Shown piece after piece: positions 1 to 64,000 of a DNA stretch of 64,000 nucleotides. Position numbers and translations under genes: made by a program. This stretch comes from Squalus acanthias (taxonomy: Eukaryota). Within the stretch, counting starts at the first letter, position 1. Each line of letters begins with the position of its first letter. A model generated the notes under the pieces. That model ran no database searches, was not told the DNA's origin, and saw only the letters and a program-made list of their open reading frames with translations. The DNA is taken from the NCBI GenBank assembly GCA_030390025.1, contig CM059431.1, forward strand, positions 157,420,001-157,484,000, written 5' to 3'.

Positions 1-1765
1 AGAATATAGATAAATCTAGTATACTAAATTTCTCCTCATACGACAAACCCCCCATCCCTGGAAACAGTCTGGTGAGCCTTCGTTGCACTCCTTCTATGGC
101 AAGTATATCCTTCCTTAGGGAAGGATGCCAAAGCTGTACACAACAACCCTGGTGTGGTCACAACAGGCCCTACATAATTGCAGTAAGACATCTTTACTCT
201 TATACTCAAAACCGCTTGCAATAAAGGCCAAAATATGACTTGCTTTCCTAATTGCTTTCTCTACCAGCATGTTAACTTTCAGTGATTCGTTTACAAGGAC
301 ACCCATGTGCCTCTGAACAGCAACATTTCCCAATCTCTAACTAATTAAAAAATACCCTGCTTTTCTATTTTTCCTACCAAAGTGAATAACTTCACATTGC
401 TCCACATCATATTCCATTTGCCATGTTCTTGCAAAACTCACTTAGCTTGAATTCTCCTTGCATCCTCCTCGCAACTTACATTCCTACCCAGCTTTGTATC
501 ATCAGCAAACTTGGATATGTTAAATTTGTTCCCCTCATCCAAATCATTGATGTAGATTGTGAAGAGCTGATCCTTGCGGTACCCCATAGTTAAAGGCTGC
601 AAACCCGAAAAAGCCCCGTTTGTTCCTACTTTCTGTTTTCTGTCCATTAACTAATCCACAATCCATGCTCGTATATTACCCCAAATCCCATGAGACCTAA
701 TTTAGTGTAATAAGCTCTTGTGTGGCACCTTATAGAATGCCTTCTGGAAATCCAAATACAACCCATCCACTGGTTCCCCCTGATCTATTCTGCTAGTTAC
801 AACCTCAAAAATCTCTAACAGATTTGTCAAACATGATTTCCCGTTATAAATCCGTGCTGACTTGGCCCACTCCGACTATTATTTTCTAAGTGCCCTATTA
901 CTGCGTCCTTAATTATAGATACTGTAACTTTCCCGACTACTGATGTCAGACTAACTGGCCTGTAGTTCTCCGTTTTGTCTCACCCTCCTATCTTAAATAG
1001 TATGGTTACATTTGCTGCCAAATAATCCGCAGGAACCTTTCCAGAATCTATGGAATTTTGGAAATGACAACCAATTCAGCCACTATCTCTACAGCCACGT
1101 TTTTCAATACAATAGGATGTAGGCCATCATGTACAGGGGATTCATTGGCTTTCAGTCCCATTAATTTCTCCAGTACTACTTTTTTACTAATACTAATTTC
1201 TTTCAGTTTATCATTCTCGCTTGCCCTTTGGTTCTCCACTATTTCCGGGAAGCTTTTGCTTCTTCTTCCGTGAAGACAGACACAAAGTATTTGTATAATT
1301 TATCTGTGATTTCCTTATTCCCCATTATAAATACTCCTGTCTCAGCCTGTAAGTGACCCACATTTATTTTCACTAATATTTTCCTTTTTACATAGCTATA
1401 GAATGTTTAACAGTCTGTTTTTATGGCAGTCTCTAGTTTATTCTCATGTTCTATTTTATTTTTCTTCATCAATTTTTTGGTCCTACTTTGATGAATTCTA
1501 CAAATGTCCCAACCCTCAGGCTTACAACCCTTTTTGGCAAAATTATATTCCTCTTCCTTTGATCTAATACTATCTTTAACTTCTCTTGTTGGCCACGGTT
1601 GGACCATTTTTTCTGTGGGGTTTTTGTACATTAAAGGAATGTATATTTGATGTAAATTATGTAATAATTCTTTAAATTCTAGCCATGGTATGTCTACCGT
1701 CGTACGTTTTGATGTCATTTCCTAATCTACCGTAGCCAACTCGCTCCTCATACCTTGCTTTGTTT
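1..1765 (-). mobile_element. Degenerate CR1 LINE ORF2 fragment (tether/RT)
   Basis: Broken minus-strand ORFs with CR1 RT motifs (YINDLDEG...ISKFADDTKLG at 438-647; AFIASGFEYKSKDVLLQL at 115-333). Confidence 0.9.
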
Positions 1766-1769
1766 AGAG

Positions 1770-4142
1770 TGGGTCAGGAAGGGTCAGAGAGTGTAACAAA
1801 GTTAATAGGGCATCAGCGACTAAGCTGAAAAAAGTCATGACGAAACCCACGATATCTGAATATGCGAAGCATTTGCAACAAAATACATGAATTAATAGCA
1901 CAGATAGAAATTAACAGGTTTAATCTAATAGCCATAACTGAGACGTTTTGCAAAGTGGCCAAGGTTGGGAACTAAATACTTGAGGATACATAACTTTTAG
2001 AAGTGATAGGGAAAATGGAAAAGCAGGAGGGGTAGCCCTGATAATAAAAGATGGGATGAAGACAGCAGAGAATAAGGTTCTTAGCTCGGAAACTCCAGAA
2101 ATATAAACAGTTTGGCTGGAGCTAAGAAACAGCAAGGAGCAGAAAACATTGGTGGGATTTGTTATCGGCCCCAGACAGTAGTTGTAATGCAGGGAGAGTA
2201 TAAATCAGGAAATTAGAGGCGCATGTAACGACGGTAATACAGTAATCATGAGGGACTTTAATCTACAAATAAACTGGGCAAACCGAGTGGAGGACGAGTT
2301 CAAGGAATGTATACAACATAGATTTCCAGATCAGTATGTTCAGTAACCAACGAGGGAACAGGCTATTTTGCTCCAGTATTGTGCAATGAGAAAGGGTTAA
2401 TTAATAATCTTGTAGCAAATAGTCATTTAGGGAAGAGTGACCATAATATGATAGAATATTATATTGAGTTTGAAAGTGATTTATTTCAATGCGAAACAAG
2501 AGTCCTAAATATAAACAAAGAAAACTACGTAGGTCTGAGGGACCAGTTGGCTAAGTCAGATTTGGAAACTACGTTAAAAGTTATTACAGTATAAACGCAA
2601 TGGTTAGCATTTAAAGAACTAATACATAATTTACAACAAATATACATTCCTTTAAGGCACACAAATCCCACAGGAAAAGCGGTCCAACAGTGGCTAACAA
2701 GAGAAGTTAAACGTAGCATTCGATCAATGGAAGAGGCTTGTAATGTTGGCAAAAAGAATAGCAGGCCTGAGGATTGGCAGGATTTTAGAAGTCAGCAAAG
2801 GAGAACGAAGAAATTGATATGGAAAGTGAAAAAATAATGTGAGAGTAAATTAGCAAACGACGTAAAACAGATTTTAACGCTTTTATAGTTATGTAAATAG
2901 GAAGAAATTCGTGAAATTAAGCGTGGGTCCATTAGTGAGAGAGGCAGGAAAAATTACCATGGTGAATAAGGAAATGGCTGAGACAATAAACAACATCATT
3001 TGTGTCCTCTATCGAGAGGATAGATACAAAGTATGTGTTTAATGTTTCTTAACTAAAGAGGCAGCTGCAGAGAGGAACTGGGATTAATCTTCCAGAAATC
3101 CATCGAATCTAGAACAGTCCCCGCGGATTGGAATGTAGCAAACATCACCCCTTTTTTAAGATAAGAGGAAGAGAAAGAAGCAGAACTTTCGGCCATTTAG
3201 CCTGACATCAGCAGTAGACTAAATGCTAACATTTATTATTAGCGATGTGATAAAAAGGCACCTAGAAAATTGTACTACGATCCGGCTTAGTCAGCATGGA
3301 TTTATGAAAGGGATATCGTGTTTGAAAAATCTTTTACAGTTTTTAAAGAAGTAACTAGTAGGATGGATAAGAGAGCACCAGTGGATGTATTTTTTTTTGG
3401 ATTTTCAAGAAGAATTCGTTAAGATGCCACACAAGTGCTTATTACACTAAATTAGGATTCATGGGATTGGGGTAATATATTAGCATGGATTGAGGATTGG
3501 ATAATGGACAGAAAACAGAGAGTAGGAAAAAACATCACTTTTTGGGTTGAGAAGCTGTAACTAGTGGGGTACCGAAAGGTTCAGTTCTTGGGCCTCAGCT
3601 ATTTACAATCTAGTCTAATGATTTGATGAAGGAACTGAGTGTAATGTATCCATGTTTGCTGCTGATACAAAGTTAGGTGGAAGATAAGCTGTTAGGAGGA
3701 CGCAAAGAGACTACAGAGTGATACAGACAGCTTTGCTGAGTAGGCAAAAACATGCCTAATGGAATACAATGTGGGGAAGTGTGAAGTTAACTATTTTTGG
3801 AGAAAAAACAAAGAAGCAGAATATTTTTTAATTGCGGAGAGACTGGGAAGTGCTTGCATTCAGAGGGACCTGGGTGTGCTTGTACATTAATCACAGAAAG
3901 TTAACATGCAGGTACAGCAAGCAATTAAGAAAGGAACTGGTACGTTAGAAAGGGATTAGAGTATAAGAGTACATCAGTCTTACTACAATTATATAGCGCA
4001 TTGGTGAGGTGTGTATAGTTCTGGTCTCCTTACCTAAAGAAAGACATAGTTGCCATACAGGGCGTGCAAGGAAGGTTAACTAGACTGGTTCCTGGGATGA
4101 GGGAATTGTCCTAAGAGGCTCTTATTTCTTATGTTCTTATGT
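1770..4142 (+). mobile_element. Degenerate CR1 LINE ORF2 (APE endonuclease to RT), internally deleted, with 3' tail
   Basis: Endonuclease motif HLGKSDHNMI (2379-2594), frameshifted RT, ends in tttcttatgttcttatgt. Confidence 0.88.
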
Positions 4143-4270
4143 AAACCTCGAAAAAATTAATATAGGCAACCGTAAATACAGGAAACTTTAAACATAGGAA
4201 ACAGTAAATAAAAGAAAGAAGAGACAAATGAAACAGGAAATATAGGAAACAGGAACCATAGTAAAGAGAA
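4143..4270 (+). repeat. Purine-rich satellite block (AAACATAGG/AAACAGT units)
   Basis: Repeated aggaaacag, aaacatagg and aaacagtaaa words. Confidence 0.85.
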
Positions 4271-5766
4271 AACATAGAAACATAAACATAGAACAGTACA
4301 GCACAGCACAGGCCCTTCGGCCCTCGATGTTGTGCCGAGCATTGTCCGAGACCAAGATCAAGCTATCACACTCCCTATCACTCTGGTGTGTTCCATGTGC
4401 TTATCCAATAACCGCTTGAAAGTTCCTAAAGTGTCCGACTCCACTATCACAGCAGGCAGTCCATTCCACACCCCAACCACTCTGAGTAAAGAATCTACCT
4501 CGGACATCCCTTCTATATCTCCCCCCATGCACCTTATAGTTATGCCCCCTTGTAACAGCTGCCTCTACCCGAGGAAATAGTCTCTGAACATCCACTCTAT
4601 CTATCCCCCTCATCATCTTATAAACCTCTATTAAGTCGCCTCTCATCCTCATCCGCTCTAAAGAGAAAAGCCCCAACTCCCTCAATCTTTCCTCATAAGA
4701 CCTCCCCCGCAAACCAGGCAGCATGCTGGTAAATCTCCTTTGCACTTTTTCCAATGCTTCCACGTCCTTCCTATAGTGAGGTGACCAGAACTGCACACAA
4801 TATTCCAAATGTGGTCTCACCAAGGTCCTGTACAGTTGCAGCATAACCTCACGGTTCTTAAACTCAAACCCTCTGTTAATAAACGCCAACACACCATAGG
4901 CCTTCTTTACTGCTCTATCCACTTGAGTGGCAACCTTCAGAGATCTGTGGATATGAACCCCCAGATCCCTCTGCTCCTCCACGTTCCTCAGAACCCTGCC
5001 GTTGACCCTGTAATCCTTATTCAAATTTGCCCTACTAAAATGAATCACCTCGCACTTATCAGGGTTAAATTTTTCGGCCCAGCTCTGCATCCTATCAATG
5101 TCTCTTTGCAGCCTACAACAGCCCTCCACCTCATCCACTGCTCCACCAATCTTGGTGTCATCAGCAAATTTACTGATCCACCCTTCAGTCCCCTCCTCCA
5201 AGTCATTGATAAAAATCACAAACAGCAGAGGACCCAGCACCGACCCCTGTGGCACACCGCTGCTAATTGGTCTCCAGTCCGAAAATGTTCCATCCACCAC
5301 CACCCTCTGCCTTCTATGAGATAGCCAGGTACTTATCCAATCGGCCAAATTTCCCTCTATCCCACAACTCCTTACTTTCTTCATGAGCCGACCATGGGGA
5401 ACCTTATCAAACGCCTTACTAAAATCCATGTATACGACATCAACTGCTCTACCTTCATCTACACACTTAGTTACCTCCTCAAAGAATTCAATCAAATTTG
5501 TTAGGCAAGACTTACCCTTCACGAATCCGTGTTGACTTTCCCTGATTAAGTTGCCCCTTTCCAAATGGTCATAAATCCTATCCATCAGGACCTTTTCCAT
5601 TATCTTACCAACCACCGAAGTAAGACTAACCGGCCTATAATTACCAGGGTCATTCCTATTTCCTTTCTTGATGAGAGGAACAACATTCGCCACTCTCCAG
5701 TCCTCTGGCACCATTCCCGTGGACAGTGAGGACCCAAAGATCAAAGCCAGAGGCTCTGCAATCTCC
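4270..5766 (-). mobile_element. Relatively young 5'-truncated CR1 LINE inserted in the satellite
   Basis: 447-aa RT ORF, 3' hairpin gggccgaagggcc and (ctatgttt)n-like tail; satellite on both sides. Confidence 0.93.
4401..5744 (-). CDS. CR1 reverse transcriptase (partial ORF2, frameshifted at C-terminus)
   Basis: NYRPVSLTS, QHGF, DFSKAFDKV, GVPQGSVLGP, FADD, LVRPHLEYC motifs. Confidence 0.9.
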   Translation of the reverse strand: MIFGSSLSTGMVPEDWRVANVVPLIKKGNRNDPGNYRPVSLTSVVGKIMEKVLMDRIYDHLERGNLIRESQHGFVKGKSCLTNLIEFFEEVTKCVDEGRAVDVVYMDFSKAFDKVPHGRLMKKVRSCGIEGNLADWISTWLSHRRQRVVVDGTFSDWRPISSGVPQGSVLGPLLFVIFINDLEEGTEGWISKFADDTKIGGAVDEVEGCCRLQRDIDRMQSWAEKFNPDKCEVIHFSRANLNKDYRVNGRVLRNVEEQRDLGVHIHRSLKVATQVDRAVKKAYGVLAFINRGFEFKNREVMLQLYRTLVRPHLEYCVQFWSPHYRKDVEALEKVQRRFTSMLPGLRGRSYEERLRELGLFSLERMRMRGDLIEVYKMMRGIDRVDVQRLFPRVEAAVTRGHNYKVHGGRYRRDVRGRFFTQSGWGVEWTACCDSGVGHFRNFQAVIG

Positions 5767-5986
5767 TAGGAAACATAGGAAACATTAAACGTAAGAAACA
5801 GGAAATATAGGAGCCCATAAATATAGGATGGAGGAAATTGGGGAAACATGAAAGTTATGAAACAGTAAATAGAGGAATCAGTAAATAATGATAAAAGGAA
5901 CCATAGGAAACAGTAAACATAGGCAACATAGGAAAGAGGAAACATAGAAAACGTGAACATATGGAACATGAGGTAAAAGGGAAAAA
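5767..5986 (+). repeat. Purine-rich satellite block
   Basis: aggaaacatagg / aaacagtaaa units. Confidence 0.85.
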
Positions 5987-6850
5987 ATCTTCTTCTTTCA
6001 TATGGTAGTAGCAAAGCAAATCAAATGTCAATATGTAAGTCAGATGTCAGGGCAAATGCTTCCGATGTAACAGCATGGATATCTTGTAGGCTGCCTGCGA
6101 ATTTCCTCTTTGGGCAGTGCGCAATGATGTGCTCCAAGGTCTGATTAGGAGCTCTACAGTCTCATTAGGGAGTGCTTTAATCTTCCATCTATTTTGAAGG
6201 TGGCAGCATCTACCATGACTGGTTTTGAGGCGTTGATTGTTTTCCACCAGTTCTTCCATGCATTTCGCCATCGGTCATCATGGCTGAGGGGAGATCACTG
6301 AAGCGCTTTGGCGACGGTCCAAAATGGCCTTCTAGATTAGAGACAGGCTGGTGGTCGGTTGTTCAAGTTGGCCTGGTATGGCAAGTCGTTGCTGATATAA
6401 CCGTTATATTCGATGGAGACTGCATATTCGCGGCATAGGTGTGGTGGGGCGATGTTTTCATGAAGGGGCAGCCAAGGTGTTGATGTCGATTAAAGCCTAT
6501 CAGTGATAATTGTTATTGTAGAATGCAGCTGGACATCAACGGATTTGACATGCGAACATGATAGCCATGCCGGAGAGCAGCACTCCGCTGTAGGGTACAA
6601 CAGGGCGAGTGCTGCCATACGGAGGGTTTGAGAGTCTGCTCCCAATGTGGATCCGGCGAGTTTCTGGATCAAGTTTACCCTACTCTTTAGTTTATTCCCA
6701 AGGTTCTGGAGATGCTGTGTATATGACAGGGGGCGATCCTTTGCGACTCCTAAATAGGAGGGGTTTGGATTGGTTTAACTGCGCCGCAAAAGGAGACTTT
6801 CAAAGATAGGTTTGCTGAATGGGTGGAGAGGTGGAATGTGGAGGTGACGG
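5987..6850 (-). mobile_element. Vingi/Ingi-clade non-LTR retrotransposon, 3' fragment
   Basis: Peptides IQKLAGSTLGADSQTLRMAALALLYPTAECCSPAW...VDVQLHST and VTSTFHL resemble the post-RT region of Ingi/Vingi elements; minus-strand end ccatatgaaagaagaaga. Confidence 0.7.
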
Positions 6851-6854
6851 GCTT

Positions 6855-7128
6855 TTGTGGGTGGATGAGGAGGAATTTCTTCACCCAGAGAGTGGTGAAC
6901 CCGGGGAATTCTCTACCACAGAAGGCAGTAGAGGCCAATTCATTATATATATTCAAGAAGGAGTTGGATATATTTCTTAAGGCTAAATTGATCAAGGGAT
7001 ATGGGGAGAAAGCAGGGACAGACTTCTGAATTTGGATGATCAGCCGTGATCGCATTGAATGGTGGAGCAGGCTAGAGGGGCCGAATGGCCCACTCCTGCT
7101 CCTATCTTCTTGTTTCTATGTTTCTATT
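6855..7128 (+). mobile_element. CR1 3' end fragment
   Basis: RRNFFTQRVVN...KGYGEKAG, hairpin and gtttctatgtttctat tail. Confidence 0.88.
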
Positions 7129-9400
7129 AGTTGCTTCTGTTTTATTCTTCCTGCCAAAATGGACAACTTCACATTTTCCCACATTATACTCCATTTGCCA
7201 TATCTTTGCCCACTCACTTAACCTATATATATCCCTTTAAGCCTCCTTGTGTCCTCTTCACAATTTACTTTCCTATCTATCCTTGTGTCATCAGCAAATT
7301 TAGCAACCATACCTTCGGTCCCTTCATCCAAGTCATTTATATAAATTGTAAAAAGTTGAGGCCCCAGCACTGATCCCTGTGGCACACCGCTCGTTACATT
7401 TTGCCAATCAGTAAATGACCCATTTATGCCTACTCTCTGTTTCCTGTTAGCTGGCCAATCTTCAATCCATGCCAAAATGTTACCCCCTACACCATGAAAT
7501 TTTATTTTCCACAATAACCTTTGATGTGGCACCTTATCAAATGCCTTCTGGAAATCTAAGTACAGTACATCCGCCGGTTCCCCTTTATCCACAGCACTTC
7601 CTCACTTCCTCAAAGAACTCCAATAAATTATTTAACCATGATTTCCCTTGCACAAAACCATGCTGACTCTGTCTGATTACTTTGGACCTTTCTAAGTGCC
7701 CTGTTATAACATCTTTAAAAATAGCTTTTTAAAATCTTCCCTATGACAAATGTTAAGCTAACTGGCCTGCAGTTTCCTGCTTTTTGTCTCCCTCCCTTTT
7801 TAAATAAAGGGGTTACATTCGCTATTTTCCAATCTAATGGAACCTTCCCCGAATCTCGGGAATTTTGGAAAATTAAAACCAACGCATCAAATATCTCACT
7901 AGCCACTTATTTTAAGACCCTAGGATGAAGTCCATCAGGACCCGGGGACTTGTCAGCCCGCAGCTCCAACAATTTGTTCAGTACCACTTGCGGTTATTAT
8001 TCTTATTTTCTTGACTTTCTCCCTCCCTTCCATTTCCTGATTTACAGCTATTTCTGGGATGTTACTTGTATCCTCTATTGTGAAGAACGATGAAAAAATA
8101 CCTGTTCAATTCAACTGCCATCTCCTTATGTCCCATTATTAATTCCCCAGACTCACTTTTTATTGGACCAATGCTGACTTTGTTAATTTGTCTTTTTAAA
8201 ATATCTGTTTAAACTCTTACTATCGGTTTTTATATTTCTAGCTAGCTTTCTCTCGTACTCTAATTTTTCTCTCCTTATTAATCTTTTAGTAATTATTTGC
8301 TGTTTTTTATATTCTGTCCAATCTTCTGACCTGCTACACATCTTTGCGCAATTATATGCGTTTGCTTTAATTTAATACAATCTTTAACTTTTTTAGTTAT
8401 CCACCCCTTGGGATTTTTCTTTCTTTTTGGAATGTATATATTCCGTGTATTTTGAAATATCCCCTTAAATGTGTGCCACTGCAACTCTATTGAACTATCC
8501 CTTAACATAATTTGCCAGTTCACTTTAGCTAGCTTTGATTTCATGCCCTCATAATTGCCCTTATTTAAGTTTAAATTACTAGTCTTGGACCCACTCATCT
8601 CTCTCTCAAACTGAACATAAAATACAATCATATTATGATCGCTGCTACCTAGGGGCGCCTTCACTTTGAGGTCATTAATTAATCCTATCTCGTTGCACAA
8701 TTCCAGGTCTAGTATAGCCTGCTCTCTGGTTTTCTCCAAAACGTGCTGTTGTAAGAAATTATCCTGAAAACAAGATCTCCTCATCTATGCTACCTTTGGC
8801 CATCTGATTTTTCCAGTCTATATGCAGTTTAAAATCCCCCATGATTATTGCCGTACCGTTCTGACAAGCTCCCATGACTTCGTCCTTTATACTCCATCCT
8901 ACCATGTGGTTACTGTTAGGGGGCCTGAACAACATTCCCACAATTGACGACTTGCATTTATAATTTCTCTTCATTACCCAAAGCGCTACTACATCCTCGT
9001 TTCCTGAACTTAGGTCATCCCTCTCTATTGTGCTAATACCATAATTAAATAACAGGGCCACCCCTCCACCTTTTCCCACCTTCCTGTCCTTCCTAAATGA
9101 CATGTACCCTTCAATATTCAGGTCCCAATCTATGTCATCCTGCAGCCATGTTTCTGTAATGGCTATCAGATCATATTTATTTATTTTTATTTGCGCTATC
9201 GATTCACCTGTTTTGTTTTGAATGCTACGTGCATTCAAAGGCAGAGACTTTAGTTTTGTTCTTTTATTATTTTTGTAACCTCTAGCGTTATCTGTTGATT
9301 TAATCTTACATTTGTACACCCTATCCCTTCCTGTCACGCTCTACTTATCATTTCTAATATTAATACCTTTCTCTATTGCCGTGTCTCTAATCTTTGAATT
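7129..9400 (-). mobile_element. CR1 ORF2 fragment (endonuclease + RT N-part)
   Basis: LNARSI, AITETW, GDF, SDHN endonuclease motifs (8293-9337); RT motifs at 7218-7592. Confidence 0.92.
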
Positions 9401-12400
9401 ATTAGAAATAGGAGCAGGATTAGGCCAATTGGCCCCTCGAGCCTGCTCCGCCATTCAATAAGATCATGGCTGATCTGATCCTAACCGCCAATCTACTATC
9501 ACAGAACCATCTCCTGAACCTAACAGAATTGGACACACGAAATAGGAGTAGGATCAGGCTACACGGCGCCTGGGCCCGCTACGCTACCCACAGGGCCATG
9601 ACCGATCCGAACCTAGACTCGTGTCCAAATTCTTGCCCTCTCCCCGTAACCCTTAATTCCCTTTACTTCTAGGAAACTGTCTATTTCTGTTTTAAATTTA
9701 TGTAATGATGTAGCTTCTACAGCATTTTGGGGCACCATATTCCATGGACCTACCACCCTCTGAGTGAAGTAGTTGCTTCTCATCTCAGTTTTGATAGAGC
9801 AGCCCCTTATTCAAAGACTATGCCCCCTAGTTCTAGTTTCACCCATCATCGGGAACATCCTCCCATCATACACCCGATCCAACCCCTTCACAATCTTATA
9901 TGTTTCAATAAGATCACCTCTCATTCTTCTGAACTCCAATGAGTAGAGTCCCAATCTACCCAACCTCTTCTCATATGTTCATCCCCTCATCCCCGGGATT
10001 AACCGAGCGAACCTTCTTGGTACTGACTCGAGAGCAAGTATGTCTTTTCTTAAGTATGGACACCAAAAATGTATGCAGTATTCCAGGTGCGGTCTCACCA
10101 ATACCTTGTACAACTGAAGCAATACCTCCCTATTTTTTATATTCTATCCCCTTAGCAATTAAAGCCAACATTCAGTTGGCCTTCTTAATCACTTGCTGCA
10201 CCTGCATACTAACCTTTTGAGTTTCGTGCACCAGGACCCCCAGATCCCTTTGTACTTCAGTACATTCCAGATTCTTGCCATTTAGATAATGGCCCAAAAA
10301 TTAAACATCGATGGTTCCCGCGGGGGTAAGGATTCCCCGCGATATCGCACTCCGCGCCTACATTTTTGTTTCGGGCCCACACAAACTTCAGTTTCAGGGC
10401 CTCTCCCTGTTACCAGCGTGCAGTGATTGCATGTCCCAGAGGCGCAATTAGTTCGTGCGAGCTCTGGGATCACGTGATTCAGTTAGAGCCAATGGCAGCG
10501 CACCATCTTTCATTCATAGTTTTGACAGCAAGTGCTGTCAAAGCTATGAATACTACAAGCCCCCAAAAGAACACCTAAACCTCAATTAAATTTTTTAAAA
10601 AGCCGTCACATTAATAAAATAACTATAGTTAAATAAATTAACCACTTTAAACAAAAAATTAAATTTTTGAAAAAATTAAAAATCTTTTTAAAAGTTATAA
10701 AAATAAACTTATCTTTCTTTAAAATCTCTAAAAAAGATAAACCTGTTGATTTTTTTTAAAATAACGCTAATTAACTACTTACCTTATTAAAAGGGGTGCC
10801 TACGCCTGCTTTCTTTATGTGTAAAATCTTCAACACTTACCTGCGCATTCAAACCTGAACAAAAAACTAAGTGCACTGCGTGCGCACAACCTGTAGTGCG
10901 CACGCGGTTCACTTAGGAACCGCCCCCTTTGCAATTCACGAAGTGCCGGTTTCCCGCGCTTGCGCAGTGCATGCAAGAAACCGGCAATTCTGGAACTAAT
11001 ATGCGAGAGTACACAGCGGGTACTCTCGCGTATTAGGTCTAATTTTCGGGCCAATAACTTGCTCTACTATTTTTCCTGCCAAAGTGCATTACCTCACACT
11101 TTGCAGTATTGTATTCCATCTGCCAAATCTCTGCCCACTTACTTAGCCTGTCTATGTCCCCTTGCAGATTTTTTATGTCCTCCTCACTCAGTACTTTCCC
11201 TCTCATCTTAGTATCATCTGCAAACTTTGATATGTTACAGTCGGTCCCCTCCTCCAAATCGTTAATATAGATTGCAAAGAGTTGGGGACCCAGCAGTGAC
11301 CCCTGCAGAACACCATTAGTTACTGATTGCCAGTCTGAGAATGAACCATTTATCCCAACACTCTGCCTTCTGTTAGATAGCCAATCCTCTATCCATGCCA
11401 GAATATTAACCCCAATCCCGTGATTTTTTATCTTAAGCAATAACCTTTTGTGTGGCAACTTGTCAAATGCCTTTTGGAAGTCTAAATACACCACATCCAC
11501 TGGTTCCCCTTTATCCACCCTGTATGTTACTTCCTCAAAGAACACCAGCAAATTTGTCAAACATTATAAAACCATGCTGACTATGTCCTATTAAATTATG
11601 ATTATCCAAAATTCCGGTTCCGGTCTCCTTAATAATGGACTCCAAAATTTTACCTACCACAGATGTTAGGCTAACCGGTCTATAGTTTCCATCCTTCTGT
11701 CTACTGCCCTTTTTAAATAAGGCTGTTACTTTCGCAGTTATCCAGTCTGCCGGGATCTTTGCTGAGTCCAGGGAGTTTTAGAAAATTATTACCAATGCAT
11801 CCACAATCCCTACCGACACTTACCTCAAGACCCTAGAATGTAAGTCATCAGGTCCACGTGATTTATCCGCCTTGAGTCCCATTATTTTACCGAGTACCAC
11901 TTCGTTAGTGATTTTGATTTTGTTTAGCTCCTCTCCCCCTATAGCCCCCTGTTTGTCCAGTGTTGGGATATTCTTAGTGTCCGCTACTGTAAAGACTGAT
12001 ACAGAATATTCATTCAGTGTATTTGCCATCTTCATATTTCCAACCATTAATTTCCAGGTCTCATCCTCTAAGGGACCAACATTTACTTTAGCCACCCTTT
12101 TTCTTTTTATATAACTATAAAATCTCTTACTATCTGTTTTTATATTTTTTGCTAATTTACTTTCATAATCTATCTTCCCTTTCTTAATCAAACTTTTTGT
12201 TATTTTTTGCTGTCTTTTAAAGTTTTCCCAATCCTCTATCCTCCCACTAGATTTGGTTACCTTATATGGCATTGTTTTTAGTCGAATGTTATCCTTAACT
12301 TCTTTACTTAGCCACGGATGACTGTATTTTCTTTTACACCCTTTTCTTCTCAGTGGAATATATATTTTTTGGAAGTTGTAAAATAACTCCTTAAATGTAC

Positions 12401-13450
12401 ACCACTTCATGTACCGTCTTACCCTTTAATCTATTTTCCCAATCCACTCTACTCAATTCCGCTGGCATACCTTCATAGTCTCCTTTATTCAAGCTTAGCA
12501 CGCTTGTTTGAGATCCAATCTTCTCACCCTCTAATTGAATATGGAATTCAACCATGTTATGGTTACTCATTTCAAGGGTATCCTTTACTGGGACATTTTT
12601 AATTAATCCTGTCTCGTTACACAGGACCAGATCTAAGGTTGCTTACCCCCTGGTCGGTTCAGTAACATACTGCTCAAGAAACCCATCCCTAATACACTCA
12701 ATGAACTCATCCTCAAGGCAGCCCTGCCCAATTTGATTTGTCCAATTAATATGATGGTTAAAATCCCCCATAATTATAGATGTTCCCTTATTACAACCCA
12801 CAACTTTTTCCTGATTGATACTCCGTCCAACAGAGTTGCAACTGTTCGGAGGCCTATAGACTACGCCCACGAATGGTTTTTCCCCTTATTATTCCTTATC
12901 TCCACCCAAACTGTTTCATTATCCTGATCTTTTGACCCAATATCATTTCTCTGTATTACAGTGATTCCTTCCTTTATTAACATAGCCACCCCACCTCCCC
13001 TTCCTTCCTGCCTGTCCTTCCTAATCGTTAAATAACCTGTTATGTTTAATTCCCAGGCATTGTCACCCTGCAGCTATGTTTCTGTAATGGCCACAAGATC
13101 ATACCCATATGTAGTTATTTGTGCCATTAACTCGTCTGTTTTGTTACGAATGCTACGTGCATTCAGATAGAGAACTTTCAAACAATTTTTGTGACACTTA
13201 GTTCCTGCTTTGGACGTTTTTATTACTTTACCTTTTACTCCATACATTCTGTCCCTTCCTGACACACTCTGGTTTTTAATTTCCCCACTGCTACCTAATT
13301 CTATGACCTTCTCTGTTGTCATTTTTATTATTTGCACTCTAGGATCCTCCCACCACCCCACCCCCCCACACTATTTAATTTAAATCCCTCTCTACAGCCC
13401 TAGTTATATGATCCGCCAGGACTCTCGTCCCAGCACTGGCCAAGTGAAGC
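9400..13450 (-). mobile_element. CR1 ORF2 copy interrupted by a MITE at 10291-11052, plus a short extra CR1 tail at about 9400-9500
   Basis: Endonuclease (13074-13361, 12643-12870) and RT (11039-11560) motifs; sequence rejoins across the MITE as ccatttagataataacttgc. Confidence 0.9.
10291..11052. mobile_element. Non-autonomous DNA transposon (MITE), probably PIF/Harbinger-like
   Basis: TIRs ggcccaaaaatt / aattttcgggcc; 3-bp TSD aat (10288-10290, 11053-11055) consistent with the reconstructed CR1 target; AT-rich core, no ORF. Confidence 0.82.
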
Positions 13451-13619
13451 CCTTCCAAACGGTAACTTATCGAAGGCCTTCTTAAAAACTAGTTGAATTG
13501 CATCTACTGCATTACCCTTGTCTACTCTTTCTGCTACCTCTTGAGAAAAATCAACGTGGTTGGTCAAGCAAGACTTTCCCTTAGGAAATTCCTGAGGATT
13601 ATTAATGATTCTATTTTGG

Positions 13620-15431
13620 ATAGCATTACATATGATTACATCGGATATAATGCACAGCAACAGGCCATTCGGCCTAACCAGTCCATGCCGGCGTTTATGC
13701 TCCACTACAGCCTCCTCCCGTCTTTTACGTCTAACTCTATCAGTATAACCCCCAATTCCTTTCTCCCTCATATGCTTGTCCAGTCTCCCCTTAAATGCAT
13801 CTATACTATTCGCTTCAAACACTCCTGTGGTAGCGAGTTCCACATTCTCACCACTCTTTGGGTAACAAGTGTTACGTGAATTCCCTACTGTGACTCTCTT
13901 ATATTGATGGCCTCTAGTTATGCTCGGCCCCACAAGTGGAAACGTTCTCTCTTTACCCACTCTCACAAAACCTTTCATAATTTAAAATACCTCTAATAGG
14001 TCGCCCTCAGCCTGCTCTTTTCCAGAGAAGAGAGTTCCAGCCTGTTCATCCTTTCCTGAGATGTATACCTTCGCATTTCTGGTATCATCCTTGCAAATCC
14101 TCTCTTCCCCCTCTCCAGTGCTTCTATACCGTTTTTATAATATGACGACCAGAACTGCACGCAGTGCTCTAAGTGTGGTCTAACCAAGGTTCAATAATGG
14201 GTTAGCATAGCATCACTACTTTTCAATTCTATCCCTCTAGAAATAAACCTTAGTGCTTGGTTTGTTTCCTATGGTCTTGCTAACCTGTGGTGCAACTTTT
14301 AGTGATATGTGTATTTGTGCTCCGAGATCCCTTATTTCCTCTACCCCACCGAGACTCGCATCCTCCAAGTGATGTGACCTCCCTCTTCTTCCTACCAAAA
14401 TGAAATACCTCACGCTTTTCGGTGTTGAACTTCATTTACAATTATTTTCCCATTCTGCAAGTTTATTAATGTCCTCCTCTAATTTGTTGCAGTCCTCCTC
14501 AGTATTGACTACCCTCCCCCCCCCAATTTGGTATCATCCGCAATTTCGAAATTGTGTTTTTGATTCCAAAGTCTAATTCGTTAATGTAAATTGTGAACAG
14601 CAGTAACCCAGCACTGATCCCTGTGGAACTCCACTACCCACCTTCAGCCACTGTGAATCGCTACCATTTACTCCCACTCACTGCATTCTGTCTTGAAGCC
14701 AGCTTGCATTTCATTCTGCTACTTGTCCACTGACTCCCCATTCTCTGACCTGATTTATTAGTCTATTATGTGGTACTTTATCGAGTGCCTTTTGAAAATC
14801 TATATAAATTAAAGCTACTGCACTGTCATTGTCTACTCAATCTCTGTTACCTCTTCAGAAAATTCATTGATATTGTACGAGCAAGATTTTCCCTTTTGAA
14901 ATCCATGCTGACTATTCATTACTATACTTTTCGCTTCTAGTTGTTTTTCTATTTTTAACTTTAGCAGGCAACCCATTATTTTTCCTACCACCGATATTAA
15001 GCTGACTGGTCTATAATTCCCTGGACATGTTCAATCCCTCCTCTTAAATATAGGTATTACGTTAGCTATCCGCAAGTCCTCTAGCACTACACCTTTTTCT
15101 AATGAATTATTAAATATGTGTAGTAATTCCTCTGCTATCTGTTTCCTAGATTCTTTTAAAATGTAGCGATGCAATCCTTCTGGACCAGGGCTTTTATCCT
15201 CTTTGAGTTTCATTAGTTTATTTAATATATCCGCTTTTATATTTTAAATCCACTCATCTTGTTAGTAAACTCATCATACAATATCATGCCCACATGCTCT
15301 GTCACCTTGTTAAATATGGAAGCGAAATAACGATTTCATATTTCAGCCATCTCCCTATCGTTACCTGTGGTGTTGTCCTTTCTTTCCCGAAACGGTCCTG
15401 TTCCTATCCCAACCAAACGTTTTTCATTGAT
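13620..15431 (-). mobile_element. Older CR1 copy (3' part); continues at 19600-20070
   Basis: VRPHLEHC and KSPGPEGLH motifs; split by the young CR1, rejoining as ttttcattgat/gtgcctgtaaaa. Confidence 0.87.
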
Positions 15432-15531
15432 ACATAGATACATAGATACATAGAAGATAGGAGCAGGAGTAGGCCATCCGGCCCTTCGAGCATGCTCCGC
15501 CATTTAATGAGATCATGGCTGATCCTCCAAT

Positions 15532-18397
15532 TCAGTATCCCGTCCCCGCCTTCTCTCCGTAACCCTTAACCCCTTTTGCCTGTAGAAATATATCTAATTC
15601 CCTCTTAAATATATTTAATGAGCTGGCGTACACTGCCCTCTGTGGCAATGAGTTCCACAGGTTCACCACCCTCTGAGTGAAGAAATTCCCCCTCATTTCT
15701 GTCCTAAATGGTTTAGCCCTTATCCTTAAATTATGTCCTCTAGTTCTGTTCTCACCCGCCAAGGGAAACATTCCTTCTGCATCTAGTCTGTCTAGACCTG
15801 TCAGAATTTTATACACTTCTATGAGGTCCCCTCTCAATCTTCTAAACTCCAGTGTGTACATCCCTAAACTACATAGTCTCTCCTCATAGGTCAATCCCGC
15901 CAATCCTGGTATCAGCCTGGTGAATCGCCGCTGCACCCCCTCCATGGCAAGAACATCTTTCCTCAGCTGAGGCGACCAAAACTGTACACAGTACTCGAGG
16001 TGTGGTCTCACCAGTGCCCTGTACAGCTGCAGCAAGGTATCCCTGTTCCTGTATTCCAACCCTTTTGCTATGAAGGCCAGCATACCGTTTGCCTTCTTGA
16101 CCGCCTGTTGCACCTGCATGCTCGCCTTCAGTGACTGGTGTACAAGAACACCCAGGTCTCTCTGTACTTCCCCCTCTCCCAATTTATTGCCATTTAAATA
16201 ATAATTTGCCCTCCCGTTCCTGCACCCAAGGTGGATAACTTCGCACTTGTCCACATTATAGTGCATCTGCTATTTATCCGCCCAATCACCCAGTCTGTCC
16301 AAATCGCTCTGGAGCTTCCTGGTCTCCTCCTCTGAGCCCACCCCCCCTCCGAGTTTAGTGTCGTCTGCAAATTTGGAAATGCTGCATCCGACTCCCTGAT
16401 CCAGGTCATTAATGTAAATTGTGAACAGCTGGGGACCCAGGACAGATCCCTGCGGTACCCCACTTGTTACTGCCTGCCATTCAGAAAATGAGCCGTTTAT
16501 TCCAACTCTCTGTTTTCTATCTGACAGCCAGTTCTCTATCCACGTCAATACTTTCCCCTTTATCCCATGAGCTTCAATTTTCCATGCTAATCTTTTATGT
16601 GGGACCTTGTCGAAGGCCTTTTGGAAGTCCAGGTACACCACATCTACTGGCTCTCCCCCATCTATTTTACCAGTTACTCCCTCAAAAAATTCCAATAGAT
16701 TAGTCAAGCACGATTTACCCTTTATAAATCCATGTTGACTCTGTCCTATCCTGTCCCCATTTGCTAAGTGCTCCGCTATTTCATCCTTAATGATGGACTC
16801 CAGCATTTTGCCCACAACTGATGTAAGGCTTACAGGTCTGTAATTACCTGCTTTTTCCCTACCCCCATTTTGAATAGTGGGGTAACGTTAGCTACCCTCC
16901 AATCCATGGGCACTGTTCCCGAGTCTAATGAAATCTGAAAAATCATACTTAGTGCATCCGCTATCTCTGAGGCCACCTCCTTCAGTACCCTAGGATGCAT
17001 GTTTTCAGGCCCTGGGGATTTGTCCGCCTTCAATCCCTTTAGCTTCCTTAACACCATATCCTTAGAGATATTGATTTGCGTCAGTTCCTCCTTTGCCAAT
17101 GTCCCTATTTTTCCCGATATCCCAGGGAGGTTTTTTGTGTCTTCCTTCGTAAAGACTGACCCAAAGTATGTATTTAGTTGGTCTGCCATTTCCTTATTAC
17201 CCGTTATATATTCCCCCATATCTGACTGCAATGGACCAACTTTGGTTTTCACCAGTCTTTTCCTCTTTATATACTTATAAAAGCTTTTGGAGTTAGTTTT
17301 TATATTTTCCGCCAGCTTGCTTTCGTAAGCTATTTTGCCCCTCTTGATTAAGCCCTTTGTCCTCCTTTGCTCTATCTTAAACTGTTCCCAATCTTCCGCT
17401 CTGGCGCTTTTTTGGGCTATTTTATACGCCCTATCTTTGGATTTATGCTGTCTCTAATTTCCCCTGTTATCCACGGTTGAGTCACCTTTTTAGATTTCCT
17501 TTTATGCCAGATTGGTATAAACAATTTTTGCAATTTTGTCATTCATTCTTTAAATGCTTGCCATTGTTTATCTACCTCCAGTCCTCCCAGGAACGTTGTC
17601 CAATCAGACCTACTCAGTTCCCGTCTAATGGCATCATAATTCCCCTTGTTTAAATTCAGGACCTTAGTCTCTGAGTCAATTTCTTCGCTCTCCATTTCGA
17701 GTGAGAAATCGATCATGTTATGATCGCTCTGACCCAAGGGTCCCCGTACAACAAGATTACTAATTAGTCCCTTCTCATTGCACAGTACCCAGTCCAATAT
17801 AGCCTGTTCCCGAGTTGGTTCCTCGACATATTGATCCAGATAACCATCCCTTAAACACTCAAGGAATTCCTCCTCCTCATTATTTTTACTGATAAGGCTA
17901 GTCCAATCTATATGTAAGTTAAAGTCACCTATGATGACAGCTGTGCTCTTATTGCACGCTTCTCTAATTTCCCTCGTGATGCCCTCCCCAACCTCTATTT
18001 TACTATTTGGAGGCCTATATACCACTCCTATTAATGTTTTTCGCCCCTCGCTATTTCTTAGCTCCACCCATATAGATTCTGTATTAACTGAGTTAATATC
18101 CTTCCTTTCAATTGCATTTATCCCCTCTTTTAGCAGCAATGCTACCCCTCCTCCCTTTCTTTTTTGTCGATCCTTCCTAAATACTGAATACCCCTGTATG
18201 TTAAGCTCCCAGCCCTGCTCACCCTGCAACCATGTTTCCGTAATCCCAATTAGATCATAATTATTAACCTCTATTTCCACAGCTAATTCTTCTACATTGT
18301 TCCTGATGCTTCTCGCATTAAGGTATAAAACCCTCAGGCTTTTTTTATGCTCACATTTTTTATGAATTAGTTTGGCCCTTTGTTTTTTGTTCCTCAC
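15532..18397 (-). pseudogene. CR1 ORF2 (APE endonuclease + RT) broken by a few stops/frameshifts
   Basis: Collinear ORF pieces 17543-18397, 16830-17252, 16270-16815, 15532-16266. Confidence 0.93.
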
Positions 18398-18469
18398 CCT
18401 TTTACCATTTATTTCTGTCTGCCTTTCACTTTCCTCTATTTCACTACATAGGTTTCTAGCCCCCTGCCA

Positions 18470-19334
18470 TACTAGTTTAAATGCTCCCGAACTGCTTTAT
18501 CAAAAATTACCCCGAGAACATCAGTTCCATCTTTGCACAGGTGTAGACCGTCCCTTTTGTATAGGTCACACCTACCACAAAACTGGTTCCAATGCCTCAA
18601 AAATTTAAAACCCTCTCTCTTACACCACTGCTCAAACCACGTATTTAGATAACTATCCTGTTCTCTGTACTCTTACTAGCACGTGGCACTGGTAGTAATC
18701 CAGAGATTACTACCTTCGAGGTCCTACTTTTTAGCTTGGCTCCTAACTCCCTAAATTCTACTTGTAGGACCTCTTCCCTTTTTTTAGCTACGTCGTTGGT
18801 ACCAACATGTATCACGACAACTGACTGTTCCCCCTCCCCCTCCAGAATGTTCTGCACCCGCACCGAGACATCCTTGACCCTTGCACCAGGGAGGCAACAT
18901 ACCATCCTGGAGTCTCGGTCGCGACCACAGAAACCCCTATCTATTCCCCTTACAATCGAATCCCCTATTACTATAGCCCTGCCACTCTTTTTCCCTCCCT
19001 TCTTTGCAACAGAGCCAGTCATGGTGCCATGAGCCTGGCTGCTGGTGCCTTCCCCCGATGAGTCATCCCCCCCGACAACAGCACCTAAGGCGGTGAACCT
19101 GTTGCTAAGGGAGAAAACCCCAGGGGATTTCTGCACTACCTTCCTGCCCTTGCTCTGCCTTTTGGTCACCCATGTACTATCTACGCTGGCCTTAACCTGC
19201 GGTGTGACCAACTCACTAAATGTGCTATCCACAACCCTCTCAGAATCGTGGATACTCCAAAGTGAGTCCATCCGCAGCTCAAGGGCCGTCATGCGGTCCC
19301 ACATGAGCTGCAGCTGGACACACTTCCCGCACAC
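18470..19334 (-). pseudogene. CR1 ORF1, SGNH/GDSL esterase type
   Basis: IVIGDSIVRG, CLPGARVKD, HVGTND, VVISGLLP motifs; frameshift near 18645. Confidence 0.92.
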
Positions 19335-19382
19335 ACCCTCCTTAAATGCCGTTCACCTGGGTGCTTCCCACCTGGTCCGCTT

Positions 19383-19599
19383 CCGGTCTCGTCGCTCCCG
19401 ACAACAGCCTGTGAAGTAAAGCCCGCGAAAGTGAGTTCAAATACTCACAGCACCTCACAGCACCTCCGGTCTCGTCGCTCCCGACAACAGCCTGTGAAGA
19501 AAAGCCCGCGAAAGTGAGTTCAAATACTCACAGCACCTCACAGCACCTCCGGTCTCGTCGCTCCCGACAACAGCCTGTGAAGAAAAGCCCGCGAAAGTG
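19383..19599 (-). repeat. 83-bp tandem monomers (about 2.6 copies) forming the CR1 5' UTR
   Basis: ccggtctcgtcgctcccgacaacagcctgtgaag recurs at 19383, 19466 and 19549, nearly identical. Confidence 0.93.
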
Positions 19600-20215
19600 T
19601 GTGCCTGTAAAATATTTTACTATTTTGTTTCATGTTACTCGATAATTTAATTTCATAGTTCCTCTTTGCCTTCCTAATTGTGTTTTTCACTTCTCTCGTA
19701 ATCCCTTCGTATTCTCTTTCATCATGCACTTCTCTGCTCTCTGTGTAGTTAATGTATCCTCAATTGTTCCTGTATGTCTTTATTCATCCATGGAGTCTCA
19801 TTATTTTTTAGTTTGTTCTTTCATTTTAGCTGAATATATTTTCCCTGCACTCTGTTGAACAACATGTTATATGTTTCCCATTGTCGTTAACATCGTTGTT
19901 TGCCAATATTGTTGCCCAATTTTCTTTCCAGTTGTATTCACAGCCCCTAAAAATCATCTTTGCTCCAATCTATTAACCTGGTTTTCTCATACTTATGTCA
20001 TTATCTATTATCAACTTAAATCGTATTATATCGTGGTTAATATTGCCTATATGTTCCATAATTTTACTTCTAAATATTCTTCTATGTTCTCATTTAGTAG
20101 GGATTCCATTATTTTTCCTGCTACCGATCTTAGGCTGACTGGTTTATCGTCCCCTGGAAATGTTCTAACTCGCTTCCTCAATACAGCTTTTACATTAGCC
20201 ATCCAAGAGTCTTCT
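19600..20215 (-). mobile_element. Continuation of the older CR1 (19600-20070) and a separate CR1 RT remnant (20070-20215)
   Basis: KAKRNYEIKLSSNMKQNSKIFYRH peptide; the remnant re-covers the region encoding RPVSL. Confidence 0.8.
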
Positions 20216-22018
20216 GGATATTAAACATGACACATAGCAACCAGGAAATATAAGGATCAGGAAACATAAGAAACGGAAAACAAAGGAAATAGGAAAAAAT
20301 AAGAAATAGTAAATATAGGAAACAGTACACATATTAAACAGTAAACATAGTAAACCGTAAAAAGAAGCAACAGGAAAAATTGTACAGACACAATAGCCTC
20401 CTTCCGTGGCGTAAATTTTCATGATTGTTTGATAAGAAACAGTAAAAATAGAAAATATGATACATAAGAAACAGTGAACATAGGACACAGTAAATATAGA
20501 GAAGAGGAACAAGGAAACATAGGAAATAGTAAAAAAACGAAATATTAAGTTGACAAAACTGAAAAAATAGTAAACAGGACATATGAAACTGAGGGAAAAG
20601 GAAACATAAGATAGAGTAAACATAGGAAACCTGGAACTTATGAATCAGGAAAAATATTATACAGGAAGCAGTAAATAGGAAACATGAAATATAAAACATA
20701 GGAAAATGTAAGCATAGGAAAAAAGAATCATAGGAAACACGAATCATAGGAAACAATAACTTAGGAAGCAGTAAATATCAGAATAACAAAACATAACAAA
20801 TAGTAACCATCGGAAACAGTAAATATAGGAAACAGGAAATATAGCATACATGAAACAAAGAAAATAGGGAAGTCGCACAACACCAGGTTATAGTCCAACA
20901 GTTTTATTTGAAATCACAAGCTTTCGGCGCTGCTGACAAAGGGGCAGCGCTCTGACAGCTTGTGATTTCAAATAAAACTGTTGGACTATAACCTGGTGTT
21001 GTGCGACTTCTCACTTTTGTCCACCACTGTCCAACACCGGCATCGCTGCATCAAAGAAAATAGGAAACATGGGAAAAGGAAACATAGGCAAAAATAAATA
21101 TAAAAAGATACGGGCGATCGTAAACATTAAAAATAAGAAACAGTGAAGATAGGAAACAGTAAACAGTAATCATAGGAAAGATTAAACATAGAAAAGACGA
21201 CACATTGGAAAGCTGAAAAATAGGAAAGAGTAAATATAGGAAACAGGAAATTGTAACTTTGGAAACATTAAACATATGGAACAGTAAACATAGGAAAGCG
21301 GAAATATAGGAAAGAGGAAATATATGGAACAGTAAACATATGGAACAGTTAATCTAGGAAATAGTAAAGATAGGAAACAGGAAAGAGGAAGCAGTAGAAA
21401 TAGTAAACATAGGAAAGGGAAATCATAAGAAACATAGAGAATAGTAAACATAGGAAACTGTAAACATGGGAAATAGCAAATATAGCAAATAGCAAAGATT
21501 AGACACAGGAAATGCTGTTAACAGTAAACATAAGGAACAGTCAACATAGGAAAGAGGGACCGTGGGAAACAGGAAACATAGGAACCACAGAAAAGGAAAC
21601 AATAAACATAGGATAGAGGAAACATAGGAAAGAGTAAACAGGAAATATGAAACATAGGAAAGGTGAAACATCGGAAAGAGTAAACATTGGAAAGAAAAAA
21701 CATAGAAAACAGTAAACACAAGAAACATGAAACAGGAAACATTGGAAACGGAAAACAATAAACATAGGATATATTACACATTGGAAAATGAAACTTAGGA
21801 CACATGAAATATAGTTAAAAGTAACATAAGAAACAGTAAACCAACGAAACAGGAAATATATGAAACAAGTAAATAGCGAACAGTAAACATAGAAAATAGT
21901 AAATATAGGAAACAATAAACATGGAAAACCGGTAACATAGGAAACAGTAAACAGAGTAAAATGGAAATATAAGAAACAGTAAACGAAGGAAACTCTCAAC
22001 ATAGAAATCAGTAAACGA
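20216..22018 (+). repeat. Purine-rich satellite array
   Basis: About 1.8 kb of degenerate AAAYATAGG (9-mer) plus AAACAGT/AAACAGG (7-mer) units. Confidence 0.92.
20869..21053 (+). mobile_element. Fold-back mini-insertion of a Penelope-like 3' end
   Basis: Inverted arms gaagtcgcacaacaccaggttatagtccaacag.../...ctgttggactataacctggtgttgtgcgacttc, 3' extension ending ggcatcgctgcatca; TSD caaagaaaatagg (20856-20868, 21052-21064). Confidence 0.85.
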
Positions 22019-22350
22019 TCAGTAATGTTAGAGTAGGATCACCAAGATTAATGTTGGAGTAGAGTCATCAAAAGTGATGTTAAAGTGGCGTGACCACCAG
22101 TAATGTTTGAGTAGGGTCAACATAAATAATGTTAGAGTAGAGTCACCACCAGTAATGTTAGTGTAGGGTCACCATCAGTAATGTTAGAGTAGGGTCACCA
22201 CCAGTCATGTTAGAGTAGGGTCACCACCAGTAATGTTAGCGTCGGGTCACTAACAGCAATGTTACAGTAGGCTCAACACCAGTAAGTTCAGAGATGAGTC
22301 ATCTTCAGTAATGATAGAGCTGATTCATCATCAGTCATCATTAGAGTACA
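22019..22350 (+). repeat. 26-bp minisatellite (cagtaatgttagagtagggtcaccac), about 12 copies
   Basis: Direct tandem units visible. Confidence 0.9.
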
Positions 22351-22747
22351 AAACACATTTTAGTTATGTAATGAATGAGTGACGCTTTGACCGAATTAAG
22401 CTAAGCTACCAAGAACCTATTGCAGAGTCCAGCAGAAATATTCCCTTCATTGTTTATGGGACATGCGCAGACCACAATCCCTCTGGGATTTTTTTCCGTT
22501 CATTGATTTTAACAGTCGCTGTTTCATGGACTGAGCTTTTCAATTTCCCCATTGGCGGCCCGGGCGCACTGAAGCGGACACGTTCTAATTGTTTGTTAAT
22601 TGACTGTAACTAACGGCAATTGTTGTGTAAACCTGTTTATCTCACCGGTTCGCCGATGCTACATAAATGGGCAGCATTAACGGATATCAGATACGCTCTA
22701 GTCGGAATCGTAAAGCCACACAGAATTCACACAAATCTTCAAAAATA

Positions 22748-24123
22748 ATGGTGCGGCCATCTTCAGATAAGGGACATTTAGGACCATGTTCTCGCAGCCT
22801 TTGGCATTCCAAGTAAGTCAATGCATCGTGTTGCCTTATAGCTGCTGACTATCTCACTGTTAATGATTATGGAACAGATTCCGATAATGTCCTCATTGCA
22901 TTCTTATTTATTCGCCTGGATAAGTTGGTCAATATCAGTGGGAATTCGAACAGTCCGCACGGCCGATGAGGCGCTGTTCTGGTCGGTAGGTCGCTTGCAC
23001 CGGGCGCTCAGTATTCCTTCTATACTGAGGGAGGGCAAGGCTGATTCCCTGGCATATCCAAAAGTTCACCGCCCACTACAGAATGTATTGCTCAGTGTCC
23101 ATAATAATCAGCTCATTTGTGCCGTGATTCCCTTTCGCGAAAATACATTCAGTACTTGACTGAAGTATGCTGGAAGGACGGCGGCTTTTCAGTCCCTGTA
23201 TATTGAATGTTCAAAGATTTAATTCTTTTAAATAAAATGTCGTCAAATCTCGCCTATATTCATGATAATAATCCGTGTACATAACGCTAAGTAGGGACAC
23301 ATCTGCACATTTCCGCACAATATGTTGGAGATATATCTGAGTGTCCCCGTGACTTACAGCTTGTCCCTCTTTCTCACAGCGAACCTAATGACAATCGTGA
23401 TTCTCTCCAGGGGAAATTGCGGACTTTCCAAATGTATCTCTGTCTACATGGTGGCCATAGCAACAGCAGATTTGCTGGTCATGATCTTCAATATATTAGT
23501 GAACCGCAGTTTCAGTCATTACTTTCCAAATTAATTCCTGTCCTACACTTCTGTTTGTAAGATCATTATGGACGTGCAGTGTATTGCCCTACATGTGTCG
23601 GTGTGGTTTACCGTCTCGTTCACATTTGACAGATTTGCAGCTATAGGCTGCGTGAAGTTTAAACGGTCTCTGTCCTGATCTGTTTATAGAGCCTCCCTTT
23701 TTGGTTTGCATAAGAATCTGATCGAATGATTAACAATGTCCCCTCAGGTTGCCGCACAAGAGTAGAATTTTTTACATCGCCTATAGGTGCAGTCATCTCC
23801 TGGTTACATAGCATTTTATTTGATTGGTTTGCATATGCTTTGATATTACTGTTTAATTGTTTGAAAGTCAGACGTATTTTAGAGGCCAGCAGAGCCCACA
23901 GGGGACTCCGGGGTGACAGCAGTGAGAATGAGAGCGATCCATAGATGGAGAACCGAAGGATATCCATAATTTTACTGTTCACTGTATCAGGCAGTTTTAT
24001 ACTGTTGTGGCTGACAACTATCGTTCGTTTTTTAACTACCTTACTGACAAGCACCGTGCATTACCAAGGCGATTATGCAGCCCCTTCATATATTGCAAGT
24101 GAAACCGGATATATGCTCATGTA
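22748..24123 (+). pseudogene. Class A GPCR pseudogene, GPR139/GPR142-like; exon 1 22748-22812, intron 22813-23379, exon 2 23380-24123
   Basis: Exon 1 LQIRDI*DHVLAAFGIP then gtaagt; acceptor ttctcacag; exon 2 NLMTIVILSRGNCGLSKCISVYMVAIATADLLV, SVWFTVSFTFDRF (DRY-like), ENRRISIILLFTVSGSFILLW (TM6); in-frame stops (23532, 23942), frameshifts, TM7 cut by a PLE. Confidence 0.88.
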
Positions 24124-24290
24124 TCAACCAACAGAAAACGCTGGAAAAACTCAGCAGGCCAGGCAGCATCCGTGGAAAGAGAAACAGAGTTAACGTTTCA
24201 GGTCGAAGATCTTTCGTCAGAACTGGAAAAAAGCAGGATATGAAATAGATTTAAAGCAAGGATAAAGCTGGAAAAAGGGGGAGGGGATGA
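24124..24290 (-). mobile_element. Penelope-like element 3' end
   Basis: Near-identical to 34440-34600, which adjoins a GIY-YIG ORF. Confidence 0.87.
24188..24224 (-). ncRNA. Minimal type I hammerhead ribozyme motif
   Basis: agtt-CTGACGA-a-agatc-ttc-gacct-GAA-ACGT-T-aact: core boxes, stem I agtt/aact, stem II with one mismatch, palindromic stem III. Confidence 0.78.
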
Positions 24291-25364
24291 AATGCAAACT
24301 GATTCATAAATTTCAGAGAACGTTAATCGGTTGATAACGTGTGGGATGGTGTTACCTCTTCCATGGAAACATCTGGGCATACATTATCATTTTTACTTGA
24401 CATCGATGATGCAGAAACAAAGCAATACTTATAATTCTAGCCTTGACTTGGTGGAATTGCAATTATATGGATCAAGAGTTGAACTAACGATAAGATAGCG
24501 AACTAAATTATACTACATGACAGCCCAGTGGAGAAAATAACAGCTAAGGTAAATAATCGCGATTGATAAAGATAAGTAACTTAATTATCCTTGTATTGAG
24601 TTGAAATTTAACTATTATATAATTATGTAATACAGAACAGTGTGGATTTCCAAGTAGGGGAAAGAGAGAAATGTATAAAAACGTGTTATTTGTAATGAGT
24701 ATTTTAAATTTTTAAAAGGCTCTGATACTGAGTTCACAACTCTAACACATTTGAATTACCAAGCAACAATCATCAGGTGTGGCTGTAATTTTTACATTTT
24801 AAGTCTAGGTGTAAGTACTATTACACATGTACTGCGTGCTCAATAAACCGATGACACCTCACTGTATTGCTCAAGGACCTTATTGAAAAAATTACTCTGA
24901 AAGTAGCCTCAGTGCTTTAAATATGAATGAGCTTCATTTATTAATTGTAATTAAGTGCCCCCTTTCCGTGTCACTGTTCAACGTACCGCGTCATGCTGAG
25001 TTTCAAAATGCCAAACGCCACATGGTTTAATTTCCCCGTGGACCCCAGGATCGACCAATTCGGCTGGCATCCAGCTTTTGGAGGAAGTGGTGGTGAATTT
25101 CTGCCAGATTTTTGTAATAGGCACATTCTTATTTAACTCTATTCCGACGACCAACTGTATTTAAGTAAAGTGTTAGGCATCAGCCAGGAATTTCAATTCT
25201 ATCAGTTAGCGATACATCTGCACCAAACTACAGTCATGAGAAGGCGATGTGTGATCAACCACATCATCGAACATCAATATATAAAATAGAGAGCAAAGGC
25301 ATGAACAAGATAACCATTACATTAGCGTGTAAAATTCAGTCCCATATAGCTGAGAATCTCCTGC

Positions 25365-25970
25365 CCCTATTTCTAATTAAATAATCGTTGTGATCCCTTG
25401 AGAATTTCTATTTCTAAGTAAACAGTTACTGTGTTTCCCTGACATTCTGTTCCCTCTATTTGTTACTAAACAGTAACCATGTTCTCCTGTGTTCTACTTC
25501 TATAAAAATGGTTACTATTTTCCATGAGACATAATTTCTAATTCAACGGTTACTGTTCTATCTTAAATTACCTGTTCTCTATTCCTAATTAAATAGGTAA
25601 TATATTCCCCTAAAATCTCCCGTTCTCTGCTCCTAATTAAAACGTTACAGTGTTCCCCATAATCGCCATTGTATCCATTTCTAACTAAACAGTTACTTTG
25701 TTCCACTACATTCAACGTTATACTATTTCTAATTAAACAGTTACTGTGTTCCCCTATATCCCCCCGTCCCCATTTATAATTTAACAGTTAATGTGTTCTC
25801 CTAAATTGCCTTGTCCTTTATTTCTAATATAACTTTTACTGAGATTCACTAAAGTCACCTTTATTCTTTTTCTAATTAACAATTGGCGTATTGCCCTAAA
25901 TTCGCCTGCTCTGTCTTGTACTTTCCGAGTTCTCGTATTATCGTGAATTCCCCTATGTTCCCAATTTCCC
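25365..25970 (+). repeat. Degenerate minisatellite of about 47 bp (ctatttctaattaaacagttactgtgttcccct...)
   Basis: ctaattaaacagttac-like anchors recur roughly every 47 bp. Confidence 0.8.
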
Positions 25971-25994
25971 ACTGTGTTTTCCGCGAGCTACTTT

Positions 25995-27483
25995 TGTAGA
26001 CGAGACCCACCCCGTCTCTCTCGACCCTATTCCCACTAAACTGCTGATCAACCAGCTTCCCTTTCTAGCTCTCATGCCAGCTACTATTATGAACACCGTT
26101 GATACTGTTCGCTCCCTTTCAAGTCTGCCGTCACCCAAATAGATCCACCCTTGACCCTCTGTCTTTGCAAATTACCGCCCCATATACAATCTCCTATTCC
26201 TCTCCCAGATCCGTGGCATATTACTGCTAACTCCTTGGTTGATTCTTTCCAATCATGTTTCTTTCCTTGCCACAGCACTGAAACGGTTCTTATTGAATTC
26301 GCAAACTAAATTCTTATGTAATTGTCACCACAGTGCATTATCCCTCCTCATTCCTCCTATCATTTTCATGGCTGACAAGATCAACCTTCTTCAATGCCAC
26401 TCCTCCATTTTCAAGTTCAATAGACCTGCCTTCATTTAGTTCCAGTGTTAACCATGCACTCATAGCCAGAGAATATCATGCAATTGCTTATGTTCGAGTT
26501 TTCGCAAAGTTACCTCTGGAGTCTTCGAAGTTTATACTCTTTTGCCATCCTATCTATATATGCCCTTAGCGACATCATCCGGAAATACACCGTCAGATTC
26601 CATATATACACTGACGACACACCGCTGTACGTCAACCCAACTCTCTCGACCGCTGCACTGCTTCTGTTATATCAAAACACTTGTCTGACATGCTGTCCTG
26701 AATGAGTCAAAATATATTTCAATTAAAGATTGGGAAGACTGAATCCATTTTATTTGCTCCTAGCGACAAATTCCGTTCCCTCCCTGGCAAATGTCTCAGG
26801 CTGAAGCAGACTGTTCACATCCTCGGCCTCCCATTTAGACGCTGAGCTGAGCTTCTGACCCCATCTCGTGTCTATCACAAAGGCTACGTCATAACCCCCA
26901 GCTCCGCCCCTTCTGCTGCTAAAAAACCTGCAGGCTTTTATTACCACCATCTTGACTTACACAATGCAAACCTGTCCCGAATCCCATCTTACACGCTATT
27001 TAAACTTAAGCTCACCCAAAACTCTGCTGACTTTAACCGAACTCGCATAAAGTTCCGCTCACACATCACCCTCTGTTCCTTGAACTACATTGAGTCCTGT
27101 TGCAGAAATGACTCGATTTTAAAATTCTCATTCTCGTGTTCAAATGCCTGCATGGCCGCGCCGCTTCCTATCTGTGTAACCTCCTCCAGCCCGACGATTG
27201 GTCATAATCTGGCCTCATGTGCATCCTCCGCTTTATTTTCCCAACATTAACAGCCGTGCCTTGAGCTGTCTCCGCACCAAACTTTGCAATTCCATCCCCA
27301 AACTTGTCTACTTTCTCCTCCTTTAAGTCTCCTTAAAAGCTACCTCTGATTAGGCTTTTGGTCACTTGTCCTAATGTCTCCTTCTTTGGTTCCGTAGCCT
27401 TATGTTGTCTTATTATGCTCATGTGAAGCGCCTTGGGGCCTTTTACTAAGTTAAATGCGCTATTTAAATGAAGGTTGTTGTTT
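25995..27483 (+). mobile_element. Old L2-clade LINE fragment
   Basis: SLDPIPTKLL, FHIYTDDTPLY; 3' end gtgaagcgccttggg...gcgctatttaaatgaaggttgttgtt. Confidence 0.78.
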
Positions 27484-27489
27484 TAATGT

Positions 27490-27870
27490 GCTAGCCCCCT
27501 CACCCATATGTGTGCAGATGGTTCGGTCCATTTCCACTGATCAGTGCGGTTGGAATTGCAGTGTTCATTCTCTTGTGATGAGCAGACTATCCTGGCCCGT
27601 CCCGTCCCCAAAATGTAGCTAGGGGTTTCGGTCCATTTACAATGACCAATGGGGTTGGGCTGTGGAGACCCTTTGTTTGTAATGATCAGTTCATCCTGGC
27701 CAGTCCCCTCCCCCACATGTATCTGGATTGTTAGGTCCATTTACAATGATCAGTGGGTTTGGGTTGTGGCGATCATCCTGATGTTAGGATCATCCATCCT
27801 GGCCAATTCAGTCATCCATATGTATCTAAGTGGTTCGGTCCATTTGACTGATCCTTGAGGTTGAGTGTAC
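27490..27870 (+). repeat. Diverged tandem repeat of about 104 bp, 4 copies
   Basis: ggtccattt...tgatc...ggttg anchors near 27525, 27630, 27735, 27838. Confidence 0.72.
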
Positions 27871-28369
27871 TGGATGCATTAGTGAAACTCGACAGCTGAT
27901 CGTCACAGGAAAGAAATCCAACCCCGATTCACAGCGTGTTCAGCAATGATAGTCACTGGGACAGAGAATTTGACCGTTCAGTGACTGTTCTGAACTAATG
28001 GGCCCTAAACTGCTCCCTACAGAGTTTATCATGTGAGGTCGGAAGCGGTCTGTACTGTAGAGATGATGGAATGTGGTGGATCCGTAAGGGGTTGCGGTAA
28101 TGGTAAAAACGAGAGGGAGGGTTGTGACGCCTCACTTTTGTATCCCACAGACCAGATTATCTACCATACTGAAGGAGAATCAACCCCTGATTGACCACCG
28201 GTGGGTTGAGAGCCCTGACTACAAACGGGAGCGTGATGGGAAGGATCCAGACGTGGAGAACACTCCCCCTTTGGATGAGGCCAGCTCCAGATCACGGTGT
28301 TATGCAGAACATCGCATTTCTCTGTAGAAAGAGCGCATGCCCTACACTTGCCAGGGTGAAATAATGATT

Positions 28370-28990
28370 TTAGGAAGTCAATGATATGTTGGCCTTCATT
28401 GCAAGAGGATTTGAGTGCAGGAGCAAGGATGTCTTACTACAGTTATACAGGGACTTGGTGAGACCACACCTGGAGTACTGTGGGCAGTTTTGGTCTCCTT
28501 ACCTAAGAAAGGATATATTTGTCATAGAGGGAGTGCAGCGAAGGTTCACCAGATTAGTTCCTGGGATGGCAGGACGGTCGTATGAGTAGAGATTGGGTCG
28601 ACTAGGCCGGTATTCACTGGAGTTCAGGAAAATGAGAGGGGATCAAATTGAAGCGTATAAAATTCTGACAGGGCTAGACAGACTGGATGCAGGGAGGATG
28701 TTTACCCTGGCTGGGGGCTCTAGAACGAAGGGTCACAGTCTCAGGATATGGGGTAGGAAATTTAGGACTGAGATAAGGAGACATTTCTTTACTCTGAGGG
28801 TGGTGAACCTGTGGAATTCTCTACCACAGAAGGCTGTGGAGGCCAAGTCACTGATTATATTTAATAAGTAGATAGCAGGAATATGGTATTGAGATAGAAG
28901 ATCTGCCATGATCATATTGAATGGCGGAGCAGGCTCGAAGGGCAGAAAGGGCCTAATCCTGCTCCTATTTTGCTAAGTTTCTATGTTTTA
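28370..28990 (+). mobile_element. CR1 3' fragment
   Basis: LVRPHLEYCGQFWSP and FFTLRVVNLWNSLP peptides, hairpin and tail. Confidence 0.9.
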
Positions 28991-29805
28991 CATTGAGACC
29001 CCGCGTGGTAGTTAGATGATCTAGAGTCCCATTTTGTTCGTCAATCACAGGTAGTGATGTAACGTGCCCAATTCAGTCACTAGAACCTGCCCTCTGTCAA
29101 TGGGTCCATAACACTCAGAGCAAACCATGGTGAAGTTTGCTACAATCCAAGCAGTAAAATTAATTGGCCATTAAGTCGGCTGCCATCGGCCTCTGGGGAT
29201 GTGAAATTATAGAAATCATTATAGAAATTAACAGCATTGAAGGTGGCCTTCCGGCCCATCTTGTCCGTGCCGCCGACAAAGAACTATCCATCCTAATCTC
29301 ACTTTCCAGCATTTGGTGCATAGCCTTCTAGGTTATGGCACTTCGTGCATATCCATGCACTATTCAAATGTGATGAGGGTATCTGCCTCTACCACCATTT
29401 AAGGCAGTTAGTTCCAAATCCTCACTAAACCTCTGATCAATTAATTTTAATCTATGCCCCCTGGTTATTTGCCCTTCTGCTAAGGGAAATAGGTCGTTCC
29501 TAAACACTCCATCTCGGCCCCTCATAATTTTATACACCTCAATTCGGTCTCCACTCAGCCTCCTCTGTTCCAAAGAAAGCAACACCAGCCTATCAAATCT
29601 TTCCTCATAGCTAAAATTCCCCAGCCAGGCATCATCCTCGTAAATCTCCTCTGCACCCCCTCTAGTGCAATCACAACCTTCCTGTAATGTGGTGACCAGA
29701 ACTGCACGCAGTATTCTAGCTGCGGTCTGATTAGTGTTTTATACAGTTCAAGCATAACCTCCCTGCTCTTATATTCTATGCCTCGTCTAATAAATGCAAG
29801 TACCC

Positions 29806-31278
29806 AGAATTCATTAGACTCGGGAACAGTGCCCATGGATTGGAGGGTAGCTAACGTTACCCCACTAATTACAGACCTGTAAGCCCTACATCAGTTGTGG
29901 GCAAAATGCTGGAGTCCATCATTAAGGATGAAATAGCGGAGCACTTAGCAAATGGGGACAGGATAGGACAGAGTCAACATGGATTTACAAAGGGTAAATC
30001 GTGCTTGACTAATCTATTGGAATTTTTTGAGGGAGTAACTGGTAAAATAGATGGGGGAGAGCCAGTAGATGTGGTGTACCTGGACTTCCAAAAGGCCTTC
30101 GACAAGGTCCCACATAAAAGATTAGCATGGAAAATTGAAGCTCATGGGATAAAGGGGAAAGTATTGACGTGGATAGAGAACTGGCTGTCAGATAGAAAAC
30201 AGAGAGTTGGAATAAACGGCTCATTTTCTGAATGGCAGGCAGTAACAAGTGGGGTACCACAGGGATCTGTCCTGGGTCCCCAGCTGTTCACAATTTACAT
30301 TAATGACCTGGATCAGGGAGTCGGATGCAGCATTTCCAAATTTGCAGACGACACTAAACTAGGAGGGTGGGTGGGCTCAGAGGAGGAGACCAGGAAGCTC
30401 CAGAGCGATTTGGACAGACTGGGTGATTGGGCGGATAAATGGCAGATGCACTATAATGTGGACAAGTGCGAAGTTATCCACCTTGGGTGCAGGAACGGGA
30501 GGGCAAATTATTATTTAAATGGCAATAAATTGGGAGAGGGGGAAGTACAGAGAGACCTGGGTGTTCTTGTACACCAGTCACTGAAGGCGAGCATGCAGGT
30601 GCAACAGGCGGTCAAGAAGGCAAACGGTATGCTGGCCTTCATAGCAAAAGGGTTGGAATACAGGAACAGGGATACCTTGCTGCAGCTGTACAGGGCACTG
30701 GTGAGACCACACCTCGAGTACTGTGTACAGTTTTGGTCGCCTCAGCTGAGGAAAGATGTTCTTGCCATGGAGGGGGTGCAGCGGCGATTCACCAGGCTGA
30801 TACCAGGATTGGCGGGATTGACCTATGAGGAGAGACTATGTAGTTTAGGGATGTACACACTGGAGTTTAGAAGATTGAGAGGGGACCTCATAGAAGTGTA
30901 TAAAATTCTGACAGGTCTAGACAGACTAGATGCAGAAGGAATGTTTCCCTTGGCGGGTGAGAACAGAACTAGAGGACATAATTTAAGGATAAGGGCTAAA
31001 CCATTTAGGACAGAAATGAGGAGGAATTTCTTCACTCAGAGGGTGGTGAACCTGTGGAACTCATTGCCAAAGAGGGCAGTGTACGCCAGCTCATTAAATA
31101 TATTTAAGAGGGAATTAGATATATTTCTACAGGCAAAAGGGGTTAAGGGTTACGGAGAGAAGGCGGGGACGGGATACTGAATTGGAGGATCAGCCATGAT
31201 CTCATTAAATGGCGGAGCAGGCTCGAAGGGCCGGATGGCCTACTCCTGCTCCTATCTTCTATGTATCTATGTATCTAT
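29806..31278 (+). mobile_element. Young 5'-truncated CR1, near-identical to 15432-16930
   Basis: Same sequence and (tctatgta)n tail; TSD gtaccc at 29800-29805 and 31279-31284. Confidence 0.95.
29897..31180 (+). CDS. CR1 reverse transcriptase, uninterrupted 427-aa C-terminal part of ORF2
   Basis: QHGF, DFQKAFDKV, PQGSVLGP, FADD, LVRPHLEYC motifs. Confidence 0.93.
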   Translation: MGKMLESIIKDEIAEHLANGDRIGQSQHGFTKGKSCLTNLLEFFEGVTGKIDGGEPVDVVYLDFQKAFDKVPHKRLAWKIEAHGIKGKVLTWIENWLSDRKQRVGINGSFSEWQAVTSGVPQGSVLGPQLFTIYINDLDQGVGCSISKFADDTKLGGWVGSEEETRKLQSDLDRLGDWADKWQMHYNVDKCEVIHLGCRNGRANYYLNGNKLGEGEVQRDLGVLVHQSLKASMQVQQAVKKANGMLAFIAKGLEYRNRDTLLQLYRALVRPHLEYCVQFWSPQLRKDVLAMEGVQRRFTRLIPGLAGLTYEERLCSLGMYTLEFRRLRGDLIEVYKILTGLDRLDAEGMFPLAGENRTRGHNLRIRAKPFRTEMRRNFFTQRVVNLWNSLPKRAVYASSLNIFKRELDIFLQAKGVKGYGEKAGTGY

Positions 31279-32489
31279 GTACCCCGTAAGCCTTCTTAAC
31301 GAACTTATCTAACTGTCACGCTACCTTCAGGGATCTGTGGACAAGCAGTCCAAGGTCCCTCTGATCTTCTGCACTTCTCAGTGCCCTACCATTTATAGTC
31401 TATTCCCTTGCCTTGTTAGCCCTCCTCAAATACATTACCTCACACTTCTCCAAATTGCTTTCTATTTGCACTGTCCTGCCCACCTGACCAGTCCATCGAT
31501 ATCTTCCTGCAGTCTGTAGCTGTATCCTTCATTTCAACCAAACGGACAATTTTAGTATCACCTGAAAACTTCTTTATCATACTTCCTACATTCATGTCCA
31601 AATCATTGATATATACCACAAAAAGCAAAGGACCCAGTACTGAGCCCTGCGGATCTCCACTAGAAACAGCCTTCCAGCCACAAAAACACACTTCGACCAT
31701 TACACTCGGTTTCCTGCCTCTAAGCCAATTTTGGATCCAACTTGCAACTTTGCCTTGGAACCCATGGGCTTTTACTTTCGTGACGAGTCTGCCATGGGGG
31801 ACCTTATCAAAAGCCTTGCTAAAATATATATAGACTATATCATCGCACTACCCTCATAGCGTCATAGAGTCATAACGGCACAGAAGAAGGTCATTCGGAC
31901 CATCGAGTCTGTGCCGCCTCTCTGTAGAGCAATCCAGTCAGTCGCATTCCCCCGCTGTATCCCCGTAGTTCCGCAATTTTCTTTCCCTCAAGTGCCTATC
32001 TAGTCTCCCCTTGGAAACATTGAATCTACCGTCATTTACCCTCCTGATTACCTCCTCCAAAAATTCAATCAATTTAGTCAGACACGACCTACCCTTAACA
32101 AATCCATGCTGACTGTCCCTGATTAATCCGTGTCGTTCTAAATGATGATTTATCCTGTCACTAAGAAATTTTTCCAATAATTTTCCCAACCCCGAGGTTA
32201 GGCTGACTGGCCAGTAATTACTCAGTCTATGCCTTTCTCCCTTTTATAAGAACGGCACCACATTAGCAGTACTCAAGTCTTCAGGTATCACACCTGTAGC
32301 CAGAGAGGATTGGCAAATGATGGTCAGAGCCTCTACTCTTTCTTCTCTTACTTCTCTTAACAGTCTGGGATACATTTCACCCGGGCCTGGGGATTTATCC
32401 ACGTTCAAAGACGCTACACCCCTTAATACTTCAAGTTACACTATGTTTAGTCCATCTAATATTTTACAATCCTCCTCCCTGATTGCATT

Positions 32490-33450
32490 GTCCTAGGCCC
32501 AACCATCTTCAGCTGCTTCATCAATAACCTTCCCTCCAACATATTTTCAGAAATGGGGATTTTCGCTGATGACTGCACAGTGTTCAGCGCCATTCACAAC
32601 TCCTCAGTTAATGAAGCAATCGATGACCGCATGCAACAAGATCTGGACGCAGTTCAGGCTTGGGCTGAGAAGTGGCAGGTAACATTCGCACCACGGATTT
32701 GCCAGGCAATGACTATCTCCAACAAGCGAGAGTCTAACCAACGCCCCTTGTCATTCAACGGCATTACCAATGCCGAATACCCCACCATCAACATTCATTG
32801 AACAGACACTGGACCAGCCGCATAAATATTTTGGCAACAAGTGCAGGTCAGAGGCTATGTATTCTGCGGCGAGTATTTCACCTCCTGACTCCCCAAAGAC
32901 TTTCCACCATCTACAAGGCACAAGTAAGGATTTTGATGGAATACTCGCCACTTGCTTGGATGAGTGCAGCTCCAACAACACTCAAGAAGCTCAACACCAT
33001 CCAGGACAAAGCAGCCGGCTTGATTGGCACCCGCTCCACCACATTAAACATTCACTCACTCCACCATCGACGTACTGTGGCTGCAGTGTGTACCATTCGG
33101 ATGATGCAAAGAAGCAACTCGCCAAGGCTTCTTCGGCAGCATCTCCCAAGCCCGCTATCTCTTCCACATAGAAGGACAAGTGTAGCAGGCGCATGGGAAC
33201 ACCAGCACCTCCAAGTAGCCCTCCAAGTCACACACCATCCTGACTTAGAAGTGAATCGCGGAGTCTTCATCGTCGCTGGGTCAAAATCTTGGAATTGCGT
33301 ACCTAACAGCACTGTGGAAGGACGTTGACCACATGGAATGAAGCTTTTCAAGGTGGCGGCTCACCACCACTTTCTCAAGGGCAACTGGGGATTTTCAATA
33401 AATGCTGGCCTTCTCAGCGATGCCCACATCCCATAAAACGAATTAAAAAA
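32490..33450 (+). mobile_element. CR1-group (Zenon-like) LINE, 3' fragment
   Basis: MGIFADDCTVF and LSTIYKAQVRILMEYSPLAW peptides; 3' end aataaatgctggcc...cccacatcccataaaacgaattaaaaaa. Confidence 0.78.
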
Positions 33451-34436
33451 CTGTCTGCATCGTCCCCTCTTTTATGAAAACAGACGCAAAGCATTCATTA
33501 AGAACCATACCCATGGGTTCAGCTTCCACACACAGGTTACGTTTATGGTCTCTAATATGCCCTACTCTTACTTTACTTATCCTCTTGCTCTTAATGTATT
33601 TATAAAACAGCTTTGGGTTTACTTTGATTTTACTAGCCAATATTTTTTAATGCTCTCTCTTTGCTTTCCTTATTTTTATTTTCATTTCCCTCCTGTACTT
33701 TCTATACTCCTCTCGGCTTTCTGCAGTATTTGAGTCCACGCTATCTGTCATAAGCTTCCCTTTTTTTCTTTATCCTACCCTGTATGCCCCTTGACATGCA
33801 GGGAGCTCGATATTTGTTGGTTCCACCCTTTTTCTTTAATGGAACATACTTGCTCTGAACCCTCCCTATCTCCTCCTTGAATACCTCCCACTGCTTTGAC
33901 ACTGATTTGCCTTCAAGTTTCTGTCTCCAGTCCACTTTGGCTAAATCACTGCTCAGCGTAATCAAATTAGCTTTTCCCCAATTGAGAACTTGTATTCCTG
34001 GTATGTCCTTTTGCTTTTCCATAACTACCATAAATCTAACTGAATTATGATCACTACCTACAATATGCTGCTCACTGATATCCTTCCCACCTGCTCAACG
34101 TCGTTCCCTAAAATTGGATCCAGAGCCATTCCCTAAATCTAGGTCCAGAACCGCCGCCACTCTTGTTGGGCTGGGTACGTACTGGCTAAAAAAGTTCTCC
34201 TGAATGCATTTTAAGAATTCTGCTCCATCTATGCCTTTCACGCGAATTTTATCTCAGTTAATATTGGGGAAGTTGAAATCCCCTGCTACTACTGCCCTAT
34301 TTTTACACTTCTCAGAAATTTTCCTAAATATTGGCTACTTTAATCTCCCTTTGACTGTTAAGAGTTCTAAGTACACTCCCAGCAGCGTGATTGCCCTTTT
34401 TTTGTTTTTCAGTTCAACCCATATTTCCTCATTTGA

Positions 34437-35435
34437 TACAACAACAGAAAACGCTGGAAAAACTCAGCAGGCCAGGCAGCATCCGTGGAGAGAGAAACAG
34501 AGTTAACGTTTCAGGTCGAAGACCTTTGGTCAGAACTGGAAAAAAGCAGGAAATGAAATAGATTTTAAAGCAAGAATAATGCTGGGAAAAACGGGTGGGA
34601 TTGAAAGAACAAAAGGGATGGTTAGTGATAGGATAGAAAGCAGGAGAGATTAAGAGACATTAAGAGGCAAGAGGAGGTGGTAATGTGACAGGTTGAGGAA
34701 CAAAGTATGGCTCTAGATGAAGTGTGAAATGCGCTGGCAGAATGAAGGACAGCTGCCAGCTTCTGGGAGGGAAGAAAAAAAGGCCAAACAAAAGGGTGGA
34801 TAAAAAAAAAATATATATATATATGTGATGGGTTATGATCTGAAATTGTTGAACTCTTTTTGAGTCCAGAGGGCTGTAGAATTCATAAACGAAAGATGAC
34901 GTGCTGTTCCTCGAGCTTACGCTGAGCTTCCATGGAACAATGCAAGAAGCCGAGGACGGTGAGGTCAGAGTGGGAGTGGAGTGGAGAATTAAAGTGACAG
35001 GCCACCGGGAGCTCGGGGTCCCGCTTACGGACTGAATGGAGGTGTTCCGCAAAGCGGTCACCCAATCTGCGTTTGGTCTCCCCAATGTGAAGGAGACCAC
35101 ATCGTGAGCAGCGAATACAGTATACAAAATTGCAGGAAGTGCAAGTAAATCGCTGTTTCACCTGGAAGGGGTGTTTGGGGCCCTGGACAGTTGGAAGGGG
35201 GGAGGTATAAGCGCATGTGTTGCATCTCCTGCGCTTGCATGGGAAGTTGCCGGGCGAAGGGGAACGGGTGCTAGGGGTGGTAGAGGAGTGGACTAGGGTG
35301 CCGTTGAGGGAGCGGTCCCTGCGGAATGCTGAAAGGGGAGGTGAGGGGAAGATCCATTTGGTGGTGGGATCACGCTGGAGTTGGCGAAAATGGCATAGGA
35401 TGATCCATTGAATGTTGAGGCTGGTGGGGTGAAAT
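34437..35435 (-). mobile_element. Penelope-like element 3' part with GIY-YIG endonuclease remnant and hammerhead-type end
   Basis: ORF 34883-35161 FTCTSCNFVYCIRCSRCGLLHIGETKRRLGDRFAEH...PVACHFNS; hammerhead motif at 34501-34537 (core mutated to CTGACCA, perfect stem II aggtc/gacct). Confidence 0.92.
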
Positions 35436-36525
35436 TTGTTGATCCTTCTAAGATATCCTCCCTCCTCACAGCCGCAATTGATTCTCTAATCAATATTGCG
35501 ACCCCCTCCTTTTTAATCCCCCTCTCTATCCCGTCTATTGCACCTCATTGCAGTGTTCAAGAACCTTATTTAATAACCTTATTGAAGTAACGGGTTTCAT
35601 TCATTAATGTTGATGTAGTGCCCACTTTACCCGTCATTCATTAACGTACCACTTGAACAGGAGATTCTTCAAAAGCCAAACAGCACATGGTTGCAGGTCT
35701 CCGTGGAGTGCAATCCGGTTGGCATCCAACTACAACATTCAACATAAGAAATAGGTAACATGAAAAATCCTAAACCTAAGATAGAGGGAACATAAGAAAA
35801 AAAATAAACAAGGAAAACGTAGTCATAAGAAACATAAAATATTTGAAACGGTGAACATAGGACACAGACAACATAGGACACATTGAACATAGGAATCATA
35901 GGAAACAGGAACCATACGAAACAGCAAACAGAGGAAACAGGAAAAATATTAAAGAGGAAACAAAACAAACAATAAACATAGGAGAGAGGAAACATATGAA
36001 ACAGTAAATATAGGAAAAAGAAGCATAGGAAACACGCAAAATTGGAATCAGTAAAAAAAGAATAAAGAGGACACATGGGAAACAGAAAATATTGGTAAGA
36101 GGAAATACAGGAAAGAGTAAACATAGAAAAAAGGAAACATAAGAAAAATTTAACATTTTAAACCGTAAATATAGGAAACATGAAACAAACGAAACAGGAA
36201 ATATAGCAAAACAGGAACATAGGAAAAAGCCAAAATTGAAAGCATTAACAAAGGTAAATATAAGAAATAGTAAATATAGGAAACAGGAAACATAGGACAA
36301 ATGAAACATTGAAAACAGGAAACATGAGACATTATAAATATAGAAAACAGGAAACAGGAAAACGAACAAACTAACAAACAGTTACCACAGGAAAGAGGAA
36401 AGATAAGACAATTTAAACGCAGGAAACAGGAAACATGAAACGAAAAAAACCAAGAAACAGTAACCATAGGAAACAGGAAATATGGGAAACTGTAAATGTA
36501 GGAAAAAGGAAAGATAGAAAATATG

Positions 36526-38012
36526 GGCCCAAAATTTTCATTCGAAGGCTTCCTGCAGACGTATGCCTCCGACCTGTAAATAATCTAGGCATTTACCTGA
36601 GGACCCGGGAGGTATGGAGGCTTGCAATCCTGGGCCTCTCCGGGTAACCGCAGGAAGAGGCCCACGTATCCCAGGGGCGGAGAGGGTTCGCAAGATCCCC
36701 TGGGATAACGTGGTCCGGCCCAACTAATAAAAGAAGGAGATCTCCATTCATACTAATGGGAGTTCAGTATGTACGAATCCACATAAGTATGAATAGTGGT
36801 CAATTAAAAAATAATCGAGTACATGAAATAAATTTACAAAGATATTACATGCTTAAAATGAATTAAAATGCCATTCAATTAAATATTTTAATCACAAACT
36901 TAATATTTTGAAACAAAATTATGTTTTATCGTGTTTAAAAATAAACTTACCTTATTGAACAAGGCTTTTAATGTATAAATGAGTGATACAGATTTACTTT
37001 TCCATTTTTTAAAACTCTTATGCTGGTAAAAGCAGTCCTTATGCCTGCTTTTACCAGTCCTGTGAATTTCACGGGCATTCAGCAGGCGGAAGTTGCGCAA
37101 ATAGCGCAACTCTCCACCCGCAGAGGCCCTTTTCCTGTGGATGCGGATAATCTGTCAAGATAATTCTTGATGCGGAGATGCCAGTGTTGGACTTGGGTGG
37201 ACAAAAATGAGAAGTCGCACAACACCAGGTAATAGTCTAACAGTTTTTTTGAAAAATCACGTGCTTTCGGAGCTCCTTCTTCAGGTACAAGTACAGTGAG
37301 GGAATACAATTCGGCAGTATATATACACAGAGAGCAATTTGTCTGCAGAGATACAATCTGTTAGTAAGGCATTACATCAAAGACACATCAGAGTACAGCT
37401 AACACAATGAGGTGGGTCACAGGGGGTCCAACGTGTCAAATGTTGCCGTCTGCAGTTGAGCTTCGAACTTTTTTGTTTGTTTTTGTTTTGTTTGGTTTTT
37501 TTTTGTGTTACGCTACAGAACGTGACTCGACGTCGTTGTCTGTCTTTCCAGTTCACGCTACAGAACGTGACTCGACATCGTTGTCTGTCTTTCCAGTTTA
37601 AAAAAAAACACAAAAAAAACAACCAAAAAAAAAAGTTAAAAGCTCAACTGCAGACGGCAGCATGTGACCCACCTCATTGTGTTAGCTGTACTCTGATGTG
37701 TCTTTGATGATATGCCTTCCTAACAGATTGTATCTCTGCAGACAAATTGTTCTCTGTGTATATATGCTGCCAATTTGTATTCCCTCACTGTACTTGTACC
37801 TGAAGAAGGAGCAGCGCTCCGAAAGCTCCTAATTTTAAATAAAACTGTTGGACTATAACCTGGTGTTGTGCGACTTCTCAAGATAATTCTTGACAGATCG
37901 CAAGTACCGGATTTTAAAGGATGTGCTTCGCATGCCGAACCCCGGACCTTGCGTGGCCCAACGGACGTTTACACATCTCGTACGCACCCATAGGGGTCGC
38001 AAAATACCGTCC
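36526..38012. mobile_element. MITE related to 10291-11052, with a nested PLE fold-back
   Basis: Imperfect TIRs ggcccaaaattttc / gcaaaataccgtcc; TSD atg (36523-36525, 38013-38015) restores aaatatgaaaca; shares acttaccttatt and cctt/acgcctgcttt internal words with the first MITE. Confidence 0.72.
37171..37877 (-). mobile_element. Fold-back (about 290-bp arms) Penelope-like 3'-end insertion with a hammerhead motif on each strand
   Basis: Arms 37208-37505 and 37598-37880 are reverse complements; 16-bp TSD tcaagataattcttga (37155-37170, 37878-37893); CTGAAGA-a-ggagc-agc-gctcc-GAAAGCTC at 37800-37828. Confidence 0.88.
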
Positions 38013-39468
38013 ATGAAACATTACCAACAGTAGAATAATGAAACAGTAAACAAAAGTAATAGTAAGCATAGGAAACAGTAAACTTAGGAAACAGCAAACA
38101 TAAACTTTAAACAGGGAACAGGAAACACCAGAAACAGCAGATATAGGAAACAAGAAACATATAAAGCTGGAAGATAGGAAAGCTTCAATACTGTAAAGAG
38201 CAAAAGAAGGAAAAAGGAATATACGAAACAGTAAACAATGCAAACAGGACACATAATGAACAGTAAACATAGGAAACAGGAAACACAGGGAAAAGTAAAC
38301 ATAATAAACTTAAACATAGGAAAGATGGAACATAAGAAACATTAAAAATACAACACAGTCTACATAACACACTGTAACTATAGTCAACAGGAAATATATG
38401 AAACAGGAAATATAGTAAACAGGAAACGTACGAAATAGGAAACATAGGAAACAGTAAATCACAGAAACAATAACTATACGAAACAGTAAACATAGAAAAT
38501 AGGAAATATAAGAAAATGTAAATATTGGAAACAATTCACATTGGAAACGGACAAGATAACACACAGGATAAATAGGAAAAAAGGAAACATACGATTCAGG
38601 AAATATAGGGAAGATGGAACATAAGAAACATTAATCTAAGGAAACAGTACATGTAACATAATGTAAATATAGGCAAAAGAAACATAAGAAACAGGAAACA
38701 TAGGAAAGAGCAAAGAAGTGAAAGAGGAAACTAAAGGACGTGTAAACGTTGGAATGGCAAATCATAGGACACAGGAAACAGACGAAACAGAAAATATAGG
38801 AAAGAGGAATTATAGGAAGCAGTAACCATAGCCAACAGGAAATATAAGAAATAGAAATTTTGGAAACATGAAATATAAGAGAGAGGAAACAAACTAAAAT
38901 GTAAATATAGGAAAGAGTCAACATTGGAAACATGACACATGAGAAACAGTAACAAAGAAAGGAAACAGAGGAAACAGTAATCATCTAAAAGCGGAAATAC
39001 AGGACAACGAAGTTATAGGAAATGGGATATTAAACAAAATGTAACGTAAGGAAACAGTAAAAAATAAAGAAAAGAGGAAACAGAGGAAACAGTAAACATG
39101 GGAAACAGAATCAGCAGAGACAGGAATCAGCACGAACAGGAATCATAGCGAATATTAATCAGAGGAAGCAGGATATATAAGAATCACTAAATCATATGAA
39201 ACATGAAACATAAGAATCAGTAAACATAGGAAACATCAAATAATCCTAGGAAACAGGAAACATCGGAAACAGGAAACTTAGGTAATAGTAAACATAAGAA
39301 ATATTAAATAAAGGAAACAATAAACATAGGAAAGAGGATACAAAAGAAATACGAAGCAGAGGTAAGGGGAAACAGAAGAAACTGTAAAAATAGTAACTTT
39401 AAATAACGGAAAAGTAAACAGAGGAAACAACAATTATAGGGAACTTTAAACGTAGGAAAGTTTAAACA

Positions 39469-42167
39469 CTTTTTCATATTCCATTATGGGATGTGGGCGT
39501 CGCTAGCAAGGCCAGCATTTATTGCCCATTCCTAACTGCCCTTGAGAAGGTGGTGGCGAGCCGCCTTCTTGAACTGCTGCAGTCCGTGTGGTGATGGTCC
39601 TCCCACAGTGCTGTTAGGGAGGGAGTTCCAGGATTTTGAACCAGCTACGATGAAGGATCGGCGATATGCTTCTAAGTCAGGATGGTGTGTGAATTTGAGG
39701 GAAACTTGGAGGTGGTGGTGTTCCCATGCACCTGCCACCCTTGGCCTTCTAGGTGGGCGAGTTCGCGGGTTTGGGAGGTGATGCCGAAGAAGCCTTGGTT
39801 ATTTGTTATTGTGCATCTTGTAGATGGTGCACACTGCAGCCACGGTACGCCTCTGGTGGAGAGAGTGAACGTTTAAGGTGGTGGAGGGAAGATCATTGAT
39901 GAAGCAGCTGAAGATGATTGGGCCTTGGACTCTTCCCTGAGGAACTCCTGCAGCGATGTCCTGGGGCTGTGATGATTGACCTCAATCACGACAACCATCT
40001 TCCTTTGTGTTAGGTATTACTCCAGCCAGTGTTATGTTTTCCACCCCGAAACCCACTGAATTCAGTTTTACTAGGGCTCCTTGATGTCACACTCGGTCAA
40101 ATGCTGCCTTTATGTCAAGGGCAGTTACTCTCACGTCACATCAGGAATTCAGTTCCTTTGGACCAAGGCAGTAATAAGATAGGGAGCCGCGTGGTCTATT
40201 GGGGAACCGAAACTGGGCATCAGTGAGCAGGTTACTGGTCAGTAAGTGCCGCTTGATAGCGCTGTCGATGATACGTTTCATCACATTGATGATGATTGAG
40301 AGTAGACTGATTGGGCAATAATTGGCCGGATTGGATTTGTCCTGATTTTTGTGGACAGGACATACTTGAGCAGTTTTCCAAGATGTCGGATAGATGCCAG
40401 TGTTGTAGCTGCACGGGAACAGCTTGGCTAGAGTTGCGGCTAGTTCGGGAGCACGATAGTCGGGTTGTTTTGGGGGCCCATAGAATTTGCTGTAACCAGT
40501 CCGCTCAGCCTTTTCTTGACATTAGATGGACTGAATCGAATTGACTGAAGACTGGCTTCTGTGATGGTGGGGAGCTCAGGTGTAGTCCGATATGGATCAG
40601 CCACACGGCACTTCTGGCTGAAGAAGGTTGCAAATGCCTAAGCCTTATCTTTTGCGCTGACGTGCTGGGCTCCACCATCATTGAGGATGGGGATATTTAT
40701 GAAGCCTCCGCCTCTTGTTAGTTGTTCAATGGTCCACGAGCGTTCACGACTGGATGTAGCAGGACTGCAGAGCTATGATCCGATCCGTTGATTGTGGGAT
40801 GGCTTAGCCCTTCTATCGCATGCTGCCTCCGCTTTTTAGCATGCATGTAGTCCTGTGTTGCAGTTTCCCCAGGTTGGCACCTCATTTTTAGGTACGCCTA
40901 GTGCTTCTCCTGGCATGCTCTTCTGCACTCCTTATTGAACCAGGGTTGGTCCCCTTGCTTGATGGTAATGGTAGAGTTAGTGATATGCCGGGCCATGAGG
41001 TTACAGATTGGGGTGGAATACAATTTGGCTGCTGCACATGGCCCACAGCACCTCATGGATGCCCAGTTTTTGAGCTGATAGATCTGTTCTGAAGCTATCC
41101 CATTTAGCAAGGTGGTAGTGCAACACAACACGATGGAGGGTGTCGTCAGTGTGAAGACGGGACTTCGTATCCACAATGACTGCGCGGTGGTCACTGCTAC
41201 CAATACTGTCATGGAAATATGCATCTGCGACGGCTAGTTAGGTGAGGACGAGTTCCAGTAGGTTTTTCCGTCGTGCTGCTTCGCTCACCACCTGTCTCAG
41301 GCCCAGACTGGCTGTTACACCCATCACGACTCGGCCAGCTCGGTCAGTAGTGGTGCTACCGAACAACTCTTGGTAATGGATATCAGTAAATTATGTGCCC
41401 TTGCTACTCTCAGTGCTTCTTCCTAGTGGTGTTCAACATGGAGGAGTTACTGATTCATCAGCTGAGGGGGTGGCGGTAGGTTGTAATCAGAAGTTGGTTT
41501 ACTTGCCCATACTTGACTTGACCTGAAGCCATGAGACTTCATGGGGTCCGGAGTGAATGTCGAGGACTCCAAGGGCCACTCCCTCCCGACTGTATGCCAA
41601 TGTGCCGCCAACACTGGTGGGTCTGTCCTGCCGCTGGGACAGGACATAGCCTGGGATTTTGTTGGAGGTGTTTGGGACATTGTTTGAAATTGATGATTCT
41701 GCGATTATGATTATGTCACGCTGTTGCTTGACAATTCTCCCAATTTTGCCACAAGTCCCCTGATGTTTATCAGGAGGACTTTGCAGTGTCGCCCTGGTGC
41801 GCTGTTGCCGTGTCCAAGCCAATGCCGAGGTGGATGTCGGGTGGTCCGTCCGGTTTCATTCTTAATATTGTGTTTAGAAGCGGTTTGTTACGACTGAGTG
41901 CTATGCCAGCCCATTTTACAGGATAGTTACGAATCAACCACATTGCTGTGGGTCTGGAGTCACATATAGTTCAGGTAACGAGGGCAGATTTCCTTCCCTA
42001 AAGGACATTAGTGAACCAGATGTTTTTTTTACGACAATCCAATAGTCCGATAGTTTCATGGTTGCTCACTTTTTATTCCAGATTTATTTAATTAACTGAA
42101 TCTCTGGATCATTAGTCCAGGCCTGTGGATTACTAGCGCAGTTACATTACCACTATGCTACCGTTCC
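39469..42167 (-). mobile_element. Zenon-like LINE retaining both ends, internally deleted, with tRNA-like head
   Basis: Endonuclease peptide IPGYVLSQRQDRPTSVGGTLAY (41499-41822), RT remnants, same 3' end as 33360-33450; head ggaacggtagcatagtggtaatg. Confidence 0.82.
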
Positions 42168-43690
42168 AATGGAACAGTGAATACTGGAAAGAGGGAACAA
42201 ATGAAACAGGAAGTATAGGAAACAGTAAACAAAGGAAAAAGGAAACAATGGAAACAGTAAAACTAAGTAACAGGAAATATAGGAAACAAAAAATAAAGAA
42301 CAGTGTTAACAATGGAAAAAGTTAACGTAGGAGACATTAAACATAAGTAACAGGAAATATAGGAAACAGGATAATAGGAAACCGTAAACATAGGAAAGAA
42401 GAAACATGGGAAGCATGAAAGATATGCAACAAGAAATAAATGAAACGGTAAATATTGAAAATAGGAACCAAGTGAAACAGAGAACATAAGGAACATGTAA
42501 TATAGGGAACAGGCAACATCGCAGACAGTAAATATAGGGAACCGTAAATATAAGAAACATTAAACACAGAAAACATTAAACATAGGCAACAGGAAACATA
42601 AGAAACAGTTATCATTGGAAGCAGGAAATATAGGAAAAAATAAACATAGGAAAATATAAATAGAGGAAGCAGTAAACACAGGGAACATTAATCATAGCAA
42701 ACGGCAAACATAAAAAAACAGTAAACATAGGACACATAAAAACAATAAATACAGGAAACATGCAACATAGGAAGCAGTAAACATAGGGAACAGGCAACAG
42801 ACGACTGAATAAATGTAGGGAACAGGGGAAAAAGCAAACATGAAACATATTTATAATAAACATAAGAAACAGTAAATATGGGAAAAGGGAACATCGGCAA
42901 ATGGAAATATAAGAAACATGGGCCACAGTGAACAGTTTATATAAGAAACAGTGAAGATAGGAAACTGTAGGAAATTTAGGAAACAGTCAACATTGGACAC
43001 GGGAAACAGAAGAAACAATAAAAAGATAAAACCATCGAAATCAGGAAATATAAGACATAGGAAATATAGTTAACAGTAAACATAAGAATATATTAAACAT
43101 AGGAAACAGGAAAGAAAATAAACATAGTAATCGGTAAATAAAGGAAACAGGACACATGGGAAGCAGTAAATATAGGAAACATGAAATATAAGGAACACGA
43201 AACGGAAGAAATAGTAAACATAGGTTATAGGAAACAAAAGATACATTAAACATTGGAAAGAGGAAACATAAGAAGCATACGGAAGAGTAAACATCGGAAA
43301 CAGTAAACATGGGAAAAAGCAAATATAACAAAGAGGAAATATTAGAGACTGGAAACGTAGTTAATAGTAAATATAAGGAACATTAATCGTAGGAATTTTT
43401 AAAATACGAAACAATATACATTCGAAACATTGAACTTAGGAAGCAAGAAAAAAGGCAACAATAAAAATATGAAACAGTAAACATAGGAAACAGTAAACAT
43501 AGCAAAACGTATACATAGGAAACATCAAAAAAGGTAAAGAGGAAATATAGGAAACATTAAACTTAGGAAATAGGAAATATAGAAATATTAAGCATAGGAG
43601 TCAGGAACCATAGGAAAGAAGGAATATAAGAAACAGTATATATAGGAAACATGAAATATAGGAAACAGGAAATATAGGAAACGTGAAACA
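42168..43690 (+). repeat. Purine-rich satellite array
   Basis: Same units and polarity. Confidence 0.92.
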
Positions 43691-45137
43691 TATTACATAG
43701 GATTTCATTGGATATACAGCAAAGAAGCAGGCCATTCAACATAACCAGTAAATGCCAGCGTTTATTCTCCACTCGAGCCTCCTCCCTTCTTTCCTCAGCT
43801 AACTCTATCAGCATAACCCTTTATTCCCTTCTCCCTCATATGCTTATCTAACAGCCCCTTAAATGCATCTATACTATTCGCTTCAAACAGTCCCCGTGGA
43901 TGCGATTTCAAAAATCTCACCACACTTTGGGTAAAGAACTTTCTTCTACATGTCCTTCTTGATTTCTGGTGACTATCTTATATTGATAGCCTTGAATTCC
44001 ACACAAGTGGAAATATTTCTCTCTGAATCTACTCTATCAAAACCTTTCATAATTTTTAAAGCTCTATTAGGCCAACCTTCAGCCATCTCTTTTCAAGAGA
44101 AAAGAGACCCAACCTATTCATCCTTTCCTGGTATGTATACCCTCGCATTTCTGGTATCATCCTTGGAAATCTTCTCTGCACCATCTCCGGTGATCTTTAT
44201 ACTCTTTTTTATAATAAGGCGATCAGAATTGTACGCAGTACTCCAAGTGTGGTCTAACCAACGTTCGATATAAGTTTAGCAAAGAGTCACTACTTTTCAA
44301 TTCTATCCCTCTAGAAATAAACCCTAGTGCTTGGTGTGCTTTTTTATGGCCTTGTTAAACTGTATTGCTACTTTTAGTGACGTGTGTGTTTGTACTCCGA
44401 GATCCCTTCGTTCCTCTATACCACCCAGATCCCATCGTCCAATATGTGACCTCCTTATTCTTCGTGACTAAATGTAATACCTCACATTTATCTGTGTTGC
44501 AATTTATTTGCCAATTATATGACCATTATTCCTGTAATTATTTGCAGACCTCCTCAGTTTTGATCCCCCCCCCCCCCAATTTGATATCATCCGCAAATTT
44601 TTAAATTGTGCTTTTAATTACAAAGAATAAATTGTCATATGAATAGTGAACAACATTTGTTCCAACACTGATCCTTGTGGAACTGGTATTCCCACCTTCT
44701 ACTACGTTGTATTGCTACACTTTCCCCCTACTCTCTGCTTTCTGTCTTGGAGCCAGCGAGCTAGCTATTCTGCTTCGTGTCCATTGACTCCACATTCTCT
44801 GACCTTATTCATTAGGCCATTACGTGGTAACATATCGAAGGCCTTTTGAAAATCTACGTAAATTACATCGACAACATGAACCTTGTCTGAGAACTGTGTT
44901 AACTCTTCAAAAAATTCAATGAGGTTGGTGAAGCAAGACTTTTCCTTTTGAAATCCATACTGAATATTCGTTATTTTGTTTTTTGTTTACTAGATGTACT
45001 CCTATTTTTCCCTTTGGTAAATATTCCATTATTCTTCCTACCACCGTTGTTAAGCTGACTGGTCTATAGTTCCCTGGACATGTTTTATCTCCCTTCTTAT
45101 ATATGCGTATTACATTTGCTATCCACCAATCCTTCTC
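43690..45137 (-). mobile_element. CR1 RT/3' fragment, same subfamily as 13620-15100
   Basis: WWIANVIRIYKKGDKTCPGNYRPVSLTT peptide; collinear similarity with the 13.6-15.1 kb copy. Confidence 0.88.
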
Positions 45138-47742
45138 TGTATGAAACGGGACACATAGCAACCAGGAAACATAAAGAGGAAATATAAGAAGCTGCGGAAC
45201 GATTAAACATATATAAAAGGAAAAATATGAAACATTAAACATAGTAAATCGGAAAAATAATAAACCTGTAACAAAGGAAACATGAACCATAGGAAACAGT
45301 AAAAAACGAAAATAGAAATTATAGGACAGACAAAACATCGTCAACATTAAACATAGGAAACATGAAATATAGGAAACAGGAAGCAAATGAAACGGAAAAC
45401 AGTAAACAGAAAAAAGAGGAAACACCGTTAACAGGATACATATGAAACATTGGAATAATTAAACGGAGTGTACAGGAAAGAGAGGAAATGTATAACATAG
45501 GAAGCAGTAAACATAGGAAACAGGCAACATAAGAGACAGTAAACATAGGCAAAAGGAAACATAGGAAACATAAACATGTTAATCCGTAAAATGAAGAAAA
45601 AGGAGAAAAGGTACAGACACCAACGTCTCCTGCTCTGGCGTAAATTTCCACGGCTGTATGATTAGAAAGAATAAACATAGAAAATAAGTAACATAAGAAA
45701 CAGTAAACATAGGATACAGAAAATATAGGGAATAGAAAATAGTAAAAGTAGGGAACAGGAAACAGGATTTATTAAATATACGAAATAATAAGCATAGGAT
45801 ACGGAAAACATAGGGAACAGGAAATAGGAATCCTAGGGAAAAGGAACTACAAGAAACCTAGGAAACATGGAACTTATGAAAAAGGAAAGATATCATACAG
45901 TAAACTGTCGACAGCAATCAGGAAATAAAAATAATAAAGAACAGGAAACACTGAATATAGGAAAGAGTCAAAATTAGAGACTGTAAACATAGGGAGCAGG
46001 AAACAAAAGAAAATGTAAACATCGGAAACAGGAAACATAGTAAGCAATAAAACGAAGACAAAGGAAAAATGGTGCAGACACCATGGCCTCTTTCTGTGGC
46101 GTCAATTTCCCCGATTGTATGATACGAAATAATAAACATAGAAAATAGGTCACTTAGGAAACAGTAAACATAGGACACAGTAAATATAGGGATGAGGAAA
46201 GAGTAAACATAGATGACAGGAAACATGGGGTATAGTAAATATACGAAATAATAAGCATAGGATATGGAAAACATAGCAAACATGAAATAGGAATCCTAAG
46301 GAAAAGAAACTATAACAAACCTCAAACATAGGAAACATGGAACTTATGAAAAAGGCAAAATATGATAGTGAAAACAGTAGACAGGAAAAAGGAAGTAAAA
46401 ACTACAGGAAAAAGTTAGCATAAGAAACAGGATTCATAGGAAACAATTACATAGGGAACAGTAAACATAGGAAACACAAAACATAAGAAACAGTAAACGT
46501 AGGAAAGAGGAAACATCGAAAATAGGAATCAGGAAAGATAGGAAACAGTAAACATAGGAAACATGCAACATAGGAAAAAGTAAACATAGGGAAAAGGCAA
46601 CAGGGAAAAGACTAAAAGTAGGAAATAGTAAACATATGAACCAGTAAAGGGAACATAGGCAAATGGAAATATAAGAAATATTGGACCATAGTAAACAGAA
46701 AAAATTAGAAAAAGTGAATATATGAAAATGTAATCATAGGAAAACGAAACATTAAAAACAGGAACAATATGAAACAGTAAACATAGGAAACAGGAAACAT
46801 AGTAAACAGGAAACGTAAGGAACAGGAAACATAGAAAATAGGAAAAATAGAAAACAGGAAACAGAAGAAACAAAGGAAACAGTGAAAAAAGAAAAGCAGA
46901 AATTTAGGAAACAGTTAGCTTAGGAAATAGGAAACATAGGAAATATTATCATAGGAAGTAGTAAACGTCGGAAACAGGAAACATAGGAATAAGTAAATAT
47001 AGGAAACATTAAACTTAGGAAACATAGTAAATATAGGAAATATAGGAAATACAGAAAATATAGAAAAGTGGAAACATAAGAAACAGACAACAAAGAAAAT
47101 AGGAAACATTGGAAAGGTAGGAATTGGGAAACATGGGAAACATTAAACATCAGAAACAGGAAATACTGGAAACGTTAAACATAGGAAATATTGGTCGTAG
47201 GAAACAGTCAAGCAAGAAAGTAGTAAATACAGGAAATAGTAAACATATGAAATAGGAAGCATTGGCAAAATAAACATAGGAAAAAGGAAACAATGGAAAC
47301 ATTAATCATAGAAAACGTTGAACATAGAAAACAGTAAAAAAAGAAAAACAGGACATGTAGGAATCGGGAAACATGGGAAAGAGTAAATGTAGGGAAAATT
47401 AAACATAGGAAATATTGAAAATAGAAAACAGTGAAAAAAGAAAAGATGAAATACAGGAAACAGTAAACATAGGAATTAGGAAGCATTGGCAAAATTAAAC
47501 ATAGGTCACAGAGAACAATGGAAACATTAAACATAGGAAACGTTGAAGATAGGAAACTCTAAAACAAGATATAGAGGAAATGTAGGAAACAGTAAATATA
47601 GGAAACTGTAAATGTAGGAAACAGGAAACATCGGAAAAAGTATAAAAAAGAAAACGCGAAAAGCTGGAACCATTAAACATAGGAAAACGGAAACATCAGA
47701 AACAGGAAACATAGGAAACAGTACAATAGGAAACAGTAAACC
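45138..47742 (+). repeat. Purine-rich satellite array with an internal duplication of about 465 bp
   Basis: Same units; aaatatacgaaataataagcataggata occurs near 45775 and 46238. Confidence 0.92.
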
Positions 47743-50555
47743 TTTTTTAAATGTATTCGTTCATGGGGTGCGGGCTTCGCTGGCAAGGCCAGCATTTATT
47801 CCGCATGTTTAATTGCCCTTAAGAAAGTCGTGGAAATTCGCCTTCTTGACCGCCTACAGTCCGTGTAGTGAAGGTACTCCCACAGTGCAGTTAGAGAGGG
47901 ATTTCCAGAATTTTGACCCAGCGACGATGATGCATCGGCAATATAGGTGTGTGACTGGAGCGGAACTTGGAGTTCGTGGAGTTCCCATGTGTCTGCTGCA
48001 CTTGTCTTTCTAGGTGGAAGAGGTCGCGTGTTTGGGAGATGGTGCCGAAGAAGCCTTGGCGTGCTTCTGCAGTACATCTTGCAGATGAAGCACACTGCAG
48101 CCACGGTACGCCGCTGGTCGAGGGAGTGAATGGTATGGTGATGCATGGGGTGCCAATCAAGTGCACTGCTTTGTCCTGGATTGTGTAGAACCTCTTGAGT
48201 ATTTTGGAGCTCCACTCATCCAGGCAAGAGGAGAGTATCCCATCACACTCCTTTTTGTCCCTTGGAGATGTTGGAGAGGCTTTGTGGAGACAGGAGTTGA
48301 GACACTCGCCGCAGAATACCTAGGTTCTGTCATGCTCTTGTTGCCGCAGTATTAATTGGCTGGTCCAGTTAAGTTTCTGGTTAGGTGCATGACACGCAGG
48401 ATGTTGTTGGTGGGCGATACGGCGATTGTAATGCTGTTGAATGTCAAGGGCGGTGGTTAGAATCTACCTTGTTGGATATAGTCACTGCCTTGTACTTCTG
48501 TGGCGCGAATGTTACCTGCCAATTATCAGGCCAAACCTGAACGTCGTCCAGGTCATGTTCAATGCGAGAATGGGCTGCTTCATTAACTAAAGAGTTGTGA
48601 ATGGTGCTGGACACTGTGCAGTCATCAGCGAACATCCCCATTTCTAACCTTATGTTGGCGGGAAGGTCATTGATAAAGCAGCTGAAGATGGTTGGGCCTA
48701 GGACACTGCCCCGAGGAACAGCTGCAGCGATGTCCTGGTGCTGTGGTGATTGACCTTCAACCAGCACAATCATCTTTCTTTATGCTAGGTATGACTCCAA
48801 CCAGTGGAGAGTTTTCCCCTGATTACCATTGACTTCAGTTTTACTTGGGCTCCTTGATGCCAGACTCAGTCAAATGCTGCCTTGATGTCAAAGGCAGTGA
48901 CTCACACCTCACCGCTTGAATTCAGCTCTTTTGTCCATGTTTGGACCAAGGCTGTGATGTTGTCGGGAGCCGATTTGTCGTGGTGGAAACAAAACTGGGC
49001 TCCAGTGAAAAGGTTATTTTTGAGTAAGTGCTGCTTGATAGCACTGTTAGTGATACCTTCCATCACTTTGTCGATGTTTGAGAGTAGACTGATTGGGCGG
49101 TAATTGCCGGTTAGTTTTGATCTGCTTTATGTGGACAGGACATACCTGGGCAATTTTCCACATTGTCGGATAGATGCCAGTGTTGTATCTTTACTGGAAC
49201 ATCTTGGCTAGAGGCGCGGCTAGTCCTGGAGCACAAGTCGTCAGCAGGATAGCCGGAATGATATCCGGGCCCATAGCATGTGTTGTATCCAGTGCATTCA
49301 GCCGTGTCTTGATATCATGTGGAGTGAATCGAATTGCCTGAAGACTGGCTTCTGTGATGGCCTGGACCCCAGGAGTAGGCCGATATGGACTGAAGAGTTT
49401 TGATGTGATACGTTTATTGTGGGATCGAATAGCCCTGTTTATAGCGGCGGCTTCCGCGTTTTCGCATGCATGTAGTTCTGTGTTGAAGCTTCCCCAGGTT
49501 GGCACCTCATTTTTGGGTACGGCTGGTGCTGCTCCTGGCATGCTCGTCTATACTCCTTATTGAACCAGGGTTGGTACCCTGGCTTGATGGTAATGGTAGA
49601 GTGAGGGATATACTGGGCCGTGACATTACAGATTTTGGAGGAATACAATTCTGCTGTTGCTGATGGCCCACAGATGCCCAGTTATATCTGTTCTGAATCT
49701 ATCCCATTCAGTACGGTGGTAGTGCCACACAACACTTTGGAGGGTGTCCTCAATGTGAAGACGGGTCTTCGTCTCCACAATGACTGTGCAGTGGTCAATA
49801 ATTTCATGGACCAATGCATTTGCGACGGGTAGATTGGTGAGAACGTGGTCAAGTAGGTTTTTTCCCACGTGTTGGTTCTCTCACCACGTGTCGCAGGCCT
49901 AGACTGGCAGCTGTGTGCTCCAGGATTTAGCCAGCTCTGTCAGTATTCGGTGTGACTGAGCCACTCTTAAGTGATGGACATTGAAGTCCCCCACCCAGAG
50001 TACATTTTGTGCCCTTGGTACTCTCTGTGCTTCTTACAAGTGGTGTTCAAAATGGAGGAGTACTGATTTACCATAACCCGGGATGGTGATGGAATAGTTT
50101 GGGATATTTGCTGAAAGGTATAAATCTGTAAGTATGACTATGGCTGTTTTCGAAGCAAGTCTTCAGGCTGCGGGACAGTGCCCCCAATTTTGGCACAAGT
50201 CCTCAGATGGTGGTGAGGAGCACTTTGCAGAGTCGTTGCCGCAGCCAAGATCGATCCCTCATTTCAGAGGGCAGTTAAGAGTCAACCACAATGCTGTGGA
50301 TGTGGAGTCACATATAGGCCAGTTAAGGACGGCAGATTTCCTTCCCGAAAGGACACTAGCGAACCAAATGAGTTTAATGACAATCCGATAGTTTCATGGT
50401 TACCATTACTGATACTGGCTTTTTATTCCAGATTGATTTAATTAACTGAATTTAAACCAAGCTGCCGTGGTGCGATTTGAATTCACGTTTCCGTATCATT
50501 ATTCCAGGCCTTTGGATTACTAGCCCAGTGACATTATCACTATTGTACCGTTCCC
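47743..50555 (-). mobile_element. Zenon-like LINE, near full length, with tRNA-like head
   Basis: VPRGSVLGPTIFSCFINDL...MFADDCTV (48444-48773), LLDHVLTNLP endonuclease end, head at 50440-50555. Confidence 0.85.
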
Positions 50556-50849
50556 GTGTGTTTGAGGCACAATCTCATTTAAGTGGATCCAGACAACCGA
50601 CAGCATTTAAGGCGCGAATCAGGCAGCAGGCAGAGGATATAGTTCCATCAGTCAGTGATGTTCTACACCCAGCTGTAATCCTGAGAGGGCGACCTGCATT
50701 CAACCACATCATCCAAACTCAGCAGCTAAAATAGAAAGGATTGAACAATTAGTCATTACATTTCCGTATCAAATACAATCTGATGTGGTTGTGATTCCCC
50801 GTCCCCCGTTTCATTTGTTGTATTCCCTTGTATTTCTCTATTTCTAAAT

Positions 50850-51200
50850 AAACAAAAATGAGAAGTCGCACAACACCAGGTTATAGTCCAACAGTTTTAT
50901 TTAAAATTACGAGCTTTCGGAGCTGTTGCCCCTTCGTCAGGTAAAGGTACAATGAGGGAATCTATTACACACTATATAAACACAGAAAGCAATTTGTCTG
51001 CAGAGATACAATCTTTTAGGGAGGCATTACATCAAAGACACATGAGTACAGCTAAGACAATGAGATGGGTCACAGGGGGTCCAACGTGTCAAATCCTGCC
51101 GTCTGCAGTTGAGCTTTTAACTTATTTTTTGGGGGGGTTTTTGGGGGGGGGGTTTGTGGTTTTTTTTAAACTGGAAAGACTGACAACGATGTCGAGTCAC
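50850..51200 (-). mobile_element. Single (non-inverted) copy of the PLE 3'-end family seen at 20869 and 37171
   Basis: Collinear with 37200-37505 and carries the head seen at 37570-37600. Confidence 0.86.
50907..50944 (-). ncRNA. Minimal type I hammerhead ribozyme motif (best-preserved copy of this family)
   Basis: ttac-CTGACGA-a-ggggc-aaca-gctcc-GAA-AGCT-C-gtaa: stem I ttac/gtaa, stem II, palindromic stem III, CUC cleavage triplet. Confidence 0.8.
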
Positions 51201-51585
51201 CGTCGTACCGTGGCTGCAGTGTGTACCACCTACAAGATGCACTGCAGCATGTCGACAAGGGTTCTTCGGCAGCACCTCCCAAACCCGCGAACTCTTCCAC
51301 CTAGAAGGACAGGGGCAGCAGGCGCATGTGAACGCCACCACCTCCAGGATCCCCTCCAAGGCACGCCCCATCCTGACTTAGAAGTATTTCGCCGATCCTT
51401 CATCGTCGCTGAGTCAAAATCCTGGAACTCCGTACCTAAGAGCACTGTGGGAGTACCCTCACCACTAGGACTGCAGCGGTTCAAGAAGGTGGCTCACCAC
51501 CACCTTCTCAACGGCAACTAGGGATGGGCAATAACTGCTGGTATTGCCAGCGACGCCCTGATCCCATAAACGAATTATTAAAAAA
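51196..51585 (+). mobile_element. Zenon-like LINE 3' fragment
   Basis: HRRTVAAVCTTYKMHCS...FKKVAHHHLLNGN* and the family 3' end. Confidence 0.83.
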
Positions 51586-52189
51586 TCACTTGTGGCATTA
51601 GATCTTTCAATTTAACTGTCCATCGTTATTCTGTGATTAATTCGGACAGTATATTTAAATCAGTGCATTACCTGCTTTTTGCCGAAAATTAAGACAGCTA
51701 ATCTTTGTTCGAACATTCAATATCTCCCATTACAATATCCGTGTAACAAATATACGATTTGAAACATAAACATAACAAATAACGCCAATCCTATCAAAAG
51801 TGAATTCCGATTTACCATAATGCAATGGGATTCCAATAAGTGAGGAACTGGTTATCCGAATCGATGGAGTCTGTAAACGATCATAAAAATGCACTGCCGA
51901 TAAATTTGGTCAATAAAAAAATCAATGTTGAAGATAAGAATCTTAGAATTCCAGCACTTTGTCGTGCCTGGTACTTATTGAAATTTCTCATTATTTATTA
52001 AGCTAGATACAGAATACAGAAAGAAGCTTTGTTTGCAATGAGTTACATTATTAGGGCGTTACCGATTGTGAGATTATTAGACGCTCTGTTCACTCTCCGG
52101 CGCATGTTCAGTTGTTCTGCAGTAAGACACGCTCTTCAGCATTCCGTTTGTTATTTGCAGCCCACTCCCAGCCCAGCAACGCAATTTAC

Positions 52190-52850
52190 ATACTCAATTG
52201 GCTCTCCATCTTTTCCCGTTTCAGAAGGTGCTTCTTCCAGGCATCTGCTCATTTCAATTTATTTTTATTCTGCCACCCATGCTTCACTACCGCATTATAA
52301 TTTACATTATTATTACTTTTCACGCCATTCTCCACTTAGTCACCGATTCTTCATCTTGACATTCCTCGCTTTACCGGGAGCCTTCTGTGATTTGCCTGAA
52401 GTTAATAAAAATGATTTTTTACATTTATTGACAGGGATGGTGAGCGGAAATTTTACGGGGGAGGCCGATTCGATACCCACCGCAAGGCAATGTTTGAGCA
52501 TATATTTCCTCTTAACTCCGAGATCAAGCAGTCGGCCAAAAAATAAAAGACAAAGCAGTGAATTGCGAAAGGAATGGGCGAGATTGTTTGCAAGTTGGAT
52601 TGCGAATCTAGCCTCGACCAATCGGCAACATGTGCCGATAGCCGCTCGAATATCCTTTCCAATCTTGCTCACACGATAATTGGTCGCGACCACGTAGCCT
52701 CTTGTCGGCAACGGTGATGTCACACTCTCGGGGTAACTTTAGCTGTTCTTGCTACTGACAAACGGGCGATAGAGGCTCAGTGATTAACCTCTCGATTGGG
52801 TGTCCTGCATTGTGTGTGTTAAAAGTTAAAGTTACCCCCCAATACTTAAA
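52190..52850. promoter_or_regulatory. Candidate CpG-rich CCAAT-box promoter / 5' end of an unidentified gene
   Basis: Unique CpG-retaining sequence; CCAAT at 52618 and 52659, ATTGG at 52679 and 52795; palindrome tggtcgcgacca at 52681-52692; CRE-like tgatgtca at 52715. Confidence 0.4.
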
Positions 52851-53029
52851 GATGGAATCAGCATATTACCAAAATCCACACGGGAGGCTGAAAACGTGTT
52901 TTCAGATTAGACGCCATGTTGCAATGTGTAGCTTTATAATAGTTCATAGCTATTATAATAGCGCAGCATTCATGAACAGACACGGTAAACCACGGCCTCG
53001 GTTTTTGCTAACCCGGTTTTATTTTCTGG

Positions 53030-55680
53030 CACATAAGAAACAGGAGCAGGAATAGTCCACTTGGCCCCTCGAGCTTGCTCCGCCATTCAATAAGATCATG
53101 GGTGATCTTGGGCTCAAATCCACTTCCCTGCCCGCTCCCCATAACCCTTCACTCCCTTATCTTGCAAACATCTGTCTATCTCCAGCTTAAATGTATTGAA
53201 TGACCCAGCTGCCACAGATTTACGACCCTCTCAGAGAAGAAATTCCTCCACAACTCAGTTCTAAATGGGCGACCCTTTATTCTGGACTATGCCCCCGAGT
53301 TCTACTTTTCCCCACGAGGGGAAACATCTGCTCTACATATACATTTTTGAGCCCCCTCAGTGTCTTATATTTTCAATAAGATCACTTCTCATTCTTCTAA
53401 ATTACAATGAGTATGGGCAGACATTATTAACGACAGAATATTAACACTTTCTAGATTGCAGTGCTATGGAGAAATAGAAGGGCAGTAAGTCTAATTGGCT
53501 CGCTCTTACAAAGAGCCGGCATAGGCACGATGGAGCGAAAGGCCTTCTACGGTACTAAGATTATATCCATATATTTTCCATCAAGAACTAGGGAAAGGAA
53601 TAGGCCATTCATACACTCTATTTCATACCGCCAATGAATGACATCATGGCTGATCACTTTAATTTCTCTAAGTGCTCAGACACTGTTTTCCTATTTATAG
53701 TTTCCAATAATTTCGCGCTACTAATGTTAGACTTAAAGGCCTATAATTTCCTGGTTGCTCTCTCTCAACATTCTGAAATAATTGAGTCACATTTCTAATT
53801 TCCCAATTTAAAGAACATTTGCTGAATCAAATGTGCGTGGAAATATTGTGGCTAAAGCATTTGCAACTTCAACATCTAATAACTTTTAAATCTTTGGATA
53901 GAAACCAACAGTTCGCTGGAATTCATCAGACCTTAGTACCATTATATTTTCTAATACTGTTGTTCTGCTTGTAATAAATTTAGCGATTCCCAAAACCAGT
54001 TCCCATTAGTTTCTCTAAAATGTCCTCTTCTCTGAACACTGATGTGAAGTAATTATTCAACATGTCTAATATTGCCTTATTGTTATTTGTTATATTACCT
54101 ACATCTGTTTTGAAAGACACAGATTCCGCTAGACTACCCTTTTTCTTCCATTATAATTGTAAAAACGTTTTTGTGTTAATCTTGATATCTCCCGCAAACT
54201 TATTTTGATATTACTATACTCATTGGAGTTTAGAAGAATGAGAGGTCATCTCTTTGAAGGATATAAGATACTGAGGGGGCTCGACAAGGTAGATGCAGAG
54301 AAGATGTTTCCCTTCATGGGGAAACTAGAACTAAGGGCCGTAGTTTCAGAATAAGGGGACTCCATTTAAAACTGAAATGAGGAGAATTTTCTTCTCTCAG
54401 AGGGTCGGAAATCTGTGGTATTCTCTTCCCCAGAGAGCTGTGGAGGCTGTGTCATTGCATATATTTAAGGTGGAGATAGACAGATATTTGAACAATAAGG
54501 GAGTGATGGATTATGGGGAGCATGCAGGGAAATGGAGCTGAGCCCACGATCAGATCAGCCATGATCTCATTAAATGGCAGAGCAGGCTCGAGCGGCCAAA
54601 TAGCCTGCTCCTGCTCCTATTTCTTATGTTATTATATTCTTCCCTTTTAACAGCTCCTTTTTGTCTTAATTTGCTCTTCTTTATGCTGATCCCTGGAATT
54701 ACACTATTCTTTACACTTTTGCATGCTCTTTCCTTTAATTTTGCGTTATCTCGAAACTCTTTTGTCGATCATTAAGGGTTTTTTTTACAAGTAGAGCACT
54801 TGCGACTTCGGGGTATGTACTGGTCCTGCATTAAGCTGAATTTTGTTTTCAACATCTGCCACTGATTATCTGTAGCTTTTCCAGGTAATAGGTTGGGCCA
54901 TTTTGCTGTCGTCAGTCTCTGTCCATACCACGACCCGTACCACGACCTAGAATCTTAGTGACAGTGTTAATTTCTCCTTTTGAAAACTAACATTGAATTC
55001 TATCATATTATGATCACTGTTAGATGAATGTTCTCTTACTGTTAGATTATTAACTAAGACTGGCTGATTACTTATTACTAATTCTTGCAGATACTGCACT
55101 CTTGTTGTTTCTCGAGCACATTGCTCCAAAGAAACCTACCATTAATGCACTGGATAAATTCTAACTTGACCCACTCTGATCTTCTTAATCTTTCGGAAAA
55201 TTATATTCTCCAATTAAAACAGCTCTTATTTTGCAACAAACTTCTCTAATATTTGAAACTGCACATTCTACCACTCGATTGTTGCTATCAGGAGGTGTGT
55301 CGACAACTCCCATTATAGTTTTACGTCCTCTCTTATTGGTAATTGCTAAAGAAACAGTCAGCTGATTGATTTCTCCTACCTATATCCTCTCTTACTCATG
55401 TTGTAATAGTATATTAAATCATAAGGTTACCAATCCTCCTCTTCCAGTTTCCTATCCTTACTAAAGACATTATAACCAAGAATATTTAAATCCTAATCCT
55501 AAGCATCTTGCAGCGATCTCTCAGTAATGGCCAACAAATGACACACTGTAATCTGTATTTCAGCCTCAAATACACTCAATGTATTTCTTATACTCCAAGC
55601 GTTAGTATAAAGGACAGATTTTTGGCAAAAGAGACCCTAGCCTATCCTTCTTTCCTGAAGTATACCCAGGGTACCATCGA
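53030..55680. mobile_element. Patchwork of CR1 fragments (53030-53420 -, 53580-54210 -, 54210-54632 +, 54640-55680 -)
   Basis: CR1 3' hairpins and tails; SDHNMIEF endonuclease remnant at 54947-55129. Confidence 0.8.
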
Positions 55681-55689
55681 TGTCAAGTG

Positions 55690-57692
55690 ATATAAAATAA
55701 TGGATTAGGAAAAAAAGGGAGGCTTTAGGCAGATACAAATAACTGTAATCAGTGGAGTATAGAAACTGCCGGGGGGTACTTAAAAATAAATTAAGAGAGC
55801 GAAGAGTGGGAATGAAAAAACACTGGCGGGCAAAATATAGGAAAATCCCAAGGTGTTTGATAAGTATATTGAGGGCAAGAGGATAACCAGGGAAAGAGTA
55901 GGGCCCATTAGGGACAAAAGTGGCAATCTGTGTGTAGAGACGAAAGATGTGGGTGAGGATTTAAATAAATATTTTGCATCTGTGTTCACTATGGAGACGG
56001 ACGATGTAGGCATTGAAGTCAGGCAGGGGGATTGTGATATAATTGAACAACGTATTATTGAGAGGGAGGAGTTACCAGCGGTTTTAGCGGGCTTAAAAGT
56101 GAATAAATCCCCAGGCCCAAACGAGATGTAGCCCAGGCTGCAGTGTGAGGCAAGGGTGGAGAATGCAGGGGCTCTGACACAAATCTTCAGATCCACTCTG
56201 GCCACAGGGGAGGTGCCAGAGGACTGCAGGACAGCTAACGTAGTACCATTATTCAAGAAGGGTAGTAGGGATAAACCAGGGAATTACAGTCCAGTGAGCC
56301 TAACATCACTGGTAGGAAAATTATTGCAAACAATTCTGAGCGGCAGAATTAGTCTCCACTTGGAGAGTCAAGGATTAATCAAGGACAGTCAGCATGGCTT
56401 TGTCAGGGGGTAATAATATCTGACCAATTTGATAATACTTTTCGAGGCGGTGACTAGGTGCGTGGATGAGGGTAGTGCTGTCGATGTAGTCTACATGGAC
56501 TTCAGTAACGCATTTGACAAAGTCCCGTAAGGGAGACTGCTCAACTAGGTAAGACCCCATGGTATTCAGGGCAAATTGGCACATTGGATACAACATTGGC
56601 TTAGTGGCAGGGGGCAGAGGGTGATGGTCGAAGGTTGTTTTTGTGACTGGAAGCCTGTGTCCAGTGGTGTACCGCATGGATCGGTGCTGGGTCCTTTGCT
56701 GTTTATAGCGTACATTAATGATTTAGATATGAATTTAGGAGGTATGGTCAGTAAGTTCGCAGTTGACAGGAAAATTGGTGGAGTGTTAAATAGTGAGGAG
56801 GGAAGCCTCAGGCTACAAGACGATATAGAAGGGTTGGTTAGATGGGAAGAACAGTGGCAAATAGTATTTAACCCTGAAAGGTGTGAGGTGATGCAATTTG
56901 GGAGGACTAACGAGGCAAGGGAATATATAATGAATGGTAGGACCCTAGGAAGGACAGATGATCAGAGGAACCTTGGTGTGCATGTACATAGATCCTTAAG
57001 GCAGTAGGGCAGTTAGATAAGTTGGTTAAAAAGGCATATGGGATATTTGCATTCATTAGCCGAGGCATAGAATATTAGAATATAAGAGCAGGGAGGTTAA
57101 GATGGAGATGTACAAAACGCTAGTTAGGCCTCAACTGGAATACTGTGTGCAGTTCTGATCGCTACACTATATTAAGGATGTGATTGCATTGGAGAGGGTG
57201 CAGAGGAGATTCAGCAGGATTTTACCTTGGCTGGAGCGCTTCAACTATGTAGAGAGACTGGACAGGCTGCGCTTATTTTCCTTAGAGCAGAGAAGGCTGA
57301 GGGGAGACATGATTGAGTTGTACATAATTATGAGGGGCATAGATAGGGTAGATAGAAAGGAACGTTTCCAAATAATAGAGGGTTCAATAACCAGGGGGCA
57401 TAGATTCAAGGTAAGGGGCAGGAGGTTTAGAGGGAATTTGAGGAAAAACTTTTTCACCCAGAGGGTGGTTGGAATCTGGAACTCACTGCCTGAAAGGGTG
57501 GTAGAGGTAGGAACTCTCACAACATTCAAGAAGCATTTAGATGAGCATTTGAAACGCCATAGCATACAAGGCTACGGACCATGTGCTGGAAAATGGGATT
57601 AGAATAGACGGGGCTTGATGGCAGGCGCGGACACGATGGGCCGAAGAGCCTCTTTCTGTGCTATATAACTCGGTGACTGTATGACTTTATGA
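55690..57692 (+). mobile_element. CR1 ORF2 RT half and 3' end, degenerate
   Basis: ORF pieces 55853-57602 with RT motifs; hairpin and tail at 57620-57692. Confidence 0.92.
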
Positions 57693-57869
57693 TGCTGTTT
57701 TTCATAAACTGCTTAACTGAACATGATTATTATTTGTCACACCATCCTCTAACTACTTTAGTTATTTAAGGATTCATTTCGTGTGTATAATCTATATCAC
57801 TGTTTGTGACCTGAACTTTGGTTTTAGCCTTTTTTTTAAAAACGAATGAAATATCATTTTTACTACTGT

Positions 57870-58620
57870 ATCCGACGTAGTCCTTCTCCCATGTTTTAGT
57901 TTACAGTCCTTTTATTCCGCCTGGTCATCATTTCCGCTAAGACTTTGGTCCCATCCCGGTTCAGAAGCAGCCCGGCCCAACGGTACACCTTCTTCCTGCC
58001 CTAGTACTGTTGCCGGTGTCCCACGAAATCGAACCCCTTCTTCCCTTCAATGCTCCTTCAGCCACGTGCTCATTTCCCTGGTCTGTTTGTCCCGTTGCTG
58101 ATTACTACGTGGCTCCGGTAATAACCCTAAAATTAACAGCCTTCATGTTCTGCGTTTTAGTTTATCTCCGAAGTCCTGATACTTCCTCTGCAAGAATTTC
58201 TACACTTTGTAACCTATGTCATTGGTCCCGTCATGGAGGCCAATAACTGGATGTTCCCCTTACTTTGCAAATTACTTTTCAGAAGCATGGAGTTACCAAT
58301 TGCCCTGGCATCATGCAGACAACACATCCTTCGGGACTCTAGATCGTGGCTACAGAGGATGCAATCTATCCCCCTATTTTTTGCCTCCCTTATAATTACT
58401 AAGTTTCGAATCTGCTTCTCCGGTCTGCCTAGATCAGCATTGTGGCTGTACTCTCCGCAGTCTTTCTCCTAATCCGAACAGATATCAAGTACATCGTACC
58501 CGTTGCATTGGACCAGTGTCTGCGGGCCTTCCACCTCCATCTCCACTGAGTTCCCCTACCCTGCTGGCAGTCACATTCACACCTTCCTGCACCTGTGCTT
58601 TCCTCTGAGATGTGACAATG
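57870..58620 (-). mobile_element. Old CR1 ORF1 (esterase) remnant
   Basis: Nucleotide similarity to 18470-19100 (ccctggcatcatgcagacaacacatccttcgggactctagatcg). Confidence 0.7.
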
Positions 58621-58639
58621 CATTGTCACTGCCACTTCT

Positions 58640-59380
58640 AGTTTTCATTATGGAATAAAATCGTATGAAAGGAGCCCATTCTTCCAATCGTGTTTGTGCC
58701 AGCTATTTGGTACAGATTTCCAATTATCCCACTCCACTTCTCTATCAGCATAGCCCTGCATTTTTTCCTTCAAGTATCACAGAATCCCCACAGTGCAGAT
58801 AGAGGCCATTTCGGCCCATCGAGCCTGCACCGACACATATCCCACCCTATCCCCGTAACCCCACGTATTTAATCCCCCTAACACAAAGGGTCAATTTTTT
58901 ATCATAGCCAAATCAGCCTAACCCGCACATCTTTGGACATGTGGGAGGAAACCGGAACACCCGGAGGAATCCCACGCAGACACGGAGAGAATGTGCAAAC
59001 TCCACACAGGCAGTCACCCGTGGCCGGATTCGAACCCGGGTTCCTGGCGCTGTGAGGCAACAGTGCTAACCACTATGCCACCGTGTTGCCCTAAATATTT
59101 ATCCAATTCCTTTGAGAAGGTCACTATGTAATCTTCTTCCACCTCACTTTCAGACAGTGCATTCAATATTGCAATAAATCGCTGCATAAAACCATTTTTC
59201 CTCATGCAGCCTCTGCTTTTTGCCTATCATCTGAAACTGAGTCTTCTGTTTATCAACAATTCTGTCACTGCAATTACTTTCACCTTATTTACGCTATCAA
59301 AGCCGTTCATTGTTTTGCGCACTTCTATCAAATCCCCTGGGAACATTCTCTGTTCCAAGGGGACCAAACTCAGAATCTAT
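58640..59380 (-). mobile_element. Old CR1 3' fragment interrupted by a SINE
   Basis: MRKNGFMQRFIAILNALSE...FSKELDKYL peptide. Confidence 0.72.
58775..59091 (-). mobile_element. tRNA-derived SINE, HE1/V-SINE type
   Basis: A box tggcatagtgg, B box ggttcgaatcc, V-domain tgtgtggagtttgcacattctctccgtgtctgcgtgg, CR1-like 3' hairpin gggccgaaatggcct. Confidence 0.9.
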
Positions 59381-59479
59381 AATACAATGCATACATTATT
59401 GCGAACCTGATAGACTTTGATGGTGATTCACAGGAAATCTGAAATTCTGATAGCTGTGTATGTGTTTCCATTGTTTATC

Positions 59480-60840
59480 GGGATCGTGCCAGGTACTCCT
59501 GCCGTTTTACAGTGTGTCAGGATGCAACCAGGTGAGTATATGTTTTCAGAGTGTATCAGCATCCAACCAGGTGTCTATGGGGTTTCACAGTGTATCAGCA
59601 TCCGACCAGGTGTGTCTGGGGTTTCACAGTGCATCAGGTTCCTGACAGGTATCTATGGGGTTTCAGATAATCATGTTCCTGCCAGGTGGGTATGGAGTTT
59701 CACAGTGTATCAGGATCCTGCCAGGTGTGTATGATGATTCATAGCTTATCAGGAACCTTCCATTTGTGTTTAGGGTTTCAGAATGTAACGGGATTCTGCG
59801 AAATATATATGGGGTTTTAAAGTATTTCATGATCCTGCCATATGTTTAAGGTTTTTTACTCTATATGGCGATCCTGCCAGGTGTGTATGGGGTCTCAGAG
59901 TGTATCAGGATCCTGCCAGGTGTGGATCGTGTTTCACAGTTTATCGGAATCCTGCCTTGCGTGCACGGGTTTCACAGTGTATTGGGATCCTGCCAGGTGT
60001 GTATGGGATTTCACAGTGCATCACGATCCTTTTAAGTCTGTATGGGATTTCACAGTCTTTCAGAATCCTGCCTGGTTTGTATGGGGTTTCACAGTACATC
60101 AGCATCCTGCCAAGTGTGCAAAGGTTTCACAGTGTATCAGCATTCTGCCAGGTGTGTATGGGGTTCCAGATTGTATCAGAATTCTGCCAGGTGTGTACGG
60201 GGTTTTACAGTGTATCAGGGTTCTGGCAGGTATGTATGGGGTTTCACAGTGTATCAGGATCCTGCCAGGTGTGTGTGTGGTTCCGAAGTGTATCAGGAAC
60301 CTGCCTGGTGTGTATGGGTATTTCGCAGTGTATCAGGATCCTGCAAGGTGTGTGTGGGTTTTCACAGTGTATCAGGATTCTGCCAGGTGTGTATGGGGTT
60401 TCACAGTGTATCAGGATCCTGCCTGGTGTTTATGGGGATCCCCAGTGTATCAGGATCCTGCCAGATGTGTATGGAGTTTCACAGTGTATCAGGATCCTGC
60501 CAGGTGTGTATGGGATTTCGGAGTGTATCAGGATCCTGCCAGGTGTGTGTGGGGTTTCACAGTGTATCAGGAACCTGCCAGGTGTGTGTGGGGTTTCACA
60601 GTGCATCAGGATCCTGCCAGGTGTGAATGGAGTTTCACAGTATATCAGGAACCGACAAGTTATGTATGGTGTTTCACTGTATATCGGGGCACTGCCAGGT
60701 GTGCACGGGTTCCAAAAATTAGCAGGTATCTGCAAGAAATGGGGTTTTAGTTTGTATTAGGCTTCTGCCAGTTGTGTATGAAGTTTCCCATTCTATCGAA
60801 TACTGCCAGGTATGTATGGGGTCTCACAGTTTATGCGAAC
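59480..60840 (+). repeat. 39-bp minisatellite (ttcacagtgtatcaggatcctgccaggtgtgtatggggt), about 35 copies
   Basis: Clear 39-bp period; 13-aa periodicity in the ORF track. Confidence 0.96.
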
Positions 60841-60844
60841 CCAA

Positions 60845-61150
60845 TCAGTTTCTGCCCCTGCCACAACAATGAAACGACAAAATCACAAAAGACATCCTTT
60901 GTGACTGTCACAAAGGTAAACTATCTCTCCTCGTCCTTCTCGACCTGGCTTCAGAATTTGACACCGTTGACCACTTCATCTACCAAATCTCCTCTCCACC
61001 CTCGTCCAGGTGGGTGGGACTGCACTCCTCTGGTTCCATTCTTATCTATCTAATCATAGGAACAGAGATACCTGCAATGGCTTTTCTTCCTGCTTCCGCA
61101 CCGTTACCTCTGGTGCACCCCACTCCCAGGGAGGTATCCTTGGCCCCCTT
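60845..61150 (+). mobile_element. L2-like RT fragment
   Basis: Degenerate LLDL..FDTVDH..LL and G..LGP-type sequence (ctcgtccttctcgacctg, ttgacaccgttgaccac, tatccttggcccc). Confidence 0.6.
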
Positions 61151-62340
61151 ATCATAGAGTCATAGAGTCATAACGGCACAGAACGAGGCCATTCGGCCCA
61201 TCGAGTCCGTGCCGCATCTCTGTAGAACAATTCAGTCAGTCCCAACCCCCGCTCTATCCCCGTAGCCCTGCACGTTTATTTCCCTCAAGTGCATATCCAG
61301 TTTCCCCTTTAAAACATTGAGTGCCTCCGCATGCACCACTTTGGTCGGCAGTGAGTTACAGGTCCTCACCACTCGCTGCGTATAAAAGTTATTTCTCCCA
61401 TTCCCTCTGCATCTCTTGCCAAAAACCTTGTATACGTGTCCCCTAATCCTTGTATCATAAAGTAGTGGGAACAGCCTTTCCCCGTCTAGCCTATCCAAAC
61501 CCGCCATAATCTCGTACACCCCTATCAAATCACCCCTCGACCTCCTTTGCTCCAATGAAAACAAATGCAGCTTTTCAAACCTGTCCTTGTAGCTAACATA
61601 TTCCGTCCCCAGAACCATTCTGGTAAATCTCCTTTGAATCCTGTCAAGCGCATTCACATCCTTCCTAATGTGTGGTGATCAGAACTGGAAGCAATAGTCC
61701 AGTTGCGGCCTAAACAGCGCTTTATAAACGTTCAGCATAACTTCTCTACTTTTGTGCTCAAGAATTCAGTCTATGAAGTCCAAGATTCCATATTCTTTGT
61801 TAACCACACTCTCAATCTGTCCTGCCACCTTCAGTGACCTATTCACATTAACTCTCAGGTCCCTCTGTCCCTGCACAATCTTTAAAACTGTACCATTAAG
61901 AGTATATTGCCTGTCCCTGTTCCTTCTGCCAAAATGCATCACCTCATTCATCGCTGTATTAAATTCCGTCTGCCACTTCTCTGCCCATTCTGCTAGCCTT
62001 TCTATGTCATTTTGCGATCGATTGATATCATCATCAGTTTTTGCCAAACCCCGAAGTTTGGTGTCATCGGCAAATTTAGAAATTCTACTCTGTATTCCAA
62101 TATCCAGCTCATTTATAAAAATAAAAAAGCATTGGCGCCAGCACTGACATTTGGGGAACACCACTGTCTACTATCCTCCAGTCTAAAAAACAGCCATTTA
62201 CCACAACTCGCTGTTTTCTGTCCTTAAGACAATTCCTTATTCAAGCTGCCACTGATCCACCTATTCTATGAGCGTCAGTTTTGTTAACCAGCCTTCTATG
62301 TGGTACTTTATCAAACGCCTTACGAAAATCCATGCAGACT
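61151..62340 (-). mobile_element. CR1 RT/3' fragment
   Basis: ISKFADDTKL and IQRRFTRM peptides; tail rc atcatagagtcatagagtcata. Confidence 0.9.
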
Positions 62341-62379
62341 ACCGCTCCTTTTATTTGCTCCGCTCTCGCTGTGCTCCCT

Positions 62380-63255
62380 CCAGGTCCGCTCCTTCCGATC
62401 TCAGAAGTGGGAATGTTCGCTGATGATTGCACAGTGTTCAGTTCCATTCGCTACTGCTCAGATAATGAGGCAGTCTATGCCCGAATTCAGTAAGACCTGG
62501 ACGACATTCAGGCTTGCCATAAGTGGCAAGTAATATTCGCGCCTTACAAGTTCCAGGCAACGACTATCTCCGACAAGAGAGCGTCCAGGCACCTCCCGTT
62601 GACATTCAATGGCATTAGCATCATGGGATTGACCATTGACCAGAAACTTAAGTTGACCAGCCACTTTAATATGTGGTACAAGTGCAGGTGAGAGGCTGGC
62701 TATTCTGCGTTGAGGATCTCACCTAATGGCCCAAGTCAGGAGTGTGATGGAATACTCTCGAATTGCCTGCATGATTGCAGCTGGAACAACACTCAAGAAA
62801 CTCGACAAAACCAGCACAAGCAGCCCGCTTGATCGGCTCTCTATCGAACACATTAAACTTTCACTCCCTCCACCATCGGCGCACCGTGTCTGCAGTGTAT
62901 ACCATCTAAACGATGCACTACAGCTCGCCAGGGCTTCTGCGACAGCACCTACCAATCCGGCGACCTCCAGTATCGAGAAGGACAACGGTAGCAGTTGCAA
63001 TAGAACACCATCACCACCAGGTTCCCCTCCAAGTTACACAACATCCTGACTCAGAAATATGTCGTCATTCCTTCATCGTCGCTGGGTCAAAATCCTGGAA
63101 TCCCTCCGTAACAGCGCTGAGGAAGTACCTTCGCCACACGGACTGCAGTGGTTCAGAAGGCGGCTCACCACCACCTTCCCAAGGGCAACACGGGGTTTAC
63201 AATAAATGATGGCCTTACCAGAGACGCCCACTTCCCTTTAGCGAATGAAAAAAAT
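62380..63255 (+). mobile_element. Zenon-like LINE 3' fragment
   Basis: VGMFADDCTVF and AQVRSVMEYS peptides; family 3' end. Confidence 0.83.
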
Positions 63256-63269
63256 GTAATTGGGAATCT

Positions 63270-64000
63270 AGCTGGGGTATGCAAAGGGTCAGAGTAATCT
63301 GCTCTATTGAGCACGCAAATGGACAGATTACCCGAATGCAATTGGGCCTGTAAAGGCTGAGCCAAACTTGGGCTATGCAGAGGATCATAGTCCCTGGCCT
63401 ATTTCATCAGCAGATGGTTTGAGTGCCGTAGGTTTTATATAGAGGACCAGAGTACCTTGGATATTGGACCTGCACAGGGTCAGAGTACCCAGCAATTATG
63501 AAACAGCAGAGCGCCAGAGTCCCGTCATCTACAGAGAATCAGTGTGCCCTTTGTTCCCGGGAAGGTAGAGGGACTATTTATCCTGTAGAAGTACAGAATA
63601 CCTGCGGGTATTGGGATTGTAGAAACTCAGATTAGCTTGGGCCACAGGGCTGCCAGGGGATAAGAGTACCCTGCGCAATCGAGATTACAGAGGCGCGAAG
63701 TACCATGACGTATTGTGTATGTAGAGTGTGTGAGGACCCTGCGCTTGATGAGAGTCGGATTTTCCTGGGCTATGCCAAGGTTCAGAGTGCCCTGGCTATG
63801 CAATGGATCTGAGTTCCATCGGCTATTGGGTTTGTAGAGAGAGTACCATGGGCAATATAGAAGATCTGATGCCATGGAATCACAGGTCTGTCGAGGTTCA
63901 CAGAACCCTGTGCTATTGGGCACACTTAGTATCAGAGTACTCTGAGCTATTGACCCTGCAGTGGGCCGGAATACCCTGCGCTATTGGGCCTAGATTGGCT
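63270..64000 (+). repeat. Degenerate minisatellite of about 33 bp (cagagtaccctgcgctattgggcctg...), runs off the window
   Basis: cagagtacc and ctattggg anchors recur. Confidence 0.78.

Follow-up and report, generated by a model that had tools for sequence, protein, structure and literature searches.

An old PLE insertion with two 3′ ends head to head is the very probable origin of a fold-back locus in Squalus acanthias

The closest described systems are summarised here from parts of the papers cited. Penelope-like elements (PLEs) generally have an adjacent inverted 5′-truncated copy and, at one end, a tail of 30-40 bp (PMC8557442, PMC8969392), and in rotifers the pLTRs are inverted, the tail is optional and found on one of them, and the target-site duplication (TSD) measures 9-10 bp (PMC3846280). 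De novo PLE insertions are typically very short via 5′ truncation (PMC9977147). In Schistosoma, pairs of minimal hammerheads lie 100-700 bp apart on opposite strands (PMC4209133), and published minimal hammerheads cleave weakly, as dimers or with protein (PMC4209133, PMC11167929). In vitro, the purified protein, a predicted dimer, of PAc, the Poseidon-type PLE of Anolis carolinensis, nicks both strands and extends them, starting at two sites separated by the tail (PMC11167929). Animal non-LTR retrozymes are composed of head-to-tail units with an intact hammerhead in consecutive units (10.64898/2026.07.22.740005), and L1 twin priming provides a further comparison (PMC2837659, PMC2912911).

The layout of the locus described below is already known, having been described for PLEs since at least 2013, and the locus is one of very many decayed PLE ends in the genome. 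The origin of the inverted pLTRs and one-sided tails is unsettled in the class as a whole. The value of this locus is mechanistic, in that two arms, neither of which contains the other, on a symmetric target separate priming from both strands from simple snap-back.

The window is the whole stretch of 64,000 nucleotides that was analysed (GenBank assembly GCA_030390025.1, contig CM059431.1, positions 157,420,001 to 157,484,000), and all positions are numbered within it. Locus 1 occupies 37155-37893 and is very probably one old 5′-truncated insertion of an endonuclease-bearing (EN+) PLE, with two 3′ ends lying head to head. Its features are as follows.

36926 to 37170, no strand assigned: host of the insertion, a copy of an unrelated high-copy repeat (high depth).
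37155 to 37170, + strand: left TSD copy, of which the last 3 nt (TGA) also match the end of the element tail.
37168 to 37207, − strand: PLE tail and main 3′ end of the family, an extension of 37-40 nt that the right arm lacks.
37171 to 37509, − strand: long arm, 5′-truncated at 37509; element 3′ end with the A-rich part of the 3′ UTR, the pLTR and the tail.
37260 to 37284, − strand: degenerate minimal hammerhead of the left arm, lacking 5 nt of stem/loop II and with A in place of the U of the cleavage triplet.
37510 to 37880, + strand: short arm, with the ORF end, 3′ UTR and a pLTR without tail (inverted pLTR copy).
37510 to 37598, + strand: 45-bp tandem duplication at the 5′-truncated end of the short arm.
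37553 to 37570, + strand: last five codons and stop of the PLE ORF (SRYRT*), from translation and the in-frame continuation in other copies.
37800 to 37828, + strand: minimal type I hammerhead of the right arm, with an intact core, a 5-bp stem II, palindromic AGCU and a stem I of 0 bp.
37878 to 37893, + strand: right TSD copy, identical to the left copy.

A sequence-only reading of the window had claimed two inverted arms of about 290 bp, and these were seen at 37208-37509 and 37600-37880 as inverted repeats (150 nt at 95%, 48 nt at 92% and 69 nt at 84%). The arms differ at 17/241 aligned bases when the A-rich stretch is excluded, with gaps of 19 nt in the right arm and 5 nt in the left arm, and divergence is alike in their inner and outer parts (Fisher P 0.42). 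The extension described for one arm only is indeed confined to the left arm (37168/37171-37207). Likewise, the central direct duplication is present at 37510-37598, its 45-bp copies differing by 1 mismatch, and it would reflect a backward template jump or slippage at the time of repair. Neither arm contains the other, the tail being found only in the left arm and the ORF end, in right-arm orientation, only in the right arm.

The unit is bounded by a 16-bp direct repeat, the identical copies of which occur window-wide only at 37155-37170 and 37878-37893. In a chance control, an anchored repeat of at least 16 at the same spacing was obtained in 3/5000 random pairs. The repeat previously taken as a 16-bp TSD is real, but 16 bp is an upper limit. 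The inner 3 bases of each copy also match the element, the TCA that ends the short arm overlapping the TSD on the right, so the TSD is 10-16 bp.

Contigs from four public runs (X1, X3, X6 and X9) were aligned to 36900-37670. In contigs from other copies of the host repeat, the alignment reaches 37170 and a further 4-5 letters follow, and because these copies align through 37170 the repeated TSD bases derive from the target. When 37150-37170 is joined to 37894-37898, the empty site folds as a hairpin (11-bp perfect stem, 4-nt loop), the dyad of which is the centre of the TSD. The 5 bases outside the TSD on each side complete the stem, in support of a single insertion into a site that was once continuous. 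The host repeat (36926-37170 and 37894-38010) is unclassified, includes several internal palindromes (37023-37057, 37150-37170) and is present at depth in all four runs.

At 37553, other copies of the family diverge from the window sequence and continue upstream in frame. Hand translation of the 30-letter consensuses of the loose ends upstream of this position gave DGLNRDLGFM in X3 (35 contigs, agreement 0.97), NPINRDIGFM in X1 (17 contigs, agreement 0.78) and SHLNRDLGFM in X6 (9 contigs, agreement 0.99). These consensuses are in frame with SRYRT*, giving ...LNRD(L/I)GFM-SRYRT*, and the X3 and X6 versions of LNRDLGFM are separated by three synonymous changes. The loose ends have a median length of 11-12 nt, so that most contigs cover only GFM and the LNRD part depends on the few longer ones. 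For X9, no upstream continuation was found among the rows listed, with 648 further rows. The visible coding part is the C-terminal 15 codons, (G)LNRDLGFMSRYRT*, and matches the last motif of the PLE endonuclease. The last conserved block in a published alignment of that endonuclease reads GLNR, GLNE or SLNR (PMC8557442 supplement), with GLNR in Neptune1_Nv and SLNR in PoseidonFr, and the motif does not separate the Neptune and Poseidon clades; in that supplement the strings LNRD and DLGF are absent and GLNR occurs once. The suggestion that the centre could encode the end of a PLE ORF is thus borne out by 61 contigs (35+17+9) that extend in frame into the C-terminal motif of the endonuclease, and the assignment of the centre of locus 1 as a putative ORF end is, at the level of sequence, well supported.

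The window has 57 ORFs of at least 120 aa, and the Pfam scan covered 43 of them, the other 14 lying in or adjoining tandem repeats. Matches were found in 10/43 (7 RVT_1, 2 exo/endo/phosphatase and 1 GDSL-like), and 0 of the 43 matched GIY-YIG. The failure to recover an autonomous partner counts against the identification as an EN+ PLE; pattern scans of collections of metagenome, genome and viral contigs also came back empty, which is uninformative as these are not eukaryotic assemblies.

Two further loci in the window belong to the same family.

20856 to 21064, + strand: second insertion of the family (locus 2), laid out in the same way, bounded by a 13-bp repeat of its own and with a mutated hammerhead core.
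20869 to 20936, − strand: tail-less arm of locus 2, from the arm alignment.
20934 to 21053, + strand: tail arm of locus 2, the first base of which is also that of the hammerhead core.
50852 to 51200, − strand: third copy (copy 3), beginning at the ORF stop codon and ending 7-9 nt inside the tail; no inversion is visible.

The recurrence of the same architecture near 20869 was correctly recognised in the sequence-only reading: locus 2 has inverted arms, a tail on one of them and its own repeat. The repeat copies lie at 20856-20868 and 21052-21064, the TSD is 11-13 bp, and among satellite-only pairs used as a control 0/5000 had a repeat of 13 or more and 10/5000 a repeat of 12. The arms are identical over the outer 52 nt and overlap by 3 nt (CTG) at the junction, and the unique centre runs in the orientation of the tail arm. 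Locus 2 is hosted by a degenerate 16-bp satellite (AGGAAACAGTAAACAT-like), which forms large blocks in 4159-47741, always on the same strand.

Copy 3 (50852-51200) had been missed in the earlier reading and begins at the equivalent of 37567. A TSD was searched for at this copy and none was found. At 50825-50856, copy 3 ends in the tail against a sequence that ends in AATAAA on the + strand; a different retroelement may have inserted into the tail and left its 3′ end as this abutting sequence, and the adjoining fragment is presumably LINE-like. Two of the three family loci in the window are inverted. The rest of the window is made up of LINE fragments and satellites. A broken LINE at 15532-19352 (− strand) retains pieces of a GDSL/esterase-like ORF1, endonuclease and RT in order, and a 39-bp tandem array of 34 copies at 59504-60834 has frames that are open for 305 and 323 codons.

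The motif CTGAAGA...GAAA reported in each arm, with both copies mutated, was found at 37800-37824 (+) and 37265-37284 (−). Stem I is lost in the right arm, and stem/loop II and the cleavage triplet are affected in the left. The loose pattern CTGANGA...GAAA alone is at chance level in the 64-kb window (8 seen vs 5.4 expected). A strict minimal-hammerhead pattern, which was written after these motifs were seen, matches at 37800 and 50940 and gave 0 matches in 200 resampled 64-kb sequences. According to the descriptor, the only complete minimal type I hammerhead in the window is the one of copy 3 at 50940, consisting of a 4-bp stem I, the core, one unpaired base, a 5-bp stem II and palindromic AGCU; the descriptor is broken at 37284 and 20934. 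Loose matches at 7269, 24196, 50148 and 61999 were rejected as hammerheads after failing the stem II test, and that at 54915 was rejected for want of a stem I.

Judged from their sequences, the left-arm hammerhead (37260-37284) is predicted to be inactive and the right-arm hammerhead (37800-37828) is probably inactive, and both look like dead passengers. The two lie on opposite strands and therefore would not form a dimer in cis. The covariance-model scan suggested for these motifs returned no Rfam hammerhead match, neither window-wide at E up to 1 nor in two 101-nt stretches at E up to 10, and the only Rfam matches were chance microRNA-precursor matches below gathering scores. This blank lowers the case for filing the motifs under Rfam and not the resemblance itself, because these are minimal forms without stem III. 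Read-through of the locus was expected to give a long hairpin RNA, and the model agrees, predicting a duplex of ∼280 bp (−448.5 kcal/mol) in which 22/29 and 23/24 core bases would be buried. If transcribed, such a duplex could feed small-RNA silencing.

At 37168, loose ends running into diverse flanks begin in 37 X3 contigs and 13 X9 contigs (agreement 0.42 and 0.44, respectively), and a second cluster of loose ends, with unrelated flanks, lies at 37198 (19 contigs in X3). From their positions, these clusters appear to be the end of the tail and another end 30 nt within it; alternatively, another element could have the cluster at 37198 as its fixed target. In the window, the short ends correspond to 37208-37211 at loci 1 and 2 and to ∼37201 at copy 3. 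Two ends separated by the tail match the signature of a PLE tail.

A recurrent joint from 37237 to 37168, with one base between, has a depth of 333 in X3 and 57.3 in X1, several times single-copy. It represents the head-to-tail repetition of a ∼70-bp unit composed of the pLTR end and the tail, without the hammerhead. In the sense RNA of 37168-37262 (−) and 20975-21054 (+), the tail is predicted to be able to pair with the pLTR end (UGUUGGAC with GUCCAACA), and the resulting stem-loop would place the short ends in or beside its terminal loop; compared with shuffles, the predicted stem-loop has a z of −1.8 for locus 2 and that of locus 1 is not above them. The three 5′ truncation points, 37510 and 37553 in one event and 51200 in copy 3, lie no more than ∼14 nt apart at the ORF stop codon, and their clustering possibly marks a reverse-transcriptase stall or the template's 5′ end. 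In this region TCACG...CGTGA can form a short hairpin, which is not above shuffles.

The unit of locus 1 encodes nothing, and its ribozymes are decayed passengers. Four of the five testable features of a truncated EN+ PLE insertion are found at the element. A 30-40-nt tail at one end is present at loci 1 and 2, as is a short TSD (10-16 bp and 11-13 bp, respectively), an inverted or tandem 5′-truncated copy (pLTR) is present, and a minimal hammerhead lies in the pLTR, complete at 50940 and with only the core at 37800. Of the fifth, an ORF with telomerase-like RT and GIY-YIG endonuclease, only the C-terminal 15 codons are visible. Two origins had been envisaged in the sequence-only reading. That of a 5′-truncated PLE insertion is supported by the in-frame coding continuation upstream in other copies, and that of a retrozyme-like non-coding family did not hold up. 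Head-to-tail units with intact hammerheads, by which non-LTR retrozymes are recognised, form no array in the window, and the breakpoints differ among the window loci, with the junction at 37509/37510 in locus 1, at the hammerhead core in locus 2, and no visible inverted partner in copy 3. A non-LTR retrozyme, expected to have no coding sequence and fixed ends, was rejected on the presence of an ORF end and on unit ends that differ among the three loci. A fold-back DNA transposon or MITE was also rejected, the left end carrying 37-40 nt that are absent from the right end.

The common position at the stop codon of the starts of the short arm (37553, 37510) and of copy 3 (37567 equivalent), all within 14 nt, would suit a distinct non-coding, retrozyme-like fold-back family with fixed ends that is mobilised in trans by PLE protein, and non-autonomous PLE derivatives are known in vertebrates. 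However, such a family is highly improbable given the 61 contigs from three runs that continue into upstream coding sequence, the different breakpoint of locus 2 and its unit only ∼1/4 as long, and the lack of tandem hammerhead units, both hammerheads of locus 1 being damaged and on opposite strands. The sole contig across the junction of locus 1, from X3, has a depth of 24.9 compared with 24.6 in the unique flank and a summed family depth of ∼434,000 at 37550-37575. The contig demonstrates that X3 contains the junction; it is a weak indication that the junction is single-copy, because reads are cut at the T-rich stretch and the contig covers 16 letters on one side vs a bridging standard of 31. 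Reads were cut at repeats in 37468-37510, and the zero depth at 37472-37497 (X1, X9 and X6) and beyond 37601 (all runs) is uninformative. Among the 15 joints listed (of 24), none had a strand change at the locus 1 junction. The claim that the unit arose by a single insertion agrees with the presence of one TSD pair and the lack of target bases between the arms. These same two observations, together with the close relationship of the arms, make two independent insertions at one hot spot in opposite orientations hardly credible, even though a symmetric target shows the same site to both orientations and, at site 37831 (3′ of the hammerhead), the right arm groups with copy 3 and the left with locus 2. 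When both arms were compared with copy 3, 16 of the 33 variable substitution sites join the arms, 10 join the right arm with copy 3, 6 join the left arm with copy 3, and all differ at 1. In addition, both arms carry at 37403 a base at odds with 99.98% of the X3 family depth, where contigs drop rare variants. Since the arms are sisters at 16/33 sites and share this near-private base, they come from one source. An origin of the arms from different subfamilies was considered and dropped, 37831 being the only site that is discordant and robust to gap placement.

For one insertion of an EN+ PLE, the route with about an even chance of being correct at locus 1 is priming from both nicked strands, and each of its steps is a reconstruction. 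The PLE protein would nick both strands of the hairpin-forming target at equivalent positions, and each 3′ end (TGA) would pair with UCA in the PLE RNA and prime its own cDNA, one at the end of the tail and the other at the tail-less start 40 nt upstream. One cDNA would extend 339 nt, and the other would reach the ORF end, jump back 45 nt and stall again at nearly the same place. Host repair would join the truncated cDNA ends and fill in, and neutral decay would leave the arms ∼7% different. At locus 1 both primer ends read ...TCTTGA and both element ends ...TCA, a 3-nt primer-template overlap, and the nicks so placed would be symmetric on the target DNA hairpin; the two overlaps are not independent because the target is symmetric. 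If PAc is taken as a guide, its starts without primer-template homology and its ATT preference in vitro would speak against this route (PMC11167929). At locus 2 the ends overlap the target by only 2 and 0 bases, which also counts against it and fits snap-back. The snap-back products of a 5′-truncated insertion proposed in the sequence-only reading fail at locus 1 in their simple form, since the left arm alone has the tail and the right arm alone the ORF end. A tail-primed fold-back would leave the unique centre in left-arm orientation, and one primed from the short end cannot make the tail. What is left of the proposal, a workable but doubtful route, is that a tail-primed cDNA ran past the ORF end and copied itself, and that the centre was later rearranged with the loss of ∼50 nt from the long arm, duplication of 45 bp and stabilisation of the near-perfect palindrome. 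Asymmetric central deletion of long palindromes is established. The near-private base shared at 37403 is expected if one arm was copied from the other, and the CTG overlap, the orientation of the centre and the identical outer 52 nt of locus 2 point the same way. However, a second event is needed at locus 1, where the ORF end is missing from the tail arm, and the arms (17/241) look slightly more diverged than the TSD and duplication (1/61), a difference that is not significant (binomial P 0.065, Fisher P 0.14). Arms more diverged than the TSD would be permitted if the reverse transcriptase had copied an already inverted-repeat transcript or switched to an antisense template, and self-priming on an antisense template has been proposed for rotifer PLEs (PMC3846280). 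This is nevertheless unlikely here, no sister locus with the same junction having been seen, a point for which the depth of the junction contig (24.9) relative to the flank (24.6) is weak evidence.

A tentative mechanism for priming from both nicked strands is double-ended target-primed reverse transcription: a PLE dimer would cut the hairpin symmetrically, each nicked strand would start cDNA through 3-nt pairing at one of the two sites that delimit the tail, and possibly two RNA molecules would serve as templates. If true, it would explain the class-wide combination of an inverted copy and a one-sided tail, and primer-template pairing would matter in vivo. In the openly accessible literature, no paper was found that explains inverted pLTRs by double-ended priming. 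The route of PLE inversion is not to be decided from one or two loci.

Locus 1 resembles the complex insertions of EN+ PLEs in its 5′ truncation, inverted copy, one-sided tail of 30-40 nt and short TSD (PMC3846280, PMC8557442, PMC8969392), and the ORF of the family ends in a GLN-type endonuclease motif as in EN+ PLEs (PMC8557442). Unlike the EN+ PLE insertions described in the passages cited, it keeps only five ORF codons and has a 45-bp duplication at the junction, and its TSD of 10-16 bp, which may exceed the 8-10 bp of the rotifer examples, is centred on a DNA hairpin. The hammerheads of the family share with the minimal hammerheads of metazoan PLEs a short stem I, the CUGANGA core, a single unpaired base ahead of stem II and, where stem III would be, palindromic AGCU (PMC4209133). 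In contrast to those described there, both motifs of locus 1 are damaged and only that at 50940 keeps all parts.

The family of the window is like PAc in having two 3′ ends separated by the tail (PMC11167929). However, PAc as characterised in that work starts without target homology and prefers ATT, whereas both ends of locus 1 show a 3-nt overlap. Animal non-LTR retrozymes share with locus 1 a type I hammerhead, a length of a few hundred bp and kinship to PLE pLTRs (10.64898/2026.07.22.740005), but as far as that source goes they differ from it, locus 1 being head-to-head, with damaged hammerheads and an ORF end included.

The product at locus 1 is like that of L1 twin priming, an inverted truncated insertion within a TSD, and both nicked strands are proposed here to prime, as in that process. 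In L1 twin priming the second primer initiates at an internal position of the RNA and neither part is a repeat of the other, whereas both parts of locus 1 copy the same 3′ end.
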